Part shown: one piece after another, positions 1 through 64,000 of the stretch | Position numbering within the stretch: the first letter of the stretch is position 1 | How the letters are laid out: each line of letters starts with the position of its first letter | NCBI GenBank assembly: GCA_040754875.1 | Contig: JBFMBT010000001.1 | Location: forward strand, 3,937-67,936 | DNA: 64,000 nt | From: Verrucomicrobiota bacterium | Lineage (GTDB): Bacteria; Verrucomicrobiota; Verrucomicrobiia; Limisphaerales; JBFMBT01 | Direction of reading: 5' to 3' | Position numbers and translations under genes: made by a program | The notes under the pieces: generated by a model | Seen by the model: the letters and a program-made list of their open reading frames with translations, nothing else | What the model was told of the DNA's origin: nothing | Database searches by the model: none

Positions 1-479
1 ACACGCTCACCGACCATCTCTGGAAATACCTGCAAGATTACGCGGCTAAACACCGTGCCGCTGGCAACGGTTTTGGCTTCGGCTTGGTCACAGGCAAGGA
101 CGTTGCGCGAACGTTGAGCGCTCGTTACTACAAGGACGGTTCGGAAATCCTCATTTGGCAGGGACCAAGCAAGAACCCTCGGCGTCTCACTCCGCGAGAG
201 TGCGCTCGACTCATGGGATTTGACCGCAAGTTCATTGGCCGTGACTTCATAATTCCAGTTTCTGACACCCAAGCCTACAAGCAGTTCGGCAACTCCGTGG
301 TCGTTCCTGTTGTTGAGCGAATCGCGAAGGCTGTCGTCGCTACGCTGCGTCGACCATTAGGTCAGCGCCCGGACCTGACACTGGCGTTGACGGATGAACC
401 AAATCCAGAGGCGGCCGGTAGAACCGTGCATGCCGTGAGTTACCGTAAAGCGAGAAAACCAAGGAAAAGGGGATTGTGA
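1..479 (+). CDS. DNA (cytosine-5)-methyltransferase, C-terminal part (5' end outside window)
   Basis: The frame is open from nt 3. The translation [15 protein letters not shown] ... [14 protein letters not shown] ... [14 protein letters not shown] matches the C-terminal conserved blocks of C5-MTases (GNSV = motif X). The stop overlaps the next gene's start (GTGA at 476-479). Confidence 0.9.
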
Positions 480-1828
480 ACCTGCATCAACTTAAGTCGC
501 TATTTGTGCAAGCCGGTTGCGTTAGGCTTTACGCGAAGCCGCTGGCCGAGAACGACAATTCAAAAAACCAAGTTTATTTTGCTGGTGCGGTGGAAGCTTT
601 GCACGCATTCCCAAGCGTCCAAATCTTTGCCGAGAACACGAAAAAGAAGGGGCCGAGTTTCAAAGCACGATTAAACTTCGGATGGCTGCAAGAGAACGGC
701 ACCGTCGCGCAAGCCCCGGGAGCACAATTAATCCTCTATTCTCAATATCCGGAAGTTCGGTTTTCCGGATTTCTGGACGGATGCAAGGGGGGGCCAAATG
801 TCCTTATGGTGGACCGGAAACGGGCCGGGCGCCTTCCGCCTGAGCTACGGAAGCAGATCGTCGGTCGAATCTTATTTTTAGGGGTTACGACCGATAGACA
901 GGTTCGTGGCTTTGTCGCGGCGGGCGACTCAGAAGTAGCCTTGGAATTCAAAGCGAGTTCTTTTCCGTCGGCATTTGTAGTATTTAAAGAAATCGCGCTT
1001 CCACAAGTCGCAAGCGAGGACGACGCGCGCATGCGATTGATTGCCGAGTTAAAGCGAATCAATCGCCTTGGCTGGATCGATTCCAAGCAGCTTGATTCAG
1101 ACGGGCGGTTGAAACCTTGCACCGCCCCGCAATGTGGCGGGTTTACGCTGGAGGCTGAACTCGGTATTCCCAAGAACAGCGACGCTGAACCAGATTTTCT
1201 TGGCTGGGAGGTCAAGCAGTACGCCGTGGAAGATTTCGAGCGCATCGAGTCTGCCAAGCCGATCACTATGCTTACGCCTGAGCCGGATGGTGGCTATTAC
1301 AAGGATGTGGACGCGGAGGCGTTTATCCGCAAGTTTGGCTACGAAGACAAGAACGACAAGCCAGACCGGTTGAACTTTGGGGGTCGGCACGCTATAGGCC
1401 AGCGATGTTCGACCACGAAGTTAACTATGCAACTGGTTGGTTTCGATGTGACATCTGGCAAAATCACTAATGCAAACGGCGAGATAGCCCTAGTGAGTGC
1501 CGCAGGCGAGGTAGCGGCCTCGTGGTCTTTCCGAAAAATCCTTGAACACTGGTCGCGCAAACACACGAAAGCGGTTTATGTGCCATCAATGCGCCGCACG
1601 GAACCGCACTGGCAATACGCCTACGGCCACAAAGTGCGCCTTGCGCAACGGACGGATTCGCTCAGGTTGCTGCGCGCGTTTTCGTCGGGTGCGATGTTTT
1701 ACGATCCGGCCATCAAGCTTGAGAATGCTTCGACGCCGGACCGCAAGGTCAAGAAGAGGAGTCAATTTCGAGTCGCGTCTAAGAACATCAGCGCGCTTTA
1801 CGATTCAGTAGAAACCGTGGAATTGTGA
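476..1828 (+). CDS. putative type II restriction endonuclease (MvaI/BcnI-like PD-(D/E)XK C-terminal domain plus ~200-aa N-terminal domain)
   Basis: It is translationally coupled to the MTase and followed by vsr. [29 protein letters not shown] fits the D-x(n)-E-x-K nuclease pattern and resembles the BcnI/MvaI catalytic segment as I recall it. N-terminal [18 protein letters not shown] is reminiscent of EcoRII-N-type effector domains. Not searched. Confidence 0.6.
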
Positions 1829-1936
1829 CCGGTGATAATTCGCGTAATGAGAGAGTCAGAGTTGAGGGAAAGCGGTTTTCCCAATCAGCGTCCGTAGCAA
1901 AGATTGGCGGTTCAACTTTCTTAACGTGTCCGTCCC

Positions 1937-2578
1937 ATGCCTGACGTCTTCACCAAGGCCAAGCGTTCGCAGGTGATGTCGCGTATTCGCGGGCGCGGCA
2001 ACAAGGTCACGGAACTGGCCCTCGTGCGCGTGTTCCGCCAGCAAGGCATCACGGGGTGGAGGAGGCAGGTTTCGCTGGCGCTCAGGGTTCGGAGTTCAAA
2101 AAGACCCACCCCTGCCCCTCCGAGGAGGGGAAAAGTTCAAAGTTCAAGGTTCAAGGTTCGCAGTTCAAAAAGACCCACCCCTAACCCCTCCAAGGAGGGG
2201 AAAGTTCGAGGTTCAACGTTCACGGTTCGAGGTTCAAAAGCACCCACCCCTTACCCCTCCCGGGAGGGGAACAGAACCACGGGCATGGTGCGGCCGGATT
2301 TTGTGTTTCCGAAGTTGCGCGTGGCGGTGTTTGTGGACGGGTGTTTCTGGCACGGCTGTCCGCTGCACGCCACCAAGCCGCGCAGCAACGCCGCCTTCTG
2401 GCGCAAAAAGCTCGCGTCGAACCAGGCGCGGGATCGACTCGTCACCCGCACGTTGCGCCGGCGCGGCTGGCGCGTGTTGCGCATCTGGGAGCACGACCTG
2501 GCCCGCAAACGCCAGGGGCGATTGTTACGGATTCTTAAACCGCTGGCTGGCGCCGGCGTTGAATCGTTAAAAAGTTAA
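1937..2578 (+). CDS. vsr: very short patch repair endonuclease (Vsr) carrying an in-frame 3 x 23-aa repeat insertion
   Basis: N-terminal KAKRSQVMSRIRGRGNKVTELALVRVF and core RPDFVFPKLRVAVFVDGCFWHGCPLH ... WRVLRIWEHDL are canonical Vsr blocks. About 70 extra residues sit between them. Confidence 0.85.
   Translation: MPDVFTKAKRSQVMSRIRGRGNKVTELALVRVFRQQGITGWRRQVSLALRVRSSKRPTPAPPRRGKVQSSRFKVRSSKRPTPNPSKEGKVRGSTFTVRGSKAPTPYPSREGNRTTGMVRPDFVFPKLRVAVFVDGCFWHGCPLHATKPRSNAAFWRKKLASNQARDRLVTRTLRRRGWRVLRIWEHDLARKRQGRLLRILKPLAGAGVESLKS
2086..2272. repeat. tandem repeat, 3 copies, period exactly 69 bp, inside vsr
   Basis: Copies start at 2086, 2155 and 2224 (GGTTCGnAGTTCAAAAAGACCCACCCCT...). Each carries the palindrome CCCCTC-N4-GAGGGG and GTTCAAAGTTCAAGGTTC-type words. 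Confidence 0.9.
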
Positions 2579-2706
2579 ATCGTTGAATCGGAGGGGATTT
2601 TTTTAAACCGCTGATCGACGCTAATTTTTCGGCCTGAATTCGCGTTCATTCGCGCCATTCGCGTCAACCCACTTCGCCTTCCGAGGGCGGACAGAAAAAC
2701 ATGTGT

Positions 2707-2803
2707 CAACCGAATGCGGGTCAGACGAATGGGGAAGCGAGGAGGAATCTCCAAGTTCGGAGTTCAAAGTTCAAAGTTCCATTCGCCTGACCACATTCGG
2801 TTG
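2707..2803. repeat. ~97-nt hairpin element, copy 1 (25-26 nt arms)
   Basis: Left arm CAACCGAATGCGGGTCAGACGAATGG (2707-2732) pairs with right arm CCATTCGCCTGACCACATTCGGTTG (2779-2803). The loop holds GAGTTCAAAGTTCAAAGTTC. A near-identical copy lies at 4388-4484. Confidence 0.8.
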
Positions 2804-2980
2804 AGATTTCCGTTGTCTTGGTTCCCTTCTTCGAATTCGTGTCCATCGGTGTTCATCCGTGGTTAATCGTTGGTTGATGGTCGGGTGAGTTGAGGGTTGA
2901 GAGGCGCGACAAAATGCCAAGTCCACTGATCAAAGCACGATTCAACGATTTAACTTTTCAACGCTTCAACGCAAATCCGT

Positions 2981-3323
2981 GCCCTTTCGCGGCCATCCCC
3001 AAATTCGCGTCCTTTTGCGTCTTTGGCGGGCGATCGTCTTTATGGGGGCAATAGACAGAAAGATTGGCAGACAGAAAAATGGGGTCATGTGTCAACCGAA
3101 TGCGGGTCAGACGAATGGGGAAGCGAGGAGTTCCCTTTCGTGCTCCTCCTCGTCGTCGTCCGTCGTCCTCGTTCTTTGCGCCTTCTGTGCCCTTTCGCGG
3201 CCATCCCCAAATTCGCGTCTTTGGCGGGCGACCGTCTTTATGGGGGCAATAGACAGAAAGATTGGCAGACAGAAAAATGGGAACATGTGTCAACCGAATG
3301 CGGGTCAGACGAATGGGGAAGCG
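2981..3323. repeat. two tandem ~198-bp repeat units (left array)
   Basis: The core ATGTGTCAACCGAATGCGGGTCAGACGAATGGGGAAG recurs at 2701, 3087, 3285, 4173 and 4382. The inter-core sequence (CTCCTCCTCGTCGTCGTCCGTCGTCCTCG...CGCGGCCATCCCCAAATTCGCG...GGGGGCAATAGACAGAAAGATTGGCAGACAGAAAAATGG) is also conserved. Confidence 0.85.
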
Positions 3324-3348
3324 ATTGGAAGTGAATGATGATCGATTG

Positions 3349-4017
3349 TCACCGATTGTGGATGCGATCTGGGTTCGCTCGTAGAAAGTCCGCAAAGTCG
3401 GGTTGAATGCGCTGAATGACGGGGTCAAAGGGATAGATGACTCCGTCCTCCGCTTGCATGGCGTTTCGGGGAAAGAGGTCAAAAATCAGCAACCCGTTTC
3501 TCTCATCGTAATAGGCGCCCGGCGTGAGTGTTTCAAATCCCTTGGCAGCCATGGTTTCATCAATAGCGGCCTGCGCAGGCACGATTCCTTTGATCGCGGG
3601 TTGTGAGGTGACGATGACCGGTTTGCCTCCCTTCAGTACTACGCGCTCCAGGCGGATGTCATCGTTGAATATGATGTTCTGCAAGTTCAGCCGGTCGAGA
3701 TATTCCGCTGGAGTTGCTCCATGGCTAAACGAACCCAAGGCAATGCCGTAGCCTTTGTGTTTGCCCAATTGGGTGGCCTTTAGAACTCGATTGGACTTCT
3801 CCTCCATGCGGACGATATGCTCACCTCCGCCTACGTCGTCCTTGGGCAACCGTCCGCCTAGTTTCCGGTGGTCTTTGGCCCAGTCGATGAGACGGCGCTG
3901 CTCCGTTTCAATTCTTTGCGCGCGCTGGCGCTCAGTGGCATCGTGATCTGGAACTGGCGGAGCCCCTCCACGCGTGAAGTGAGCGGATGACTCAAGCGTC
4001 CTTTGAGCGTCGGCCAT
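3349..4017 (-). CDS. hypothetical protein, possible atypical kinase fold (polyvalent-protein-type kinase-like)
   Basis: 222-aa ORF with non-repetitive, balanced composition. GGGEHIVRMEEKSNRVLKAT looks like a Gly-rich loop plus Lys. EYLDRLNLQNIIFNDDIRLERV and IFDLFPRNAMQAEDGVIYPFDPV look like a D-x-x-P-x-N catalytic loop plus a metal Asp. The family call is from memory only. Confidence 0.45.
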   Translation of the reverse strand: MADAQRTLESSAHFTRGGAPPVPDHDATERQRAQRIETEQRRLIDWAKDHRKLGGRLPKDDVGGGEHIVRMEEKSNRVLKATQLGKHKGYGIALGSFSHGATPAEYLDRLNLQNIIFNDDIRLERVVLKGGKPVIVTSQPAIKGIVPAQAAIDETMAAKGFETLTPGAYYDERNGLLIFDLFPRNAMQAEDGVIYPFDPVIQRIQPDFADFLRANPDRIHNR

Positions 4018-4060
4018 GGCCGTTTGTTGATGGTCGTCCGGTGTGGCATGTATGTTTCAA

Positions 4061-4088
4061 ATGATAGCAGATGATCCGCCATTTGCGA
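4061..4088 (-). promoter_or_regulatory. candidate sigma70-type promoter for the 3349-4017 gene
   Basis: On the minus strand: TCGCAA (4088-4083), 16 nt, then TGcTATCAT (extended -10; TATCAT = 4066-4061), about 40 nt upstream of the ATG. Confidence 0.3.
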
Positions 4089-4139
4089 GACTTTTTAGCG
4101 CGCGAACGATCCAGGTTGGGTTGAACCGCTGATGAAGCT

Positions 4140-4484
4140 GACAGAAAGATTGGCAGACAGAAAAATGGGAACATGTGTCAACCGAATGCGGGTCAGACGA
4201 ATGGGGAAGTATTCGGAGTTCTCTTTCGTGCTCCTCCTCGTCGTCGTCCGTCGTCCTCGTCCCTTGCGCCTTCTGTGCTCTTTCGCGGCCATCCCCAAAT
4301 TCGCGTCCTTTTGCGTCTTTGGCGGGCGATCGTCTTTATGGGGGCAATAGACAGAAAGATTGGCAGACAGAAAAATGGAACATGTGTCAACCGAATGCGG
4401 GTCAGACGAATGGGGAAGCGAGGAGGAATCTCCAAGTTCGGAGTTCAAAGTTCAAAGTTCCATTCGCCTGACCACATTCGATTG
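4140..4484. repeat. two tandem ~209-bp repeat units (right array) ending in hairpin element copy 2 (4388-4484)
   Basis: Same unit and same orientation as 2981-3323. The terminal ~115 nt are near-identical to 2695-2806. Confidence 0.85.
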
Positions 4485-4560
4485 AGTTCCGGCCTGGTGG
4501 GAGGTGCGACGTCCATCACGCTTCAACGATTCAGCGCATCACGCTTCAACGCCCCCGCAT

Positions 4561-4600
4561 ACGTGGGATTACGTGGGATTACGTGGGATTACGTGGGATA
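4561..4600. repeat. 4 x 10-bp perfect tandem repeat ACGTGGGATT (last copy ends A)
   Basis: Read directly: acgtgggatt acgtgggatt acgtgggatt acgtgggata. It lies 110 bp upstream of the GT2 gene start. Confidence 0.95.
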
Positions 4601-4710
4601 ACCTGCCGGTTCCGCCCGCTTCCGCCCGATATCGGCATATATGAGCGCCGGCCGCGTTGGGCGCCAAAAAGGCTGCATCTGGTAGGCGGGTTGGCTAGAG
4701 TGCGGGCGGA

Positions 4711-5478
4711 ATGTTCAAGGGCCAGAAAGTCGTGGTGGTCATGCCGGCTTATAATGCCGCGCGGACGTTGCGCCGCACGTACGATGAGGTGATGGAGGAG
4801 GGGATCGTGGACCTGGTGATCCTGGTGGACGACGCGAGCCACGACGACACGTTCGCCATCGCCAGCGCGCTGCCGCATACGTTGACGCACCGGCACGATC
4901 GCAACCGCGGTTACGGCGGCAATCAGAAGACGTGTTACCGGATGGCGCTGGAAGCGGGGGCGGACATCGTGATCATGATTCACCCGGATTACCAGTACAC
5001 GCCCAAGCTGATTCCGGCGATGGTGTCGATCATCGGCAACGGGCTGCATCCGTGCGTGCTGGGCAGCCGCATCCTGGGGGGCTATGCGCTCCAGGGCGGG
5101 ATGCCGTGGTGGCGGTATGTGGCGAACCGTTTTCTGACGCTGGCGGAAAATATTTTGATGGGCGCGAAGTTGTCGGAGTTCCACACGGGTTACCGGGCGT
5201 TTTCCCGGGAGTTGCTGGAGCGGCTGCCGCTGGCGGAGAATTCGGATGATTTCGTGTTCGACAACCAGATGCTGGCGCAGATTTTGTGGTTTGGTTACAC
5301 GATTGCGGAGGTGAGTTGCCCGACGAAGTATTTCACGGAGGCGTCGTCGATCAATTTTGCGCGCAGCGTGAAGTATGGGTTCGGTTGCCTGGCCACGGGA
5401 CTGAGTTTCCGGCTGGCGCGGATGGGGTTGGGGAGGTCGCGGCTGTTTCCGAAGGTCCCGGCGCCGTCGGTTCCTTGA
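4711..5478 (+). CDS. family 2 glycosyltransferase
   Basis: VVVMPAYNAARTL ... LVDDASHDDT ... HRHDRNRGYGGN ... DADIVIMIHPDYQ: the GT-A/GT2 N-terminal signature including the DxD-like motif. Confidence 0.85.
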   Translation: MFKGQKVVVVMPAYNAARTLRRTYDEVMEEGIVDLVILVDDASHDDTFAIASALPHTLTHRHDRNRGYGGNQKTCYRMALEAGADIVIMIHPDYQYTPKLIPAMVSIIGNGLHPCVLGSRILGGYALQGGMPWWRYVANRFLTLAENILMGAKLSEFHTGYRAFSRELLERLPLAENSDDFVFDNQMLAQILWFGYTIAEVSCPTKYFTEASSINFARSVKYGFGCLATGLSFRLARMGLGRSRLFPKVPAPSVP

Positions 5479-5546
5479 ACGGAGTTGCCAAGGTGGCGGA
5501 CCTGCGCGAAGGTATTTTTGTCGGCGGGCGCCCGGCGACGTGTGAT

Positions 5547-6512
5547 ATGAATCGAGCGGCAGTGATTTTCGGCGTGCTTCTGGTGCTGGTCACCGCGGGG
5601 CTGGCGTACGTGATCCACACGCAGGACAAGGCGCATGCGGCGCTGGCGGCGCAATTGGCCGCGGCGCAGACGTCGAACGTTCAATTCCAGCAGGAACTGG
5701 CGGCGCGCGAAGCCGCCACCAAGGAACAAGCGGCGCGCCTGACGGCGCTCACGGAGATGCTCACCGAAACGACGGCCAAATTGAACGTTACTTCCGCGCG
5801 CCTGGCGGATTACAAAAAGCACGCCGACCAGGTGGCCGCCGAGGAGGCGGCGGCCGCGAAAAAGGAAGCGGACTTGCTGGCCAAAAAGGACGAGGTGCCC
5901 GCGCCATCCATCACCGTGACGACCGATCGTTCGGGGCGCCAGACGCAAACGTATGTTTTCCCGAAGCTGCTGGGTCCGGGCGGGCAGGTGCTGGCGGCGG
6001 AGGCGGAGTTTGGCAGCGCGTATGGGCGGCGCTTTGTGTTCAGGCGCGAAGGCGCGGCGCCGCTGGCGTTTGACGTGGATGAGTTGCACCCGGGGGTGTT
6101 GCTGCATCTGGGCCTGAAACCCGAAGCGGTGAAACAGGCGGCGGCCGAGCTGGAACAGAAGAACCGTTTGCAGGAAGCCATTTACTATCAAAAGCTGGCC
6201 GCGCGCCGGGCGGCCGAGCAGAAGGCCGCGTCCGAACAGGCGAAGTTCCAACTGGAACTGGCGAAGCTCCAGGAGGAATCGCGCAAGGCGCAGGCGGAGG
6301 AAGCGTTGCAGTTGCGCGCGGTGGAGAACGACCGGCTGCGCGCCGAGGCGACGATCCGGCAAAGCGAGGCGTCGATCAACGATCCCTGGCGCGCCCTGTT
6401 TCCGAATTACATTTTCAATTATCAGAATCCCATTTTCGTGGGACCGAACACGCAACCGGTGGAGCCTGTGCCGCAGCCGAACCCGTTTGTGCGCGATCCA
6501 CGGGCCAATTAA
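5547..6512 (+). CDS. membrane-anchored coiled-coil protein, unknown function
   Basis: Internal ATG at 5547 gives MNRAAVIFGVLLVLVTAGLAYVI (TM anchor), then A/E/K/Q-rich heptad-like sequence. The upstream part of the 5286 ORF overlaps the GT2 gene in another frame. Confidence 0.55.
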   Translation: MNRAAVIFGVLLVLVTAGLAYVIHTQDKAHAALAAQLAAAQTSNVQFQQELAAREAATKEQAARLTALTEMLTETTAKLNVTSARLADYKKHADQVAAEEAAAAKKEADLLAKKDEVPAPSITVTTDRSGRQTQTYVFPKLLGPGGQVLAAEAEFGSAYGRRFVFRREGAAPLAFDVDELHPGVLLHLGLKPEAVKQAAAELEQKNRLQEAIYYQKLAARRAAEQKAASEQAKFQLELAKLQEESRKAQAEEALQLRAVENDRLRAEATIRQSEASINDPWRALFPNYIFNYQNPIFVGPNTQPVEPVPQPNPFVRDPRAN

Positions 6513-6540
6513 TCAGGGCGTGTCGGGCTTTCAGACGGGC

Positions 6541-7347
6541 TCAAGCCACGCCGGGTGTCCAGAGTTTCGGCCCTTCGCCGGGGCAGGTTGCCAGGCGCCG
6601 CGCCTTGAACTCGATGTAGGGCGGCACAAAGGCGCTGCGATGGCCGAAGGTCCCGGGCTTCGCATCCTTCTCCGAATAACGCGGCTCCACCACATCTTCG
6701 ATGATGAAACCCGCGCGGCACAATCCGCCGAGCAGGTCGCCCCAGCGATGGAGGAATTCCAGCGTGCCGGCTTCGCGGTGGAGGCTCGGCTCGCACGGCG
6801 GAAGCGGCCCGCCGGCGTAATACGATTCCATGATGGTGTAGCCGAGCGGGCCGGGCCGCAGGCTGGCCTGGAGGTTGATGGGCTGTTTGTGCTTGCTCAG
6901 GTACAACCCGCCCGCCACGAGCACACGCGCGAGTTCCGCGTACACCTTGCGGATGTCCGGCACGTAACACGTGCTGACCGGCTGCACCACGACGTCGAAG
7001 CTGTCGTCCGCCAGCGCGGAAAGGTTGTCCATGCTCGCCTCGACGGTCTGCAATTCCAGCCCGCGTTCGGCGGCCACCTTGCGGTCCTGTTCGAGCATCG
7101 CGGGGCTGATGTCCACCACGGTCACGCGCGCGCCGAGCGCGGCGAACAACGCCGCCTGCCGCCCGCCGCCGCTGGCCAGGCACAACACGCGCCGGTCCTT
7201 GAGGGGATGTGGCAGCCAGCCCAGGCGGTCCAGGGCCAGCAACGGATTTTTGAAATCGTCGTCGGACGCGACGGAAGTGTGGCGCTTGCTTTCGCGCACG
7301 CGTTCGTCCCATGCCCGCCGGTTGTGGCCCAAAACATCGTTGTCCAT
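6541..7347 (-). CDS. class I SAM-dependent methyltransferase
   Basis: VLCLASGGGRQAALFAALGARVTVVDIS (motif I / post-I). Start chosen at MDNDVLGHNRRAWDE (ATG complement at 7345-7347). The longer 430-aa ORF extension is Arg/Pro-rich and overlaps sixA. Confidence 0.8.
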   Translation of the reverse strand: MDNDVLGHNRRAWDERVRESKRHTSVASDDDFKNPLLALDRLGWLPHPLKDRRVLCLASGGGRQAALFAALGARVTVVDISPAMLEQDRKVAAERGLELQTVEASMDNLSALADDSFDVVVQPVSTCYVPDIRKVYAELARVLVAGGLYLSKHKQPINLQASLRPGPLGYTIMESYYAGGPLPPCEPSLHREAGTLEFLHRWGDLLGGLCRAGFIIEDVVEPRYSEKDAKPGTFGHRSAFVPPYIEFKARRLATCPGEGPKLWTPGVA

Positions 7348-7482
7348 GGCGGGAGCTTTCCCCAGCGGGGCAGAGCTGGCCAGCGGAAATGCGCCCGCTT
7401 TGGACCGCGGCTGGGGCAGCCGCGGTCCGCAACGAGTGCGGATTCTCTGGCGAAGGTTGACGCGTGGGGTAAACTGTTTTTC

Positions 7483-7959
7483 ATGCGCCTGTACTTTCTC
7501 CGCCATGCGGATGCGTCGCCCGGGGCGGACGACGCGGCGCGGCCGCTTACCACGCTGGGCGAAAAGCAAAGCAAAGTCGTCGGGCATTTCCTCAAGCAAA
7601 TCGGCGTGATGTTCGACGCGGCGTACAGCAGTCCCCTGGTGCGCGCGCACCAGACGGCTGACCTCGTGCTGCCCATCACCAATCACGCGGAGAAGCTGTC
7701 GCTGCAGGTTGTCGAGGCGTTGCTCAACGAAACCTCGCAGGCGGAATTCGACCGCTGGCTGAAGAAAATTCCTGACGGACGGCACGTCCTGCTCGTCGGC
7801 CATGCGCCGTCGCTGCCAGAGCGCGCGTGCCACCTGCTGGGCGTGGCGAATGCCGAGGTGATGAAGCTGCCCAAGGCCGGCCTGGCGTGCATCAAGACGG
7901 ATGACCGCGAAACCGGCTCGCTAAAACTGTTCATCAGTTCGAAAGTGTTGGGCGAGTAG
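7483..7959 (+). CDS. sixA: phosphohistidine phosphatase SixA-like (histidine phosphatase superfamily)
   Basis: MRLYFLRHADA ... LTTLGEKQ ... SSPLVRAHQTA ... LLVGHAPSL: the RHG-type phosphatase motifs, ~158 aa. Confidence 0.75.
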   Translation: MRLYFLRHADASPGADDAARPLTTLGEKQSKVVGHFLKQIGVMFDAAYSSPLVRAHQTADLVLPITNHAEKLSLQVVEALLNETSQAEFDRWLKKIPDGRHVLLVGHAPSLPERACHLLGVANAEVMKLPKAGLACIKTDDRETGSLKLFISSKVLGE

Positions 7960-8344
7960 CCAGCTTTCGCAGCCACCACCAGCCCAGCGCGCTGCCCGCG
8001 AAGTAATAAGGGAAATCGGACCACGCAAACGTGTCGCCCAGAATTGTGCGCCCGATGAAACTGGCGCGCAGCGTTTCCAGGAAGGGTGGATGCCACAGTT
8101 GCAAAAATTCCAGCGCGCACGTCCCCGCCAGCACGGCCAGCGCGATCACGGTCGCCCGCGCGCAGGGAAAAAGGAATTGAAACCCGAGGCACCAGAACAC
8201 TTCGTACAGCGCGCCGCCCAGCGAGCCTTTCACCCAGTCCGCGCCTGGGCCGTGATGGAACTTGGTGGCGAAGCCGAGCGGCACAACCACCGCCATCGAA
8301 ATCACCAGGCGCCAGCGCAGCCGCCGCAAGTCCGCGTCGTCCAT
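7934..8344 (-). CDS. small integral membrane protein (DUF2809-like)
   Basis: 136 aa with four hydrophobic segments and Trp-rich ends (GSALGWWWLRK). The family name is tentative. Confidence 0.5.
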   Translation of the reverse strand: MDDADLRRLRWRLVISMAVVVPLGFATKFHHGPGADWVKGSLGGALYEVFWCLGFQFLFPCARATVIALAVLAGTCALEFLQLWHPPFLETLRASFIGRTILGDTFAWSDFPYYFAGSALGWWWLRKLATRPTLSN

Positions 8345-8457
8345 ACCGGAATGATGCCGGGCGCGCGCCGTTTTGCGATGCCGGAATGCAAGAACTGCAA
8401 ACGTTTTCGCGCTTTCTCCCGCTTGACCGCGGGGAAATTCGTCCGGATGATATCCGC

Positions 8458-9720
8458 ATGATCCGATTTCTCCTTTGCGCCGGCTTCGTGGCCGCGATGA
8501 ATCTTCACGCCGCCGATTACACGCTGCGGTCGTTCCAGAAAGTCCAGCTTACCGACACCTTCCTCTGCGAGGGCGCGCACTTCGGCGACTTCAACCACGA
8601 TGGCAAGGCGGATGTCGTCGCCGGCCCATACTGGTTCGCCGGGCCGGATTTCAAGACGCGCCACGAATACACGCCGCCCGCGCCCAAGCCTTACGACGCC
8701 GCCAAAGGTTATTCGGACTTCTTCCTGACCTACACATACGATTTCAACAATGACGGCTGGCTGGACATCCTCGTCTATAGCTGGCCGGGCAAGGAAACGG
8801 CCTGGTACGAGAATCCCAAGAACCGCGCGGGCCATTGGTTCCGCCACGTCATCTTCGATGTGACGGACAACGAGTCGCCGGCGCTCGGCGACATGACCGG
8901 CGACGGCAAACCCGAACTCATCTGCCACACGCGCGGCCAGTTGGGCTTCGTGGAACTCGATTGGATGGACCCGACCAAGCCCGGCACGTTCCGCGCCATC
9001 TCGCCGCGCGACGACAAGAAGTATTTCCGTTACACGCACGGCTACGGCTTTGGTGACCTCAACGGCGATGGCCGCGCGGACATTCTGGAAAGGGACGGTT
9101 GGTGGGAACAGCCCGCGAGCGGCGCGAAGGACCAGCCGTGGACTCATCACAAGGTGTTCTTCGCGCCCGAAGGCATGCGCGGCGGCGCCCACATGCTCGT
9201 GTATGATGTGAATGGCGATGGCCGCAACGATGTCATCACCAGTTGGGACGCGCACGGCTACGGCCTGGCGTGGTACGAACAGAAGCGCGAGGGCTCGAAC
9301 ATTTCCTTCCGCGAACACATCCTCGTGAACACCGAGCCGTCCCACAACCGTTACGGCGTCAAGTTCACCCAGATTCATTCGCTCTGCCTCGTGGACATGA
9401 ACCAGGACGGCCTGATGGATTTCGTCACCGGCAAACGTTTCTGGGCGCATGGCCCCGGCAAGGATGCCGAACCCGCCGCGCCCGCCGTCCTCTACTGGTT
9501 CCAACTCGTGCGCAACGCTGACAAGACGGTCGATTTCATTCCTCACCTCATCGACGATAACTCCGGCGTCGGCACACAAATCACCGCGGGCGACGTGAAT
9601 GGTGATGGCCTCCCCGACGTGATTTCCGGCAACAAAAAGGGCGTGCACGTCTTCCTCCAACAAGCGAAGAAAGTCAGTAAAGACGAATGGGCCAAGGGGC
9701 AGCCGAAGCCGGTGAAGTAA
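8458..9720 (+). CDS. secreted FG-GAP/VCBS repeat protein
   Basis: Signal peptide MIRFLLCAGFVAAMNLHA. Repeated Ca-binding-like loops: GDFNHDGKADVV, GDMTGDGKPELI, GDLNGDGRADIL, YDVNGDGRNDVI, VDMNQDGLMDFV, GDVNGDGLPDVI. Confidence 0.85.
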   Translation: MIRFLLCAGFVAAMNLHAADYTLRSFQKVQLTDTFLCEGAHFGDFNHDGKADVVAGPYWFAGPDFKTRHEYTPPAPKPYDAAKGYSDFFLTYTYDFNNDGWLDILVYSWPGKETAWYENPKNRAGHWFRHVIFDVTDNESPALGDMTGDGKPELICHTRGQLGFVELDWMDPTKPGTFRAISPRDDKKYFRYTHGYGFGDLNGDGRADILERDGWWEQPASGAKDQPWTHHKVFFAPEGMRGGAHMLVYDVNGDGRNDVITSWDAHGYGLAWYEQKREGSNISFREHILVNTEPSHNRYGVKFTQIHSLCLVDMNQDGLMDFVTGKRFWAHGPGKDAEPAAPAVLYWFQLVRNADKTVDFIPHLIDDNSGVGTQITAGDVNGDGLPDVISGNKKGVHVFLQQAKKVSKDEWAKGQPKPVK

Positions 9721-9745
9721 GAGTTCGCGGGGCCCAGTTTCGGAT

Positions 9746-10144
9746 CTATGGCGAGTAAGCTTCTTCGATTCTGCCTTTGACTGAAATCAGAAATCCTGAG
9801 CCGCGCTTTGCTTTCTCTGCGTGTGCCACGATGTCGTCGAGGATCAGGGCCAGTTTCGAATGTTGTTGAAGGGGTGGCAGATTCATCCACCCTTTTGCGA
9901 GGAAAAACACGGTCAATCTGCTTTGATGCCATGCTTCGCGTTCGTGCTTATTGCGGCCGATTCGATAGTCTCCGGAAATGATCACCCAATTGCCTTCCGC
10001 CGCCAGCGACGTGATCCAATCCACGTCCTTTGTTTCCTTCGCAAACTTGTCATGCAAGTGGGTGACACTATGCTGCGGTTGGACCATCTCATGCAAGGTC
10101 CGCGCGTGACGAATGGCGAGACAATTATCCAAAAAGAACTTCAT
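9746..10144 (-). CDS. PIN-like toxin (DUF5615/Mut7-C-like)
   Basis: MKFFLDNCL start and TKDVDWITSLAAEGNWVIISGDYRI fit small PIN-like toxins. There is a 4-nt overlap with the upstream DUF433-type gene. Confidence 0.55.
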   Translation of the reverse strand: MKFFLDNCLAIRHARTLHEMVQPQHSVTHLHDKFAKETKDVDWITSLAAEGNWVIISGDYRIGRNKHEREAWHQSRLTVFFLAKGWMNLPPLQQHSKLALILDDIVAHAEKAKRGSGFLISVKGRIEEAYSP

Positions 10145-10833
10145 GCAGCGAGTTTCTGCTCAAACTCAACTGCATCTTTGATTTCATCTTCGGATACCTC
10201 ATACCAGCGAGAGACTTCTGCAACGGAACCGCTGGCTTTGGCGGCCTGGGCGAGAGCTTCCGTGGGAATCCCGCGCCGGGCGACAATCGGTCGGCCAAAA
10301 TTTCGGCTTGGATCCAGCACTACCAAGCGGCGTTGCGTGGCAGGGCGCCACAATACGAGCGAATGATCCTTGTCGAACTCGAGTTCTTTGAAAAACGGCT
10401 TCACAATATCGACAAAAACCTCTTGGTTCCGAGCAATTTCGAGCAAGATTGGTTCGCCCGTCTGTTGTAATTCCACGAAGATTTCGTGTCCATCCGTGGC
10501 GAAGCGCTGGCTGCAAAATGGGTGCGTTTCCCCAAACAGTTCGCGCGCCCGCTCCCTCGCTTTGCGTAGTGTCACCCAAGACACGCCATTGGACAGGAAC
10601 GCGTCCACGAACTTGATTTCAATCAAGTCGAGAAAACCCAAGGCCTGAGCGTGATCAATAGGTTTGTGTTGGCCTTCCCAAAGCCGCGGAGAATGATGGC
10701 GCTTGCCTTTCGTACGGAAATTATACCCGCGAAGCCATCGACGGATGCGCCCAACGGACACACCCGTCAAACGGGAAGCTTCCTGAACGGTATAGATTCC
10801 GACCCCCAAAAGACTGGATGTAACGGCTTCCAT
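10141..10833 (-). CDS. DUF433-type antitoxin with N-terminal HTH
   Basis: N-terminal YTVQEASRLTGVSVGRIRRWLRGY (HTH). C-terminal DPSRNFGRPIVARRGIPTEALAQAAKASGSVAEVSRWYEVSEDEIKDAVEFE matches the DUF433 pattern (VapB45-like architecture). Confidence 0.6.
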   Translation of the reverse strand: MEAVTSSLLGVGIYTVQEASRLTGVSVGRIRRWLRGYNFRTKGKRHHSPRLWEGQHKPIDHAQALGFLDLIEIKFVDAFLSNGVSWVTLRKARERARELFGETHPFCSQRFATDGHEIFVELQQTGEPILLEIARNQEVFVDIVKPFFKELEFDKDHSLVLWRPATQRRLVVLDPSRNFGRPIVARRGIPTEALAQAAKASGSVAEVSRWYEVSEDEIKDAVEFEQKLAA

Positions 10834-10896
10834 GTTTTTCTAAATAAACCCCGGCAACAGCGGAATTTCAACTCGATTCGCGCCGTGCCGAGCCCA

Positions 10897-11658
10897 TTAC
10901 ACCGTTGCAAGGATGACCTCCACGCCTTTGGCGCGGAGGCCGGCGACGACTTCGGCGGGGGCTTTGTGGTCGGTGACGACGATGTCGATGTCGTCCAGCG
11001 AACAGAGGTGGGAGACGGATTGGCGGCCGAATTTGGTGGAGTCGATGCAGAAGATGACGCGTTGGGCGGCCTGGATCATGGCGCGCTGGATGTCAATGAG
11101 CAGGCCGTGGGAATTGGTGATGCCCTCGGGCGTGATGCCGCCGGCGCTCATGATGGCGACGTCGGCGTGCATCTGTTTGAAGGATTCGACGGCGAGAGGA
11201 CCGACGAGCACGCCGAGGCGCGGATAAATCACGCCGCCGGAGATGATGACCTCCACGCGCGTGGCGGAAGCGAAGTGGTTCGCGACCGGGAGTGAGTTGG
11301 TGATGATGTGCGGCGTGCGGGATTCGAGATACTTCGCCGCGTGATAGACGGTGGTGCCGGCGTCGAGGATGACACTTTCGTTGGGCTTGATGAGTTCGAC
11401 AACAGCGCGGCCGATGGCTTCCTTCTCGGCAAGTTGGTGCGTGTCGCGACTGGAAAACGTAAATTCGTCCGAGCGCGGATTGATCACGCGGGCGCCACCA
11501 TGGGTGCGCTGGACGGAGCCCTTGGTTTCGAGCAGGGAAAGGTCGCGGCGGACGGTGGAAGGGGAGGCATCAACCAGTTCGGAGAGTTCGTCGAGCGACG
11601 CGAACTCGACCTTTTGAAGGTAATCCTCAATGCGCGATTGACGCTCTTCTGGCTGCAT
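10897..11658 (-). CDS. DeoR family transcriptional regulator (BMC locus regulator)
   Basis: MQPEERQSRIEDYLQK...SPSTVRRDLSLLETKGSVQRTHGGA (DeoR HTH) plus a sugar-phosphate-binding C-terminal domain. Divergent from pduL. The longer 519-aa ORF extension was rejected. Confidence 0.85.
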   Translation of the reverse strand: MQPEERQSRIEDYLQKVEFASLDELSELVDASPSTVRRDLSLLETKGSVQRTHGGARVINPRSDEFTFSSRDTHQLAEKEAIGRAVVELIKPNESVILDAGTTVYHAAKYLESRTPHIITNSLPVANHFASATRVEVIISGGVIYPRLGVLVGPLAVESFKQMHADVAIMSAGGITPEGITNSHGLLIDIQRAMIQAAQRVIFCIDSTKFGRQSVSHLCSLDDIDIVVTDHKAPAEVVAGLRAKGVEVILATV

Positions 11659-11670
11659 GTGAGCAGGAGT

Positions 11671-11724
11671 TTGGAAGATATTGGAAGATTTTGCAACAAA
11701 TATGTTGACAATTCTTCCAATATC
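11671..11724. promoter_or_regulatory. candidate operator in the deoR-pduL divergent region
   Basis: Direct TTGGAAGAT at 11671 and 11681. A perfect 12-bp inverted repeat GATATTGGAAGA (11677-11688) / TCTTCCAATATC (11713-11724) is separated by 24 bp. Confidence 0.45.
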
Positions 11725-11754
11725 GACGAGAAACGCTCTCAATCGTTGCAAATT

Positions 11755-12435
11755 ATGGCAGCTACGCAATCTGCTCCCCATCGGGCGGTGGTCGAACATT
11801 GGGTTCGGCAGGCCGTCTATCAGCGCATGGGCAAACCCTTGCCGAAGTCGGCTGGGGCGCCCAATCCGTTGGTGGTCAACGTCAGTGCCCGGCATTGCCA
11901 CCTGACGCCGGAGGCGGTGGAAACGCTTTTTGGCAAGGGACATACGTTGACGCCGTTCAAGTGGCTGTATCAGGAAGGGCAATATGCGGCGAAGGAAACG
12001 GTGACCTTGATCGGGCCGCGCAGCCGGGTGATTTCGAACCTGCGCATCCTGGGGCCATGCCGGAATTTGAACCAGATTGAACTGGCCTATACCGATTCCA
12101 TTTCGCTGGGGTTTGATATTCCCCTGCGGCCATCGGGAAGCATTGAAGGAACGCCGGGTTGCATGTTGATGGGGCCGGCGGGATTCTTCGAGATGGACAA
12201 GGGCGTGATCCGCGCCTTGCGCCATGTGCACATGCATCCGGATGATGCGGCTTATTTCGGTGTCAAACACATGGAAGACATGAAGCTGCGCGTGGGCGGG
12301 CCGTGCGCGGTGATTTTCGACAAACTGCTGGTGCGCGTGGACAAGAGCTTCAAGCTCGAGGTGCACATCGATACGGACGAAGGCAACGCGTGCAATTTGC
12401 AGGCGGACACTCCGTGTGAACTGTTGCCGGAATGA
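11755..12435 (+). CDS. pduL: phosphate acyltransferase PduL
   Basis: Two PduL half-domains with VNVSARHCHLT and ALRHVHMHPDDA metal-binding His motifs. First gene of the BMC operon. Confidence 0.85.
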   Translation: MAATQSAPHRAVVEHWVRQAVYQRMGKPLPKSAGAPNPLVVNVSARHCHLTPEAVETLFGKGHTLTPFKWLYQEGQYAAKETVTLIGPRSRVISNLRILGPCRNLNQIELAYTDSISLGFDIPLRPSGSIEGTPGCMLMGPAGFFEMDKGVIRALRHVHMHPDDAAYFGVKHMEDMKLRVGGPCAVIFDKLLVRVDKSFKLEVHIDTDEGNACNLQADTPCELLPE

Positions 12436-12612
12436 TTTTTGACCACAGATGGACACGGATTAACACGGATAAGACGAAAAACTGAAACTCGAATGACGAA
12501 AGAAAAATCCAAAATTCGAAGCGTCCGACTTTCGAGGACGAGGACGACGACGAGGACGAGCACGATTTATATTTCTCTGAACTCTCAACCCTAAACCCAG
12601 AACAAAACAAAT

Positions 12613-12882
12613 ATGAGCGAAGCGTTAGGCATGATTGAAACCAAGGGCTACGTCGGCAGCGTGGAAGCCGCTGACGCCATGGTCAAAGCCGCGAATGTGA
12701 CCGTGGTGCGAACCGTCTCCATCGGGGGCGGATTGATCACGGTATTGGCCCGCGGAGACGTGGGCAGCGTCAAGGCCGCCGTGGACGCCGGGTCCAATGC
12801 CGCCGGCAAAGTGGGCGAACTGGTCAGTTCGCACGTGCTGGCCCGTCCGCATGAAGACCTGCTGAAGGCGTTCCTGAGCTAA
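12613..12882 (+). CDS. BMC-H shell protein (PduA/EutM type)
   Basis: [26 protein letters not shown] ... [13 protein letters not shown] ... HVLARPH: the canonical Pfam00936-type sequence. Confidence 0.95.
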
Positions 12883-12910
12883 ACACTGCAACCAACAACG
12901 ACACGATTTT

Positions 12911-13192
12911 ATGGCACAACAAGCAATAGGAATGATTGAAACGAAGGGTCTGTGCACGCTGCTCGAAGCGAGCGATGCCGCCCTGAAAGCCGCGAACGTC
13001 ACGCTCGTGGGCTGGGAAAAAATCGGCAGCGGCTATGTCACGGCATTTTTCCGGGGCGATGTGGCCGCGGTAAAGGCCGCGACGGATGCCGGCGCCGCCG
13101 CCGCCCAGGAAGTGGGCGAAGTGGTGAGCGTGCAGGTGATTCCGCGTCCGCACGAGAGTTTGAGCGGGCTGGGCAAGTGGCTGCAGCAATAG
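12911..13192 (+). CDS. BMC-H shell protein
   Basis: [26 protein letters not shown] ... [13 protein letters not shown] ... QVIPRPH. Confidence 0.95.
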
Positions 13193-13194
13193 GA

Positions 13195-13348
13195 GAAATC
13201 CGAATGCCGAAGCCCCGAATGCCGAAAGAAGGCCGAAGCCCGAATGCCGCGCATGAGTTAATGCCCGCGGCATTCAGTGCGCGCTTCGGATTTCGGATTT
13301 CGGCCTTCGGAATTCCCTCGGATTTCGGCCTTCGGAATTCGGACTTCC
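13195..13348. repeat. ~150-nt imperfect hairpin filling the BMC-H / ackA intergenic region
   Basis: The left arm is built of CCGAATGCCGAAG words and the right arm of CTTCGGATTTCGG / CTTCGGAATTCGG words. The centre is GCCGCG-N14-CGCGGC (13246-13271). Confidence 0.7.
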
Positions 13349-13352
13349 TTCC

Positions 13353-14540
13353 ATGAAGGTCCTCATCGCCAATCTGGGTTCCACGTCGCTGAAGTGGCGG
13401 CTGTTCGATTTTTCGAACGGCGAGCAGATGCTGCATAAAGGCGGCTTCGAGCGCGTGACGGATTATCCGCAGGCGATCGAGGATTGCCTCACGCAGTTGA
13501 AGGACGCGGGCGCCATCAGCGGCGAGAAGGACCTGGCGGCGGTGGGCTTCAAGACGGTGCTGGCGAAGGGCGTGAGCGGTTGCGTGCCGCTCGATGAGCG
13601 CGTGCTCAAGGCGATGGAGGTGTACAACCCGCTGGCGCCGGCGCACAATCCGCCCTACATCAGCGGCATCCGGCTGTTCGCGCAGAAGATGCCGAAGACG
13701 CCGTTGATCGGGCTGTTCGAGACGGCGTTTTATCAGTATGCGCCGGAAGCGGGGATGCGTTATGCGGTGCCGGAGACGTGGCACGAACTGGGCGTGCGGC
13801 GGCTCGGGTTCCATGGCGCGAGCCACAAATTCATCGCGGAACGCTCGGCGGAATTGCTGGGGCGCAACGATGTGGCGGAGCGCGCGCGGATGCTCTACGT
13901 GAACGGCGGGACAAGTCCGGTGAAGGGGCCAGCGTTGCGCGTGATTTCGTGTCACCTGGGCGGGAGTTCGTCCGTGACGGGAATTCTCAACGGCGTGGCG
14001 ATTGGCAACAGCATGGGGCTGAGCCCGCAGTCGGGCTTGCCGCAAAACAATCGCGTGGGCGACCTGGATTCATTCGCGCTGCCGTATGTGATGCGCGCGA
14101 CGGGGATGTCGCTGGACGAAGCGGAGCGGCAGCTTTGCAAGGAGTCGGGGCTGAAGGGGCTTTCCGGCGGCTACAATGATATTCGCGACATTGCGTCGCA
14201 GGCGGAGCAAGGCAACGCGAAGGCGCAACTGGCGCTGGATGTGTTCGTGCATTCGGCGCGGCACTGGATTGGCGCGTATCATCTGCAATTGAACGGCATC
14301 GACGCGCTGGTGTTCACGGCGGGCATTGGCGAGAACCGCAGTTCCCTGCGCGCGGCGATTGGCGCGAACCTGGATCAGCTCGGCATCACGCTGGATGCGA
14401 AATTGAACGAGACGGTCAAGGCGCAGGAAGCGGTCATCAGCGCGGCGGGTTCGCGTGTGAAGGTGCTGGTGATTCCAACGAACGAAGAATTGGTGGTGGC
14501 GCGCGAAGTGAAACGATTTCTGGAAAAGACGAAAAATTAA
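13353..14540 (+). CDS. ackA: acetate/propionate kinase
   Basis: [19 protein letters not shown] ... GFHGASHKF ... FTAGIGEN: the ASKHA acetate kinase signatures. Confidence 0.95.
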
Positions 14541-14572
14541 TTTCTCTCAACTCGAACAACCTCAACAAAACT

Positions 14573-14875
14573 ATGGCTCAACAAGCATTAGGATTCATTG
14601 AAACCCGCGGACTGGTGGCGCTCGTGGAAGCGACCGACGCCATGCTCAAGGCGGCAAACGTCGAACTCGTCGGCCCGATGACGCAGGTGGGCAACGCGCT
14701 GGTGACGGCAGTGGTCACGGGCGATGTGGCGGCAGTCAAGGCCGCGACGGACGCCGGCGCCGAAGCCGTGAAGGCGATTGGCGGCGAAGTGGTGAGCGTG
14801 CACGTGATTGCGCGCCCGCACGCGGAAACCGACAACGTGCTGCCGAAGAAGCCCAAGGCCGCCGCAACCAAGTAA
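14573..14875 (+). CDS. BMC-H shell protein with short Lys/Ala C-terminal tail
   Basis: [26 protein letters not shown] ... [13 protein letters not shown] ... HVIARPH, with tail [11 protein letters not shown]. Confidence 0.95.
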
Positions 14876-14881
14876 GGCGCC

Positions 14882-15193
14882 ATGTTTCTCGCGCGAGTCG
14901 AAGGCGCGGTGGTCGCGACCAAGAAAGAGGCCAGCATGAACGGCCGCAAGCTGTTGTTGCTGCGCCCCCAACTGGTCGATGACAAGGACCCGGGCAAGTT
15001 CCGCCCCGGCAGCAACACCATTGTCGCGGTGGACGCGGTGGGCGCGGGCATTGGCGAGATGGTGATGTTTTGCCAGGGGAGCAGCGCGCGTCTGGCGGCC
15101 GGCTTGAAGGAAGCGCCGGTGGACGCGGTAATCATCGGCATCGTCGATTCAGTCGATGTGCTGGGCAAACAGATTTATAACGCGAAAACGTAA
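14882..15193 (+). CDS. BMC-P pentameric vertex protein (EutN/CcmL type)
   Basis: MFLARVEGAVVATKK ... AVDAVGAGIGEMVMF ... DAVIIGIVDSV. Confidence 0.9.
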   Translation: MFLARVEGAVVATKKEASMNGRKLLLLRPQLVDDKDPGKFRPGSNTIVAVDAVGAGIGEMVMFCQGSSARLAAGLKEAPVDAVIIGIVDSVDVLGKQIYNAKT

Positions 15194-15200
15194 GCTCCGA

Positions 15201-16034
15201 ATGCCGAATAGCGGTGAAAACTTGAACCCGGAAGGCCGGATCGCACTTTTTCAAAAGCGCGAGATTCGGCGCACAATCCACAATGGTGAATGGTGGTTTG
15301 TGATAACGGATGTGATTGCGGCGCTGACAGATTCGGTTGATCCGTCCGACTATTTGAAAAAATTGCGCAAGCGCGATCCATCGCTAGGCGAAGCTTTCAA
15401 AGGGGGGGGACAAATTGTCCCCCCCCTTGGTCTCGACTTTGAGACTGGAGGCGGCAGGCAATTGCTGCAATGCTGGAATACAGAAGGCATCTTCCGCCTG
15501 ATTCAATCAATCCCAAGCCCGAAGGCCGAGCCGTTCAAACGGTGGTTGGCCCGTATCGGCTACGAGCGCATCCAGGAAATCGAAGATCCAGAACTGGCCT
15601 CGAAGCGAACCCGCGCACTTTACAAGGCGAAGGGCTATTCGAACGAGTGGATTGAGAAGCGGATGGAACAGCGGGAGTATTCCATTCTAACCGCGGAAAT
15701 TTCCAAGGCAGCATTTGGCTTGACGCCTTCCGAATATGCGGAATTGAAGCAACTAGACCGCGAGAATCTCCGGGACCACATGACTGACCTGGAATTGATT
15801 TTCTCGATGTTGGGTGAGGCAGCTACGACGGAAATCACCCGAAATCGCGACGCCCAAGGTTTTCCCGAGAGCAAACAGGCTGCCCGCGATGGAGGAACAG
15901 TAGCCGGCAAATGCTCGACGCGAATTGCAGCAACAGAGCGGGCGCAAAGTGGTGACCAGCGAGAACTATCTGGCTCTTTCGCAATCGTCCAAGAAGGTCA
16001 AGCGCTTGAAAAAGTAACGCTAATTTTAATATGA
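15201..16034 (+). pseudogene. Bro-N / DinD-like (phage antirepressor-type) gene, apparently decaying, inserted in the BMC operon
   Basis: IALFQKREIRRTIHNGEWWFVITDVIAALT (Bro-N) and RLIQSIPSPKAEPFKRWLARIGYERIQEIEDPE are family hallmarks. After GGTVAG, the family-like C-terminus NARRELQQQSGRKVVTSENYLALSQSSKKVKRLKK* is only read in the +1 frame (extra A in the AAA at 15909-15911; stop at 16015-16017). About 20 aa seem missing after WIEKRM. Confidence 0.65.
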
Positions 16035-17539
16035 GTGCAGTAAACGAAGCTTTGATTCGAGATGTGGTGGAGGAAGTGCTGGGCCGCCTGGGCGGCGCGG
16101 CTCCCGCCAAACCAGCGCCTGCTCCGGCCCCTGCGCCCGCAGCCGCCGAGCATGCGTGCAGTTGCGGGGGCAAAGGCCACGCCAGCGGGGGCAGCATCGG
16201 CCGCGGCAAGCATGGCGTGTTCCAGGACGCGAACGAAGCGTGCGCCGCGGCGCACGAAGCGTATTTGCAACTCCAGCAGAAGGGCGTGGGCGCGCGTCGC
16301 AAGGTGGAGGAAATCGTCAAGACGATGGCGGATGCGAAGGCCGAGGAATGGGGCAAACTGGAGTTGGACGAAACGAAGATTGGCCGGCTCGACCACAAGA
16401 TTGAAAAGCTGAAGATCATCAAGCTGGTTCCCGGCGTGGATTGGTTGCGCCCGGACGGGCGCAGCGGCGACCACGGCATCACGCTGGAGGAATACACGCC
16501 GTTTGGCGTGGTGGCAGCGATCACGCCTTCGACGCATTCAGTGCCGACGTTGAGCGGCAACATCGTGAACATCGTCGCGGCGGGCAACGCCGTGGTGTTC
16601 AATCCGCATCCTTCCGCCGCGAAATGCGCCGCGCTGGCCGTGCGCGAGTACAACAAGGCCATTGAACGCGAAATCGGCATCGAGAATCTTGTCACGATTG
16701 TCGAGCAGCCGACGATGGATTCGTTCAAGGCGATTTGTTCGCACGAAGCCGTGCGGTTGCTGCTGGTGACCGGCGGGCCGGCGGTGGTGAAGTCCGCGAT
16801 GCAGACAGGCAAGCGGGCGATTTGCGCCGGGCCGGGCAATCCGCCGGTGCTGGTGGACGACACGGCCTGCATGAAGCGCGCGGCCAAGGCGATCGTTCAG
16901 GGCGCGGCTTACGACAACAACCTGCTGTGCATCGGCGAGAAGGAAGTGTTCGTGCTGGACCACGTGGCCGACAAATTGATGGCCGAGATGGAGAAGAACG
17001 GCGCGGTGCGGTTGAATGCGTCGCAGTTCGAACGGCTGACGAAGGAAGCGTTCACGTTCAAGGAAGGTCACGGCGGCGGTTGCGCCGAGCCGGTCGTGAA
17101 CCGCTCGTTCATCGGCAAGGACGCATCGGTGCTGGCCAAGGCCGCAGGCGTCAATGTGGGGGGCGACACGCAATTGCTCTTCGCCGAGACGGACGCGAAG
17201 CACCCGTTTGTCATCGAGGAACAGATGATGCCGTTCCTGCCGATCGTGCGCGTGAAGAGCGTCGAGGAAGGCATCGCGGCGGCGAAGGCGGCCGAGCACA
17301 ATTACAAACACACGGCGATCATCCACTCGCATGATGTCGAGGCGATGACCGCGATGGGCCGGGCCTTGGACACGACGTTGTTCATCAAGAACGGCCCGTG
17401 CATGGCGGGGCTGGGCCTCGGCGGCGAAGGCTATCTGAGTTATTCGATCGCAACGCCGACCGGCGAAGGCGTGACGAACCCGAAGACCTTCACGCGCGTG
17501 CGCCGCTGCGTGATGGTGGATAACCTCCGCATCTATTGA
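16031..17539 (+). CDS. CoA-acylating aldehyde dehydrogenase (PduP/EutE type) with N-terminal encapsulation peptide
   Basis: ICAGPGNPPVLVD and NNLLCIGEKEVFV (catalytic Cys). N-terminal amphipathic helix MSAVNEALIRDVVEEVLGRLGG followed by an Ala/Pro linker. Confidence 0.9.
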   Translation: MSAVNEALIRDVVEEVLGRLGGAAPAKPAPAPAPAPAAAEHACSCGGKGHASGGSIGRGKHGVFQDANEACAAAHEAYLQLQQKGVGARRKVEEIVKTMADAKAEEWGKLELDETKIGRLDHKIEKLKIIKLVPGVDWLRPDGRSGDHGITLEEYTPFGVVAAITPSTHSVPTLSGNIVNIVAAGNAVVFNPHPSAAKCAALAVREYNKAIEREIGIENLVTIVEQPTMDSFKAICSHEAVRLLLVTGGPAVVKSAMQTGKRAICAGPGNPPVLVDDTACMKRAAKAIVQGAAYDNNLLCIGEKEVFVLDHVADKLMAEMEKNGAVRLNASQFERLTKEAFTFKEGHGGGCAEPVVNRSFIGKDASVLAKAAGVNVGGDTQLLFAETDAKHPFVIEEQMMPFLPIVRVKSVEEGIAAAKAAEHNYKHTAIIHSHDVEAMTAMGRALDTTLFIKNGPCMAGLGLGGEGYLSYSIATPTGEGVTNPKTFTRVRRCVMVDNLRIY

Positions 17540-17542
17540 GCA

Positions 17543-17815
17543 ATGCTCCTCGCGCGCGTCGAAGGCAACGTGGTCGCCACCCGGAAGCATCCGAGCCTCA
17601 ACGGCTGGCGGTTGGTGATCTGCCAGCCGATCAACCATGCGGGGCAACCGGAGGGCACGCCGCAGGTCGCCATCGATCCGCACGGCGCGGGCATGCACCA
17701 GCGCGTGGTGATTTCGTCGGATGGTTCGGCGGCGCGCAACGCGGTGAAGGACCCGAAAAGCCCGGCGCGCTGGATCATCATTGGAATCGTGGACGAGAGC
17801 GCAGATTTGAAATGA
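17543..17815 (+). CDS. BMC-P vertex protein
   Basis: MLLARVEGNVVATRK ... AIDPHGAGMHQRVVIS ... IIIGIVDE. Confidence 0.9.
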   Translation: MLLARVEGNVVATRKHPSLNGWRLVICQPINHAGQPEGTPQVAIDPHGAGMHQRVVISSDGSAARNAVKDPKSPARWIIIGIVDESADLK

Positions 17816-17960
17816 CGAATGACGAAGTTCAAATGACGAAAGAAATCCGAAATCGGAAAAAAGATGGAACGCAGAAGTCTGCATCGGCGGATTGCACGAC
17901 CTTTGGCGTTTCGGAATTCGGCGTTCGGGCTTCTTTCGTCATTCGTCATTCGTCATTCGG
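17811..17960. repeat. ~150-nt hairpin spanning the whole BMC-P2 / BMC-P3 intergenic region
   Basis: Left arm AATGACGAATGACGAAGTTCAAATGACGAAAGAAATCCGAAATCGG starts in the stop codon. Right arm TCGGAATTCGGCGTTCGGGCTTCTTTCGTCATTCGTCATTCGTCATTCGG ends 13 nt before the next ATG. It contains 7-mer tandem CGTCATT x3 and inverted AATGACG x3. Confidence 0.8.
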
Positions 17961-17972
17961 ATTTGTTTTCTA

Positions 17973-18275
17973 ATGCGTTTAGGAACTGTCATCGGCCGAG
18001 TCACGTTGAGCAAGGCGGCGCCTTCGCTGGAGGGCGCGCGCTGGCTGATTGTCAGCCCCTTCAACCGCGAACATTTTCAGCAGGGCACCGTGGAAATCAC
18101 GGGCCTGAGCAAGGAACCGAGCCTGGTCGTTTACGACAATCTGGGCGGCGGTGTGGGAAATACAATCGGCTTCATCGAAGGCCGCGAGGCGGCGCAACCG
18201 TTCGACAAACCCACGCCCATCGACGCCATCAACGCCGCGCTCGTGGATGAAATCTTTTATAAACCGGCCTCATGA
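17973..18275 (+). CDS. BMC-P vertex protein (divergent third paralog)
   Basis: MRLGTVIGRVTLSK ... VVYDNLGGGVGNTIGFIEG ... DAINAALVDEI. Start chosen at the ATG at 17973, after the hairpin. Confidence 0.85.
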   Translation: MRLGTVIGRVTLSKAAPSLEGARWLIVSPFNREHFQQGTVEITGLSKEPSLVVYDNLGGGVGNTIGFIEGREAAQPFDKPTPIDAINAALVDEIFYKPAS

Positions 18276-19333
18276 AAAAAGTTATCAGTGCCAAAGACAT
18301 TGAAGAGTTGTTGAGCAAGGGCGGCGATGTGAAGTCGCTGCCCAAGGACGCACTTATCACGCCGTCGGCCCGCGATCTGATCCGCAGCCTGGAAATGCCG
18401 TCCGGCGGCAAAACGCCCGCCAAGCCGGGCAAAGGCGCATCCAAAACCGCTGCTGCGCCGACCAAACCTGTGACTTCGAAGAGTTCGAAGGCGGAACTCG
18501 ACGCGTACTTCAATTCGCCGAAGCTGCACGAACTGAAGCTGCAGATTTGCGACATCGGCCGCCGCTTGTGGCAGCGCGCGTATGTGGATGGCAACGGCGG
18601 CAACATCGCGATTCGCGTGGGCGAAGACATCGCGTTGTGCACGCCGACGCTGGTGTCCAAGGGTTTCATGCAACCCGAGGACATGTGCCTGGTGGACCTG
18701 GAAGGCAACCAACTGGCGGGCACGAAGAAGCGCACGAGCGAAATTTTGATGCACCTGCAAATCATGAAGAAGCAGCCGCGCGCGGTGGCGACGGTGCATT
18801 GTCATCCGCCCTACAGCACGGGGTTCGCCGTGGCCGGTGTTGAGCCGCCGACCTGCATGATTCCCGAGTTCGAGGTGTTTTCGTCGGTGGCGATTGCGCC
18901 GTATCGCACGCCCGGCACGCCGGAAATGGGCAAGCTCGTTGCGGAGTTGGTGGACAAGCACAACACGATCTTGATGGCGAATCATGGCGTCGTTACGTGG
19001 AGCCACAACAACGTCGAGGACGCTTATTTCAAAATGGAAATTCTCGAGGCGTATTGCCGGACGATTTTGGTGGCGGCGCAGTTGGGCAAGCCGTCGCAAA
19101 CGATGACGCCGACGCAATTGCAGGATTTGCTGAAGATCAAGCAGAGCCTCGGCATTCCGGACCCGCGTCATGGCCTGAAGGAATGCGAATTGTGCGACAA
19201 CCAGGAGTGGCGTCCGGGCGTGATGTGCGCGGTCGAGCCGAAAACCGGAAACGCACCGGCGGCCAGTTACGATGCCGAGGCCGAAGCGGCCGTGCAGGCG
19301 ATCACGGACCAGATCATGGCGAAGATGAAGTGA
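18272..19333 (+). CDS. class II aldolase (fuculose/rhamnulose-phosphate aldolase type) with N- and C-terminal extensions
   Basis: YVDGNGGNIAIRVG, HCHPPYSTGFAV and MANHGVVTW are class II aldolase/adducin motifs. It has a ~80-aa N-terminal extension (ISAKDIEELLSKGGDVKSLPKDALITPSARDLI + Pro/Lys linker) and a C-terminal amphipathic helix AEAAVQAITDQIMAKMK (encapsulation-peptide-like). ATGA overlap with the preceding gene. Confidence 0.85.
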   Translation: MKKVISAKDIEELLSKGGDVKSLPKDALITPSARDLIRSLEMPSGGKTPAKPGKGASKTAAAPTKPVTSKSSKAELDAYFNSPKLHELKLQICDIGRRLWQRAYVDGNGGNIAIRVGEDIALCTPTLVSKGFMQPEDMCLVDLEGNQLAGTKKRTSEILMHLQIMKKQPRAVATVHCHPPYSTGFAVAGVEPPTCMIPEFEVFSSVAIAPYRTPGTPEMGKLVAELVDKHNTILMANHGVVTWSHNNVEDAYFKMEILEAYCRTILVAAQLGKPSQTMTPTQLQDLLKIKQSLGIPDPRHGLKECELCDNQEWRPGVMCAVEPKTGNAPAASYDAEAEAAVQAITDQIMAKMK

Positions 19334-19395
19334 ACCACGAATGCAGAGAGACCTGTGATTCGTGTTTGTTCGTGTTCATTCGTGGTTAAGTTTTT
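19333..19395 (+). repeat. hairpin with alternative pairings, followed by a T5 run, directly before the ldh-like start
   Basis: AACCACGAATG (19333-19343) is complementary to CATTCGTGGTT (19377-19387). The loop holds two further degenerate copies (GATTCGTGT, TGTTCGTGT; period 10). AAGTTTTT then precedes the ATG at 19396. Confidence 0.7.
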
Positions 19396-20322
19396 ATGAA
19401 AGTAACGATCATCGGCGGCGGTGGACGGGTGGGCGCGTGTTCCGCGTTCGCGTTGCAGTGCGGCGGCATCGTGTCGGAGTTGCAGATTCTTGATGCGAAC
19501 AATGACATGGCCGAGGGCGAAGCGCTGGATTTGCTGCATGGCAGCGCGATGTCTTCAGACCAGCGCATCTACGCGGGCGATTACCAGCGCGCGGCGGACA
19601 GCGACATTTTTCTCATCACCGCCGGCCTGCGCCGTAAGCCGGACGAATCGCGCCTCGATCTCATCAATCGTAACGTCGCGCTGTTCGTCCAGATTCTCGA
19701 CAGCATCAAAAGCGCGGGCTTCAAGAAGGACGCCATCGTGTTCGTGGTGTCGAACCCAGTGGACATTCTCACGCACCTGGCGACCGACCGTCTCGGGTTG
19801 CCCTGGAACCAGGTCATCGGCCTGGGAACGATGCTGGACACCTCGCGCTTCTGCTCGTTCATCGCGGATGAATTGAAACTCGCGCCGACACAAGTAAAGG
19901 CGCTCATCCTCGGCGAGCATGGCGATTCGATGATTCCGGTCTGGTCGTCGGCATCGGTGAACGGCTGGCCGCTGGCGGGCCTGCCGAATTTCAACCCTGG
20001 TTTTCAATCACGCATCTTCGAGCGCACGCGCGGCAGCGGCGCCGAAGTCATCAAGAAGAAAGGCGGCGCCGGCTGGGCGGTGGCGATTTCGATCCGTGAA
20101 GTCATCAATGCCATCGCGCTGAATCAGAAACGGCTGCTGCCGGTGTCGTCGTTGCAAAAGGGCGCGTACGGCATCCGCGACATCTGCCTGAGCGTGCCAA
20201 CGGTGGTGGGCCGCGGCGGCGCACTGGAGCACATCGAGATTGAACTGTGGCCGAAGGAAAAGACCGGGCTGCAGAATTCGGCCAAGGCGCTGAAAGAGAC
20301 GCTGGCGAAGGTGAAGGCGTAG
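19396..20322 (+). CDS. LDH/MDH-family 2-hydroxyacid dehydrogenase
   Basis: MKVTIIGGGGRVGACSAFAL (Rossmann), ITAGLRRKPDESRLDL (Arg in the R-K-P position, MDH-like), VVSNPVDILTH, GEHGDSMIPVWS. Confidence 0.85.
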   Translation: MKVTIIGGGGRVGACSAFALQCGGIVSELQILDANNDMAEGEALDLLHGSAMSSDQRIYAGDYQRAADSDIFLITAGLRRKPDESRLDLINRNVALFVQILDSIKSAGFKKDAIVFVVSNPVDILTHLATDRLGLPWNQVIGLGTMLDTSRFCSFIADELKLAPTQVKALILGEHGDSMIPVWSSASVNGWPLAGLPNFNPGFQSRIFERTRGSGAEVIKKKGGAGWAVAISIREVINAIALNQKRLLPVSSLQKGAYGIRDICLSVPTVVGRGGALEHIEIELWPKEKTGLQNSAKALKETLAKVKA

Positions 20323-20369
20323 CAAAAATCACAGTTCCACGACACCCAAAGACATGTTAGATTGGCTGC

Positions 20370-20630
20370 ATGAGCAGTGTGACACTTGAAATTCCGGCCG
20401 AGTTCGCTCGAAGCTTTGGCGCGACTGATGAAGAAGCCGCGCGCAACGCCAAGATCGAACTTGCGATTGAGATGTACCGGGAGGGCAAGTGGTCCACTGG
20501 CAAGGCAGCGGAATTTGCTGGCATGTACACGGGAAAGTTCCTGGACCTGTTGCGCGAGCGGAAGATTGACCGGCCCTACACGCCGGAAATGTTGGAACAG
20601 GACATAAAGCATGCTGGCGGTCGTGTGTGA
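20370..20630 (+). CDS. UPF0175-family antitoxin
   Basis: 86 aa. IELAIEMYREGKWSTGKAAEFAGMYTGKFLDLLRERKI matches the UPF0175 pattern. Overlaps the downstream DUF3368 gene by 20 nt. Confidence 0.75.
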   Translation: MSSVTLEIPAEFARSFGATDEEAARNAKIELAIEMYREGKWSTGKAAEFAGMYTGKFLDLLRERKIDRPYTPEMLEQDIKHAGGRV

Positions 20631-21111
20631 CTCATCACCTTTGGTTTATCTGTCGAAACTAAATCAGTTCCAAATTCTGGAACAGATTTATGACAGCGTG
20701 TTGGTCCCACCTGCGGTTTGGCGCGAGGTCGCGGTGGGAGGGGAGGGTCTGCCAGAATCAGCAAACCTAAAGGCCGCCGTGGCACAAGGGTGGGTCAAAG
20801 TCGAGACCCCTAGCCCACTTGAGGCAATCCAGCTATCCGCCGAGTTGGGCAAGGGGGAAACCCAAGCAATCCTTCTGGCCAAAGAACGCGGCGCGGTACT
20901 GGTGACAGATGATGGTTTGGGGCGAAGCGCCGCAGAGTCCATTGGTGTCGAAGTGACCGGCACAATAGGTGTCCTGATTAAGGGAAAACGCACAGGTCGC
21001 ATTTCTGCGATTAGGCCTCTCGTCGATAGTTTGCGACAGGAGACAAACTTTCGCATGACTGACAAACTTTATCGTGACGCGCTGGCGCAAGCGGGTGAAC
21101 CTCAATCCTAA
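20611..21111 (+). CDS. DUF3368-family PIN-like toxin
   Basis: VCDSSPLVYLSKLNQFQILEQIYDSVLVPPAVWREV ... LGKGETQAILLAKERGAVLVTDDGLGRSAAESIGVEVTGTIGVLIKGK matches the DUF3368 pattern. Confidence 0.75.
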   Translation: MLAVVCDSSPLVYLSKLNQFQILEQIYDSVLVPPAVWREVAVGGEGLPESANLKAAVAQGWVKVETPSPLEAIQLSAELGKGETQAILLAKERGAVLVTDDGLGRSAAESIGVEVTGTIGVLIKGKRTGRISAIRPLVDSLRQETNFRMTDKLYRDALAQAGEPQS

Positions 21112-21113
21112 AA

Positions 21114-22400
21114 ATGAAATCACTCGACGCCAAACTGGCCGACATCAAGGCGAACCGTTCTTCGCGCGCGTTCATCATTGCCGACGCGAAGGACGCGGAC
21201 ATGGCCTTTGGCGTGCGCGCGCCGGGACCGCGCTCTTATCTGGCGAAAAAGGGCGCGCACGCGGCGCAGTTTTCCCCCGAGGTCTGGACGCGCGACGAAT
21301 TCGCCCAGCGCAATCTGCCCGAGTTCCTCGACATCATCCGCGAAGTGGTTCACCAGGGCGTCGTGGACATTGTGCTGATGTCCGCTTCGGTGAACGAACA
21401 ACTCACCATCAAGGAAGGGCTGTTCAAGAATTCGCACATCACACCCGCCGCCCGCGCGAATGACGCCACCGATGTTTGGGCCATCCGCCATGGCAGCTAC
21501 GTCAAGCAACCCGCCCAGCCGTTTCGCTCGGCGACCATCGACCATATTCAATGCGGCAGGATTGAATGCGACCGCACCACCGGCGAATTCCCCGGCGCCA
21601 ATCTCGGCCTGTACTCGGTCACGTTCGTCAACGACCTCGAGCAGGACCGCAAGACCCTGCTGGCCTTCAAGGAATTTCGCGAAGAAGCCGAGCGCAAGCA
21701 GTTCCAATATTTCCTCGAAGTCTTCGACCCCAACGTCAACAGCGGCATCCCGCCGGAGAAGCTGGGCGAATTTATCAACGACAATATTCTCCGCAACCTC
21801 GCCGCCGTGACTGAAGCGGGCCGGCCGCGTTTCCTGAAGATCGTTTATCACGGGCCGCGCTTCATGGAGGAACTCGCCCAATACGATCCGAATCTTGTGG
21901 TGGGCATCCTCGGTGGCGGCGCGGGCACGACGTATGACGCCTTCAAGCTCATTCATGACGCGCAAAAGTACGGCGCGCGCGTCGCGTTGTATGGCCGCAA
22001 GATCAACAACGCCGAGCATCAACTGGCGTTCATCGAGATGTTGCGCCTCATCACCGACGGCCGCATTTCGCCGGAGGAAGCCGTGCGCGCGTATCACGCG
22101 GTGCTCAAGGCGAAGCATATCGCGCCCAAGCTTTCACTGGAAAAAGACCTCGAACTGACCGATCAATCGATGAGCTACGATTCGAACAGCCGCGCGCGTT
22201 CAGTCGTTACCGTTACGCAAAAGCCGTCCTTCAAACCCGGCACGAAGCCTGCCGTGAAAACACCGCAGCCCACCGCCACCTCGCGCAATCCCGAAGCGCC
22301 CTGGCCCGTCAAAGCCGACGGCAAACCCGACTTCGCCAAAATGAATTCCGCCCAACGCCGCGCCTACGACAAGGCCCGCCTGACCCGCATCTACGGTTGA
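21114..22400 (+). CDS. hypothetical protein, aldolase-type TIM-barrel-like (DeoC/LacD/FbaB-like) with Pro/Lys-rich C-terminal tail
   Basis: 428 aa. FIIADAKDADMAFG, FLKIVYHGPRF (candidate Schiff-base Lys) and GILGGGAGTTYDAFKLIHDAQKYGARVALYGRKINNAE resemble class I aldolase barrels. Starts 3 nt after the toxin stop. Weak, memory-based call. Confidence 0.4.
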   Translation: MKSLDAKLADIKANRSSRAFIIADAKDADMAFGVRAPGPRSYLAKKGAHAAQFSPEVWTRDEFAQRNLPEFLDIIREVVHQGVVDIVLMSASVNEQLTIKEGLFKNSHITPAARANDATDVWAIRHGSYVKQPAQPFRSATIDHIQCGRIECDRTTGEFPGANLGLYSVTFVNDLEQDRKTLLAFKEFREEAERKQFQYFLEVFDPNVNSGIPPEKLGEFINDNILRNLAAVTEAGRPRFLKIVYHGPRFMEELAQYDPNLVVGILGGGAGTTYDAFKLIHDAQKYGARVALYGRKINNAEHQLAFIEMLRLITDGRISPEEAVRAYHAVLKAKHIAPKLSLEKDLELTDQSMSYDSNSRARSVVTVTQKPSFKPGTKPAVKTPQPTATSRNPEAPWPVKADGKPDFAKMNSAQRRAYDKARLTRIYG

Positions 22401-22636
22401 TTGCGGGTCGCGCTCCCCTGTAGCAGCCGAGGTAACGAGGCTCTGAATGATGAGCCACCCATGGCTGCCTTCTCCAACGGGCCCGCGACCTCCAAGGCGC
22501 ACGCATGTCGCTCGGTTCACCATCCAATTCCAACCGTCATGATTGTCCGTTGCTTTGCTCCGCGCGAAGCGTCCTGGAGTGCGCCAGTTCGCTTGCTTCG
22601 AGGCACTCGGAACATAGTAAATGTCAGTATCACTTC

Positions 22637-22664
22637 TTGACACGCAAGTTTTAGATGCTAAATT
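22637..22664 (+). promoter_or_regulatory. strong sigma70-like promoter with extended -10
   Basis: TTGACA (22637-22642), 16 nt, then TGcTAAATT (-10 TAAATT at 22659-22664). It lies in an ~0.9-kb ORF-poor gap, ~660 nt upstream of the 23329 start. Confidence 0.45.
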
Positions 22665-23328
22665 GCCCTCAGCAAGGCGTCCCTGCCATGCCTTGCGCAA
22701 AAGGAGGCTCCGGCCAACCCGGCCCCGGCCCCCCAACGATAGCGACCCGGTAGCGCATGAAACACCGCCAACCCGAGCCAGGTCTGCGCTTGGAACTCCA
22801 GGCGCCGCGCACCCCTTTGTACCCCAACTGGTTGCCCACTGGCGTCCCTTGGGTTTTGGCGTTTGCCGTCCCCAACCCTTTGCGGCGTTTTCCACCTCGT
22901 TCCACCTTTTTCCAGCCTCTTCCGTATTGCCGGAGAGATTTTTTCAGGGAGCAACGCCCTCTTGGGGCCGCGGCGGGTTCCCCCACCTCCATGATGGTTC
23001 ACGTACATCCACGTAAATCCACATCAGCCCCATGCAAAAAATTTGTTTGCGGTTCACCCGTTTTACGCCCGGCTGCCATTTCGCGTCCTTGGAGTTTGGA
23101 TTTTGCCGCTTGAAGTTTCCCGGGCATCACGCAACCGCGCCGCACGCGCTGTTCGCGGCCCCCTCCCCCCTGACGAACTCTGAACCCGAACCCTGAACCG
23201 TTGCGCCTGGACCTCGAACCAGCCTTCCAAATGGCGAATCGAATTGTAATTGTTTGCGCCTTTGGGTTATTGCACTCATTACCGTGATGAACGACTCTGA
23301 ATCAAAGGGGCTCTCTTGCGCCGGTTTC

Positions 23329-26300
23329 ATGGCGCGTCTCCGGAGCGCGGCAATCGCCTGGTGCCTACTGTCCTGCGCCCCCGTGTGGGCTCAAACCGAT
23401 CCCTCGCCGGACCACGCCACGGTTTCGCAGGCGGTTGACGTCGTGAAAGTATGGCAGGCGCATCAGCGCCTTTACGTGGCCGGGAACATCGGCGTCAGTT
23501 CGGCACGCCTTGATGAACTGGAACGTTGGCTGGATTCAAATGCGAAGAACTGGACCGTTGTTTTGGTGGAAAGCGCCCGCGGTGAATTCTATCGCGACTC
23601 CGAAGGTTCCAGTTTCTACCTGGTCGATGCCGTCGAGCACGCCCTGGGCAAGGGGCTTTCCAATGAGACTCCGTTCGGGCTGCTGACCGACCCCCGGACG
23701 CAGGAGAAGAACGGCGCGGTATTTGTCCTCTTTCTCAAGGACCGGCAGTTTTCCTATTTTGGCTCCGATGTGTATGACAATCGCGGTCTGGGCGAAAAGC
23801 ATTTCAAAAACATGCTCGACCGTCCGGCCATCGCCGCGATGCGCGGGGGCGGCCGCATCGTTGACGCGGTCAAGGACACGATCATCGACATCGATAAAAG
23901 GCTCGCCCAACGCATCCAGAACGAAATCGAATCGCGCGAAAAGGCCGCCCGCGAAACCAGAACCACCCTCGCCAGCGCGGGCGAGGCGTTGCGGCTATTG
24001 GAACGCAAATCGGCGGACCTGAAGGAAAGCAAGCCGCACCTTTACGGCGACCTCGCCGAACCCGGTGTGCCGCAGTTTCGCGGCGAACTGGCTTCCGCCG
24101 AGGCGATCGCGGCCAGCGATCCGGTCAAGGCGTTGGGAACGGCCAAGCGCGTCCGCGAGCGGTGCGAACAGTTGATCAAGGGCATCGAGCAATATCCCGG
24201 CGACGTCGTGCGCTTCGATTCGCTGGGCCAGCGGCTCGAACGCCAGAGCAAGGCAAAGTATGCGGGCGCTGCTTCGCGCGAAATTCAGAGCGCCCGGGCG
24301 GCGCTCCAGGCGGCACAGGAGGAATACAAGAAGGGCAATTACGCTTACGCGCCGCAGTTGCAAGCCGCCGAGACCGCCGTCATCGCCGTTGAACGCGCCG
24401 TGGCCAGCGCCGTGCGCGGGGCCCAACTCGCCCGCAATGCCGGCATCGGCGCCGGCTTTGGCGTGTTGATTCTCATTGGCGCCGTCGGCTGGGGATTTAA
24501 CCGCCGCCGGTTGCCAGTAAAATTGGAGGCGTTGAAATTGCTCAAGACCTGGGAGGAGGCCCTCGCTTTGAAGAACGGCGCGCTCGTCGAGTTGCTGGAC
24601 CGCCGTCTCACCGTCGTCGGCAGTTCCAGAGAGGAAATCAAATCACAGTTCACCGGCGAAACCCTCCAGCTTGCCGAGCAGGTGGTGAAGGATGTCGATG
24701 CGCTGTTCATCATGACCGCGTGCGCGGACCGCGTGTTGCACGAGGCCCGCAAGCTGTGCGAGCCGTCGGGCAGTTCGAGCCAGTTGACCAATCTGTTTGG
24801 CGCGCGCAATTTCCGCGCCGCGATTCACCGCCTCAGCGAGGAACCCATCACCTTCAAGCCCGAGGAAGCCCTCGAATTCGCGATCAAAGGCACGCGCCAG
24901 ACCCACAGCGGCCTGGCGGGCGAACGCGCGGCCCAGGCCGGATTCTCCATGTCGTTCATCCACCTGATGCGCGAGTTCGAGCAGCGCGCCAAACGTTCCG
25001 TCGCCGCGCTGGATGAAATCGAATCCAGCCTCGTCAATGTCGAAACCACCATCAACGCCAGCCGCAAGGTGATTGCCGGAATCGCGGAACAGGAGGCATC
25101 GCTCTCGCAAACGGCGCAGACCCCGTGCTTTGGCGTGCCGGCCTTGTTTGCGGACGTGTTGCCCGCGATTGGCGAAGAGTTGGACAAGGCGTCCGAAGTG
25201 GGCGTGCGCGATCCGGTGGCCGCCGTGCGCAATCTTGTTCCCGAAGCGCAGCGCAAAACCGAGGAAGCCAAAGCCCTTGCCGACCTCGCCATCACCGCGC
25301 GCCAGCAAATCCTGCCGAAACTCGTGGAAACCACCCAACTCCTGCGCGCCACCGGGCTTTCGGCGGCGTGGCCCGAGCAGGAATTTGCGTTGATGTCCCG
25401 GCAGACGGATGACCTGCTGCCGACGTTGCTTCAACGCACCGTCAACGTCGAAATCCAGGCCTTGCGCCAGCGGCTGGAGCGGCTTTCCGAGCGCATCCAT
25501 GAGACGCTCGAACTCGAAAAGACCCGGCGCGAACTGGCCCTGCCGGCCATCCAGCGCGCCGTCAGCGGCATCGAGTCCATCCGCGCCGACATCGCGAGCC
25601 GCCTGTCGTTGCGCGCGCAAGACGCGTTGCGCGAACCGGGCGCGGAGCCGTCCGAACTGATGCAACGCGCCGCCGCCGAAGCCGAATCCGCGCGCCTGGC
25701 GCTGGATCGCGGCGATACGGGCGCCGCGCGCAATGCGCTGGACATGGCGAACCAGTTGACCGGCGAGGCCAACGCCATGGTGGACGCCACCCGCAAGGCG
25801 TTCGAGGAGCATGAATTGCTCGCCAAAAAGTTGCGCACCGAAACCGCGCGCATCGAAGCGCTGTTGCCCGAACACGCGCGCATCCTGCGCGTGATTCAGG
25901 AAAACTATGCCGCCTCGGTGCTGCCGCTGGGCAGCGGCGATCCGGCGCATCCCAACGCCAACGGCACCATCGCGGATAACTTGCAGGAGGCGAAATCCAG
26001 CCTCGACCGGGCCAACGCGTTGACCGACGAAGCCGTCGGCGAATTTCGCGCCGCGCAAATCCTGAAGGCGGCGGACCAATTGCGCCGCGTGCAAGGGCTC
26101 CACGAGTTCGCCTTGTTCCGCTTGCAGGAAATCGCCGACAAGGAAAAGCGCCTGGGCGATGCCGTCACCGCCAATGGCCGCTCGCTGGCGGAGTTGGACA
26201 ACGACGCCCGCCAGTTAAGCACCACCGTCGATGACGCGCGCACCATGAACGCCACGGTCAGTGCGTTCGCCCAGGCCAAGGCCCAGTTGGAAGCCGCCCG

Positions 26301-27153
26301 GGCGGCGATGGCCGCGCATCCGTCCGATCCCTTCGAGGCGGCTGACCTTTTGGCGCGCGTCGGCGAGGCGTTCAAGGAAATCGACACAATGGCGCGCAAT
26401 GACCGCGACATCTTCGCCGAAGCCGAGAGCAGCGTGCGCGCCGCGCAAGGCCAGCTTTCCGCCGCGCAGTCACTGGCTGCACAAGCGGCATCGGATAATG
26501 TCCTGGACAGCGCGGCCATCCTCACCGCGCGTCGCGAACTTCAAGCGCTTGAGCCTCGACTGATTGTCGCGCAACAAACCCTCAAGCAATCCCACGCCAA
26601 CTGGGAAGACCTCGACCAGGAAGCGGACGCCATCACGGCCGATGCCGGGCGGCACGCGGCGACCTTGCGCGGCGAAATGCAGGCCGCCGAGTCGGCCATG
26701 CGCGTCATCAGCGATGCGGCACAGTTCGTGCGCTCCGCCAGTGTCTGGCGCGGCGGCTACAGTGTGAAGATTGTCGGCAGCCCCGGCGGCAACCGGCTGC
26801 AAGATGCGCGGCACGCGCTGTCCGTGGCGGATTACCATCAAGCGCTCGCGCTGGCGGAAGCCGCGCGGCGCGAGGCGGCATCGGCCATCGCCTCGGCGGA
26901 AGCGGAAGTGCGCCGCCAGAAGCGCCTGGAAGAAGAGCGCGAAGAGGCCGAGCGCCGCGCAAGACGCGCCGCCGAATCCCGTCGCCGATCGAGTTGGGAC
27001 AGCGACAGTTCCTCAAGCCGGGGCGGCGGTTCTTCGAGCAATTGGGGTGGAGGCGGTGGCTCCAGTTCGTCGTCCAGTTGGGGCAGCAGCGGCAGCGGTT
27101 TCGGCTCATCCAGCTCTTCCAGCGGCTCGGGCTTTGGCCGTTCGGGGTGGTAG
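23329..27153 (+). CDS. giant bitopic membrane protein: signal peptide + TPM domain + coiled coil + TM + ~850-aa helical region + Gly/Ser-rich tail
   Basis: MARLRSAAIAWCLLSCAPVWAQ is a signal peptide. LDELERWLDSNAKNWTVVLVES...NGAVFVLFLKDRQFSYFGSDVY...AMRGGGRIVDAVKDTI fits the TPM (TLP18.3/Psb32/MOLO-1) pattern. TM is GIGAGFGVLILIGAVGWGF followed by NRRR. The tail is SSSRGGGSSSNWGGGGGSSSSSSWGSSGSGFGSSSSSSGSGFGRSGW. The start could be TTG 23254 or ATG 23287. Confidence 0.7.
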   Translation: MARLRSAAIAWCLLSCAPVWAQTDPSPDHATVSQAVDVVKVWQAHQRLYVAGNIGVSSARLDELERWLDSNAKNWTVVLVESARGEFYRDSEGSSFYLVDAVEHALGKGLSNETPFGLLTDPRTQEKNGAVFVLFLKDRQFSYFGSDVYDNRGLGEKHFKNMLDRPAIAAMRGGGRIVDAVKDTIIDIDKRLAQRIQNEIESREKAARETRTTLASAGEALRLLERKSADLKESKPHLYGDLAEPGVPQFRGELASAEAIAASDPVKALGTAKRVRERCEQLIKGIEQYPGDVVRFDSLGQRLERQSKAKYAGAASREIQSARAALQAAQEEYKKGNYAYAPQLQAAETAVIAVERAVASAVRGAQLARNAGIGAGFGVLILIGAVGWGFNRRRLPVKLEALKLLKTWEEALALKNGALVELLDRRLTVVGSSREEIKSQFTGETLQLAEQVVKDVDALFIMTACADRVLHEARKLCEPSGSSSQLTNLFGARNFRAAIHRLSEEPITFKPEEALEFAIKGTRQTHSGLAGERAAQAGFSMSFIHLMREFEQRAKRSVAALDEIESSLVNVETTINASRKVIAGIAEQEASLSQTAQTPCFGVPALFADVLPAIGEELDKASEVGVRDPVAAVRNLVPEAQRKTEEAKALADLAITARQQILPKLVETTQLLRATGLSAAWPEQEFALMSRQTDDLLPTLLQRTVNVEIQALRQRLERLSERIHETLELEKTRRELALPAIQRAVSGIESIRADIASRLSLRAQDALREPGAEPSELMQRAAAEAESARLALDRGDTGAARNALDMANQLTGEANAMVDATRKAFEEHELLAKKLRTETARIEALLPEHARILRVIQENYAASVLPLGSGDPAHPNANGTIADNLQEAKSSLDRANALTDEAVGEFRAAQILKAADQLRRVQGLHEFALFRLQEIADKEKRLGDAVTANGRSLAELDNDARQLSTTVDDARTMNATVSAFAQAKAQLEAARAAMAAHPSDPFEAADLLARVGEAFKEIDTMARNDRDIFAEAESSVRAAQGQLSAAQSLAAQAASDNVLDSAAILTARRELQALEPRLIVAQQTLKQSHANWEDLDQEADAITADAGRHAATLRGEMQAAESAMRVISDAAQFVRSASVWRGGYSVKIVGSPGGNRLQDARHALSVADYHQALALAEAARREAASAIASAEAEVRRQKRLEEEREEAERRARRAAESRRRSSWDSDSSSSRGGGSSSNWGGGGGSSSSSSWGSSGSGFGSSSSSSGSGFGRSGW

Positions 27154-27369
27154 CGGCCCATGCGCTCACCTATTGTGATAACCAAGGCGGTCATGGCATG
27201 CTTGAAAAGTTAAAAAAGATGGCAGCTTTGTTATAGCGGCCAGGAAAAGCCTTCGTGTTAGGATGCGTCACTCTACCCATGAAGGCAGACGCTCCAACGG
27301 TCCCTCCCGCCAACGACGCTGATTAGTCCCCACGCGCGCGATCCGCCGCCTCAAACGCCTTGTCCCGCC

Positions 27370-27969
27370 ATGAACCGTGTTCCACAAAGGATGCCAGCGA
27401 AGCTTTCCGGTTCCCTCCGGTGCGTCGCGCTGATCCGCGCATCGTTGGTGGCGCTCGCGGCGTTGCCCTTGCACGCCGGCCAGACGAACGACACTCGCTC
27501 CGCGGAGGCGTACCGCGTGATCGCGGACCGCAACTTGTTTGGATTGAAGGCGGCGGCGCACACCAATCCAGCGGCGGCCGCGGCGCCGGCCGCCAGTGAG
27601 CCGGGTTACAAGCTGGCCGGCATTACGGTGGTGCCGCCGAAGAAGATCGCGTTTGTGGTGAAACAGGAGCGCGGGGCGGCAGACCAGCACTTCGCGCTGA
27701 GTGAAGGGCAGAAGGACGGAAACCTGGAGGCGCTGTGGATTGATTATCCGGGCGGCACGGTTTTGCTGCGCGAAGGGCGGCAGAACATCGTGCTTTCGTT
27801 CGACGCTCAGGCGCGGGAGCGCATCACCGCGGAACTGGCGGAGCAGCAATTCAACGAGGAACACCAGCGCGCGCATGAGTTGAACGAAAGGCTCGAACAA
27901 GAACGGGTGGAACGCGAACTGGCGGAGACGGCGCAAGCGAAAGGGGAAGCCAAACCATTGAATCATTGA
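27370..27969 (+). CDS. PilP/GspC-like domain protein with charged coiled-coil C-terminus
   Basis: N-terminal anchor, then YRVIADRNLFGL and YKLAGITVVPPKKIAFVVKQ...EGQKDGNLEALWIDYPGGTVLLREGRQNIVLSF (the pattern of PilP/GspC HR domains). Tail rich in E/R/Q. Confidence 0.5.
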   Translation: MNRVPQRMPAKLSGSLRCVALIRASLVALAALPLHAGQTNDTRSAEAYRVIADRNLFGLKAAAHTNPAAAAAPAASEPGYKLAGITVVPPKKIAFVVKQERGAADQHFALSEGQKDGNLEALWIDYPGGTVLLREGRQNIVLSFDAQARERITAELAEQQFNEEHQRAHELNERLEQERVERELAETAQAKGEAKPLNH

Positions 27970-27970
27970 G

Positions 27971-28675
27971 ATGAGACAAAGACCAAAGTTCCACACAATC
28001 CTGCTGGGGGCGCTGGCGGCGCTGACGCCGGAAGCAGGCGCTCAAGTGCGCTCGCTGACACTCGGCATCCAGGTGAACAGCCCGTATGGCATCTCCGAAC
28101 CATGGGTGGGGCTGCGCGAAGAGCTGGTGAAGTTCCCCGGAATCGAGTGGGTCAGCGAACGGCCCGCGACGCAGGCCGAAACATGCGAGGTGCGCCCGCG
28201 TGGCGGGCGGTTGCTGGACGCATCGCAACTCGACGAATTCATCCGCAACACAGGCGCGGGCGCCAGCTTGCGCGGGATGGAAGCGACGGTGGACGGCACG
28301 CTGAAGAAACGCGATGGCAAGGCGGTGATCCGGCTTGCGGGCACGGAAGAGGTGCTGGCGCTGGCGGCGCTGACGCAGAAGGTTCAATACGATTTTGGAA
28401 ACAAGAAACCGCACGCGCCGACGCAGGAAGAACGCGCAGCATACGACACCCTGCTCGCCCGTTGGGGCGGTGAACCGCGCGCAGTGCGCATCACGGGGCC
28501 GTTGACAAAGGCGGCTGACCAGACGCTCACGCTGCAAGTCCGGCAGTTTGAGTCGCGGGCCGAACAAAACGATTTCAAGAGGAAAAACACTCCCGGCGCG
28601 ACTGCGCCTCGCTCGGGAAGCCACGCGCAGGGTGGCGGGGAAAGCAAGGGCGCTCCTACCCAAAGCAAACAATGA
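27971..28675 (+). CDS. secreted hypothetical protein, paralog A (ferredoxin-like/HMA-like N-terminal domain, no Cys pair)
   Basis: Signal peptide ILLGALAALTPEAGAQ. QVRSLTLGIQVNSPYGISEPWVGLREELVKFPGIEWVS...ASLRGMEATVDGTL aligns along its length with the 30461-31090 product. Starts 2 nt after the previous stop, with an ATGA overlap to the next gene. Confidence 0.6.
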   Translation: MRQRPKFHTILLGALAALTPEAGAQVRSLTLGIQVNSPYGISEPWVGLREELVKFPGIEWVSERPATQAETCEVRPRGGRLLDASQLDEFIRNTGAGASLRGMEATVDGTLKKRDGKAVIRLAGTEEVLALAALTQKVQYDFGNKKPHAPTQEERAAYDTLLARWGGEPRAVRITGPLTKAADQTLTLQVRQFESRAEQNDFKRKNTPGATAPRSGSHAQGGGESKGAPTQSKQ

Positions 28676-30405
28676 AAGCAAACCACCTGCACAACTACGC
28701 GGCATCGTTCGCGCGATGCCTTGCCGTTCCAAAGATCGCTTGCGCGGTCTTGCTGGGCGCGTTTTCCGCGCTCCTGACCTCCACGCCTGTCATGGCGCAA
28801 CCCTCGTCGGTCGGCCAGTGGGACACGGTGAAAACCCTGCCGTGGCGACCGGTGCATTCCGTCCTGATGAAAACCGGAACGATCATGTTCTACCCGGCCA
28901 GCGACGATCCGCGCGAATGGAATCCCTCGGGCGAGACGCTGACCACGTTGACGAAGTTCTCCTACAATCCGTTTTGCAACGGCCACGCGCAGATGCCCGA
29001 CGGCAAAATCCTCTTCACCGGCGGCCACAACCAGACCAACAACTGGGGTTTGTGGAACATTTCGTTGTTCAATCCGGACAACAAGACCTGGAAACATCTG
29101 CCGGACATGACCGACGGCCGCTGGTACCCCTCACAGATCATGATGGCCAACGGCGACATTCTCACGGTCTCAGGGACCAAGAGCACAGGTAACAACAACT
29201 CCACACCAGACGTGCTCCAGATCTCCAACGGCCAGGTGCGGCGGTTGACCAATGCGGTGCTTTCCATGTCGTTGTATCCGGCCATGTTTCTTGCGCCGAA
29301 CGGGCAGGCGTTCATTGCCACCGCCACATCGCGTTACTTGAACACGTCGGGCGGCGGCACATTGACCACGGTGGCCAACCGCATCGTGTCGGGCCGCGAC
29401 AATTACGGCTCGGCCTGCATGTATGAGCCGGGCAAGGTCATTTACACGGGCGGCGGTGACGCTCCCGTGGCAACCACCGAATCCATTGACCTCAACGCCG
29501 GCACTCCCGCTTGGAGCGCCAAGGCGTCGATGCCGCAGGCGCGCCGGCAGCATAACGCCACCATCCTGCCCGATGGCCGCGTGCTGGTGACCGGCGGCAG
29601 CAGTTCATCCGGGTTCAACACGGCCGACGGCTCGAAGCCGGCCATCGTGTGGAATCCAGCCAATAACACCTGGACCACGTGGGCCACGGAAGCCAATTAT
29701 CGCGGCTATCATTCCGAAGCGGTGTTGTTGCCGGATGCGCGCGTGATCAGCGTGGGTGGTGACGGTCAGGCGAATTACCAGATCTTCTCGCCGCCTTATT
29801 TGTTCGCGGGCACGCGGCCTTCCATCACCTCGGCGCCAACCAACATCACCCACGGCTCGGCGTTCACCGTCGGTTTCTCCAGCGGCCCCATCGGCAAGGT
29901 GACGATGTTGCGCCCGGCCTCGGTGACGCATACGAAGAACATGAACCAACGTTACAATTCGCTGTCGTTCACGGTGTCCGGCAGCAACCTGACCGTGACC
30001 GCGCCGGCGAATGCCAATGTCTGTCCGCCGGGCTTCTACATGCTCTTCATCGTAAAGACGACGGGTGAACCTTCCGTCTCCCGGTGGATTCACATCGGCA
30101 GCACGTCGGGTTTGAATCCGAGCACGCCGGCCATACCGACGGGCCTGACCGCGACGGCACTCAGTTCGACCAGCGTACGGCTGAACTGGACGGACGCCTC
30201 GAGCAATGAGTCCGGCTTCAAGATCGAGCGCCGGCTCAATGCTTCGGCGAAGCCGTGGTCGCGCATCGCCACGGTGGGCGCCGGTGTCACGACTTACACG
30301 AACACCGGTCTGACAGCCGCGACGAGCTACCGTTATCGCATTCGCTCGTATAACAGCGCGGGCCATTCGCCCTACACGGCGGAAGTGACGGTGACCACTC
30401 CGTAA
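28672..30405 (+). CDS. galactose oxidase / glyoxal oxidase-like copper radical oxidase with DUF1929-like and FN3 C-terminal domains
   Basis: Kelch-like blades with candidate active-site residues: NPFCNGH (Cys for the Tyr-Cys crosslink), DGRWYPS (Tyr), NYRGYHSEA (Tyr-His), ASVTHTKN (His). C-terminal LTATALSSTSVRLNWTDASSNESGFKIERR is FN3. N-terminal signal/anchor present. Confidence 0.8.
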   Translation: MKANHLHNYAASFARCLAVPKIACAVLLGAFSALLTSTPVMAQPSSVGQWDTVKTLPWRPVHSVLMKTGTIMFYPASDDPREWNPSGETLTTLTKFSYNPFCNGHAQMPDGKILFTGGHNQTNNWGLWNISLFNPDNKTWKHLPDMTDGRWYPSQIMMANGDILTVSGTKSTGNNNSTPDVLQISNGQVRRLTNAVLSMSLYPAMFLAPNGQAFIATATSRYLNTSGGGTLTTVANRIVSGRDNYGSACMYEPGKVIYTGGGDAPVATTESIDLNAGTPAWSAKASMPQARRQHNATILPDGRVLVTGGSSSSGFNTADGSKPAIVWNPANNTWTTWATEANYRGYHSEAVLLPDARVISVGGDGQANYQIFSPPYLFAGTRPSITSAPTNITHGSAFTVGFSSGPIGKVTMLRPASVTHTKNMNQRYNSLSFTVSGSNLTVTAPANANVCPPGFYMLFIVKTTGEPSVSRWIHIGSTSGLNPSTPAIPTGLTATALSSTSVRLNWTDASSNESGFKIERRLNASAKPWSRIATVGAGVTTYTNTGLTAATSYRYRIRSYNSAGHSPYTAEVTVTTP

Positions 30406-30419
30406 CCAGCGTTGATAGT

Positions 30420-30460
30420 GGGGCGGGTCGCAAGGCCCGCCCCGGTTTCCTGATTTGCTT
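30420..30460 (+). terminator. GC-rich stem-loop + T-rich tail between the oxidase and paralog B
   Basis: GGGGCGGG (30420-30427), 8-nt loop, CCCGCCCC (30436-30443), then GGTTTCCTGATTTGCTT. Confidence 0.5.
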
Positions 30461-31090
30461 ATGAAACCTTGTTTACGATTGCCGCGATCGGTGTTCGCGT
30501 GCGTCGCGTTGCTCGCGCTGGCTGGTTCCACGCTGCGCCTTGAGGCTGAGGTCCGCTCTTACGCGCTGGGCGTGGGCGTGAATTGTCCTTACGGCCTGCC
30601 TGAGTGTTATTACGCGTGGCGGGAGCAGATGTTGCGCCTGGAGGGCGTGGCCTGGGTTAGTGAGGAAGCCGACTTTGCGACGGAGACGCTGGCGCTTCGT
30701 TCGCGTGAAGGCCGGCTGCTGGACCCGCAAGTCGTGGCGAAATACATTTCCGAGCTCGGCGTGGGCGCGCGGTTACGCGGCATGGAAGCGACCGTGGTGG
30801 GAACCGTCGAGAAGCGTGATGACAAATTCCTGCTCCGCGTGTCGGGCAGCGGCGAAGTGTTGCCGCTGGGTTCGTGCGAAACGAAGGTGCAATATCGTTT
30901 CGAGACGAAGAAGCCGCATCCCCGGACGACCCAGGAGCGGCGCGCCTTTCGGGCGTTGCAAAAGGAAATGAGTTCGCCGCAGCGCGCCGCCGTGATCACG
31001 GGCCCGCTGGTCCGTGATAAAAAGGGCGTCCTGACACTGCAAGTGCGCACATACGAATTGCCGGAAGCGAAGCAGGCGCGCGCGCAATGA
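30461..31090 (+). CDS. secreted hypothetical protein, paralog B (HMA-like domain with CPYGLPEC Cys pair)
   Basis: Signal peptide MKPCLRLPRSVFACVALLALAGS. EVRSYALGVGVNCPYGLPECYYAWREQMLRLEGVAWVS...ARLRGMEATVVGTV is paralogous to 27971-28675. Confidence 0.6.
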   Translation: MKPCLRLPRSVFACVALLALAGSTLRLEAEVRSYALGVGVNCPYGLPECYYAWREQMLRLEGVAWVSEEADFATETLALRSREGRLLDPQVVAKYISELGVGARLRGMEATVVGTVEKRDDKFLLRVSGSGEVLPLGSCETKVQYRFETKKPHPRTTQERRAFRALQKEMSSPQRAAVITGPLVRDKKGVLTLQVRTYELPEAKQARAQ

Positions 31091-31096
31091 CGCGGG

Positions 31097-32557
31097 TTAT
31101 TGCTTTTGCTTCGCCTTCTTTTTGCCGCCGGCGGCCGCGTTCGGGTCGGTGTTCACCTTTGTCGCGCCTTTGCGCGCGGCAAGCTCCACGGGTTCGAGCA
31201 CGCGCCCTTTGTCGTCGCTCTCCGTGAGCCACTTCTCCAGCGCCGCGCGCATCCGCTTGAGCACATCCTGGTGCGCCGGCGATTTCGCCAGGTTGTTGAT
31301 CTCGTAAGGGTCCATGTCGAGGTCATACAGTTCCTCCTCGGGCATGGTGGGCGCGGTGAGGAATTTCTGGACGGGCGTGAGCTTGCCCTGCGCATCAAGT
31401 TCCTTCAGGAGGTTCCAGACCGGATAACTGCGTTCCTTGTAGGCGTTCGGCTGGAGGAACGGCCGCTCCGGCGTGAAGTTGCGGATGTACCGGTAACGCG
31501 CGTCGCGCGCGCTGCGCAGGCGGAACACCGTCTCGTCGCAACGATCGCGCGCGCCAAAGGCGTACTGGCGCGGCGACTCCGCGTGGTCGCCCAGGAAGAT
31601 GCGGCCTTGCATGCCCGCGGGCTTCTTCGCGCCCGCGATGTCCAGCGAAGTCGCGGTGAAGTCAATCGCCTCCAGCAACCGCGTGTCCACCGTGCCGGGC
31701 CGGAATTGCTTCGGTGCAGGAAAATCCTTTGCCCACCGGATGATCAGCGGAATGTGCAGGCCACTTTCGTAAACGAACTGTTTTCCACGCACGTGCGCCT
31801 GCCCGTGGTCGCCAAAGAAAAAGATGATCGTGTTGTCCGCCAGGCCATCGGCCTCCAGTTGCTTCAGCACAATGCCGATCTTGCGGTCCACTTCGGTTGC
31901 TTCATCCAGATACGCCGCCCAGTCCGCGCGCGTCACCGGATGGTCCGGATAATACGGCGGGATGATGACCTTGGCCGGGTCGGCCTTCTTCGGCGCGCTG
32001 AAGGCACGATGCGTCTCGGAAAAATTGACCTGCGCGTAGAATGGCTGGTGCGACTTCAGGTCCGCCCATTGATCCGAATCAAACGGCTTGCCTTCGTAGG
32101 TGAAATTCCAGTCGGTCTTGGCGGTGCCACTGATGCCCGCGCCGGCGGGAAACGCTTTCACGTTCGCGGTGAAATAGCCGGCGTCGCGCATCCAGTCGCT
32201 GATGACCCGCACGCCCGCCGGCAGTTTGTAACCGTCGTCGCGATGCGAGCGATGATTGTGCGCGCCAATCGTCGTTTGGTACATGCCCGTCATGAGACCC
32301 GAGCGGCTGGCCGAACACACCGGCGCCGTCGTGTAAGCGCGCGTGTACCGCACGCCCTCCGCGGCCAGGCGGTCCAGGTTCGGCGACCACACCTGCTGCG
32401 TGCCGTAGCACCCCAGTTCCGGTCCAAAATCCTCGGCGATAAGCCAGAGAATGTTCGGGCGTTTCCTGGCGTCCGCGGCGGGCGACTGCATCGTCGCAAA
32501 GCAAACGACGGACAACACCAGCAGGGCCCGGCAAATGGATGAAGCGATTGTTTTCAT
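31097..32557 (-). CDS. sulfatase (arylsulfatase A family)
   Basis: Signal peptide, PNILWLIAEDFGPELGCYG, and formylglycine motif PVCSASRSGLMTG (C-x-A-x-R variant). Confidence 0.9.
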   Translation of the reverse strand: MKTIASSICRALLVLSVVCFATMQSPAADARKRPNILWLIAEDFGPELGCYGTQQVWSPNLDRLAAEGVRYTRAYTTAPVCSASRSGLMTGMYQTTIGAHNHRSHRDDGYKLPAGVRVISDWMRDAGYFTANVKAFPAGAGISGTAKTDWNFTYEGKPFDSDQWADLKSHQPFYAQVNFSETHRAFSAPKKADPAKVIIPPYYPDHPVTRADWAAYLDEATEVDRKIGIVLKQLEADGLADNTIIFFFGDHGQAHVRGKQFVYESGLHIPLIIRWAKDFPAPKQFRPGTVDTRLLEAIDFTATSLDIAGAKKPAGMQGRIFLGDHAESPRQYAFGARDRCDETVFRLRSARDARYRYIRNFTPERPFLQPNAYKERSYPVWNLLKELDAQGKLTPVQKFLTAPTMPEEELYDLDMDPYEINNLAKSPAHQDVLKRMRAALEKWLTESDDKGRVLEPVELAARKGATKVNTDPNAAAGGKKKAKQKQ

Positions 32558-32664
32558 GGAGTGAATCGATTATTCGCCGCGAACTCGCGCGGTCAAATCC
32601 TTTGTTGCAATTGACCGTCTTCCCATCCCGCCGCCAATCAGTTATGGTTGCCGCCATTCCGATT

Positions 32665-34101
32665 ATGAAACTCTCCCGCGCGCTCTGCCTGCTGACACTC
32701 TTGTTGTTCGCCGCGCCGCTTCAAGCCGCGCCACCACCCAACATCCTGTTCATCATGGCCGACGACCTCGGCTGGGCCGACCTCGCGGGTTACGGCGCGG
32801 ATTTGCACGAGACGCCGCACCTCGACCGCCTCGCGCGCCAGGGCATGCGCTTCACCGATGCTTACGCCGCCGCGCCGGTCTGCTCGCCCACGCGTTCGAG
32901 CATCATGACCGGCAAGTTCCCCGCGCGCCTGCACATCACCATCTGGTATGAAGGCGCGCTCCAACGCCCGCAAAATCGCGCGCTCATCCCGCCGCAACCC
33001 ACGGCCAATCTTCCGCACAGCGAAATCACCATCGCCGAGGCGCTCAAGGCCGCCGGTTACTTCACCGCGCACGTCGGCAAATGGCATCTCGGCGATGCCG
33101 CGTTTTACCCGGAGACGCAGGGCTTCGACGTGAACATCGGCGGCACCTTCTGGGGCGCGCCGAGCACCTTCTTTTATCCATACCGCGGCAAATGGGGTAA
33201 CACCGAGGAAGTGCGTTACGTGCCGCATCTGGAATTTGGCAAGGACGGCGAATTTCTCACCGACCGCCTGACGGACGAGGCCATGAATGTCATCGACCGC
33301 GCCGCGGACCGCCCGTTCTTCCTGAACCTCTGGTATCACAACCCGCACACGCCCATCGAAGCCAAACCCGCGCTCGTCGAACATTATCAAAAGAAACTCA
33401 AGCCTGGCCTGAACCATCAAAACGCCGCCTACGCCGCGATGATTCATTCGCTCGACGAAAACATCGGCCGCCTCATGGCGAAGCTCGAACAAAAGGGCCT
33501 CGCCGATCGCACTGTCGTCATCTTCACCTCGGACAACGGCGGTTTCATCAACGACTACAAAGGCGCGAAGGTCACCAGCAACGCGCCGTTGCGCTCGGGC
33601 AAAGGCTCGCTGTACGAAGGCGGCCTGCGCGTGCCGCTCCTCATTCGCTGGCCGGGCGTCGTGAAGCCCGGCGCGGAATGCCGCGCACCCGTGGTGTCGC
33701 ATGATTTTTATCCCACGCTGCTGGAACTGGCCGGGACCAAAGGCGACGCGCGCCATAATCAGTCCGTGGACGGCCTGAGCCTCGTGCCGTTGTTGAAGAA
33801 CCCGCGGGCCACACTCGCGCGCGACACGCTCTATTTTCATTACCCGCATTATTACCCGACCACGTCGCCCGTCAGCGCCTTGCGCTCGGGCGATTGGAAG
33901 CTCCTCGAATACCACGAAGACCAGCGCCTGGAGCTTTTCAATCTGAAGAACGATTTGGGCGAAGCGACCAATCTCGCGGCGCGACAGCCGGACCAGGCGC
34001 AGGTCCTGCGCGCCAAGCTTCATGCCTGGCGCCAGGCTGTCGGCGCCCAGATGCCGGAACCCAATCCGGACTTCAAATCAAAGCAAGGAAAGAAGAAGTA
34101 A
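32665..34101 (+). CDS. sulfatase
   Basis: MKLSRALCLLTLLLFAAPLQA signal, PNILFIMADDLGWADLAGYG, PVCSPTRSSIMTG. An alternative ATG lies at 32644. Confidence 0.9.
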   Translation: MKLSRALCLLTLLLFAAPLQAAPPPNILFIMADDLGWADLAGYGADLHETPHLDRLARQGMRFTDAYAAAPVCSPTRSSIMTGKFPARLHITIWYEGALQRPQNRALIPPQPTANLPHSEITIAEALKAAGYFTAHVGKWHLGDAAFYPETQGFDVNIGGTFWGAPSTFFYPYRGKWGNTEEVRYVPHLEFGKDGEFLTDRLTDEAMNVIDRAADRPFFLNLWYHNPHTPIEAKPALVEHYQKKLKPGLNHQNAAYAAMIHSLDENIGRLMAKLEQKGLADRTVVIFTSDNGGFINDYKGAKVTSNAPLRSGKGSLYEGGLRVPLLIRWPGVVKPGAECRAPVVSHDFYPTLLELAGTKGDARHNQSVDGLSLVPLLKNPRATLARDTLYFHYPHYYPTTSPVSALRSGDWKLLEYHEDQRLELFNLKNDLGEATNLAARQPDQAQVLRAKLHAWRQAVGAQMPEPNPDFKSKQGKKK

Positions 34102-34164
34102 TGCCCCAAAGCGTCTTCCTTTCGACTCCTTGAGTGTCTTGCGGTTCACTGCTCTAATCAACGC

Positions 34165-35538
34165 ATGAAGAAGAATTCCCTCCGCGCCATTCCGGCGGTT
34201 GAAAAACTCGTCCACGCGTTGGGTGACACCCCCGTGCCCCGGCCGGTCGTGGTGGCGGTGGCGCGCCGCGAAATTGCGGCCTTGCGCGGAGAAAAGGACA
34301 TCCCTTCATTCGACGACGTGCTTGCCCGCGTGCGCGCGGCCGTTGTGGCCGTTGCCTCGTCGCGCATCCAACCGCTGGTCAACGGCACCGGCATCGTCAT
34401 TCACACCAACCTTGGCCGTTCTCCGCTCGGGCCGGCGGTCGTGGAAACGTTGCAGATCATCGCGTCCAATTATAACAACCTGGAATACGACATCGCGGGC
34501 GGCGAGCGTGGCGGGCGCGCCGCGTATCTCGAGCACAACCTCGCGCTGCTCTGCCAGGCCGAAGCCGCCACCGTGACCAACAATTGCGCCGCCGCGCTCG
34601 TGCTCATCCTGCGCCACTTTACCGCGGGCGAACGCAAGGAAGTCATCATCTCGCGCGGCGAACTCGTCCAGATCGGCGGCGGTTTTCGCATTCCCGACAT
34701 CCTCGAAACCAGCGGCGCCGCGTTGCGCGAGGTCGGCACCACCAACAAAACGACGCTGGGCGATTACGCGCGCGCCATCGGCCCGCGCACCGCCCTGATT
34801 CTCAAGGTGCATCGCAGCAATTTCTTCATGGGCGGCTTCGTCGAATCGCCGTCCACGGAGGAAATCGCCGCCCTCGCGCGTAGAAAGAAGGTGCCGTTCG
34901 TCGAGGACCTGGGCAGCGGGGCCGTGGTGCCCACGGAAAAACTCGCCGCCATCGAGCATGAACCCACGCCCGCCGAGGTGCTGAAACACGGTGTGGATCT
35001 GCTTTGTTTCAGTGGCGACAAGCTGCTGGGCGGCCCGCAGGCCGGCATCATCGCGGGCAAGGCCAGACTCGTCGCCGCGGTAAAACGCGAGCCGTTCTTC
35101 CGCGCGTTGCGCTGCGATAAATTGATCCTCTCCGCCCTGCAAACCACCGTGGATCTTTACCTCTCCGGCCAGGCTGACCTCGCCGTGCCCACGCTCGCGC
35201 TGCTGCGCGCGTCCAACGACGAACTCCGCGCGCGGGCCGAAAAGCTGGCGGCCGCACTCGCCGGACTGCCACTCAAGGCCACCGTCGGACTGGGAAAAGC
35301 GCAGGTTGGCGGCGGCACCCTCCCCCGTTCTACCATCGAATCGGTGACACTCGACCTCCTGCCACAAGGAATCGCGCTGGCTGAATTCGCGCAGCGGCTC
35401 CGCCTGGGGACACCGGCGATCATCGGCTACGTTGCCGCCGGCAGGTTCAAACTCGACCTCCGCACCATCTTCCCCCGCCAGGACGAACTACTCATCAACG
35501 CGATTAAACGCTGCGCCGGATTGGTCAAGGAGCCTTGA
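34165..35538 (+). CDS. selA: L-seryl-tRNA(Sec) selenium transferase
   Basis: NGTGIVIHTNLGRSPL and FSGDKLLGGPQAGII (PLP-Lys) are SelA signatures. Confidence 0.9.
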   Translation: MKKNSLRAIPAVEKLVHALGDTPVPRPVVVAVARREIAALRGEKDIPSFDDVLARVRAAVVAVASSRIQPLVNGTGIVIHTNLGRSPLGPAVVETLQIIASNYNNLEYDIAGGERGGRAAYLEHNLALLCQAEAATVTNNCAAALVLILRHFTAGERKEVIISRGELVQIGGGFRIPDILETSGAALREVGTTNKTTLGDYARAIGPRTALILKVHRSNFFMGGFVESPSTEEIAALARRKKVPFVEDLGSGAVVPTEKLAAIEHEPTPAEVLKHGVDLLCFSGDKLLGGPQAGIIAGKARLVAAVKREPFFRALRCDKLILSALQTTVDLYLSGQADLAVPTLALLRASNDELRARAEKLAAALAGLPLKATVGLGKAQVGGGTLPRSTIESVTLDLLPQGIALAEFAQRLRLGTPAIIGYVAAGRFKLDLRTIFPRQDELLINAIKRCAGLVKEP

Positions 35539-36184
35539 CCGTCAGCCACTCGAATTTGAGTTTCACCTCGTCGCCGGTGGAGATGAGGCCGAGCGCGATC
35601 TTGGGCGCGGGCGGCTGGATGCCGAAATCAGTCATCTTCACGGCCACGCTGCCAGTCACCTTGATGGAATTGGCATCCACGCGGTCCATTTCGACCGGCA
35701 TGGAGATGGTTTTCTTGACGCCGGAAACGGTGAGGTCGCCTTTGGCGTTGTACTTGTAAGGCTTGCCAGCCTGGCGGGCGTCTTTGCTCGGAGTCATTTC
35801 CGTGACCGTGTAGGTGATGGTGGGATGCTTTTCCTGCTTCATCGCCTCGTGCATGACGGAATCCATGGCCGTCTTGCCGCTCTTGAGCGAGCGCACGGGA
35901 ATGGTCACCTGCACCTTCGGTGCGGTCTTGAACGCCGGCGCGGCGGCGGCCGAATTGTCCGCCGGGAAACTCCCATCCAATTCCATGCTGCCGGCGATGA
36001 GCTTGCCCTCGACGGTCCAATCGTGAACGGTGGAGGTGCCGTCAATCTGCATGCGCCCGCCGCCGGGCTTGGCATTGTATTTGACGGTTTGCGCTTCGGT
36101 CGAAGCAGCCAGCAACAGCGCGGCCGCGGCCACGCAGGACGTAATCATTCGAGTCATGTTCATGTTTCTGAGAATTGGACGCAA
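35525..36184 (-). CDS. YceI-like periplasmic protein
   Basis: Signal peptide, DGTSTVHDWTVEG, and the length and pattern of YceI lipid/polyisoprenoid-binding proteins. Its 3' end overlaps the selA 3' end by 14 nt (convergent). Confidence 0.7.
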   Translation of the reverse strand: MRPILRNMNMTRMITSCVAAAALLLAASTEAQTVKYNAKPGGGRMQIDGTSTVHDWTVEGKLIAGSMELDGSFPADNSAAAAPAFKTAPKVQVTIPVRSLKSGKTAMDSVMHEAMKQEKHPTITYTVTEMTPSKDARQAGKPYKYNAKGDLTVSGVKKTISMPVEMDRVDANSIKVTGSVAVKMTDFGIQPPAPKIALGLISTGDEVKLKFEWLTVKAP

Positions 36185-36212
36185 TCCGCCCGGCGTTATT
36201 CGTTGACGCGCG

Positions 36213-37580
36213 TCAACCCAGCGCGAACCACTGTTTGTCGAACGCGATCTTCTGCCCTTTGACGATGGCTTCGTTCACCTTGATGGCCGTGACCGTCGCG
36301 GCGAAGCCTTCGTCGAAACCGGCGGCGGGCACCTTGTTCTTGTTGATGTCGGCGAGATATTCAATGAGCGCCTGGTTGTCCGCCGCGCCAAAGCTGGCGA
36401 TGAAATCCTCGACCGCCGCGCCGTGGTTGTAGCTGTTGGTCACGAAGGCGCTGAGCGCCAGATACAACGGCGTACTCGTGATGGGCGGTTCATCAGTGAT
36501 GCTGTCCGACTGCGCGGTGAGCTTGGTGGCGTTGGCGACCAGCGCAATGCCCGTCTCGCGGTAGAACTGATCCTTGCGCGCGTACACCTCCCAGCCGAGC
36601 AACGGCGAATCGGCTTCCTTGAACATCCACGCGCGGCTCCCGCGCACCATGAGCGTGGCGTCGCTGCCGTAATACATCTCGTAATCCGCATCAAACGAGC
36701 TGACGAGGCTGCTGTCGTAAATCATGCGCACGCCGTCCGCGTATTCGATGATGGCCTGGACGGTATCCGGCACGTCGCGCCCATCCTTCCAATGAATGGA
36801 GGAACCGAAGCCCGTGACCGACACCGGCTGCAGCCGCAAGAACCAGCCCGCCGCATCGATCTGATGGATGCCCAGTTCGCCGGCGAGTCCGAGGGACGTG
36901 CCGCTGCGCAGGCGCCAGTTGATTTCCTTTTCGCGCTCGGGATTGGGAGAAGTGCGGCGCCAGCTTTCCTTCTTGTGCCATTGGGCGCGGGCCATGGCGT
37001 TGCGTCCCATCGCGCCGGTGCGCACGAAATCGAGCAAGAAATGCCGCTGCACATCGGAACGATTCTGGAGGCCGGCCTGGAAATTGATCTTGGGATTCGC
37101 CTTGGCAGCCTTGGCGATGGCGCGCGCGTCTTCGATGGTGTGGGCCAGCGGCGCTTCGCAATACACGTGTTTGCCCGCGGCGATCGCGGCCAGGACAATC
37201 TCCTTATGCTGATGCGTGGGCGTGGCGATGATGACCGCCTTGACGTCCTTGTCCGCCAGCAACTGCTTGTAATCCGCGTACGCCTTGGCGTTGGGGGCGG
37301 ATTTCTTGGCGCGGTTCAGATAAGCCTCGTAATAATCGCAGATGGCGACGACCGGCGCATTGGGCAGGCGCGCGAGCGATTCCAGAATTTCGCGTCCCCA
37401 AGCGCCACAGCCAATGAGACCGCACGGAACCGGCGGTGTGGCGGGCTTGGTTTCGGGGACATCCTTGGGCTTTTCCTGCGCGGTGATCTCGACGCCGCCG
37501 AGCATGACCATGAGGGCGGCGAACGAACTGCCCTTGAGAAAGTCGCGGCGGTTGAAATCGGACAAATCTGGCTTGTTCAT
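36213..37580 (-). CDS. Gfo/Idh/MocA family oxidoreductase with TAT signal
   Basis: FNRRDFLKGSSFAALMV twin-arginine signal, GLIGCGAWGREIL Rossmann motif. Confidence 0.85.
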   Translation of the reverse strand: MNKPDLSDFNRRDFLKGSSFAALMVMLGGVEITAQEKPKDVPETKPATPPVPCGLIGCGAWGREILESLARLPNAPVVAICDYYEAYLNRAKKSAPNAKAYADYKQLLADKDVKAVIIATPTHQHKEIVLAAIAAGKHVYCEAPLAHTIEDARAIAKAAKANPKINFQAGLQNRSDVQRHFLLDFVRTGAMGRNAMARAQWHKKESWRRTSPNPEREKEINWRLRSGTSLGLAGELGIHQIDAAGWFLRLQPVSVTGFGSSIHWKDGRDVPDTVQAIIEYADGVRMIYDSSLVSSFDADYEMYYGSDATLMVRGSRAWMFKEADSPLLGWEVYARKDQFYRETGIALVANATKLTAQSDSITDEPPITSTPLYLALSAFVTNSYNHGAAVEDFIASFGAADNQALIEYLADINKNKVPAAGFDEGFAATVTAIKVNEAIVKGQKIAFDKQWFALG

Positions 37581-37784
37581 GCGTGCAACAAATGTAAGGG
37601 GTTGTTTTTTAGCGCAAGCAGGGCGGGATGTCTAACCGCATTTTGGCGGGAACCGGGCCGGGTTTTCGTCATATCCCCCTTCCGTCACCCCCGAAATCTT
37701 TGGGGGATCCGGATGAATGAATTTCAAATCCGCCCGTCCCAAGAAGGATTGAAATAACCCCCGGAATGGCTCATTGTCCCTTTC

Positions 37785-39347
37785 ATGGATGAAACTGAGC
37801 AACTGGACGAGTTGATGGCGTGCAAGCTGGACACGGGCCGGCGGGTCATTCAACCCTGCTCCATCGTGATCTTCGGCGCCAGCGGCGACCTCACGGCGCG
37901 CAAACTTATTCCCGCATTGTATCATCTGTTCATCGAGAAACAGATGCCCGACCCCTTCCGCGTCGTCGGTTTCGCGCGGCGCGACAAGAGCAACGACACC
38001 TGGCGCGACGAACTCCGCCAGGGCGTGGAACAATTCTCGCGCACCAAGTCCGTGGACAACGATCTCTGGACGGCGTTCGCGGCGAACATCCATTATTGCC
38101 AGGGCGACCTCACGGAGGAAGCGGCGTACAAGAAGCTCGAACAATTGCTCGGCAGTTTCGGCAACGAATCGCTGCGGCACAACCTGCTGTTTTACCTGGC
38201 GATTTCGCCCAGCCAGTTCGCGGATGTGGTGGAGAATTGCAATCGCGCCAATCTGCTGCGCCGCGAAGAAGCCGGGTCCTTCTGGCAGCGAGTGGTGGTT
38301 GAGAAGCCGTTTGGCCACGACCTTTCTTCCGCGCAGAAACTCAACGGCGACCTCACAAAGTTCGCGCACGAAAAGCAGATTTATCGCATCGACCATTACC
38401 TCGGCAAAGAGACGGTGCAGAACATTTTGATGTTCCGCTTCTCGAACGCCATTTTCGAACAGCTCTGGAACCGCCAGTCGGTGGACCATATTCAAATCAC
38501 CGTCAGCGAGAAGCTCGGCGTGGGCGCGCGCGGCGGTTATTACGAGGAAGCCGGCGCGTTGCGCGACATGGTGCAGAACCATCTGCTTCAAGTGTTGTCG
38601 CTCATTGCCATGGAACCGCCGGTGTCGCTCGAAGCCGAGGCCGTGCGCGATGAAAAGGTCAAGCTGCTCAAATCCATCCGCCCGTTGAGCGAGGGACAGG
38701 TGGCCAAGCAGGTGGTGCGCGGACAATATTTCGCCGGCATGATGGACGGCCAGTTGCGCGCGGGTTACCGGCAGGAGCCCAAGGTGAAGACGGATTCCAA
38801 CGTCGAAACCTACGTGGCGCTGAAGCTGTTCATCGACAACTGGCGCTGGTCGGGCGTGCCGTTCTTTTTGCGCACGGGTAAGAGCCTGCCGTTGAGCGCC
38901 AGCGAAGTGCGCGTGCAATTCCGGCCCACGCCCAACGTCCTGTTCGCCGCGCAATGCGGCGCCATGCTCGATCCCAACGCGCTGACGTTGCGGCTGCAGC
39001 CGAACGAGGGCATTTACCTGCGCTTTAATGGCAAGGTGCCGGGCACCAGCCTGAGCGTACGACCGGTGCGCATGAACTTTAGTTACAACAGCGAATTTGG
39101 CGCCTACACGCCCGAGGCTTACGAGCGCCTCCTGCTCGAAGCGATGGCCGGTGACGCCACGCTCTTCATCCGGCGCGACGAAGTGGAAACCGCCTGGGGC
39201 ATTGTTGATCCCATCCGCAAAGGCTGGCGCGGCAAGCCGCTCACGAACCGCGAATTCTATTCCGCCGGCACGTGGGGTCCCGTCGCCGCCGAAGACTTAC
39301 TGGCGGAAACCGGCCACACCTGGCGCGACCCACAGCCCGTGTCGTAA
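37785..39347 (+). CDS. zwf: glucose-6-phosphate 1-dehydrogenase
   Basis: IFGASGDLTARKLIPALY and IYRIDHYLGKETVQNI signatures. Confidence 0.95.
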   Translation: MDETEQLDELMACKLDTGRRVIQPCSIVIFGASGDLTARKLIPALYHLFIEKQMPDPFRVVGFARRDKSNDTWRDELRQGVEQFSRTKSVDNDLWTAFAANIHYCQGDLTEEAAYKKLEQLLGSFGNESLRHNLLFYLAISPSQFADVVENCNRANLLRREEAGSFWQRVVVEKPFGHDLSSAQKLNGDLTKFAHEKQIYRIDHYLGKETVQNILMFRFSNAIFEQLWNRQSVDHIQITVSEKLGVGARGGYYEEAGALRDMVQNHLLQVLSLIAMEPPVSLEAEAVRDEKVKLLKSIRPLSEGQVAKQVVRGQYFAGMMDGQLRAGYRQEPKVKTDSNVETYVALKLFIDNWRWSGVPFFLRTGKSLPLSASEVRVQFRPTPNVLFAAQCGAMLDPNALTLRLQPNEGIYLRFNGKVPGTSLSVRPVRMNFSYNSEFGAYTPEAYERLLLEAMAGDATLFIRRDEVETAWGIVDPIRKGWRGKPLTNREFYSAGTWGPVAAEDLLAETGHTWRDPQPVS

Positions 39348-39351
39348 CTGC

Positions 39352-40089
39352 ATGACGTCGTTGTCCCGCCTTTCCCATCCGGCGTGCGAACTGGTTTCGT
39401 TCGGTGACGCGCAGGAACTGGTGGCCGCCGTTGCCGGGCGCTGGTTGCACGAACTGTTGAAGCACGATGGTCGCCGGCCGTATTGCGCCGCGCTTTCAGG
39501 CGGTCGCATCGCGATGGACTTTTTTGAGGCCTTGGCGGATGCCGCGCAGTCGCATCGTCCGGTGCTGGAGCCTGTGCACTTCTTCTGGGGCGACGAGCGC
39601 TGCGTGCCGCCGGATTCGCCCGAAAGCAATTTCAAGGCGGCGCACCAGTTGTTCCTTCAGCCGCTCGAAATCCCCGAAGCCCGCATCCATCGTCTCCGCG
39701 GCGAAGACCCGCCCGGGCAGGCGGCGCAGGCGGCCGAAGCCGCGCTGCGCGCCATCGCAACCACATCCGCCGGCCAGCCCGTATTCGACCTGGTCTTCCT
39801 CGGCATGGGCGAGGACGGCCACGTGGCCTCACTGTTCCCCGGCGAATCGCCCGAAACCATGCGCGCCCCGGACGTCTATCGCGCCGTCACGGCTGTGAAG
39901 CCGCCGCCCCGCCGCATCACCCTGGGTTACGCGACGATCGCCACCGCGCGCCAGGTCTGGGTGCTCGCGTCCGGCAAGGGCAAGGAGAAGGCCCTCCGGG
40001 AATCCCTGTCGCCGGCCGGCAAAACCCCGCTCGCCCGCGTGATTCGCTCGCGCGAACAAACGCTGGTGTTCGCCGATGCCATGGCCTGA
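39352..40089 (+). CDS. pgl: 6-phosphogluconolactonase
   Basis: ALSGGRIAMDFF, FFWGDERCVP, FLGMGEDGHVASLFPG. Start at ATG 39352, just after the zwf stop. Confidence 0.9.
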   Translation: MTSLSRLSHPACELVSFGDAQELVAAVAGRWLHELLKHDGRRPYCAALSGGRIAMDFFEALADAAQSHRPVLEPVHFFWGDERCVPPDSPESNFKAAHQLFLQPLEIPEARIHRLRGEDPPGQAAQAAEAALRAIATTSAGQPVFDLVFLGMGEDGHVASLFPGESPETMRAPDVYRAVTAVKPPPRRITLGYATIATARQVWVLASGKGKEKALRESLSPAGKTPLARVIRSREQTLVFADAMA

Positions 40090-40135
40090 GAGCCGACGTC
40101 TGCGAGATTGCCGGTGGGGCGGTTACCGTTTATGA

Positions 40136-40744
40136 ATGGCGCGACGAATTATGGCCAGAACGCCTTCCACCATGCTGCCGCTGGGCACGCGCGCGCCGGA
40201 TTTCCAACTGCCCGACGTGACGACGGGACGCACCGTTTCCCTCGCCGATTTCAAAGACGCGCCGGCGTTGCTGGTGATGTTCATTTGCAATCATTGTCCG
40301 TACGTGAAGCACATTCGCGCGGAACTGGCGAAGGTCGGGCGCGAATATCAATCCCGCGGTGCGGCGCTGGTGGCCATCAACGCGAATGATGTGGCGAATT
40401 TCCCGGATGACAGTCCGGAAAAGATGGCGCTGGAGGCGAAGGACGCGGGCTACCCGTTCCCGTATCTCTACGACGAATCGCAAGCCGTGGCGAAGGCGTA
40501 TCGCGCGGCCTGCACCCCGGATTTCTTCCTGTTCGACCGCGAACACAGGCTGGTTTACCGCGGCCAGTTCGATGACAGCCGCCCGCGCGTGGAGAAAATC
40601 CTGCCCGTCACCGGCAAGGACCTCCGCGCGGCACTGGATGCCGTGCTGGCGGGCAAACCGGTTTCCGCCGACCAGAAGGCCAGCCTGGGCTGCAACATCA
40701 AGTGGAAGCCGGGCAACGAGCCGGAATATTTCTCCGTGTTCTAA
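40136..40744 (+). CDS. thioredoxin-fold protein (AhpC/TSA / TlpA-like)
   Basis: APDFQLPDVTTGRTVSLADF ... LLVMFICNHCPYV (CxxC) ... DFFLFD. Confidence 0.75.
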   Translation: MARRIMARTPSTMLPLGTRAPDFQLPDVTTGRTVSLADFKDAPALLVMFICNHCPYVKHIRAELAKVGREYQSRGAALVAINANDVANFPDDSPEKMALEAKDAGYPFPYLYDESQAVAKAYRAACTPDFFLFDREHRLVYRGQFDDSRPRVEKILPVTGKDLRAALDAVLAGKPVSADQKASLGCNIKWKPGNEPEYFSVF

Positions 40745-40747
40745 CCA

Positions 40748-41677
40748 GTGCACACCTTCCTTGGCATCGAAATCGGTGGCACCAAGCTGCAACTGGTCGC
40801 GGGCGACGCGCAAGGGCGCATCACCGAACGGCGGCGCCTGGCGGTGGACGCGACGCGCGGCGGGGCGGGCATTCGCGAGCAACTCCAGCAGGGCGTGCCG
40901 GAGTTGATTGCCAAGGTGCGCCCGACTGCCATCGGCGTGGGCTTTGGCGGGCCGGTGGATTGGAGGACGGGACAAATCTGTTGCTCACACCAGGTCGAAG
41001 GCTGGTCGGAATTTCCCCTGGGCCGATGGCTGCACGGACTGGGCGGATTGCCGGTGGCGGTGGATAATGACGCCAACACCGCGGCGTTGGGTGAAGGCTT
41101 GTTCGGCGCGGGCAAGGGGCACAACCCCGCTTTCTATTTCAACATGGGCAGCGGCGTCGGCGGCGGGCTGGTCGTCGATGGCCGCATCTATCACGGCGCG
41201 AAGCCGGGGGAAGTCGAGTTCGGCCACCTGCGGTTGGATCGCGAGGGAACGATTGTCGAGCATCGCTGCTCTGGGTGGGCGGTGGACACAAAAATTCGCG
41301 CCCTGAAACAAGCCGCTCCAACCAGCGCACTGGCCCGGCTGGTGGGCAACACGTCGGGTGGCGAAGCGAGGCACTTGCCGGCGGCGCTGGCGCAGGGCGA
41401 TGAAACGGCGCAACGGATTCTGAACGAGCTTTCCGGGGACATCGCGTTTGCCCTGTCGCATGCGGTGCATCTGTTTCATCCCGAGGTCGTCGTGATGGGC
41501 GGCGGGCTGTCGCTGGTTGGCGAACCGTTGCGCGCGGCGGTCGAGCGCCAGTTGGATCGTTTGGTGATGGAGGCCTTCAAGCCGGTCCCGCCGGTGCGGC
41601 TGGCGGCGCTGGGGGAGGATGCGGTGCCGGTGGGCGCCTTGTTGCTCGCACGGCAGGCGGCGGAAAAATCGTCATGA
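40748..41677 (+). CDS. ROK family sugar kinase (glucokinase-like)
   Basis: GIEIGGTKLQL and VDNDANTAALGE motifs, GTG start. Confidence 0.8.
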   Translation: MHTFLGIEIGGTKLQLVAGDAQGRITERRRLAVDATRGGAGIREQLQQGVPELIAKVRPTAIGVGFGGPVDWRTGQICCSHQVEGWSEFPLGRWLHGLGGLPVAVDNDANTAALGEGLFGAGKGHNPAFYFNMGSGVGGGLVVDGRIYHGAKPGEVEFGHLRLDREGTIVEHRCSGWAVDTKIRALKQAAPTSALARLVGNTSGGEARHLPAALAQGDETAQRILNELSGDIAFALSHAVHLFHPEVVVMGGGLSLVGEPLRAAVERQLDRLVMEAFKPVPPVRLAALGEDAVPVGALLLARQAAEKSS

Positions 41678-41711
41678 CAAAGCGCCGGTTGCTCCACATC
41701 ATACGCGGACA

Positions 41712-42281
41712 ATGAAGCAATGGATTGCCGATTACGTAAACGCGCAGAAAGCGGCGCTGGACTCAATTCCCGTGGATGCCGTCGCGCAGGTGATTGAAAA
41801 GCTGCGCGCCGCGCTCAAGGAAGACCGGCAGATTTTCGTGTTCGGCAACGGCGGCAGCGCGGCCAACGCCTCGCACTTCGCCACGGACCTTGGCAAAGGT
41901 TCTTCCGACAAGCTGGGCAAACGCTTCCGCGTGCTCTCGCTCAACGACAACGTGAGCTGGATGACCGCGCTGGGCAACGACTACGCGTACGAAGAGGTTT
42001 TCTCGCGCCAGTTGATGAATTATGGCCGCGCGGGCGACATCGTGCTGGTGATGAGCGTGAGCGGCAGTTCGCCCAACATCGTCAAAGCCGTCGAGTGGGC
42101 CAATCAAAACGGCCTGCACACCATCGCGCTGGTGGGCGGCAAGCGCGGCAAGCTGGCGCAGTTGGCGAAGCAAGCGATTGTCATCAACGACACTCATTAC
42201 GGCCGCGCCGAGGATTCGCACATGGGCATCTGCCACATGCTCTGCTACGCTTTCATGGAACTGCCGGAACTCCAGAAATAA
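41712..42281 (+). CDS. SIS domain protein (GmhA/DiaA-like sugar-phosphate isomerase)
   Basis: IFVFGNGGSAANASHF and VMSVSGSSPNIV. Confidence 0.8.
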   Translation: MKQWIADYVNAQKAALDSIPVDAVAQVIEKLRAALKEDRQIFVFGNGGSAANASHFATDLGKGSSDKLGKRFRVLSLNDNVSWMTALGNDYAYEEVFSRQLMNYGRAGDIVLVMSVSGSSPNIVKAVEWANQNGLHTIALVGGKRGKLAQLAKQAIVINDTHYGRAEDSHMGICHMLCYAFMELPELQK

Positions 42282-42291
42282 ATCCGACGGT

Positions 42292-43050
42292 TCATTTCGG
42301 CGCCTTTCCCACAGGCAACAACTCCCTCAACGGGCAGGTTTCGCAGCGCGGCTCGCGCGGGCGGCAGTAGTCCTTTCCCACCATCACCAGTTGCGCATGG
42401 TAATCCTGCCAGTAATCGAGTCGTTGCGCGGCGGGTTGGTGGTCGAGCACGCCAGCGCATAAGGCCTGCAATTCGTGATAGGTGGCATTGTCGGCGCACC
42501 AATGGTGCCGGGCGAAAATACGTTTCGTGTAGGCGTCGATGACGAAGCTGTGGTGGTTGCCGGCGTAGAGCAGCATGCTGTCGGCCGTTTCGGGGCCGAT
42601 GCCGTTGATGGCGAGCAGGCGCTCGCGCACAGCAAGCGTGGAACCGGCGAAGAGGCGGTCGAGGTCCGCGTCAAACTCGTCCACGAGCACCTTGAGAAAG
42701 GCGCGCAGGCGGCGGGCCTTGACGTTGAAGTAGCCGGCGGGACGGAGGAGTCTGGCAAGTTCCCTTTCCGGCAGGGCGAACAGTTGGCGGGGTTCCAGCA
42801 CGCCGGCGGTCTTGAGACTGGCGATGGCGCGTTCAACGTTCTTCCAAGCCGTGTTTTGCGTGAGGATCGCGCCCACGCAAATTTCAAACGGCGTGTCGCC
42901 CGGCCACCAGTGTTGGTGGCCGTGCCGGGTGCGCATCAACTGATAGGCGCGGCGAAGCGCGGCCGTGGTGCGGGCTGTTTTGGCGCGGCGTGACACAGAG
43001 GTGAAGATAGAGGCGAAGGTGGGCGCGTTCAATCGGCGATGCGCGTGCAC
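42292..43050 (-). CDS. endonuclease III-like HhH-GPD DNA glycosylase family protein
   Basis: ILTQNTAWKNVERAI, INGIGPETADSMLLY (HhH), C-terminal CRPREPRCETCPL Fe-S Cys cluster. Confidence 0.75.
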   Translation of the reverse strand: MHAHRRLNAPTFASIFTSVSRRAKTARTTAALRRAYQLMRTRHGHQHWWPGDTPFEICVGAILTQNTAWKNVERAIASLKTAGVLEPRQLFALPERELARLLRPAGYFNVKARRLRAFLKVLVDEFDADLDRLFAGSTLAVRERLLAINGIGPETADSMLLYAGNHHSFVIDAYTKRIFARHHWCADNATYHELQALCAGVLDHQPAAQRLDYWQDYHAQLVMVGKDYCRPREPRCETCPLRELLPVGKAPK

Positions 43051-43114
43051 GGTGGGCGCTGCACTAAATGTTTGAAGTCGGCGGGCGCGGCGTTAGCTTG
43101 GGCTCCTCACTCAC

Positions 43115-44746
43115 ATGAAAAGCGCGGTCTTGAAACCCAGGCAGGTATATCTCGTGGCCAACGGCGATTTGCGGCTCTCCGCCAACCAGAAGTGCTGGCC
43201 CGAACAGGCGAAAATGGAAGCGACGCTCACCCGCGCGCTGAAGGCCGAAGGCTGGAAGGTCGTGCGCGCGCATTCGTTCGACAAAACGAAGCGTCACGGG
43301 TTCATCGATTCCCAAAAGATGGGCGTGGAGGTGTTCCGCGCACTGGATCCGGATGCGCCCCTGATTGTGGCGGAATGTGTCTGGCAATACAGCCAGCATG
43401 TTTTGCCCGGACTTTACACCCATCGCGGCCCCATCCTCACGGTGGCCAACTGGAGCGGCACCTGGCCGGGGCTGGTGGGCATGCTGAACTTGAACGGGTC
43501 GCTGACCAAGATGGGCGTGCGTTATTCGACGCTCTGGAGCGAGACGTTCAAGGACGACTATTTCAAGGCGGGCCTGCGCCAGTGGCTGGGCGAAGGCGTC
43601 GTCACGCACGACCAGAGTCACGTGCGCGATCTGGCGTTGTTGAAGCTGCCGCTCGCGGATGAACAAACGGGACGGCAGTTCGCGCGGCGGTTCCGGCAAA
43701 ACAAGGCCATCATGGGCGTGTTTGACGAGGGTTGCATGGGCATGCACAACGCCATCATCCCCGATGAACTGCTCAACCCCGCCGGCGTGTTCAAGGAGCG
43801 GCTCAGCCAATCGACCCTCTACGCGGCGATGCAGGAGGTGTTCGATTCGGAGGCGCGCGAGGTCCTGGACTGGCTCAAGCGCAAGGGCATGACTTTTCAT
43901 TTCGGCGCGGACGAGGCAACCGAATTGACCGAAGCGCAGGTGTTGCAGCAATGCCGGATGTATATCGCGGCCGTGCGGATTGCCGACGAATTCGGCTGTG
44001 CAACCGTTGGGATCCAATATCAGCAGGGGCTGAAGGATCTGACACCCGCCAGCGATCTCGCCGAGGGATTGCTCAACAACGCGGACCGGCCGCCGGTGAA
44101 ATGCCGGCGCACGGGCAAGGTGTTGTTCGAGGGCGAAGCCGTGCCGCACTTCAATGAAGTCGATGAATGCGCCGGGCTGGACGGGTTGGTGACGTACCGG
44201 CTTTGGCGCGAACTCGGCTTCGCGCCGGAAAACACGCTGCACGACCTGCGCTGGGGCCGGCATTACCAGGGCAACGGCGTGAACGACTACGTGTGGGTGT
44301 TTTTGATTTCCGGCGCCGCGCCCCCCGCGCATTTCATCGGCGGCTACAAAGGCGCGAGCAGCGAACGGCAGCCGCCGATGTATTTCCGCCTGGGCGGCGG
44401 GACCGTGAAAGGCATTTCCAAGCCGGGCCATATTGTGTGGAGCCGCGTGTTTGTGATGAACGGACGGTTGCATTGCGACCTGGGCGTGGCGGATGTCGTG
44501 AAGCTGCCCGACGCCGAAACGCAGCGGCGCTGGCAGGAAACGACGCCGCAATGGCCGATCATGCACGCGGTGTTGCGCGGCATTTCGCGCGACCAGATGA
44601 TGGCGCGCCACAAATCCAATCACATCCAGGTGGTGTATGCGCCCAACGAACGCGAGGCGCACCGCGCCTGCCGCATCAAGGCCGCGGCACTCGGGGAACT
44701 GGGACTGGAAGCGCATTTGTGCGGCGAGGTGAGGCTGGGAACGTGA
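43115..44746 (+). CDS. L-fucose/L-arabinose isomerase-family protein (tentative)
   Basis: 543 aa. The N-terminal layout VYLVANGDLRLSANQKCW ... and the overall length resemble FucI-like isomerases common in PVC genomes. Memory-based. Confidence 0.45.
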   Translation: MKSAVLKPRQVYLVANGDLRLSANQKCWPEQAKMEATLTRALKAEGWKVVRAHSFDKTKRHGFIDSQKMGVEVFRALDPDAPLIVAECVWQYSQHVLPGLYTHRGPILTVANWSGTWPGLVGMLNLNGSLTKMGVRYSTLWSETFKDDYFKAGLRQWLGEGVVTHDQSHVRDLALLKLPLADEQTGRQFARRFRQNKAIMGVFDEGCMGMHNAIIPDELLNPAGVFKERLSQSTLYAAMQEVFDSEAREVLDWLKRKGMTFHFGADEATELTEAQVLQQCRMYIAAVRIADEFGCATVGIQYQQGLKDLTPASDLAEGLLNNADRPPVKCRRTGKVLFEGEAVPHFNEVDECAGLDGLVTYRLWRELGFAPENTLHDLRWGRHYQGNGVNDYVWVFLISGAAPPAHFIGGYKGASSERQPPMYFRLGGGTVKGISKPGHIVWSRVFVMNGRLHCDLGVADVVKLPDAETQRRWQETTPQWPIMHAVLRGISRDQMMARHKSNHIQVVYAPNEREAHRACRIKAAALGELGLEAHLCGEVRLGT

Positions 44747-44870
44747 TGGTCGAAGACCGGGAGCCGATGATCAACCGGTAACGGCGTCAGCCGCTGCTCT
44801 TCCGTGTGCTCCAGCGTCTCCCCATGGCCTTCCGGTCGTCCCCTTCCTCGAAAATCGTTCCTTGCGCATG

Positions 44871-44899
44871 TTGACATCACTGTCACACTTTGCTACATT
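44871..44899 (+). promoter_or_regulatory. strong sigma70-like promoter with extended -10
   Basis: TTGACA (44871-44876), 17 nt, then TGcTACATT (-10 at 44894-44899). About 400 nt upstream of glgP. Same architecture as 22637-22664. Confidence 0.45.
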
Positions 44900-45298
44900 A
44901 GCCCCATGCGCCAGGGAGCGCCACCGCTCCGCCCGGGCTGGCCCGCCGCCGTCCGGCAGCGCGCCCTCGCGCCCGCAAAGCGCGCACCCCGTTGGCCGCG
45001 CGCCACCCCATCCCGGCCGTCCACCCTCGGATTCAGCCGCGCTTATCGGGCGCTTCGGGCGGACCCGGGTCGTCTCACCTCGTCTCACCTCTGCCCGCTT
45101 ATGAGAAAAAAATAAAAAATTAAACCCGTTCGACCACCATGAACCCCGCTTATCACCGCCCCGCGGACGCCCCACGCCCTTCGCCTTCGCGTTTGTGGAA
45201 AAAATAAAAAAAATGTGCGCTCCAAACCTGGCCCACCTGGCCCCAAAACGCCGCATTGACTCTTTGGCCCGAAAAGCGGACGATGAGGCTGCAACCCT

Positions 45299-47796
<2,498 letters not shown>

Positions 47797-47797
<1 letters not shown>

Positions 47798-47952
47798 AAG
47801 CTTCAAGACTCGACTTCAAACTTTAGGGAAACCTCAATGACCAAGCTCCAAAAGCCTTGCGTGACCTTTGCACACTCGAAGCACCGCCGCATTCCGGGAG
47901 CTTGCGGGTTGAAGTTTCCTAGGAGTTTGCGTTTTGGAACTTGAAGTTTTGC
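47797..47952. repeat. long imperfect hairpin of GTTCAAAGTT-type words after glgP
   Basis: GAAGCTTCAAGACTCGACTTCAAACTTTAGGGAAACCTCAA (47797-47837) pairs with GGTTGAAGTTTCCTAGGAGTTTGCGTTTTGGAACTTGAAGTTTTGC (47907-47952). Confidence 0.6.
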
Positions 47953-48000
47953 ATCCTCCTTGAATTTCCCCCTCCCAGTGAGTATCTCCCTTGCACACCG

Positions 48001-51000
48001 ATGAACGCCAACGCGCCAATCCCGGAACGCGGGCAGTGCCTTGCCGGTGTACTTCACTCGCGCGCAGTGGCCGCGCTACCTAACGCCGGCGCGCTCGGGC
48101 TGGCTGTTACCCTCATTTTATTGCTGCTCGGTGGAACATCTCCAGCCGCGTCGCGCACACCGTGGACTACGTCGCGCGTCTTTGGTTCCCCCAATCCCCC
48201 CGCGCCGTATCGCATCGAGCCCGCCTACCCGAACCTGAAGTTCGCCAGCCCGGTCGATGCCGCAATGATGCCCGGCTCCGACCGCATGTTCGTGCTCGAA
48301 CAACGCGGCAAGCTGTACTCGTTCATCGCGCGGCCCGAGGTGGCGGAGACCAACCTGGTCTTCGATTTCAAGCAGCACCATCAGCCGTTCGACAGCTCGT
48401 ATGCCATCGCATTCCATCCGCGCTTCCCGGAAAACCGCTTCATCTACGTGTGCTACGTGGAGCCGGCCAATCGCGCGGAAGGCTCGTTCGTGTCGCGCTT
48501 CACGGTGAACGCGACCGAGCCGCCGACGATTGACCCGGCGAGCGAGCGCGTCATCATCCGCTGGCTTTCCGGCGGGCACAACGGCTGCACGCTCGCGTTC
48601 GGCAACGACGGTTTCCTGTATTTTTCCACGGGCGATGCCACGCATCCGGATCCGCCGGACCTTCCGCATAAGACCGGCCAGGACATCAGCGATTTGCTTT
48701 CCAGCGTGCTACGCATTGATGTGGATCGCACGGAGGGCACGAACAATTACGCCATCCCGCGGGACAATCCGTTCGTGAAAACACCCGGCGCGCGGCCCGA
48801 AGTGTACGCGTTTGGATTCCGCAATCCGTGGCGCATGAGTTTCGACCGCGCCACCGGCGACCTGTGGGTGGGCGACGTGGGCTGGGAACAATGGGAAATG
48901 GTTTATCGCGTGAAGCCCGGCGGCAATTACGGATGGTCCATCACCGAAGGGCCGAACACGCGCGTGCGCACGGATGTGAAACCCGGCCCCGGCCCCATCC
49001 TGCCGCCCATGGCATCCATCCCGCACAGCGACGGCGCGAGCATCACCGGCGGGTTCGTGTATCACGGGAGCAAGCTCCCGAAGTTGCGCGGCGCGTATGT
49101 TTATGGCGATTGGGAGACGGGCAAATTCTGGGCGCTGCGCCACAAGGGCGATGACCTGGTGGCGAACGATGAACTGTGCGACACGGCGCTCAAGCCGTCG
49201 TCGTTTGCCATCGACCGCGATGGTGAATTGCTCATCGTGGATTACAACGGCGGCTTTTACTCGCTCGTGCCAAACACCGCGCCACCGGCGAATCTCGCGT
49301 TCCCACGCCGCCTGAGCGAAACAGGCTTGTTCACCGACATCGCCACGCTGGCGCCCGCGCCGGGTGTGGTGTCCTACCGCATCAACGCCCCCGCATGGAA
49401 TGATGGCGCGACCGCAGAACGCGTGCTGGGAATCCCGGGCGAGGACGCGATTGCGACGGCGGGCGGGCGTCAGACCATTGCAGGGCGCATGTGGTATTTC
49501 CCCTCAAACACGGTGTTCGCGCGCACGCTCACGCTGGAGCTGGAGCGCGGCAATCCCGCTTCGCGCCGGCGCATCGAAACGCAACTGTTCCATTTCGACG
49601 GCCAGGCGTGGAGCGCCTACACGTTCCGCTGGAACACAGCGCAACGCGACGCGGACCTTGTCCCGGCGGAAGGCGCGAACGACATGTTCAACGTCAAGGA
49701 CGCTGGCGCGCCCGGTGGCCGCCGCGAGATCCCGTGGCGCTTCGTCAGCCGCGCGGAATGTTTCCGCTGCCACAACGCGTGGGCGGGCGAAACGCTGTCC
49801 TTCAACTGGCTCCAGTTGAACACGCCCGGCGAGCAACCGGAGTTTAAGCGCCTCGAAGACCTCGGCGTGTTGCAGGTGAAGAATCCTCCGAAAGCGATTC
49901 CGCGCCTGGCGAATCCTTACGACTCGTCGCACGCGCTGGCCGAACGCGCGCGCTCGTGGATTCACGTCAACTGCGGCACGTGCCACCGCAACGGCGCGGG
50001 CGGCGATGTGCCGGCATGGTTCAATTACGAGGTTGCCGTCGACAAGGCGCGCATCTACGACGCCCTGCCGGTGCGCGGCAGTTTTGGCATGGCCGGCGCG
50101 CGGGTGATTGCCTCGAGCGATCCTTATCGCTCCGCGCTGCTGTATCGCATCAGCACCGAAGGTGCGGGCCGCATGCCGCACATCGGCTCGCGCATCGCGG
50201 ACGAGGCAGGCATCCGCGTCGTGCGTGACTGGATTCGTTCGCTACCGCCCAAAGGCGAGGACGATGCCGAAGTCACCGCCGCGCGGAAGATGGCTGCGGA
50301 AAATGCGGAATTGCTCGCGCGCTGCCGCACGGACGCAAGCGCCGTTTCCAAACTGCTCTCCAACACGAGCGGCGCGCTCGCATTGCTGTGTGAAGCAACG
50401 GAGCCCGACGTCACCACCGATTTCCGCCAGCGCGTCGTGAAGGCCGCCACGGCGCAGACCAATTCGCTCGTACGCGAGTTGTTCGAGCGCCTCCTGCCGC
50501 CCGACCAACGCCGCCACACCCTCGGCAGCGACTTCAACCCGCAGGTGATTCTGTCGCTCAAAGGCGATGTCCGGCGCGGCCGCGTCATCTTCCATCAAGA
50601 GGGCGGTTCACAATGCGCGCGCTGCCATCGCGTCAACAACGAGGGTCCCGATTTCGGGCCCGATCTGACCGGCATCGCCGCAAAATACTCACGCGCCCAG
50701 GTGCTCGAACACATCCTTCAGCCCTCGAAAGCTATCGCGCCCGAACACCGCACCTTCAACGTGACCCTGGGCGACGACACAGAATTGACCGGCTTCATTT
50801 TGCAGCGCACGGCCAGCGAACTGGTGTTGCGCGATGAAACGTTGAAGGAACATCGCCTCAAGCTCGCGAACATCAAGGAATCACGTGAATCCGCGCTCTC
50901 CGCGATGCCCGAAGGTTTGCTCGCGCCCCTGACGGCACAGGAAGCCGCCGATTTGCTGGAGTTCCTTCTCTCCACCAAACCGCGCACACCAACTTCAAAA

Positions 51001-51015
51001 CGCGCCAACGAATGA
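48001..51015 (+). CDS. PQQ-dependent sugar dehydrogenase (sorbosone dehydrogenase-like beta-propeller) fused to heme c-binding domains
   Basis: [23 protein letters not shown] and NYGWSITEG are propeller motifs. Three CxxCH motifs are present: CFRCH, CGTCH, CARCH. Confidence 0.8.
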
Positions 51016-51926
51016 AACTCGGCTTCGTCTCCGCCATTCTCCCGGAACTCAATCTCGACCAGGTGCTCGCCTTTGCCGCCGCCGAGCGCTTCGCGTGCGT
51101 CGAAGTCATGTGCTGGCCCGTCGGCAAGGCCGAGCGCAAGTTCGCCGGCATCACGCACATTGATGTCACCGACCTCACGAAGACGCAGGCCGAGGAAATC
51201 CTCGCGTTGAGCGCCCGGCACCGCGTCGGCCTGAGCGGACTCGGTTATTATCCCAATCCACTCGACCCCAATCCCGAAGTTGCGCGCGTCGCCGTGAATC
51301 ATCTCAAGCAAGTCATCGCCGCCGCGCCCAAGCTCGGCCTGAAGAACGTGAACACGTTCGTCGGGCGCGACTGGACCAAAAGCGTCGATGAAAACTGGCC
51401 GCGCTTCCTCAAGACCTGGAAGCCACTCATCGCCTTCGCCGAGGACCACGATGTTAAAATCGGCATCGAGAATTGCCCGATGCTTTTCACGCGCGACGAA
51501 TGGCCAGGCGGCAAGAACCTCGCCACCTCGCCCGTCATCTGGCGGCGCATGTTCAGCGACATTCCATCGAAGCATTTTGGCCTGAATTACGATCCCTCGC
51601 ATTTCGTGCTGCAACACATGGACCCGGCGAGTCCGTTGCGGGAATTCCAGGACAAACTGTTTCATTTCCACGCCAAGGACGTGAAACTGCGCCGCGACCG
51701 CCTCAATGAAGTGGGCGCCTTTGCGTTCCCCAACGAATGGCACACACCGCGCATCCCCGGCTACGGCGAGATGGATTGGACGAAGTTCATGGCCGCGCTG
51801 ATGGAGACGAGCTACCGCGGCCCCGTGTGCATCGAAGTCGAAGATCCTACGTTCGGCAAATCGCTGGAGGGCCGCCAGCAGGCCGTGCGGGTCGCCGGCA
51901 ATGTATTGCGGCCGTTCATTGGGTGA
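51012..51926 (+). CDS. sugar phosphate isomerase/epimerase (xylose isomerase-like TIM barrel)
   Basis: [36 protein letters not shown] ... KIGIENCP ... FHFHAKD. ATGA overlap with the preceding gene. Confidence 0.8.
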
Positions 51927-51945
51927 CAAAAGGCACCACAGCCGA

Positions 51946-53298
51946 TTATTTGGAAGGACCCGGCGTTGGATGCGGTTCCGCGTTCACGGAGGTGCGCCAG
52001 GCTTCAAGCTTGGCGGCGAGTTCCTTGGCTTTGTCGGGCATCTGCGCGGCGAGGTTGTTCTTTTCGCCGCCATCCTTCGCCAGGTGATATAATTCGCGCT
52101 CGCCCGTGTCGAAGAATTCGATGAGTTTCCAGTCCGCGTCGCGAATCGCGCTGGAAGAGCGGCCGCCGAGGAAATGCGGCTTGGGCAGCGGATAATGCCA
52201 GTAGAACGTGGTGCGCGACAGTTGCGTGCCGCCTTTGAGCAAAGGAACGAGACTCACGCCGTCGGACTTCATCTCGCCTTTCACACCGCCGACTTCACGG
52301 AGCGTGGGGAAAAAATCGTGCGTGGTGACAGGCACCTCGCAGGTCGAGCCTGCCTTGATCCACTTCGGCCAGCGCGCGAGCAGCGAGACGCGGAGGCCGC
52401 CTTCGTAGAGTTGCGATTTGCCGCCGCGCAACGGCGCCACGGACGTCACGCCCGCGCCCTTGGCGCGCGTGGCTTCGCCGCCGTTGTCGGCGGTGAACAC
52501 GATGAGCGTGTTGTCCAGCAGCTTCAATTCCTCGAGGGCCGCCACGATCTGGCCCACGCCTTCGTCGATGCTTTCCACCATCGCCGCCAGTTCAGGATTG
52601 TTGTGGTCGGTGGCCGCGCCGGGTTTGGCCTTGTATTTGGCGACCTTGTCGGGCTTGCCGACCAATCGCGTGTGGGGCGCGTAGTGCGACAGGTAAAGGA
52701 AGAACGGATGCTCGCGATGGCGGCGGATGAATTGCACGGCCTCGTGATTGAGGCGGTCGGTCAAATATTCCTTGCCCGGCAACACGGCTTCATCCGGCAT
52801 GTGCTTGTAGGGCGGGAAATAAAATCCAGGCCCGATGTAACTGGTCTCCGAGCAAATGACTTCATCCCAGCCGTGTTTCTGCGGTTCGCCGCGTTTGAGC
52901 GAGTAATCGCCGGTGAGGTGCCATTTGCCGATGAGGCCGCTGGTGTAGCCGGCCTGCTTGAGTTCCTGGTTCAACGTGCGCGTGCCGGGCTTGAGGAATT
53001 TCTCCTTCTCCTGCGGTCCGAGATAATCGGTGATGCGCAAGCGCGCGGGCCACTGGCCAGTCATCAAAGCGGCGCGCGTGGGCGAACAAACCGGCGCCGA
53101 CGCATACGCCTGCGTGAAGCGCATCCCTTCACGCGCGAGGCGGTCGAGGTGCGGCGTCTCGTTGAACGTGTTGCCGTAACAGCCGAGTTCGCGCCAGCCA
53201 AGGTCATCGGCGAGGATGAAGATGATGTTCGGCGGCGCGGCGGCGAAGGAAGCGAATCCACTCCACCAAAGCAAAGCCGCTGCCATCAACGCGCGCAT
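51946..53298 (-). CDS. sulfatase
   Basis: PPNIIFILADDLGWRELGCYG, PVCSPTRAALMTG. Confidence 0.9.
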   Translation of the reverse strand: MRALMAAALLWWSGFASFAAAPPNIIFILADDLGWRELGCYGNTFNETPHLDRLAREGMRFTQAYASAPVCSPTRAALMTGQWPARLRITDYLGPQEKEKFLKPGTRTLNQELKQAGYTSGLIGKWHLTGDYSLKRGEPQKHGWDEVICSETSYIGPGFYFPPYKHMPDEAVLPGKEYLTDRLNHEAVQFIRRHREHPFFLYLSHYAPHTRLVGKPDKVAKYKAKPGAATDHNNPELAAMVESIDEGVGQIVAALEELKLLDNTLIVFTADNGGEATRAKGAGVTSVAPLRGGKSQLYEGGLRVSLLARWPKWIKAGSTCEVPVTTHDFFPTLREVGGVKGEMKSDGVSLVPLLKGGTQLSRTTFYWHYPLPKPHFLGGRSSSAIRDADWKLIEFFDTGERELYHLAKDGGEKNNLAAQMPDKAKELAAKLEAWRTSVNAEPHPTPGPSK

Positions 53299-53299
53299 G

Positions 53300-53710
53300 T
53301 CAGCCTTGGCGCAGAGATTTCCACGGTTCCTCGCCGCTCATGTCCACGAGGAACGGCCCGGCCGGCGCGCCGGGCGAAAGGATGGCCAGAATCGTGGCCG
53401 TGCCTTTGCCGACGTTGAAGGTCGCGTGCACGATGTTCGCGGGGATGTGCGCGACTTCGCCGGGCTTCAACACCTGTTTCTCCCGCTCGACCCATTGCTC
53501 GACCTCGCCTTCGAGGACGTAGATGATTTCCTCGAGGTCGGGATGGCGATGGAAGTTGTGTCCCTGACCGGGCGGCAATGAAGCGCGGCACAATTGCAGC
53601 TTGTCCGCCGCCACAAGGTCGGGCCGGCAAAGCCAGGAATTGACGCGTCCTTCGAAACTTTCGGTGTTCGCCTCGCGGGCGGTGACGAAACGGCGGTTCG
53701 GCGATGCCAT
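53300..53710 (-). CDS. cupin domain protein
   Basis: GHNFHRHPDLEEIIYVLEGE ... GEVAHIPANIVHATFN (cupin motifs 1 and 2). Confidence 0.85.
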   Translation of the reverse strand: MASPNRRFVTAREANTESFEGRVNSWLCRPDLVAADKLQLCRASLPPGQGHNFHRHPDLEEIIYVLEGEVEQWVEREKQVLKPGEVAHIPANIVHATFNVGKGTATILAILSPGAPAGPFLVDMSGEEPWKSLRQG

Positions 53711-53716
53711 AACGCG

Positions 53717-54799
53717 TTACTTCTTGGCTTTCGCCTTTGCTTTTGTGGCGGGCTTTTTCGCGGCCTTCGCCGGCTTGGCGGCTTTCACCGGTTTGGCCGG
53801 TTTGGCCGCGGGCTTTGCGGGGGCGGCCTTGGCGGCCTTCTTCGCACCAACACTGGCAGCGACACCGGCGCCGCCGAGAAACGATTCCGCCGCGGGCACG
53901 ATGATTTGTTTGAAGCGCTTGGTGATGTCGATGAGCGATTGCTCGATGCCGATGCGTTCGAGGCTGGATGCGCCGACGAAGCCGACGCAATCCGTGTGGT
54001 CGTTGATATACGACGCATCCTCCGGCGAGCTGATGGGGCCGCCGTGCGAGAGGAAGAAGATGTCTTTGCGCACGCGCCGCGCGGCGTTGATGATCGCCTG
54101 GGTGCGCTGGATGGCCTCGGCCATGCTGACCACGGCGTTGGTCACGCCGATGCTGCCGCCGACGGTGGTGCCCACGTGCGCGATGATGGCATCCGCGCCC
54201 GCCTCGGCCATGGCCTTGGCTTCATCCGGTGTGGACACGTACACGATGCTGAACAAATCCATCTTGTGCGCGAGGGAAACCATTTCGAATTCCTTCTTCA
54301 CGCTCATGCCGGTTTCTTCGAGCACCTGGCGGAAGTGGCCATCGACGATGCAGTGCGTGGGGAAATTGTTCACGCCGCTGAAACCCATTTCCTTGACCTG
54401 AAGCAGCCAGTGCCACATGCGCCGGCGCGGGTCGGTGGCGTGCACGCCGCAAATCACCGGCACTTCCTCGACGACCGGCAGCACTTCGTACTGGCCGATT
54501 TCCATGGCCACGGCGTTGGCGTCGCCATAAGCCATCAGCCCGCACGTGGAACCGTGCCCGCTCATGCGGAAGCGTCCTGAGTTATAAATAATGATCAGGT
54601 CCGCGCCGCCCTTCTCGATGAATTTGGCGCTGATGCCGGTGCCGGCGCCCGCCGCAATGATGGGCTGGCCCTTCTTCAGCGTCTCACGAAGACGTTCGAC
54701 GACTTCCTTGCGGGTATAGGGATTACCTTTTCCTGTCCAGGGGTTGGGCATAAACAATTTTGTTTCTCTTTTGTTTGATTTCGCGGCTTGGGTCACCAT
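53717..54799 (-). CDS. TIM-barrel protein of the PEP-hydrolase-like / 'TIM-barrel signal transduction' family, with histone H1-like Lys/Ala/Pro tail
   Basis: IIAAGAGTGISAKFIEKGGADLIIIYNSGRFRMSG ... IAHVGTTVGGSIG. The C-terminal 45 aa are KKAAKAAPAKPAAKPAKPVKAAKPAKAAKKPATKAKAKAKK. An alternative start lies at 54751. Confidence 0.6.
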   Translation of the reverse strand: MVTQAAKSNKRETKLFMPNPWTGKGNPYTRKEVVERLRETLKKGQPIIAAGAGTGISAKFIEKGGADLIIIYNSGRFRMSGHGSTCGLMAYGDANAVAMEIGQYEVLPVVEEVPVICGVHATDPRRRMWHWLLQVKEMGFSGVNNFPTHCIVDGHFRQVLEETGMSVKKEFEMVSLAHKMDLFSIVYVSTPDEAKAMAEAGADAIIAHVGTTVGGSIGVTNAVVSMAEAIQRTQAIINAARRVRKDIFFLSHGGPISSPEDASYINDHTDCVGFVGASSLERIGIEQSLIDITKRFKQIIVPAAESFLGGAGVAASVGAKKAAKAAPAKPAAKPAKPVKAAKPAKAAKKPATKAKAKAKK

Positions 54800-54819
54800 G
54801 CTAATGGAAACTCGGGCAA

Positions 54820-55719
54820 ATGGGAATGGGCAAAATACACCATATTATATCAGAAACCCACATACTTGGCCCCAAAACCAGACAGCGGGTCGTGCGCGTC
54901 AATACCGATGACCCGCGCCCCTGGCTGGCCAAAGCCGCGTTGTGCCCCGCCTTGGGCCAGCATCAAATCGCCCACCTGGGCATCTGCGAAGCCATGGCGC
55001 CGTATCAGGTCGTGCGCACGCGCCAAAGCGGCACTTACTTCCTGGCGTGCTACGCCGGCGAGGGGCGCATCCTGGTGGATGGCCGGTGGCAGGTGTGCCG
55101 CGCCGGCACCGCCTGCCTGTTGCCGCCGCACATCCTCAACGCCTTCCACGCCGTGCCCGGTTCGCCCTGGAACTTCGCCTGGGTGCGTTACCAGCAGCCG
55201 CCCGAGCAACGGCCCATCGCGTCGTCCAGTTCGCCGATGCTGGCGCGCTTTGACGCCGAGCCGTTGCGCGCCGCCGTGCTGGGATTGTTCCACGAATGCA
55301 GCCATTCAGCGGACGCCACGGCGGTCCATCATTGGGTGGAACTGGTCCACACGTATGTGTTGCGTTTCGCGCAACCCGTGCGCATGGAGGATCGCCTTTG
55401 GAAATTGTGGGAGAAGGTCGCCGCGAACTTGAGCGACGAGTGGACGCTGGAAAAACTCGCCGCCGAGGCGCATGTGAGCGCCGAGCATTTGCGCCGGCTG
55501 TGCCGCCGGCAGATTGGCCGCAGCCCCATGCACCAGGTGATTTATCTGCGCATCCGGCGCGCCGCGGAATTGCTGGCCGCGACGGATGCCAAGATTGAAA
55601 CCATCGCCAGCGAAGTCGGTTACCAGAACCCGTTCGTCTTCTCGACGACGTTCAAGAAATGGATCGGCCTGCGTCCCTCGGATTACCGGGCGAAGCGGGG
55701 TGGGGGAAGTGTTCAGTAA
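54820..55719 (+). CDS. AraC family transcriptional regulator
   Basis: C-terminal HVSAEHLRRLCRRQIGRSPMHQVIYLRIRRAAELL...IETIASEVGYQNPFVFSTTFKKWIGLRPSDYR (two HTH units). Divergent from the TIM-barrel gene. Confidence 0.9.
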   Translation: MGMGKIHHIISETHILGPKTRQRVVRVNTDDPRPWLAKAALCPALGQHQIAHLGICEAMAPYQVVRTRQSGTYFLACYAGEGRILVDGRWQVCRAGTACLLPPHILNAFHAVPGSPWNFAWVRYQQPPEQRPIASSSSPMLARFDAEPLRAAVLGLFHECSHSADATAVHHWVELVHTYVLRFAQPVRMEDRLWKLWEKVAANLSDEWTLEKLAAEAHVSAEHLRRLCRRQIGRSPMHQVIYLRIRRAAELLAATDAKIETIASEVGYQNPFVFSTTFKKWIGLRPSDYRAKRGGGSVQ

Positions 55720-55726
55720 ACAGTAT

Positions 55727-56053
55727 TCAGGGTCGTTCACGCAGCCGTCGTGACAGATCTCTCGCGCCATGCATGATCCGCTCTGCGGTCAATTCTGATT
55801 CCGTGTAACGATAGAAGATCAGGTGAACGTTGAACGGTGGTTGGATTCGGAATGAGCGCAGACCACTCAGGTCAAGATGTCGAAACTTTCTTTCCCGTCC
55901 CAGCCCAGGCTGGCGTAATAGTTCATTCAGCGTGGTAATTACTGAGGCGTAATAACGTTCCGCGACGGCTTCTCCAGCTTCGTGAAGGTACCACCGATAC
56001 TGGCGGTCGAAGTCAACGGCAAAATCCTCCGAGCGACGCAATGTCAGCATCAT
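55727..56053 (-). CDS. RelE/ParE family toxin
   Basis: 108 aa. FAVDFDRQYRWY ... LRSFRIQPPFNVHLIFYRYTESELTAERIMHGARDL follows the ParE-type pattern. 4-nt overlap with the upstream antitoxin. Confidence 0.7.
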   Translation of the reverse strand: MMLTLRRSEDFAVDFDRQYRWYLHEAGEAVAERYYASVITTLNELLRQPGLGRERKFRHLDLSGLRSFRIQPPFNVHLIFYRYTESELTAERIMHGARDLSRRLRERP

Positions 56054-56283
56054 GACTTGCGCTGCATCCGATGTTCCTGCAAGGCCCGGTCGGCGATTTT
56101 ACGGAGCTCGCCTTCTGAAAATGGCACATGCGGCCCGTTCACGGCTTTCAGCAACTCCGCTTCCAATTCCGGGCTATCCACTTCCGGATCGAGGTGTGAC
56201 TCATGCAGCCACCGCTCCAAATCGGCACGTTCGGCTGGCGAAAGGGCATCGATGGCTGCTTTGATTTCCTGCACCGTGCTCAT
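56050..56283 (-). CDS. putative addiction-module antitoxin component
   Basis: 77 aa. IKAAIDALSPAERADLERWL is typical of small ParE-partner antitoxins. Confidence 0.55.
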   Translation of the reverse strand: MSTVQEIKAAIDALSPAERADLERWLHESHLDPEVDSPELEAELLKAVNGPHVPFSEGELRKIADRALQEHRMQRKS

Positions 56284-56327
56284 AACTCAAATACTAACTC
56301 CAACCCTGCGCGCACACAAGCACGCCC

Positions 56328-56945
56328 CTACTTCACATCCACGCCGCCCGTCTGCAATTCGCGCAGGGCCTTCTCCTCGTCGCCCGCATTCAAATTCACC
56401 GCGCGGCAGCCGGCCTTGATGACGTGCGTTTTGAAACCCGCCTTCTTGCAATCCAGCGCCGTGTATTTCACCGTGTAATCCGTCGCCAGGCCCACGATGT
56501 AAACTTCCTCGACCTTTTCCCCCTTCAAATACGCCTCCAAACCGGTCGCGCGCCCGTAGCCGTTGTCGTAAAGCCCGCTGTAACTGTCGATCTCCGGGCT
56601 GACGCCCTTCTCGAACACCTTGGCAAATTTCTTCGTCTCCAGCCCGGGCACAAATTCCGCGCCCTTGGTCCCCTGCACGCAATGGTCCGGCCAGAGCGTC
56701 TGGTTGCAGTTTTCCAGTTCCACGCGGTCGCCCACACGATGCCCGGGATGGCGTGACGCAAAACTGACGTGGTTCTTCGGGTGCCAGTCCTTGGTGGCCA
56801 CCACGAGGTCGTATTCCTGGATGAGTTTGTTGATGACCGGGACGACTTCATCGCCCTTGGGCACGGCCAGCGCGCCGCCCGGCACGAAATCGTTTTGCAC
56901 GTCCACCACGATCAACGCCTTCTTTTTCTTAAAAAATCCTAGCAT
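56328..56945 (-). CDS. pncA: nicotinamidase/pyrazinamidase-like isochorismatase-family protein with Thr in place of the nucleophilic Cys
   Basis: ALIVVDVQNDFVPGGALAV, ATKDWHPKNHVSFAS (metal site), WPDHCVQGTKGAE and FEKGVSPEIDSYS all match PncA. The nucleophile segment reads GLATDYTVKYT instead of the GLATDYCVKFT-type. Confidence 0.75.
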   Translation of the reverse strand: MLGFFKKKKALIVVDVQNDFVPGGALAVPKGDEVVPVINKLIQEYDLVVATKDWHPKNHVSFASRHPGHRVGDRVELENCNQTLWPDHCVQGTKGAEFVPGLETKKFAKVFEKGVSPEIDSYSGLYDNGYGRATGLEAYLKGEKVEEVYIVGLATDYTVKYTALDCKKAGFKTHVIKAGCRAVNLNAGDEEKALRELQTGGVDVK

Positions 56946-56970
56946 AGCAACTCGGGGATATTGAAAGCAG

Positions 56971-57001
56971 CCGGGGAGAAAAGAAAAGAACTTTTCCCCG
57001 G
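56971..57001 (-). terminator. stem-loop downstream of the pseudopilin operon
   Basis: CCGGGGA...TCCCCGG arms (56971-57001), extended by AAAAG/CTTTT pairing. Lies 112 nt past the stop of the 57113 gene. The T-tail is weak. Confidence 0.35.
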
Positions 57002-57112
57002 AAAACGCATCGTGCCGGCGGTGAAGTGCGCCACGCGGTCATCCTATCCGCACACGAAAACGGCTGGCGCACCGGGTCGTGCGCCAGCCCGCCAGCCCCA
57101 CTGTGTTCGCGG

Positions 57113-58726
57113 TCAAATCTCGTTCCACGACGCGACGCGGTACAACACGGCGCCACCGCCGCGCCCGATGCGCTCGTCGTAGTGAAAATTGAAATGCCCG
57201 TTGATCTTCGCGCCACCCACGACGGCCGCGCCCACGCAATCGTAAGCATCGCTGCCGCCACCACCGAGATGCAGGAAGGCTTGCGGCGCGTAGATGATGC
57301 CCGTGAACGCCGCGTTGCCGCCCAGTTGAATTTGGGTGCAGGTCGGCAGTCCGATCAGTGTGTATTTGGTGGCGTCTTGCGTCAGGTTTTGCACTCCGTT
57401 ACCCATCAGCTTCGCGTTGCCGCCCAGATACACCTTCAGGCTCGCGTTCGGCGCGATGATGACCTGCGACTGACCTGACATGGAAAAATCCCCGGCCACA
57501 AACAGCACCGCGTCGCCGCGCACCAACATCTGGCTCTGGCCGCTGAGATTCAACTCGAACACCTGGAAATTGTCGTTGCCAAGCACCACGGCGTACGTGG
57601 CGGTCGTGGCCGTGGCATTGGTGCGCGTTGTGTTGTAGGTGTATGTCACCGCATCGTAAGTGTAGCTGCTGATGCGGTTGTAATCATGGTAAACGACCGG
57701 TTCCGCCATGCTCCCCCGGCCTTCGGTCACAACGCGTGTCACCACGTTGCCGATATACGTGCCGGCGGCCGGCAACGTCGTGCTGCTCGTCGCCGTCGTG
57801 TTGGTCGCCACCGGTCCCAGCGGATTCGTCGGATAAGCCGCGCTCGTGTAAGTGCCGATGTTCGTTGCCACCGAACCCGTATGGCCCGCGGGAAACATAT
57901 TGGTCACCACGATGTCCGGCGTGTACGTGAAGTTCGTTGTCGTGACAGTCTGATTGTACGCCGGGCTGGCCGCCCCGCCGCTGAATGGAACCGCGGCATC
58001 CGGAAAATACACATTCAAATCGTTCACGTAATGTCCGGGCTGGATGCCGCCGTTGCCGCCGGTCAGCCATGCCGTGTTGCCAACCGTGCCCGCGTTGTCC
58101 GCCGAGCCCAGCGGTCCCGTGCCGGCGCTGCCCCAGACCGCGCCGCCGCCGCCCAGAATCGACCCGTTGACCGAACCCACAAACCCATTGTCCTTTTTCT
58201 TGGCCGCGTCGTAACGCCCGTTCGTGCTGGACTTCGGGTCCTCCGAATCGAAGCTGTCGAGCTGGATGTTGCCGATCAATTCAATGTCACCCAACGCCGT
58301 CAATCCGCGCAGCCCCGCCTTCGACCGCGTGGTGGTCACCCGGACGGTGCGGCAAAGCTCGTTGCTGCGCAGCGGCAGGCGCACGAAGCCGCTGGAAATC
58401 ACCGTCGGTATCGGGTCGCTCGAGATCGTGACCTCGTAACGCGTGTCGCCAATGCTCCGTTTCAGGACATATAGTCCGTCAACCGCCACCCACCCATTGG
58501 TGGCGCGATCACCATCGCCCACCGCGTTCAAATGAGTGAGCGCTTCCTCGATGCCTGATTCGCTGGCGGGTATCGCCAGGTTCCACGTTTGCGAGCGCGC
58601 CACCGACAGGTGTTGTGCCTCGACCAGATTCAAATAGGCCAGCAGCATCGTGCCGATGAGGCCGGAGAGAATCAGCGTCACCAGCAACGCGCTGGCCCGG
58701 CGCCCGGAGGAAAGACGTATTTTCAT
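57113..58726 (-). CDS. PilX-N-type pseudopilin-like protein with large beta-rich C-terminal domain (paralog 2)
   Basis: N-terminal MKIRLSSGRRASALLVTLILSGLIGTMLLAYLNLVEAQ hydrophobic helix without Glu5. Thr/Asn/Gly-rich middle. C-terminus IYAPQAFLHLGGGGSDAYDCVGAAVVGGAKINGHFNFHYDERI...VASWNEI is shared with the upstream paralog. Confidence 0.65.
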   Translation of the reverse strand: MKIRLSSGRRASALLVTLILSGLIGTMLLAYLNLVEAQHLSVARSQTWNLAIPASESGIEEALTHLNAVGDGDRATNGWVAVDGLYVLKRSIGDTRYEVTISSDPIPTVISSGFVRLPLRSNELCRTVRVTTTRSKAGLRGLTALGDIELIGNIQLDSFDSEDPKSSTNGRYDAAKKKDNGFVGSVNGSILGGGGAVWGSAGTGPLGSADNAGTVGNTAWLTGGNGGIQPGHYVNDLNVYFPDAAVPFSGGAASPAYNQTVTTTNFTYTPDIVVTNMFPAGHTGSVATNIGTYTSAAYPTNPLGPVATNTTATSSTTLPAAGTYIGNVVTRVVTEGRGSMAEPVVYHDYNRISSYTYDAVTYTYNTTRTNATATTATYAVVLGNDNFQVFELNLSGQSQMLVRGDAVLFVAGDFSMSGQSQVIIAPNASLKVYLGGNAKLMGNGVQNLTQDATKYTLIGLPTCTQIQLGGNAAFTGIIYAPQAFLHLGGGGSDAYDCVGAAVVGGAKINGHFNFHYDERIGRGGGAVLYRVASWNEI

Positions 58727-58741
58727 AACCTGAGGGGCGAT

Positions 58742-58761
58742 TCACCGCGCCAGCGCGGTGA
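58742..58761 (-). promoter_or_regulatory. intercistronic stem-loop between the two PilX-like paralogs
   Basis: TCACCGCG (58742-58749), 4-nt loop, CGCGGTGA (58754-58761): a perfect 8-bp stem. Confidence 0.4.
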
Positions 58762-58770
58762 CGCGCCCGG

Positions 58771-60105
58771 TTAGATTTCCCTCCACGACGCCACCGTGAG
58801 ATCCCCGTCCCCCCGCTTCCGACCCAGCGCTTCGTCGTAGTGGAAACGGAAACTGCCGCTGCCGGTGACTTTGCCGACGATCGCCGCGCCGGAGAAATCA
58901 ATGATATCGGTCCCGCCGCCGGACATTTTCATTTCGGCATCCGGCGCATAGATGGTGCTGATGAGGGTGCCGTTGCCACTGAGGTTGATGTATTCCAGTC
59001 CCTTCTGGGTCAGGGTGCCGTTGCTGTCATAGACATGGCTGCGCCCAATGATGCTGAAGCTTTCCGGTTTGCCGCCGGCGTTGGCCACGCCGCTCCCGGA
59101 AATGCTGATGCTGCCTTCCTTGACGTAGAGTTTCAAACTCGCCCCGGGCGCGATGTAGATTTGAGAACCACCCGACTGACTGAAGTCCTTGTCCACGATC
59201 AACGTGACATCGCCCGTTATCAGCCACTTCTCATCGCCGCTCATGCTGACCGTGCTGGTGGTGTAGGTGTCCGGCGCGAAAATCCGGGCGTAATTCGTCA
59301 GCCCGACCAGGCCGCCACCCGGCAACCCGAAGCCTCCCGTGGTCGGAAATGGCGCCGGTGGAAAGCTCACATTCAAGTCCGAACTGGAACGCCCCGGCTC
59401 GATGCCAACCTTCCCCGCATTAATCCATGCCGCCGTTCCGATCGCCGCATCGGACGTCGTGTAAACGCCCCCCGTCGCGGACACGGCCGCCTTGCCGTAC
59501 ACTTTGGATTTGCTGGCCATGTCGATGGCGTTGGCGACGGGCGCCATTGAACCGATGTCCCCGTTGTCCTTGCGCTTGGCCTTGTCATACATGCCGCCGG
59601 TGCTGTAGAGCACGTCGCCGGAGTCATAACTGTCACTCTCGAATTGCCCGCCAAACGCAATCGTTCCCTTGGCCACCAGGCCCCTGCCGAACTGCCCTTT
59701 GCCCTTGGTCGCCACCTGCACCACGCGCGAAACTTCCTTGCCCGTCAGGTGAAATTTCGCGTAACCCGTGGAGGTGACCATCGGCTCGTTGCCCAAGCCG
59801 ATGATCACGTCGTAACGGATATCCCCCAAGTCGTTGGTCTTCCGGTGCCCGCCGCCGATCAGGTTGGTGACCCAGCCGTTGGCCGACCGGTTACCGGTGC
59901 CCACCGCGCGCAGGTGCGACATCGCCTCTTCGATGCCCGCCTCGCTCGCCGCCATCGCGGAATTCCACACGCGCGAGCGGTGCACCGCCAGATTTCGCTG
60001 CTTCACCATTTCCAGATAAGCGGCCAGGGTCAGCCCGATGACGCCGGCCGTGATCAATGTCAGCATCAGGATGCTGCCGCGTTCGGCAGTGGTCGTGATT
60101 TTCAT
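58771..60105 (-). CDS. PilX-N-type pseudopilin-like protein (paralog 1)
   Basis: Start chosen at MKITTTAERGSILMLTLITAGVIGLTLAAYLEMVKQ (ATG complement at 60103-60105, ATGA overlap with the upstream gene). C-terminus IYAPDAEMKMSGGGTDIIDFSGAAIVGKVTGSGSFRFHYDEAL...VASWREI. Confidence 0.65.
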   Translation of the reverse strand: MKITTTAERGSILMLTLITAGVIGLTLAAYLEMVKQRNLAVHRSRVWNSAMAASEAGIEEAMSHLRAVGTGNRSANGWVTNLIGGGHRKTNDLGDIRYDVIIGLGNEPMVTSTGYAKFHLTGKEVSRVVQVATKGKGQFGRGLVAKGTIAFGGQFESDSYDSGDVLYSTGGMYDKAKRKDNGDIGSMAPVANAIDMASKSKVYGKAAVSATGGVYTTSDAAIGTAAWINAGKVGIEPGRSSSDLNVSFPPAPFPTTGGFGLPGGGLVGLTNYARIFAPDTYTTSTVSMSGDEKWLITGDVTLIVDKDFSQSGGSQIYIAPGASLKLYVKEGSISISGSGVANAGGKPESFSIIGRSHVYDSNGTLTQKGLEYINLSGNGTLISTIYAPDAEMKMSGGGTDIIDFSGAAIVGKVTGSGSFRFHYDEALGRKRGDGDLTVASWREI

Positions 60106-60653
60106 AAGCTGTCGGGGTTGTTGCGAATGACGATGCGTGCCGATTGCATGCATTCGGTATTCGCCAGGTTCAGCGAATTCTTGGCGCACTTCCATTTCAC
60201 CACCACGGACTTCGCGTCGCCCGGGCCGGACGCCACATACTGGTTGAACGAGTTGCTCGCCACCGTGCGTTGAAACACCGTGAAGTTCAGCTCCGCGCAA
60301 TCCTTGAGCAGCGTTGTCGTCGTCCCGTTGATTTCCTGGGTCAACGTTTTCATGCCCGGCGAATACGTGTACTTCAGCCGGCCTCCGCAGTAGCTGAACT
60401 CGAGTTGATCGCTGGTGTAGGAAACAAGCTGGTCCGCCGAGCGGATCCGGTAGGTCATCTGGTCCAGCGCCTGGCGGCTTTGTTGTTCCAGATCCGAGTA
60501 GTTGGACATCTCCGCCATGCTGCGCGTCGTGTAATACGACAGCAACGCCACGGCGGTCAGCACCATGCCCGCGATGCCGACGGAGACAATCATCTCCGTC
60601 AGGCCCATGCCCGCCTGGCGGCGGGCGCTAGTTGACGTAATCCTGGATTCCAT
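60102..60653 (-). CDS. type IV pilin-like / T2SS pseudopilin (prepilin N-terminal methylation-type signal)
   Basis: MESRITSTSARRQAG|MGLTEMIVSVGIAGMVLTAVALL: a Gly-1 cleavage context with Glu at +5 and a hydrophobic helix. Confidence 0.7.
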   Translation of the reverse strand: MESRITSTSARRQAGMGLTEMIVSVGIAGMVLTAVALLSYYTTRSMAEMSNYSDLEQQSRQALDQMTYRIRSADQLVSYTSDQLEFSYCGGRLKYTYSPGMKTLTQEINGTTTTLLKDCAELNFTVFQRTVASNSFNQYVASGPGDAKSVVVKWKCAKNSLNLANTECMQSARIVIRNNPDSL

Positions 60654-61131
60654 ATTGCGAGATGAGGGTTTGCATTCTGGCACTGCGGGCGATGCTCCCG
60701 CTGTTCCAGTTCAAGGTGATGGTGACCAGCCGCATCGTGTTGGTGTAAGCGCTGGGCACCGGTGGATTTTTACTAACGACGACCGTTCCGTAATAAGTCA
60801 CCCCGGTGCCTTGGGCGCTGCTGGCGCCCACGGCCGTGGCATTGGTGGCGCTCGCCGGGATGTAACGTTCCGTGAATTTCGCCGGCAGATAGCCGGGCGT
60901 GTTGAGCTGGTCCCAACTGTACAACCGCACGACCTCCAGCTTTTCCAGCATGATCTGCGTGGCGCGCTGTTGTTCCCGTGAAGCGTTGAGAATCGCGAAT
61001 CCTGAGGTGATGCCGCCATACAACGACACGAACATGACGGCGACGATGGCCACACTGACCATCACCTCCGGCAACGTGAAGCCGGCCGCATTCAGGCGGG
61101 CACGTTTGGGGGAGAAACCGGGTGCGTTCAT
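60628..61131 (-). CDS. type IV pilin-like / T2SS pseudopilin
   Basis: MNAPGFSPKRARLNAAG|FTLPEVMVSVAIVAVMFVSLYGG: the canonical G|FTLxE prepilin motif. Start chosen at ATG complement 61129-61131. Confidence 0.8.
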   Translation of the reverse strand: MNAPGFSPKRARLNAAGFTLPEVMVSVAIVAVMFVSLYGGITSGFAILNASREQQRATQIMLEKLEVVRLYSWDQLNTPGYLPAKFTERYIPASATNATAVGASSAQGTGVTYYGTVVVSKNPPVPSAYTNTMRLVTITLNWNSGSIARSARMQTLISQYGIQDYVN

Positions 61132-61645
61132 AACTTCATTTCCATTGCATGTTGTCCGCTGCTGCCCCGGCCAGAACCGTCCGGCCGGAGTGCGCACAAT
61201 GCCATTGGGGCTTGCACGTCTTGACCGCCTGGAGAGACTGGCAGCGGTCATGACACGCACTCTATGCGGGTTGCGGACCCCCAACAATGCGGTCTAACCC
61301 GCAAAGGAAAGTAGGGTTGCCACTCCACGAAAACCCACGTAGCGGCGGGTATTCAGATGCAACGAAACCTTCAAAACCAAGCGCTTCCGCATGCTGCGAA
61401 GGAACGGGAGGAAATGCTCACCACGGCTGTAGGACCCGATGTACAGCGCCTTTCATCAACATTTTCCAGCCGGGTGGCCGCGCCGCGAAGGTCTTGACCC
61501 TATACGTTCTTAAGTAATTCACCCCATCAGGACGTAAGGTTTTCAACCCAGCCCGGGATTGTGCAATTGGTTCCAAATCAACGGGCCTTCCGTCCCGTCT
61601 TTCTGCGAATGAACTCCTTTGCGCGCCGGACAGACACTTCATTCG

Positions 61646-62176
61646 TTACCAGTCCAAAATCCGCCGGTCAGGCTGCGGCGACCAGTCCCAAATGTTGATT
61701 TCCCCCATCCTTCGCTTTTCCAGGTACTGTTGATGGTGCTCCTCCGCCCGGTAAAAAATCGTGGCCGGCAAAATCTCCGTGACAATGCCCGCGCGATATC
61801 TGCCGCTTTGTTCCAGTTGTGATTTCGACTCAAAAGCCGCCAGTTCCTGGGCCTCCGTGTGGAAATAAATGATCGATCGGTACTGGCTGCCGATCTCGTC
61901 GCCCTGGCGGTTCAATGATGTTGGATCATGGCAGTTCCAAAAAACTTCCAGCAACTCGCCATACCCGACGCGCGCCGGCTTATATTCAACCAGCACCACC
62001 TCGGCGTGTCCCGTCGTGTCCGTGCACACGTCCAGATAGGTCGGGTGCGGAAGATCGCCGCCGCTGTAACCGACCGTTGTGGACAACACGCCCTTGATCT
62101 GGCGGAACACGGCTTCGATTCGCCAAAAACAGCCTGCCCCAAATGTGGCGCGTTCGATGTCAACGCTGGTATGCAT
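61646..62176 (-). CDS. msrA: peptide methionine (S)-S-oxide reductase
   Basis: ATFGAGCFWRIEAVF (GCFW active site) ... GHAEVVLVEY ... QYRSIIYF ... EHHQQYL. Confidence 0.95.
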   Translation of the reverse strand: MHTSVDIERATFGAGCFWRIEAVFRQIKGVLSTTVGYSGGDLPHPTYLDVCTDTTGHAEVVLVEYKPARVGYGELLEVFWNCHDPTSLNRQGDEIGSQYRSIIYFHTEAQELAAFESKSQLEQSGRYRAGIVTEILPATIFYRAEEHHQQYLEKRRMGEINIWDWSPQPDRRILDW

Positions 62177-62246
62177 TGCATTTAGCTGGCTTTGTTTTCA
62201 GCACTGACGGAAAAAATCCGCCACCTTTGTTTACGGCATTAGACAA

Positions 62247-62333
62247 CTTCTATAGTAGAAGCTTGCTAATAATAACATGAGTCCGCTGGATTGCAACTGC
62301 TTTATATCGCCGTCCGGACGTGATTATATCACG
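62247..62333. promoter_or_regulatory. two 15-bp perfect palindromes (6-3-6) in the AT-rich region upstream of msrA
   Basis: CTTCTAtagTAGAAG at 62247-62261 and CGTGATtatATCACG at 62319-62333. They lie between the FG-GAP gene stop and the msrA start. Confidence 0.35.
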
Positions 62334-62376
62334 CTGAAATCAGCGAGGAGGACTCGGCGCGACCCGTTTTGCGGGC

Positions 62377-64000
62377 TCAATCCTGCGGGTAAACCAGCAC
62401 CCGGTCGTGAACGACGACCGCGAGGTCATTCTTTCCGTCGCCGGTCAGGTCCACGATGATCGCCTCGCGCGGTTCCGGTGAATTGCCGCGGCGGCTGCGG
62501 AAAGTACGTTCTTCGAACACCTGCCAGCGGTTCGCCGGCACGAGCGAATGCGGCGCTTCATAAGTCACGATGTCGAGGTGGTTCTTCGCTGTTTCCAGGA
62601 ACACGAGGTCCTTGCGCCCGTCATTGTTCAAATCGCCGGAAACCACATCCATCAAATAACCGTCCTTGATGGGCGTTTCGTAGCCGTCGAGTTCCGCCAG
62701 TTCCCACACCTGCCCGCTGAAAGTCATCCACGCCACGGTGTTCAAGCCAAGGAAGGCGATGCTGTTGGAGCGCGGGCCGTTCAAGCCGATGGGTTGCAGC
62801 CCGGTGAACTCCATCACCGGCAGTTGCAGGTTGCGCACGGTCTGCCACACGCCGGCGGCATCGCGTTCGCAGACGGACACGGCTTTGCGCTCGGCATCGA
62901 GCAGGAAGAGCGTGGCCGTCTTTCCGTTGCCGCCGGGAATCGCCGCCGCGCCGGTGATGCGCGAGTTGTTCGCCGCGCCGTTGATCTGTTCCTTCACGTG
63001 CAACTGCCAGCCGCCCTTCGGCCCGGCGTCGCCGTCCTTGCGCGCCACCACCGCGCGGAGGAAATTCTTTTGCGCCAGCAACAATTCGCCCTTGCCGTCG
63101 CCATCCACATCCAGCGTGCTGAGCCAGGGCTGCTCCAGCGTGCCGCCCGGCGGCGCGAGGTCGAATTCGTCAAACGCCAGTTCGCCGCTCTGGCGCAGGA
63201 TTTTGATCTTCTCGTAGGGAATGAGAATGATGAGGTCGGGCTTTCCGTCCTGGTCCAGGTCGTGGATGCTCAGGCTCGCCGGGTTGCCCTTGAAACTGTC
63301 GTCGAGCTTCTGGCTCTTGGGCTCGCCCTTGGCCGAGCGTATCTGCAACGTGCGTTTGCCGTCCTGGTCGATCACCAGCGCCAGCTTCGGCTTGCCGTTG
63401 GCTTCCAGCGGCCCCACCGCCATCGCCAGCGGCTTGCCTTCCACGGAAATGATCTCGGGAAACGGCACGCGGCCGTTGGTGTCCATGCGTGTCACGCCCA
63501 CCTGACGCTCATCGGAACTGAGCAAAAACAGTTCCGCCGAACCGTCGCCGTCCCAATCCGCCGCGGCCAGGTCGCTGACGCCCGTCAACGTTGGAAAACT
63601 GCGCGGCGCGGCCAGCAAGCCGTTGGCTTCCTGCAAATAGACGGAAATCTGTCCGCTGTTTGGTTCCGCCACGATGAGATCATCGCGCAGGTCGCGGTTG
63701 ATGTCCGCCCACACCACGCCGCGGCGCGCCTTGTCGGTTTTCTTCAGCGGCAACACTTGAAACTGACCCTGCTTCAATGTCCCAAGCAGCGGCTCGGCCG
63801 TCTTTTGCTTGAAGGTGGACAATTGCGCGCGCCCGGAATTCTGCGCCACGGTCAACACTTCCGTGCGCCGGTCGTTGTCCAGATCATCCGCCCAATACGA
63901 GCGGATGGGCGGAAAGCTGAAATGAATCTCCGGGTCGAGCTGGCCCACGGTGTTTTGCAGGCGGAAGCGGAACGGATTCGGATTGTCCCAGTTCACCAGC
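62377..64000 (-). CDS. FG-GAP/VCBS repeat protein (5' end probably outside window)
   Basis: Repeated DxDGDGxxD/E-like loops: ADWDGDGSAELF, HDLDQDGKPDLI, LDVDGDGKGELL, GDLNNDGRKDLV, DLTGDGKNDLA. The ORF is still open at the window edge. Confidence 0.8.
   Translation of the reverse strand, partial: LVNWDNPNPFRFRLQNTVGQLDPEIHFSFPPIRSYWADDLDNDRRTEVLTVAQNSGRAQLSTFKQKTAEPLLGTLKQGQFQVLPLKKTDKARRGVVWADINRDLRDDLIVAEPNSGQISVYLQEANGLLAAPRSFPTLTGVSDLAAADWDGDGSAELFLLSSDERQVGVTRMDTNGRVPFPEIISVEGKPLAMAVGPLEANGKPKLALVIDQDGKRTLQIRSAKGEPKSQKLDDSFKGNPASLSIHDLDQDGKPDLIILIPYEKIKILRQSGELAFDEFDLAPPGGTLEQPWLSTLDVDGDGKGELLLAQKNFLRAVVARKDGDAGPKGGWQLHVKEQINGAANNSRITGAAAIPGGNGKTATLFLLDAERKAVSVCERDAAGVWQTVRNLQLPVMEFTGLQPIGLNGPRSNSIAFLGLNTVAWMTFSGQVWELAELDGYETPIKDGYLMDVVSGDLNNDGRKDLVFLETAKNHLDIVTYEAPHSLVPANRWQVFEERTFRSRRGNSPEPREAIIVDLTGDGKNDLAVVVHDRVLVYPQD

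Follow-up and report, generated by a model that had tools for sequence, protein, structure and literature searches.

A 69-bp tandem repeat array lies in frame within a Vsr endonuclease gene of a Verrucomicrobiota bacterium

The vsr gene, its operon, and the predicted protein

The region described here opens a 64-kb stretch (64,000 nucleotides) of a Verrucomicrobiota contig that was analysed as a whole and is referred to as the window. Three genes lie on one strand (plus) in the order C5 methylase, MvaI/BcnI-type nuclease, and vsr. The first (84..479) is the 3' part of a gene for a C5 cytosine DNA methylase, based on a match to Pfam PF00145 (6e-18) that covers profile positions 264-322 of 324; its start lies upstream of the window, and the TTG start given for it is an artefact of the ORF listing. 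The second (476..1828) encodes a restriction endonuclease of the MvaI/BcnI family (PF15515, 8e-40, full profile), which is full-length with 450 aa; the operon is complete. The last gene is vsr (1937..2578), an ORF of 213 aa and a stop codon, insert included, that is linked to a C5 methylase and was assigned based on Pfam, PDB matches, and an AlphaFold2 model. An identical methylase-nuclease-vsr order is found in the relative L132, in which vsr has no insert. Counts of CCWGG and CCSGG in the window gave no evident depletion, and the specificity of the R-M system can therefore not be inferred from them. A scan of 1700-2900 detected no promoter-like or terminator-like site, and an exact-protein look-up with the window Vsr found no database record.

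The original prediction had identified the last gene as vsr, and our analyses agree with this assignment. The protein reaches 60 bits with Pfam PF03852 (Vsr; cut-off, 27), in two stretches that are split by the insert, and matches 1vsr, 1odg, and 1cw0 in phmmer (E = 3e-13), whereby the alignment to the solved structures 1vsr and 1odg begins only at residue 119. Three parts can be distinguished. The conserved N-terminal part (residues 1-43; 1937..2065), defined by homologue alignments, ends with GITGWRR; the variable segment from GWRR to PDF (residues 44-118; 2066..2290) comprises only 7 residues in insert-free relatives, consistent with the earlier proposal that the insert lies where other Vsr proteins have a short linker; and the catalytic core (2291..2578) runs from RPDFVFP to the stop codon, with residues 119-189 aligning to 1vsr/1odg in phmmer. 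Among 121 homologues, D121, C136, F137, W138, H139, C141, H144, D166, and H186 are invariant. Based on the alignment and this invariance, C136, C141, H144, and H186 are the probable metal ligands, compared with the zinc ligands Cys66, His71, Cys73, and Cys117 in E. coli. The window gene has retained all residues that are hallmarks of Vsr, as well as the Vsr fold. It resembles canonical E. coli Vsr (1vsr, 1cw0, 1odg) in its fold, catalytic Asp and His, FWH intercalating motif, and C5 methylase linkage, and differs in having ~68 extra residues between the first two strands.

In the AlphaFold2 model, the insert is positioned in the loop between the first two Vsr strands, at the tip of the strand pair. 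The block-mean pLDDT is 87-94 for residues 21-50, drops to 47-68 for residues 51-120, and is 70-95 for residues 121-200, where it is at least 81 except at residues 141-150; within residues 51-120, the only predicted secondary structure consists of two strand residues (117-118). The best Foldseek matches to the model were 1cw0_A and 1vsr (probability 1.00, rmsd 1.3-2.5 Å). The insert is predicted to form a disordered surface loop next to a confidently modelled core. This loop of ~68 extra residues is strongly basic and rich in Lys, Arg, Pro, and Ser, in agreement with the basic loop of such composition in the original prediction. Structure prediction had also been proposed as a way to judge whether the loop is tolerated; together, the conserved residues and the model, with its confident core and disordered insert, suggest that it is.

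A composite repeat within the reading frame

The variable segment contains a tandem array (2082..2271, plus strand) of 2.7 copies of a 69-bp unit, supported by Tandem Repeats Finder (period 69, 84% match, score 257), by direct-repeat family D10, and by pairwise alignments of the units. The original prediction had described three copies with this period, of which the third is truncated to ~50 nt. Its translation was likewise correct, and the array is in frame in the ORF at 1937-2578; the period equals 23 codons and contains no stop. The unit is composed of a run of GTTCRRR heptamers and a 28-29-nt hairpin module, CCCACCCCT-N1-2-CCCCTCC-NN-GGAGGGGAA, of which one half is C-rich and the other G-rich. 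The first heptamer run (2087..2100) consists of GTTCGGA and GTTCAAA, and the same 14-mer is present at 2755 and 4436. Module copy 1 (2105..2132; CCCACCCCT-G-CCCCTCC-GA-GGAGGGGAA) has a 1-nt spacer and a hairpin at 2115-2130, and is read PTPAPPRRGK. Based on Tandem Repeats Finder and a heptamer scan, run 2 (2135..2169) is made up of GTTCAAA, GTTCAAG, GTTCAAG, GTTCGCA, and GTTCAAA; it precedes module copy 2 (2174..2202), which has the 2-nt spacer AA and a hairpin at 2185-2200, and is read PTPNPSKEGK in a frame that differs from that of copy 1. Run 3 (2204..2238; same methods) is more degenerate, with GTTCGAG, GTTCAAC, GTTCACG, GTTCGAG, and GTTCAAA, and is followed by module copy 3 (2243..2271), with the 2-nt spacer TA and a hairpin at 2254-2269 that has CCCGGG in its loop. 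All of these elements are on the plus strand. The palindrome CCCCTC-N4-GAGGGG that had been noted in each copy occurs exactly three times in the 64 kb (2115, 2185, and 2254), each time inside the array, while 0.24 occurrences are expected by chance. Folded as RNA, single units of either strand were no more stable than shuffled sequence (z between −0.1 and +0.9), and we therefore claim no special structure beyond the 6-bp GC hairpin.

Units 1 and 2 have 20 of 21 nt of the left flank as well as the module in common, arguing that the 69-bp unit was duplicated whole. They differ by a +1 indel (T-GC vs TAAC) and a −1 indel (GGGGAAAAG vs GGGGAAAG) that are ~17 nt apart; because the two compensate each other, the hairpin is read PPRRG in unit 1 and PSKEG in unit 2, and the period stays at 69. 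In the minus orientation, the array has two to five stops in every frame. In the plus orientation, it is open in two of the three frames, and an open frame alone is therefore weak evidence for selection. Because short tandem repeats are prone to copy-number errors, we considered whether the array was expanded or mis-joined during assembly. However, with differences at 14-20% of positions as well as indels, the copies are distinct enough for reads to be placed uniquely; moreover, the frame is preserved, and comparable inserts are present at the same site in independent assemblies of relatives. Altogether, an assembly artefact is extremely unlikely.

The original prediction had also placed the same word family in non-coding DNA at four other positions of the window. 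This holds only for the heptamer (GTTCAAR) part of the unit, to which non-coding recurrence inside the window is limited. Exact matches of 14-19 nt to the array lie at 2755-2779 and 4436-4460, both in one 108-nt repeat family (D3), in which each of the two copies, 99% identical to each other, contains an intergenic GTTCAAR run (2755..2782 and 4436..4463, both on the plus strand) and lacks the hairpin module. At 23160-23215, related heptamers are present on the opposite strand, and only three 10-mers are in common with the array; the region at 47797-47952 has no 10-mer in common with it. Neither the hairpin module nor its ACCCACCCCT box occurs outside the vsr array in the 64-kb window.

In other genomes, more than 120 loci from at least seven phyla carry the module in nearly identical form. 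Many of its copies are in Nostoc, Anabaena, Moorena, and Okeania, and it is also present in Bacteroidota, Verrucomicrobiota, Planctomycetota, Calditrichota, and others. Most copies (126 of 148) are outside ORFs of at least 100 aa, and in-frame copies are found in UvrA, a BatA/vWA protein, a TnpB-type protein, and an Ig-domain protein. Period-7 arrays flank 14% of the module copies and 1.3% of random positions, an ~10-fold difference. A direct copy lies within 200 nt of 23% of the copies, forming short tandem arrays outside vsr, an inverted partner lies within 200 nt of 22%, and 65% are solo. As a small dispersed repeat, the module is widespread and mostly intergenic, and by extension from these genomes it is probably a dispersed repeat in the organism of the window as well. 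The proposal that an intergenic-type unit resides in frame in a permissive linker is thus supported, except that the intergenic evidence for the module derives from other genomes and not from the window. An Rfam search of window positions 1-6000 and eight module-bearing loci revealed no family at the module, and a literature search for the module sequence and its translated peptides returned nothing.

The same site in other Vsr genes

A motif-based parse handled 116 of the 120 closest homologues, of which 14 have no insert and 102 have one, with 17-71 residues from GWRR to PDF. These homologues were ranked with the insert in the query, and the share of insert-bearing forms among them is therefore inflated; in a less biased metagenome sample, in which a first parse handled 61 loci, the 7-residue turn is present in 45 and a genuine insert in 14, i.e., most are insert-free. 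The inserts between GWRR and PDF in relatives are 16-71 residues long and occupy one codon position. They consist of other heptamer runs, long palindromes, and nested hairpin modules, including modules within modules; many repeat every 7 residues, as expected of heptamers read through three frames, and in most of them a similar xRVR motif precedes PDF. The palindromes that L005, L007, L008, and L133 have at this site are 90-126 nt long and fold with energies of −39 to −62 kcal/mol. Such inserts explain the odd lengths and split domain matches of this group of Vsr proteins in annotation.

Two DNA comparisons revealed clean filled and empty sites in alleles that are otherwise 85-90% identical; in one of these pairs (alignment A3), the filled allele has a 53-nt module in place of CGGCC, without a duplication. 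Similarly, no direct duplication was seen at the ends of the window array when the sequence around 2066-2290 was read by inspection. A MITE was rejected as a candidate based on this lack of a target-site duplication at the A3 pair and, by inspection, at the array ends.

Comparison of the DNA showed a common 5' flank and GTTCAAR run in the window, L130, L001, and L003, with different modules downstream; the common part is TTCGCTGGCGCTCA followed by the GTTCAAR run, and its first ~45 nt are homologous. This common 5' part, together with the unrelated repeats at the same codon position, argues that the insertion site is an older nest that has been used recurrently. The module of the window was found in no other Vsr among the homologues and metagenome loci, arguing that the triple array is lineage-specific; searched alone against 5.8 billion proteins, the insert peptide gave no match. 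The earlier notion of a repeat colonising a short linker has thus to be modified: a fresh invasion does not fit the 5' part in common with L001, L130, and L003, and it is the module and its ~3-copy amplification that appear to be specific to this lineage.

Aligning the orthologs, as had been proposed, showed that the site is commonly occupied by linker inserts; they are, however, not homologous in sequence. The use of one codon position in many relatives, the mostly similar xRVR before PDF, and the homology of the first ~45 nt in four genes would fit an old, vertically inherited linker or domain of a Vsr subfamily that is repeat-like merely through low complexity. However, the inserts vary from 16 to 71 residues with unrelated sequences, and differences in both length and content argue against a conserved domain. 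Moreover, conservation is in DNA and not in peptide, with one module read in two frames within one gene; filled and empty sites are discrete; the module is near-identical in mostly non-coding DNA of at least seven phyla; and AlphaFold2 predicts no structure for the segment. An old linker is therefore largely refuted and, in our view, very unlikely.

For L005, L007, and L008, 12-13-nt words of the insert gave no match in the 20 kb around the respective gene, and 10-mers in common between inserts and their own loci are dominated by chance matches. Own-locus 12-13-mers were found only for the window and L133, and the idea that each insert copies the repeats of its own genome was dropped as a general claim. 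A neighbour-joining tree of the short conserved core lacked the resolution needed for a count of independent gains and losses.

If the insert had inactivated vsr, the gene would be a young pseudogene with a frame that is open by chance. The split Pfam match and the placement of ~68 residues beside the catalytic Asp of PDF are consistent with this possibility, as are the decay of the R-M island around vsr in several relatives, which retain truncated MvaI/BcnI fragments, the openness of the array in two of three plus frames, and the existence of clear pseudogenes among the relatives (L172 has a stop codon, and L157 and L164 are frameshifted). However, none of these pseudogenes is broken within the insert. 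In addition, the window gene retains all catalytic and zinc-site residues, its operon is complete with a full-length nuclease, the +1/−1 pair restores the frame within ~17 nt, and more than 100 insert-bearing homologues have a full-length ORF with a core 60-79% identical to that of the window. These observations make inactivation unlikely.

Vsr overproduction in E. coli is mutagenic, and damped expression could therefore be favoured. The insert could be useful as a structured or slippery stretch of mRNA or DNA that keeps Vsr expression low or switchable, for instance in phase variation through heptamer slippage; alternatively, its basic, disordered loop could assist DNA binding, or the loop could assist the binding of a partner. 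Heptamer runs in ORFs are a classic substrate of contingency loci, the palindromes at this site in many relatives are very stable, and the loop is strongly basic. On the other hand, the heptamers of the window are imperfect, its single units fold like shuffled sequence, no terminator-like or promoter-like site lies in 1700-2900, and no allele frameshifted inside the insert was present among 80 metagenome loci. Also, neither content nor length of the inserts is conserved, and most members of the broader family lack an insert. We consider a useful insert to be quite improbable, and a phase-variable contingency locus in particular was rejected because of the imperfect heptamers and the lack of an insert-frameshifted allele among those 80 loci.

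Proposed history and comparison to known repeat systems

We conclude that the array probably represents a lineage-specific amplification, to about three copies, of a composite small repeat in frame in a loop of an otherwise intact Vsr. As the best reading of the sequences and the model, we suggest that the insert consists of selfish small repeats that are tolerated in a permissive loop. We speculate that an ancestral heptamer run or palindrome entered this loop, and that small modules then used the heptamer run to land in or as a partner for recombination. Subsequently, the 69-bp unit may have been amplified by slipped-strand or unequal recombination, while selection for active Vsr would have removed every frame-breaking variant; such selection would explain the 23-codon period, the compensated +1/−1 indels, and why the array has the one orientation that is free of stops. 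According to this model, the translated loop would be a tolerated passenger and not an evolved domain.

Rickettsia palindromic elements (RPEs) are found in frame in protein-coding genes (PMC10969869). Like RPEs, the vsr insert is a selfish-type palindromic repeat in an ORF that keeps the frame and adds a peptide at a position compatible with the modelled fold, and belongs to an element family that is also present in non-coding DNA, although here the module copies are in other genomes and only the heptamers recur in the window. No sequence similarity between RPEs and the vsr insert is expected. RPEs are ~100-150 bp and confined to Rickettsia, whereas in vsr 7-nt runs and 28-53-nt modules are nested and tandemly amplified, one module is common to at least seven phyla, and many different elements are found at one site of one gene family. 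The vsr insert is thus a clear case outside Rickettsia of intergenic-type small repeats that are translated inside a conserved enzyme, and a case in which one protein loop has been reused repeatedly by different tiny repeats nested in each other.

The small dispersed repeats (SDRs) of Nostoc and other cyanobacteria described by Elhai et al. in 2008 (Genome Res 18:1484) are reportedly 21-27 nt long, nested in heptameric tandem repeats and other repeats, and subject to presence/absence differences between sequences that are otherwise alike. By this description, the module can be set beside SDRs: it is 28-29 nt long, dispersed, nested in heptamer arrays, present or absent at a given site, and has many copies in Nostoc, Anabaena, Moorena, and Okeania. 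It differs from them in extending to Bacteroidota, Verrucomicrobiota, Planctomycetota, Calditrichota, and others, and in being part of the reading frame of a repair gene.

For the heptanucleotide tandem repeats of Cyanobacteria, Beggiatoaceae, and Bacteroidetes, a possible role in regulating translation from a position upstream of start codons has been discussed (PMC4679880). Those arrays resemble the vsr run in having 7-nt units, a mostly intergenic location, a patchy distribution across phyla, and an orientation in ORFs that is limited by the stop codons of the repeat; in contrast, the vsr run is part of an ORF and has hairpin modules lodged in it.

A bolder, tentative reading, which we regard as possible but doubtful, is that the first loop of this Vsr clade naturally serves as a landing pad for extremely small (28-53 nt) mobile modules, which insert or are copied into heptanucleotide arrays, and that A-CCCACCCCT-N1-2-CCCCTCC-NN-GGAGGGGAA has spread horizontally and is recognised by conserved machinery. 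The near-identity of the module in at least seven phyla would imply such spread and recognition. The combination of a cross-phylum module with filled and empty sites in one small gene offers a way into the long-standing question of how repeats of non-coding size spread and are recognised, and, if the landing-pad reading is correct, the filled and empty vsr alleles would be a compact system to analyse how these modules move.

REP/REPIN elements are mobilised by RAYT (Y1) transposases (PMC3116915, which lists the SDR study of Elhai et al. 2008 as ref. 43). The module is similar to them in being a short hairpin repeat with, for 22% of copies, an inverted partner within 200 nt. In contrast to REPs, which are normally lineage-specific, it crosses phyla; furthermore, 65% of its copies are solo, and tblastn detected no Y1/RAYT transposase gene in the 64-kb window. 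Y1_Tnp genes of 154 aa adjoin the vsr island in L001 and in L005/L006. The gene content is suggestive of the PVC superphylum, in that other genes of the window include those for sulfatases, a GSDH-cytochrome c fusion, and microcompartment shell proteins, and the relative L133 has PSCyt2/PSD1.

Vsr and the composite array in its loop

The ORF at 1937-2578 (213 aa) encodes a Vsr endonuclease, matching Pfam family PF03852 with 60 bits (cut-off, 27) in two stretches that flank the insert; based on phmmer against the PDB, residues 119-189 align with Escherichia coli Vsr (1vsr, 1odg, and 1cw0; E = 3e-13). Upstream, on the vsr strand, are a C5 cytosine methylase gene, of which the window holds the 3' part (84-479), and the full-length gene of an MvaI/BcnI-family nuclease (476-1828), and the three genes form one operon. 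The core of the protein is intact, and D121, C136, F137, W138, H139, C141, H144, D166, and H186 are invariant in an alignment of 121 homologues. In an AlphaFold2 model built on this alignment, block-mean pLDDT is 87-94 for residues 21-50, 70-95 for residues 121-200, and 47-68 for residues 51-120, which lack secondary structure except for two strand residues (117-118); short strands border the insert, and the closest structures to the model are 1cw0_A and 1vsr. Based on the pLDDT profile, the flanking strands, and the structural matches, the insert is predicted to occupy the loop that joins the first strand to the second in what is otherwise a normal Vsr. The structure prediction that had been proposed as a check, thus, returned a confident core and an insert loop predicted to be disordered.

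Using Tandem Repeats Finder, we recovered a single array inside this ORF (2082-2271; period 69, 2.7 copies, 84% matches, score 257), which bears out the 69-bp array of the original prediction, with a third copy truncated at ~50 nt; the insert peptide had been quoted correctly. CCCCTC-N4-GAGGGG occurs three times in 64 kb (2115, 2185, and 2254; chance expectation, 0.24), each time within the array, to which the box AGACCCACCCCT-NN-CCCCTCC is also confined in the window. Because 14-20% of positions differ between copies, mis-assembly of the array is hardly credible. The 69-bp unit is a composite of a GTTCRRR heptamer run (2087-2100, 2135-2169, and 2204-2238) and a 28-29-nt module, CCCACCCCT-N1-2-CCCCTCC-NN-GGAGGGGAA (2105-2132, 2174-2202, and 2243-2271). 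Between units 1 and 2, 20 of 21 left-flank nucleotides match and the module is common to both, arguing that the unit was duplicated whole. What separates these two units is a +1 spacer indel and, ~17 nt downstream, a -1 A-run indel; translation of the hairpin, therefore, gives PPRRG in unit 1 and PSKEG in units 2 and 3, with the period kept at 23 codons. Thus, conservation is at the DNA level with the frame restored, which is the signature of a repeat constrained to keep the gene open and not of a conserved peptide. That vsr is a young pseudogene is unlikely, given that the indels compensate each other, the hallmark residues are conserved, and the operon is complete.

Taken alone, the open frame across the array is weak evidence. 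Two of its three plus-strand frames are stop-free, and every minus-strand frame has two to five stops; no orientation but the present one could survive in vsr. Single units fold as RNA no better than shuffled sequence, no terminator-like or promoter-like sites were found around the array, and the array region has no Rfam match.

Recurrent insertion at one site in Vsr homologues

The 120 closest homologues are 59-79% identical to the window protein in the Vsr alignment, and a motif-based parser covered 116 of them. The spacing between the GWRR and PDF motifs is the canonical 7 residues (HQAVFGK) in 14 of these and 17-71 residues, at the same position, in 102; among the four homologues outside the parser, one is insert-free (HHSICGR) and three have inserts of ~40 residues. 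Because the query included the insert, this ranking favours insert-bearing forms; in a metagenome scan, insert-free forms were the majority (45 of 61 loci in the first parse had the 7-residue turn, 14 had genuine inserts, and 2 were parsing artefacts), and 19 further loci were, on inspection, mostly insert-free too. Many inserts have a 7-residue periodicity, e.g. QQEVRIQKSEVRILKVR, because heptamers get read through three frames, while others hold recognisable modules (TSPRPSPQSGEGE, ARREPRPT, GRAALLRGPNITAAQQRRPT, and LTPSPSPIRWARV), at times nested. The insert peptide alone had no matches among 5.8 billion proteins. In one homologue (P0120), a second repeat-like insertion, ~38 residues long (…RTPHPRPLSTPRRHLIRPPATFSPSDAEKEDLRGEGE…), lies elsewhere in the protein, beyond the WEHELA motif (residues about 150-190).

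At the DNA level, we compared the inserts of ten loci. The 5' part, TTCGCTGGCGCTCA followed by a GTTCAAR run, is common to the window, its closest relative L130, and the relatives L001 and L003, and the modules after it differ. In the relatives L005, L007, L008, and L133, the insert is an imperfect palindrome (90-126 nt; folding energy, -39 to -62 kcal/mol), that of L131 consists only of heptamers, and L132, the operon of which matches that of the window, has no insert. Clean filled and empty sites inside vsr are found in three alleles that are otherwise 85-90% identical (L214, 760-960; L215, 297-460; L133, 10111-10290): a 53-nt hairpin module stands in place of CGGCC within another module, without target duplication, and just one of the alleles has a right palindrome arm of 30 nt. 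By the features that can be checked, the insert does not classify as a MITE, since no target duplication was seen; nor does it classify as a contingency locus.

The varied sequence and length of the inserts, together with the DNA-level conservation, refute an old conserved linker, a reading that we regard as very improbable. An adaptive insert, with a role in controlling expression, in phase variation, or in binding DNA, is quite improbable: the content of the inserts shows no conservation, the heptamers of the window are imperfect, and no allele frameshifted within the insert was seen among 80 metagenome loci. The module of the window is absent from the relatives of its Vsr. The comparison with orthologs, proposed as a check in the original prediction, therefore shows that the module and its amplification are lineage-specific; the insertion site itself is old and repeatedly used.

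In the relatives L001, L005/L006, L007, and L008, the region upstream of vsr (10001) is a restriction-modification island that contains an HNH_2 gene and in which the MvaI/BcnI nuclease is reduced to fragments (185-234 aa versus 436-450 aa when intact); vsr is intact there and, thus, seems to outlive its restriction partner. As for a comparison with REPIN/RAYT systems, Y1 transposase genes adjoin the vsr island in two relatives. These Y1_Tnp genes (154 aa, IS200 or RAYT type) lie at 5505-5969 in L001, 819-1283 in L005, and 834-1298 in L006, and those of L001 and L005 are 87% identical. The 64-kb window has no Y1 transposase gene. A weaker Y1_Tnp homologue (2595-2935) is encoded in L056, a Verrucomicrobia MAG locus that also bears the module.

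A mainly intergenic module shared between phyla

Scanning one genome per species, we found at least 148 copies of the module at at least 120 loci. Among the matches listed, the hosts span at least seven phyla: Cyanobacteriota (Okeania, Moorena, Nostoc, Anabaena, Symploca, Trichodesmium, and Prochloron), Bacteroidota (Pontibacter, Rufibacter, Bacteroidales, and Chitinophaga), Verrucomicrobiota, Planctomycetota, Calditrichota, the UASB14/Moduliflexus group, and Hydrogenedentota. A-CCCACCCCT-N1-2-CCCCTCC-NN-GGAGGGGAA is near-identical across these loci, L010-L129 (e.g. L031, 6929-7005; L081, 2033-2181; L109; L127; and L128). Among the matches listed, 126 of 148 copies lie outside ORFs of ≥100 aa, many sit within genome-specific heptamer arrays (e.g. 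GATGGGG, AGTAGGG, GAGTCGG, and GGAGACA), 14% have a period-7 flank in a strict test (1.3% of random positions), and 23% and 22% have a direct and an inverted copy, respectively, within 200 nt. Therefore, the architecture seen in vsr, with the module in a heptamer run and in tandem, recurs for this module. The loop is CA in 62% of the copies listed, creating a CCAGG site. Rfam has no family for the module, and a literature search found no match to its sequence.

In-frame copies in real genes are few among the matches listed. In the UvrA gene of bacterium UASB14 (L046, 3513-6479), an in-frame inverted module pair (…PSWEGLGVG…PTPSPSQEGN…) splits the UvrA interaction domain; other hosts are a BatA/vWA protein, an OrfB_IS605 protein, and an Ig-domain protein. 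A 1,064-aa ORF in a Bacteroidales MAG (L049, 1100-4291) joins a DUF559 endonuclease domain, ~17 tandem 63-nt units that contain the module (KPTPDHSQEGNPKEDNPAKMI), and GcpE/IspG; two genes appear to be fused here by an intergenic array whose frame is open by chance. The most interesting point, which lies partly beyond vsr, is how a module of 28-29 nt stays near-identical across phyla and enters heptamer arrays.

Probable nested selfish repeats and other repeats of the window

The best-supported explanation is that a permissive surface loop of Vsr has become a nesting place for very small selfish repeats. We infer that a heptamer run or a heptamer-built palindrome arrived in the loop in an ancestor of some of the clade, that gains and losses of small hairpin modules, elsewhere over-represented in heptamer runs, followed there, and that slippage or unequal recombination then amplified the 69-bp composite in the window lineage. 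Only frame-preserving variants would have been retained under selection for active Vsr, in a loop that is itself probably functionally neutral. The original interpretation was, thus, essentially right, and what needs correcting is the source of its evidence and the age of the site. Among the four non-coding sites that it cited, two hold for the heptamer part only (2755-2779 and 4436-4460), with exact 14-19-nt matches to the array, and are members of a single 108-nt repeat family; 23160-23215 carries related heptamers on the opposite strand and has only three 10-mers in common with the array, and 47797-47952 has none.

The very small dispersed repeats of cyanobacteria, which according to Elhai et al. 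in 2008 (cited in PMC3116915) reportedly nest within heptamer repeats, are also close to the vsr repeats. Closest in behaviour to the vsr insert are the palindromic elements of Rickettsia, whose in-frame insertions lie at fold-compatible positions (PMC10969869). In contrast to both, the vsr case has tiny building blocks, many elements stacked at one site in one gene family, and one module common to several phyla.

The window genome does hold typical intergenic palindromes with heptamer arms. One example (13195-13350), flanked by a microcompartment shell gene and an acetate kinase gene, has CCGAATG/CCGAAGC heptamer arms and the complement TTCGGAT/TTCGGCC, and its build is the same as that of the L005 and L133 vsr inserts. 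Downstream of vsr (2580-4600), a Kinase-PolyVal gene (3349-4017, minus strand) has arrays of ~200-bp repeats on both sides (families D1, D3, D4, and D5), the copies of which are 95-99% identical (2698-2805/4379-4486 and 3127-3222/4215-4310); this region may be a mobile or recombining cassette next to the restriction-modification operon. A perfect tandem of four copies of TACGTGGGAT (4560-4599) lies upstream of a glycosyltransferase-like ORF.

Follow-up and report, generated by a model that had tools for sequence, protein, structure and literature searches.

Canonical TPM proteins (PF04536), such as the 290 aa YgcG of E. coli, consist of a signal peptide, an outside head of ~140 aa with a characteristic order of four strands and four helices, a membrane anchor and, in the cytoplasm, a tail rich in Gly/Ser whose last residue is Trp. 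There is precedent for TPM domains as adaptors or accessories in membrane complexes (PMC13456599; bioRxiv 10.1101/2024.10.28.620569), and AscF/AscG of the mycobacterial CIII-CIV supercomplex, MOLO-1 and TLP18.3/Psb32, in which the fold is such a module, are small proteins with known partner complexes and no long rod. A phosphatase/nucleotidase role has been proposed for TLP18.3, Rv2345 and the TPM domains BA41 and BA42, phosphatase or ATPase activity is reported for some TPM domains, and ATPase activity of BA41 and Ca-binding by BA42 have been described; not every accepted TPM protein shows metal binding or phosphatase/nucleotidase activity, and TPM sequences are too divergent for sequence methods (PMC13456599; bioRxiv 10.1101/2024.10.28.620569). 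In EzrA a single TM helix precedes a long series of helical bundles, and there is neither an extracytoplasmic domain nor a Gly/Ser tail.

The window analysed here (a 64,000 nt stretch of contig JBFMBT010000001.1 from a Verrucomicrobiota bacterium) encodes a giant protein with the same succession of signal peptide, outside head, anchor and Trp-terminated tail as the canonical TPM proteins, to which it adds a stalk of ~190 aa before the TM helix and ~815 aa of juxtamembrane domain and rod after it. The giant protein has one hydrophobic segment where YgcG has several, and its tail is Ser-rich with Arg where the canonical tail is Gly-rich. The features of the locus are as follows.

22637..22664, + strand: sole sigma-70-like promoter match upstream, TTGACA-16-TAAATT, ~665 nt upstream
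23329..27153, + strand: complete gene, 1274 codons plus stop (ORF list and translation)
23329..23394, + strand: signal-peptide-like N-terminus, residues 1-22, MARLRSAAIAWCLLSCAPVWA followed by Q
23434..23856, + strand: periplasmic alpha/beta head with predicted TPM-like fold, residues 36-176 (AF2 and Foldseek)
23857..24435, + strand: periplasmic helical stalk, residues 177-369 (AF2 model)
24436..24501, + strand: single TM helix, residues 370-391 (sole Kyte-Doolittle segment above threshold)
24502..25128, + strand: cytoplasmic juxtamembrane domain, residues 392-600 (AF2: helical for the most part; two short strands, a single disordered loop)
25129..26943, + strand: cytoplasmic helical-repeat rod, residues 601-1205, units C1-C7 (AF2 and hhalign)
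25936..25968, + strand: conserved non-helical loop GDPAHPNANGT, residues 870-880, between C3 and C4 (family consensus GDxxHPxANxT)
26944..27150, + strand: end of an Arg/Glu-rich helix, then a Ser/Gly/aromatic low-complexity tail to Trp, residues 1206-1274

A stand-alone, length-invariant family

The giant reading frame of ~1270 aa reported by the initial annotation was confirmed: within an enclosing ORF at 23254..27153 (+), the ATG at 23329 is the best start, and the resulting 1274 aa open with a signal-peptide-like stretch. A 100% identical protein (P0001) carries an NCBI call that is 18 codons shorter, at 1256 aa. Homologs (n=108) were nearly all 1239-1391 aa long, with a median of 1285.5 (sd 29) in the 52 that were aligned, and full-length members were found in Verrucomicrobiota, Planctomycetota and a few Myxococcota. 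The gene is not an assembly fusion of two genes, an outcome for which the initial annotation had allowed, since over 100 homologs share its length. The idea that an assembly or annotation artefact joined two genes, for which no supporting point was found and whose probability is negligible, is already refuted, as the whole architecture and its length are kept in the 52 aligned homologs from independent assemblies in two phyla.

Every one of these more than 100 homologs is labelled 'hypothetical' and is without Pfam or NCBIfam coverage. The whole protein gave no match above threshold in Pfam, NCBIfam, PADLOC or PHROGs, with sub-threshold matches to DUF5076, DUF2207_C, Matrilin_ccoil and LmuB, and a full-length profile searched against PDB sequences returned coiled-coil or low-complexity noise only. 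DUF2207 (PF09972/PF20990) and LemA (PF04011) have similar Gly-rich tails or are neighbours of TPM genes; the DUF2207_C match fell well below the Pfam cutoff (E=0.11, 12.6 bits against 33), the Pfam scan of the window protein found no LemA, and literature searches on TPM with LemA, and on PVC spectrin-like membrane proteins, found nothing relevant. A component of a defence system and a phage protein were both rejected as explanations. Across 185,579 GTDB species genomes, 187 stretches in Verrucomicrobiota, Planctomycetota and Myxococcota matched the family, a lower bound as the scan demands exact pattern matches. Shorter family matches, checked as bridges to canonical TPM proteins, were nearly all fragments from contig ends or frameshifts. 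This is a real, conserved, uncharacterised membrane-spanning family of ~1,280 residues, found mainly in PVC bacteria.

The single hydrophobic segment, GIGAGFGVLILIGAVGWGF, lies at residues 370-391 and is followed by NRRR (residues 391-394, a positive-inside motif), as the initial annotation had described together with the signal peptide. Conservation reaches 90% or more at R394 and at N391, the nearly invariant residue that opens the motif; the TM helix measures 22 +/- 0 aa across the family, and an N-terminal hydrophobic segment is present in most homologs. Judged from these sequence signals, the protein is shown to be single-pass in the inner membrane, N-out and C-in. Together with the neighbourhood analysis described below, the data show a stand-alone single-pass protein, a member of a small family of invariant length that occurs mainly in Verrucomicrobiota and Planctomycetota.

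The periplasmic head and the TPM fold

The head was found to be the most conserved part of the protein, with a mean pairwise identity of 0.57, a length of 141 +/- 1.7 aa and 28 conserved columns per 100 aa, among them the polar residues R139, S142, Y143, S146, D150, D164, R172, R176 and D179. Its AlphaFold (AF2) model (pLDDT 95.6) has four core strands and four helices, and carries an extra beta-hairpin after strand 2 that is added relative to BA41 and BA42, the latter a stand-alone soluble domain. When this model was compared with 350,542 PDB chains by Foldseek, the top-ranked matches were the TPM domains 5anp, 2lt2 and 4oa3, that is BA41 (5ANP; probability 1.00) and BA42 (4OA3/2LT2; 0.96) of Bizionia argentinensis; no other chain searched came closer to the predicted head, and that both are TPM domains is confirmed in the literature (PMC13456599; bioRxiv 10.1101/2024.10.28.620569). 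The match had E=0.013, a target-normalised TM of 0.60 and an rmsd of 4.8 A at 14-17% identity to BA41/BA42, and these two were the only ones returned among roughly seven solved TPM families. The predicted head model accordingly shows a four-stranded sheet with four flanking helices, with TPM structures nearest.

At the sequence level the TPM-like domain proposed by the initial annotation did not hold, and 'no TPM hit' for residues ~30-200, the result which that annotation had named as counting against it, was formally obtained. The window protein did not match PF04536 at E<=1 (gathering score 22.1 bits), while the positive control YgcG scored 128.5 bits (E=1.9e-37), and only 1 of 33 family heads matched, at E=0.15. 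Comparison of the head profile (A4) by hhalign with an 18-sequence YgcG-type TPM profile, which is narrow and covers one subfamily since the word-indexed search gave mainly close YgcG relatives, returned a probability of 0.27% and E=0.22, with the two collinear over 118 columns under permissive settings only; profile-profile comparison with YgcG alone was likewise insignificant. The head profile found no TPM chain among PDB sequences, only coiled-coil or low-complexity noise, and a head HMM run against 1.84 billion proteins recovered 346 representatives only and did not reach the canonical TPM proteins.

The failure of every one of these sequence-based tests (Pfam, PDB profile, the HMM search, hhalign and the 33 heads), the modest Foldseek statistics and the restriction of matches to BA41 and BA42 would all fit a head that is not homologous to TPM, namely a convergent alpha/beta sandwich in a new family whose likeness in topology and tail is coincidental. 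We consider this unlikely, as BA41 and BA42 rank at the top of all chains searched, the order of strands and helices is equal to that of TPM, the motif alignment is collinear, the family and canonical TPM proteins share a rare Gly/Ser tail ending in W, and TPM sequences, as is known, have diverged too far for such methods. The 'TPM' label holds at the level of predicted fold and architecture only.

Helical repeats and the Trp-terminated tail

The ~190 aa of coiled coil that had been placed before the TM helix proved to be a helical stretch of ~193 aa, for which the model confidently gives a bundle of helical hairpins and not a plain coiled coil (confident AF2 helices at fragment positions 155-212, 225-238, 243-285, 290-313 and 318-346), with repeat units P2 (247-311) and P3 (312-369). 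After the membrane, the juxtamembrane domain (identity 0.34, length 210 +/- 4.7 aa) had no Pfam or PDB match. The sequence beyond the TM helix was confirmed as helical and rich in Ala, Leu, Glu and Arg (A18 L11 E9 R9 %), and the rod was modelled as all-helical (pLDDT 90.2), with helices of ~22 and ~50 residues alternating by DSSP. The AlphaFold models are of monomer fragments only. Within the rod, segment lengths were 170 +/- 0.8, 202 +/- 7.5 and 233 +/- 2.5 aa at 26-33% identity, and polar residues conserved at 90% or more were scattered singly along it with no evident catalytic motif. The GDxxHPxANxT loop, which the model shows as non-helical (fragment positions 469-489), is kept in the divergent P0211.

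The recurring motifs noticed in the helical region were found to be real internal repeats. The unit pairs C3~C4, C5~C6, P3~C7 and P2~C3 scored 26-28.5 by hhalign, while the highest score among 132 reversed-profile controls was 20.5. By this profile comparison the helical units are shown to be true internal repeats on both sides of the membrane, with rod and stalk units homologous. Alternating helices and internal repeats together are compatible with tandem three-helix bundles joined by long helices. The conservation of rod segment lengths, almost to the residue at ~27% identity, fits the ruler or scaffold idea of the initial annotation, whose comparison of the rod with EzrA or spectrin did not stand up: against PDB, the best Foldseek match of the cytoplasmic model was to designed bundles (E=0.09), the alpha-actinin rod scored E=5.4 and EzrA was absent among the 50 matches listed; EzrA 4uy3 matched weakly (E=1.9), and the periplasmic stalk model only; and neither sequence nor fold comparison linked the protein to EzrA (PF06160; PDB 4UXV/4UY3) or to spectrin repeats, for which there was no Pfam match.

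The aromatic-spaced Gly/Ser tail was present as described. The tail has a composition of S38 G22 R14 %, and its last 60 aa are 73% S+G, with spaced W/F residues, SGSGxxRS-type repeats and a terminal W that is kept in 51 of 52 homologs. The family end (...SGSGxxRSGW) resembles those of the canonical TPM proteins YgcG (...GGGGASGRW) and P0282 (...GGGGAGGSW). In 1.37 Mb of PVC loci, all 74 ORFs with a Ser/Gly tail ending in W belonged to the giant family, with none outside it. The order of signal peptide, outside domain, TM helix and Gly-rich tail to Trp that is typical of TPM proteins, as judged against two canonical examples, is thus kept in the giant.

Genomic context and candidate functions

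The gene lies 216 nt upstream of a cluster (27370-31090) that holds a glyoxal/galactose-oxidase-like gene, on the same strand and without a terminator-like site between them, so that the position given by the initial annotation, directly upstream of a copper-oxidase cluster, was correct. The functional association did not survive comparison of loci. No homolog of any oxidase-cluster gene occurred within 8 kb in the 84 other loci, and no neighbour family occurred in more than 8 of 85 loci (ORF clustering, plus four individual look-ups), apparent recurrences being one Pirellula sub-clade and ubiquitous sulfatases. As there is no conserved neighbour in 85 loci, the copper-oxidase link is coincidental; operon membership was rejected, and the proposal that the gene is a functional part of this copper-radical-oxidase (glyoxal-oxidase-like) cluster is very improbable and already effectively refuted by synteny. 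The strong promoter and long leader claimed for the gene were not upheld: the single sigma-70-like site upstream is at chance level (1 found, 0.6 +/- 0.7 expected), the promoter and terminator scan gave nothing above chance, and Rfam found nothing in the leader or the whole window.

As a whole, the protein is tentatively best explained as a transmembrane scaffold or spacer without a catalytic role, descended from proteins of the TPM-TM-tail type. The ancestor would have been an ordinary TPM-TM-Gly-tail protein into which a helical unit was inserted and tandemly duplicated on both membrane sides. The conserved head may bind a partner or ligand in the periplasm or the membrane, the rod, rigid and of fixed length, may present or position something a set distance away from the membrane, and the tail, being flexible, may serve as a contact in the cytoplasm or at the membrane interface. 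Such a role, as scaffold or spacer, would parallel that of TLP18.3/Psb32, MOLO-1 and AscF, which serve membrane complexes as accessory or adaptor subunits, the model we adopt for the giant.

Its conserved head would also suit a membrane-anchored periplasmic phosphatase or nucleotidase whose cytoplasmic rod merely regulates or localises it: no other part of the protein comes near the head in conservation, its high identity and its clustered polar residues, invariant or almost so, could mark an active site just as readily as a binding site, and some TPM domains are reported to be active. This enzymatic role appears improbable, given that TPM catalytic residues are undefined, that AscF and MOLO-1 are non-catalytic adaptors, that the giant matches none of the active TPM enzymes in sequence and that it is difficult to see why a periplasmic hydrolase would carry a fixed-length cytoplasmic region of ~880 aa as an accessory. 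Somewhat less probable again is an EzrA- or cytoskeleton-like arch, a curved rod with a TM anchor at one end and the Trp tail at the membrane interface at the other, organising division, budding or membrane shaping. The TM anchor followed by serial helical bundles of alternating short and long helices, the conserved tail with aromatics and a terminal W, and the appearance of EzrA 4uy3 among the weak matches to the stalk all agree with an arch, in which linked three-helix repeats would be read from the DSSP pattern only. The absence of a significant EzrA or spectrin match in fold or sequence, the patchy distribution of the family (at least 187 stretches in the species genomes), the lack of division genes adjoining its loci, and a large periplasmic part with repeats of its own, unlike EzrA, argue against it. 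An equally slim chance attaches to a PVC (and in a few cases myxobacterial) ruler or tether, in which a rigid rod, exact in length to the residue, would run without a break from a periplasmic TPM-like sensor head through the membrane and hold the Arg-rich helix and the disordered RS/FG-like tail at a fixed distance inside the cell, tethering or organising with respect to the envelope some cytoplasmic assembly (nucleic acid, ribosomes or a condensate, for example); if true, one repeat unit on both sides would make an unusual repeat array straddling the bilayer.

If the giant were no more than a structural oddity with a redundant function, its impact would be modest. On the predicted models, the family would stretch the minimal TPM-TM-tail design to over four times its size, the rod being confidently folded and constant in length, and because head and Trp-terminated tail are ~800 residues apart and separately manipulable, it offers an unusually tractable handle on both. 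The family merits a Pfam or DUF entry, and with it the few PVC-specific candidates for cell biology gain a well-defined envelope protein that is unannotated and restricted to certain lineages.

Gene model, topology and family range

A single long ORF of the window (23254..27153, + strand) holds the giant gene, which encodes 1274 residues when read from the ATG at 23329. The N-terminus of the protein looks like a signal peptide (MARLRSAAIAWCLLSCAPVWA followed by QTDP), and a hydropathy scan found exactly one TM segment, GIGAGFGVLILIGAVGWGF, at residues 370-391, which closes on the N of NRRR (residues 391-394). The positive-inside rule places ~347 residues outside the membrane and ~880 inside. 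Ser+Gly account for 73% of the final ~60 residues, which are interspersed with W/F and end in ...GSGFGRSGW. With the ORF, the signal-peptide form, the one TM segment and the tail composition all found as described, the descriptive core of the initial annotation was correct.

The public record of the gene, P0001 (MAG Verrucomicrobiota AB1705_00170), is an NCBI call of 1256 aa, 18 aa short of our reading. Going by length, its start would be the GTG at residue 19, 18 codons in, so that window positions 23329-23382 are omitted and the signal peptide is lost; such an annotation could mislead topology predictions. A 486-aa antisense ORF (24643-26103, - strand) lies wholly within the giant gene, as do several more of 150-200 aa, and most likely these are not genes but by-products of a GC-rich, Ala-rich coding strand.

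Searched against 5.8 billion protein clusters, the protein gave 108 relatives, nearly all aligning across >90% of its length at 26-45% identity. Every one is annotated as 'hypothetical' and carries no Pfam domain; they originate from Verrucomicrobiota and Planctomycetota MAGs, plus one Myxococcus. The 52 full-length members that were aligned (median 1285.5 aa, sd 29) each had a single internal TM segment, and all except one ended in ...SGSGxxRS(G/S)W (51/52). A pattern scan of 185,579 GTDB species genomes gave 187 matching stretches, a lower bound as exact pattern matches were needed, in Verrucomicrobiae, Verrucomicrobiales including Rubritalea, Pirellulaceae, Pirellula, Mariniblastus, Aureliella, some 'Phycisphaerae'-labelled MAGs and Archangium violaceum. 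No second copy was present within the window. That the ORF might be an assembly fusion of two genes, a possibility raised beforehand, was rejected because length (1239-1391 aa in nearly all 108 relatives) and architecture are kept across the family.

The family head also occurs in a few rare architectures. P0131 joins head and TM to a C-terminus resembling, by eye, a DnaJ J-domain (HPD motif); in P0218 the head sits at residues 413-578, behind a helical, lipoprotein-like N-terminal extension and ahead of a different C-terminus of non-membrane type; in P0178 and P0172 the periplasmic stalk is much shortened or absent. These four could represent real domain shuffling or assembly chimeras.

The head and its relation to TPM proteins

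An AlphaFold2 model of residues 23-369, with a 92-sequence alignment as input, reached a mean pLDDT of 95.6 and gave the head the order strand-helix-strand-helix-strand-strand-helix-helix. This matches the order by which TPM domains are defined in the literature, namely four strands with four helices on their flanks and a 'rather variable' sequence. When the modelled periplasmic part was searched against 350,542 PDB chains with Foldseek, the top match was BA41 (5anp; probability 1.00, E=0.013, TM 0.60), with BA42 ranking beside it (2lt2, probability 0.96; 4oa3, 0.72), both being accepted TPM structures (PMC13456599; bioRxiv 10.1101/2024.10.28.620569). The fold of the head, as modelled, is TPM-like. 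The tail is a further feature in common, as both complete canonical TPM proteins examined (n=2) finish with a Gly-rich stretch and a terminal Trp, and across 1.37 Mb of PVC DNA tails of this type were confined to ORFs of the giant-protein family.

At the level of Pfam, the TPM domain of the initial annotation did not hold: a Pfam scan found no PF04536 match in the giant protein, and only 1 of 33 family heads touched that model (E=0.15). An NCBIfam scan of the protein gave no match, and the head profile found no PDB chains. Against 1.84 billion representatives the same profile recovered 346 proteins at E<=0.001, all family members or fragments thereof, so the canonical TPM proteins, a large family, are beyond the reach of HMMER. 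Comparison by hhalign with an 18-sequence TPM profile built around E. coli YgcG (itself confirmed as PF04536, E=1.9e-37) gave E=0.22 and a probability of 0.27%. A permissive run was collinear across 118 columns, pairing WTVVLVE with IAVLIVP, NGAVFVLFLKDRQFSY with DDGILIVVA..DRTVRI and RGLGE with GYGLE, an alignment of sequences that is suggestive, not significant. As the head fails these sequence-based tests, annotation as PF04536 is not appropriate. That the head is not homologous to TPM is a live alternative, in keeping with these profile results; the modelled fold, the BA41 and BA42 matches and the tail point the other way, and the head is quite probably a very divergent TPM relative.

Helical stalk, rod and conservation pattern

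The periplasmic stalk (177-369) and the cytoplasmic region (392-1200) were both confidently modelled as all-helical by AlphaFold2 (cytoplasmic model pLDDT 90.2, pTM 0.59), with ~22-residue helices alternating with ~50-residue helices from ~residue 600 on. The recurring helical motifs of the initial annotation were borne out, as four pairs of helical units from the stalk (P2, P3) and the rod (C3-C7) scored 26.4-28.5, against no score >20.5 in a reversed-profile control of 132 comparisons. The units are real internal repeats at the level of sequence profiles, and the P3-C7 and P2-C3 matches place one repeat unit on both sides of the membrane.

Matches between helical units (hhalign)
P3 (312-369) and C7 (1151-1205): probability 90.8%, score 28.2
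P2 (247-311) and C3 (771-860): probability 81.9%, score 26.4
C3 (771-860) and C4 (878-972): probability 76%, score 28.5
C5 (973-1060) and C6 (1061-1150): probability 71%, score 27.8

Mean pairwise identity and length of regions across the family
Head (36-176): identity 57%, 28 conserved columns per 100 aa; length 141 +/- 1.7 aa
Juxtamembrane (392-600): identity 34%; length 210 +/- 4.7 aa
Rod C1-C2 (601-770): identity 28%; length 170 +/- 0.8 aa
Rod C3-C4 (771-972): identity 26%; length 202 +/- 7.5 aa
Rod C5-C7 (973-1205): identity 33%; length 233 +/- 2.5 aa

Polar residues conserved in >=90% of members are dispersed singly along the rod, with no recognisable catalytic motif seen there, and its invariant residues P774, G795, P1001, G1153 and Y1169 fall at helix starts or turns of the model. 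The head carries a conserved polar cluster (R139, S142, Y143, S146, D150, D164, R172, R176, D179). This pattern is the signature of a putative extracytoplasmic site, for specific binding or for catalysis, coupled to a rigid, geometry-constrained structural element on the inner side.

A non-helical loop, GDPAHPNANGT (residues 870-880; window 25936-25968), is strongly kept inside the otherwise weakly conserved rod (family consensus GDxxHPxANxT) and is present in the divergent 1487-aa homolog P0211; it is a candidate for an interaction site or a site of metal binding.

Genomic setting, origin and role

All ORFs lying up to 8 kb from the gene at 85 loci were clustered; neither this nor four individual look-ups found a neighbour family present in >8 of the 85 loci, and the giant gene stands alone. 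The neighbours that recurred were sulfatases, which are hugely expanded in PVC genomes, and those shared within a single sub-clade of closely related Pirellula. PADLOC and PHROGs gave no match.

Features around the giant gene
20370-20630, + strand, UPF0175 protein (E=1.4e-19)
20611-21111, + strand, PIN/DUF3368 protein, overlapping the UPF0175 gene
21114-22400, + strand, 428-aa ORF, no Pfam match
22200-22895, - strand, 231-aa ORF, no Pfam match
22890-22923, tandem array, TTCCACCTC x3.4
23000-23022, tandem array, CACGTAAATC x2.3
23174-23199, tandem array, CGAACCCTGAACC x2
27370-31090, + strand, four tightly packed or overlapping ORFs, the third copper-radical-oxidase-like
31097-32557, - strand, sulfatase
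32539-34101, + strand, sulfatase
34165-35538, + strand, SelA, L-seryl-tRNA selenium transferase (E=1.4e-120)

The third of the four ORFs (28672-30405) matches the Pfam glyoxal-oxidase N-terminus, Kelch repeats, GO-like E-set and fn3, which indicate a copper-radical-oxidase-like (glyoxal/galactose-oxidase-like) protein; its 199-, 234- and 211-aa partners had no Pfam match. A link between this cluster and the giant gene had been proposed; the oxidase-like gene and its flanking ORFs were absent from all other surveyed loci, and the adjacency is therefore coincidental. The UPF0175 and PIN/DUF3368 pair, ~2 kb upstream, resembles a type II toxin-antitoxin module, and the SelA gene points to selenocysteine synthesis in this organism.

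Upstream of the giant gene, the 'strong promoter' once proposed came down to a sole sigma-70-like site ~665 nt before the ATG, at chance-level frequency, and no Rfam families were found anywhere in the window. The length of the leader depends on whether the candidate 231-aa minus-strand ORF is a real gene. The three short tandem arrays (periods ~7-13 bp) fall in the ~430 nt before the start codon and might serve as protein-binding sites or represent simple low complexity.

A canonical TPM-TM-tail protein would have given rise to the family by insertion of a helical unit and its tandem duplication. Some TPM proteins are described in the literature as serving membrane complexes in an accessory or adaptor capacity, and by analogy the giant protein may act as a non-enzymatic transmembrane scaffold or spacer. 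An enzymatic head is a live alternative to that role, and the conserved polar cluster would suit an active site as it would a binding site. An EzrA-like arch is likewise live, given the all-helical cytoplasmic region; the best Foldseek match of that model was to designed bundles (E 0.09), talin, vinculin and the alpha-actinin rod gave E>=1, and no EzrA entry was among the 50 matches listed. As the region has no meaningful solved relative, the earlier 'spectrin/EzrA-like' label is just a loose analogy. No account of a protein of this kind turned up in the literature searched. The giant-protein family is genuine and previously without annotation, and is a new, greatly enlarged form of TPM-type membrane protein.
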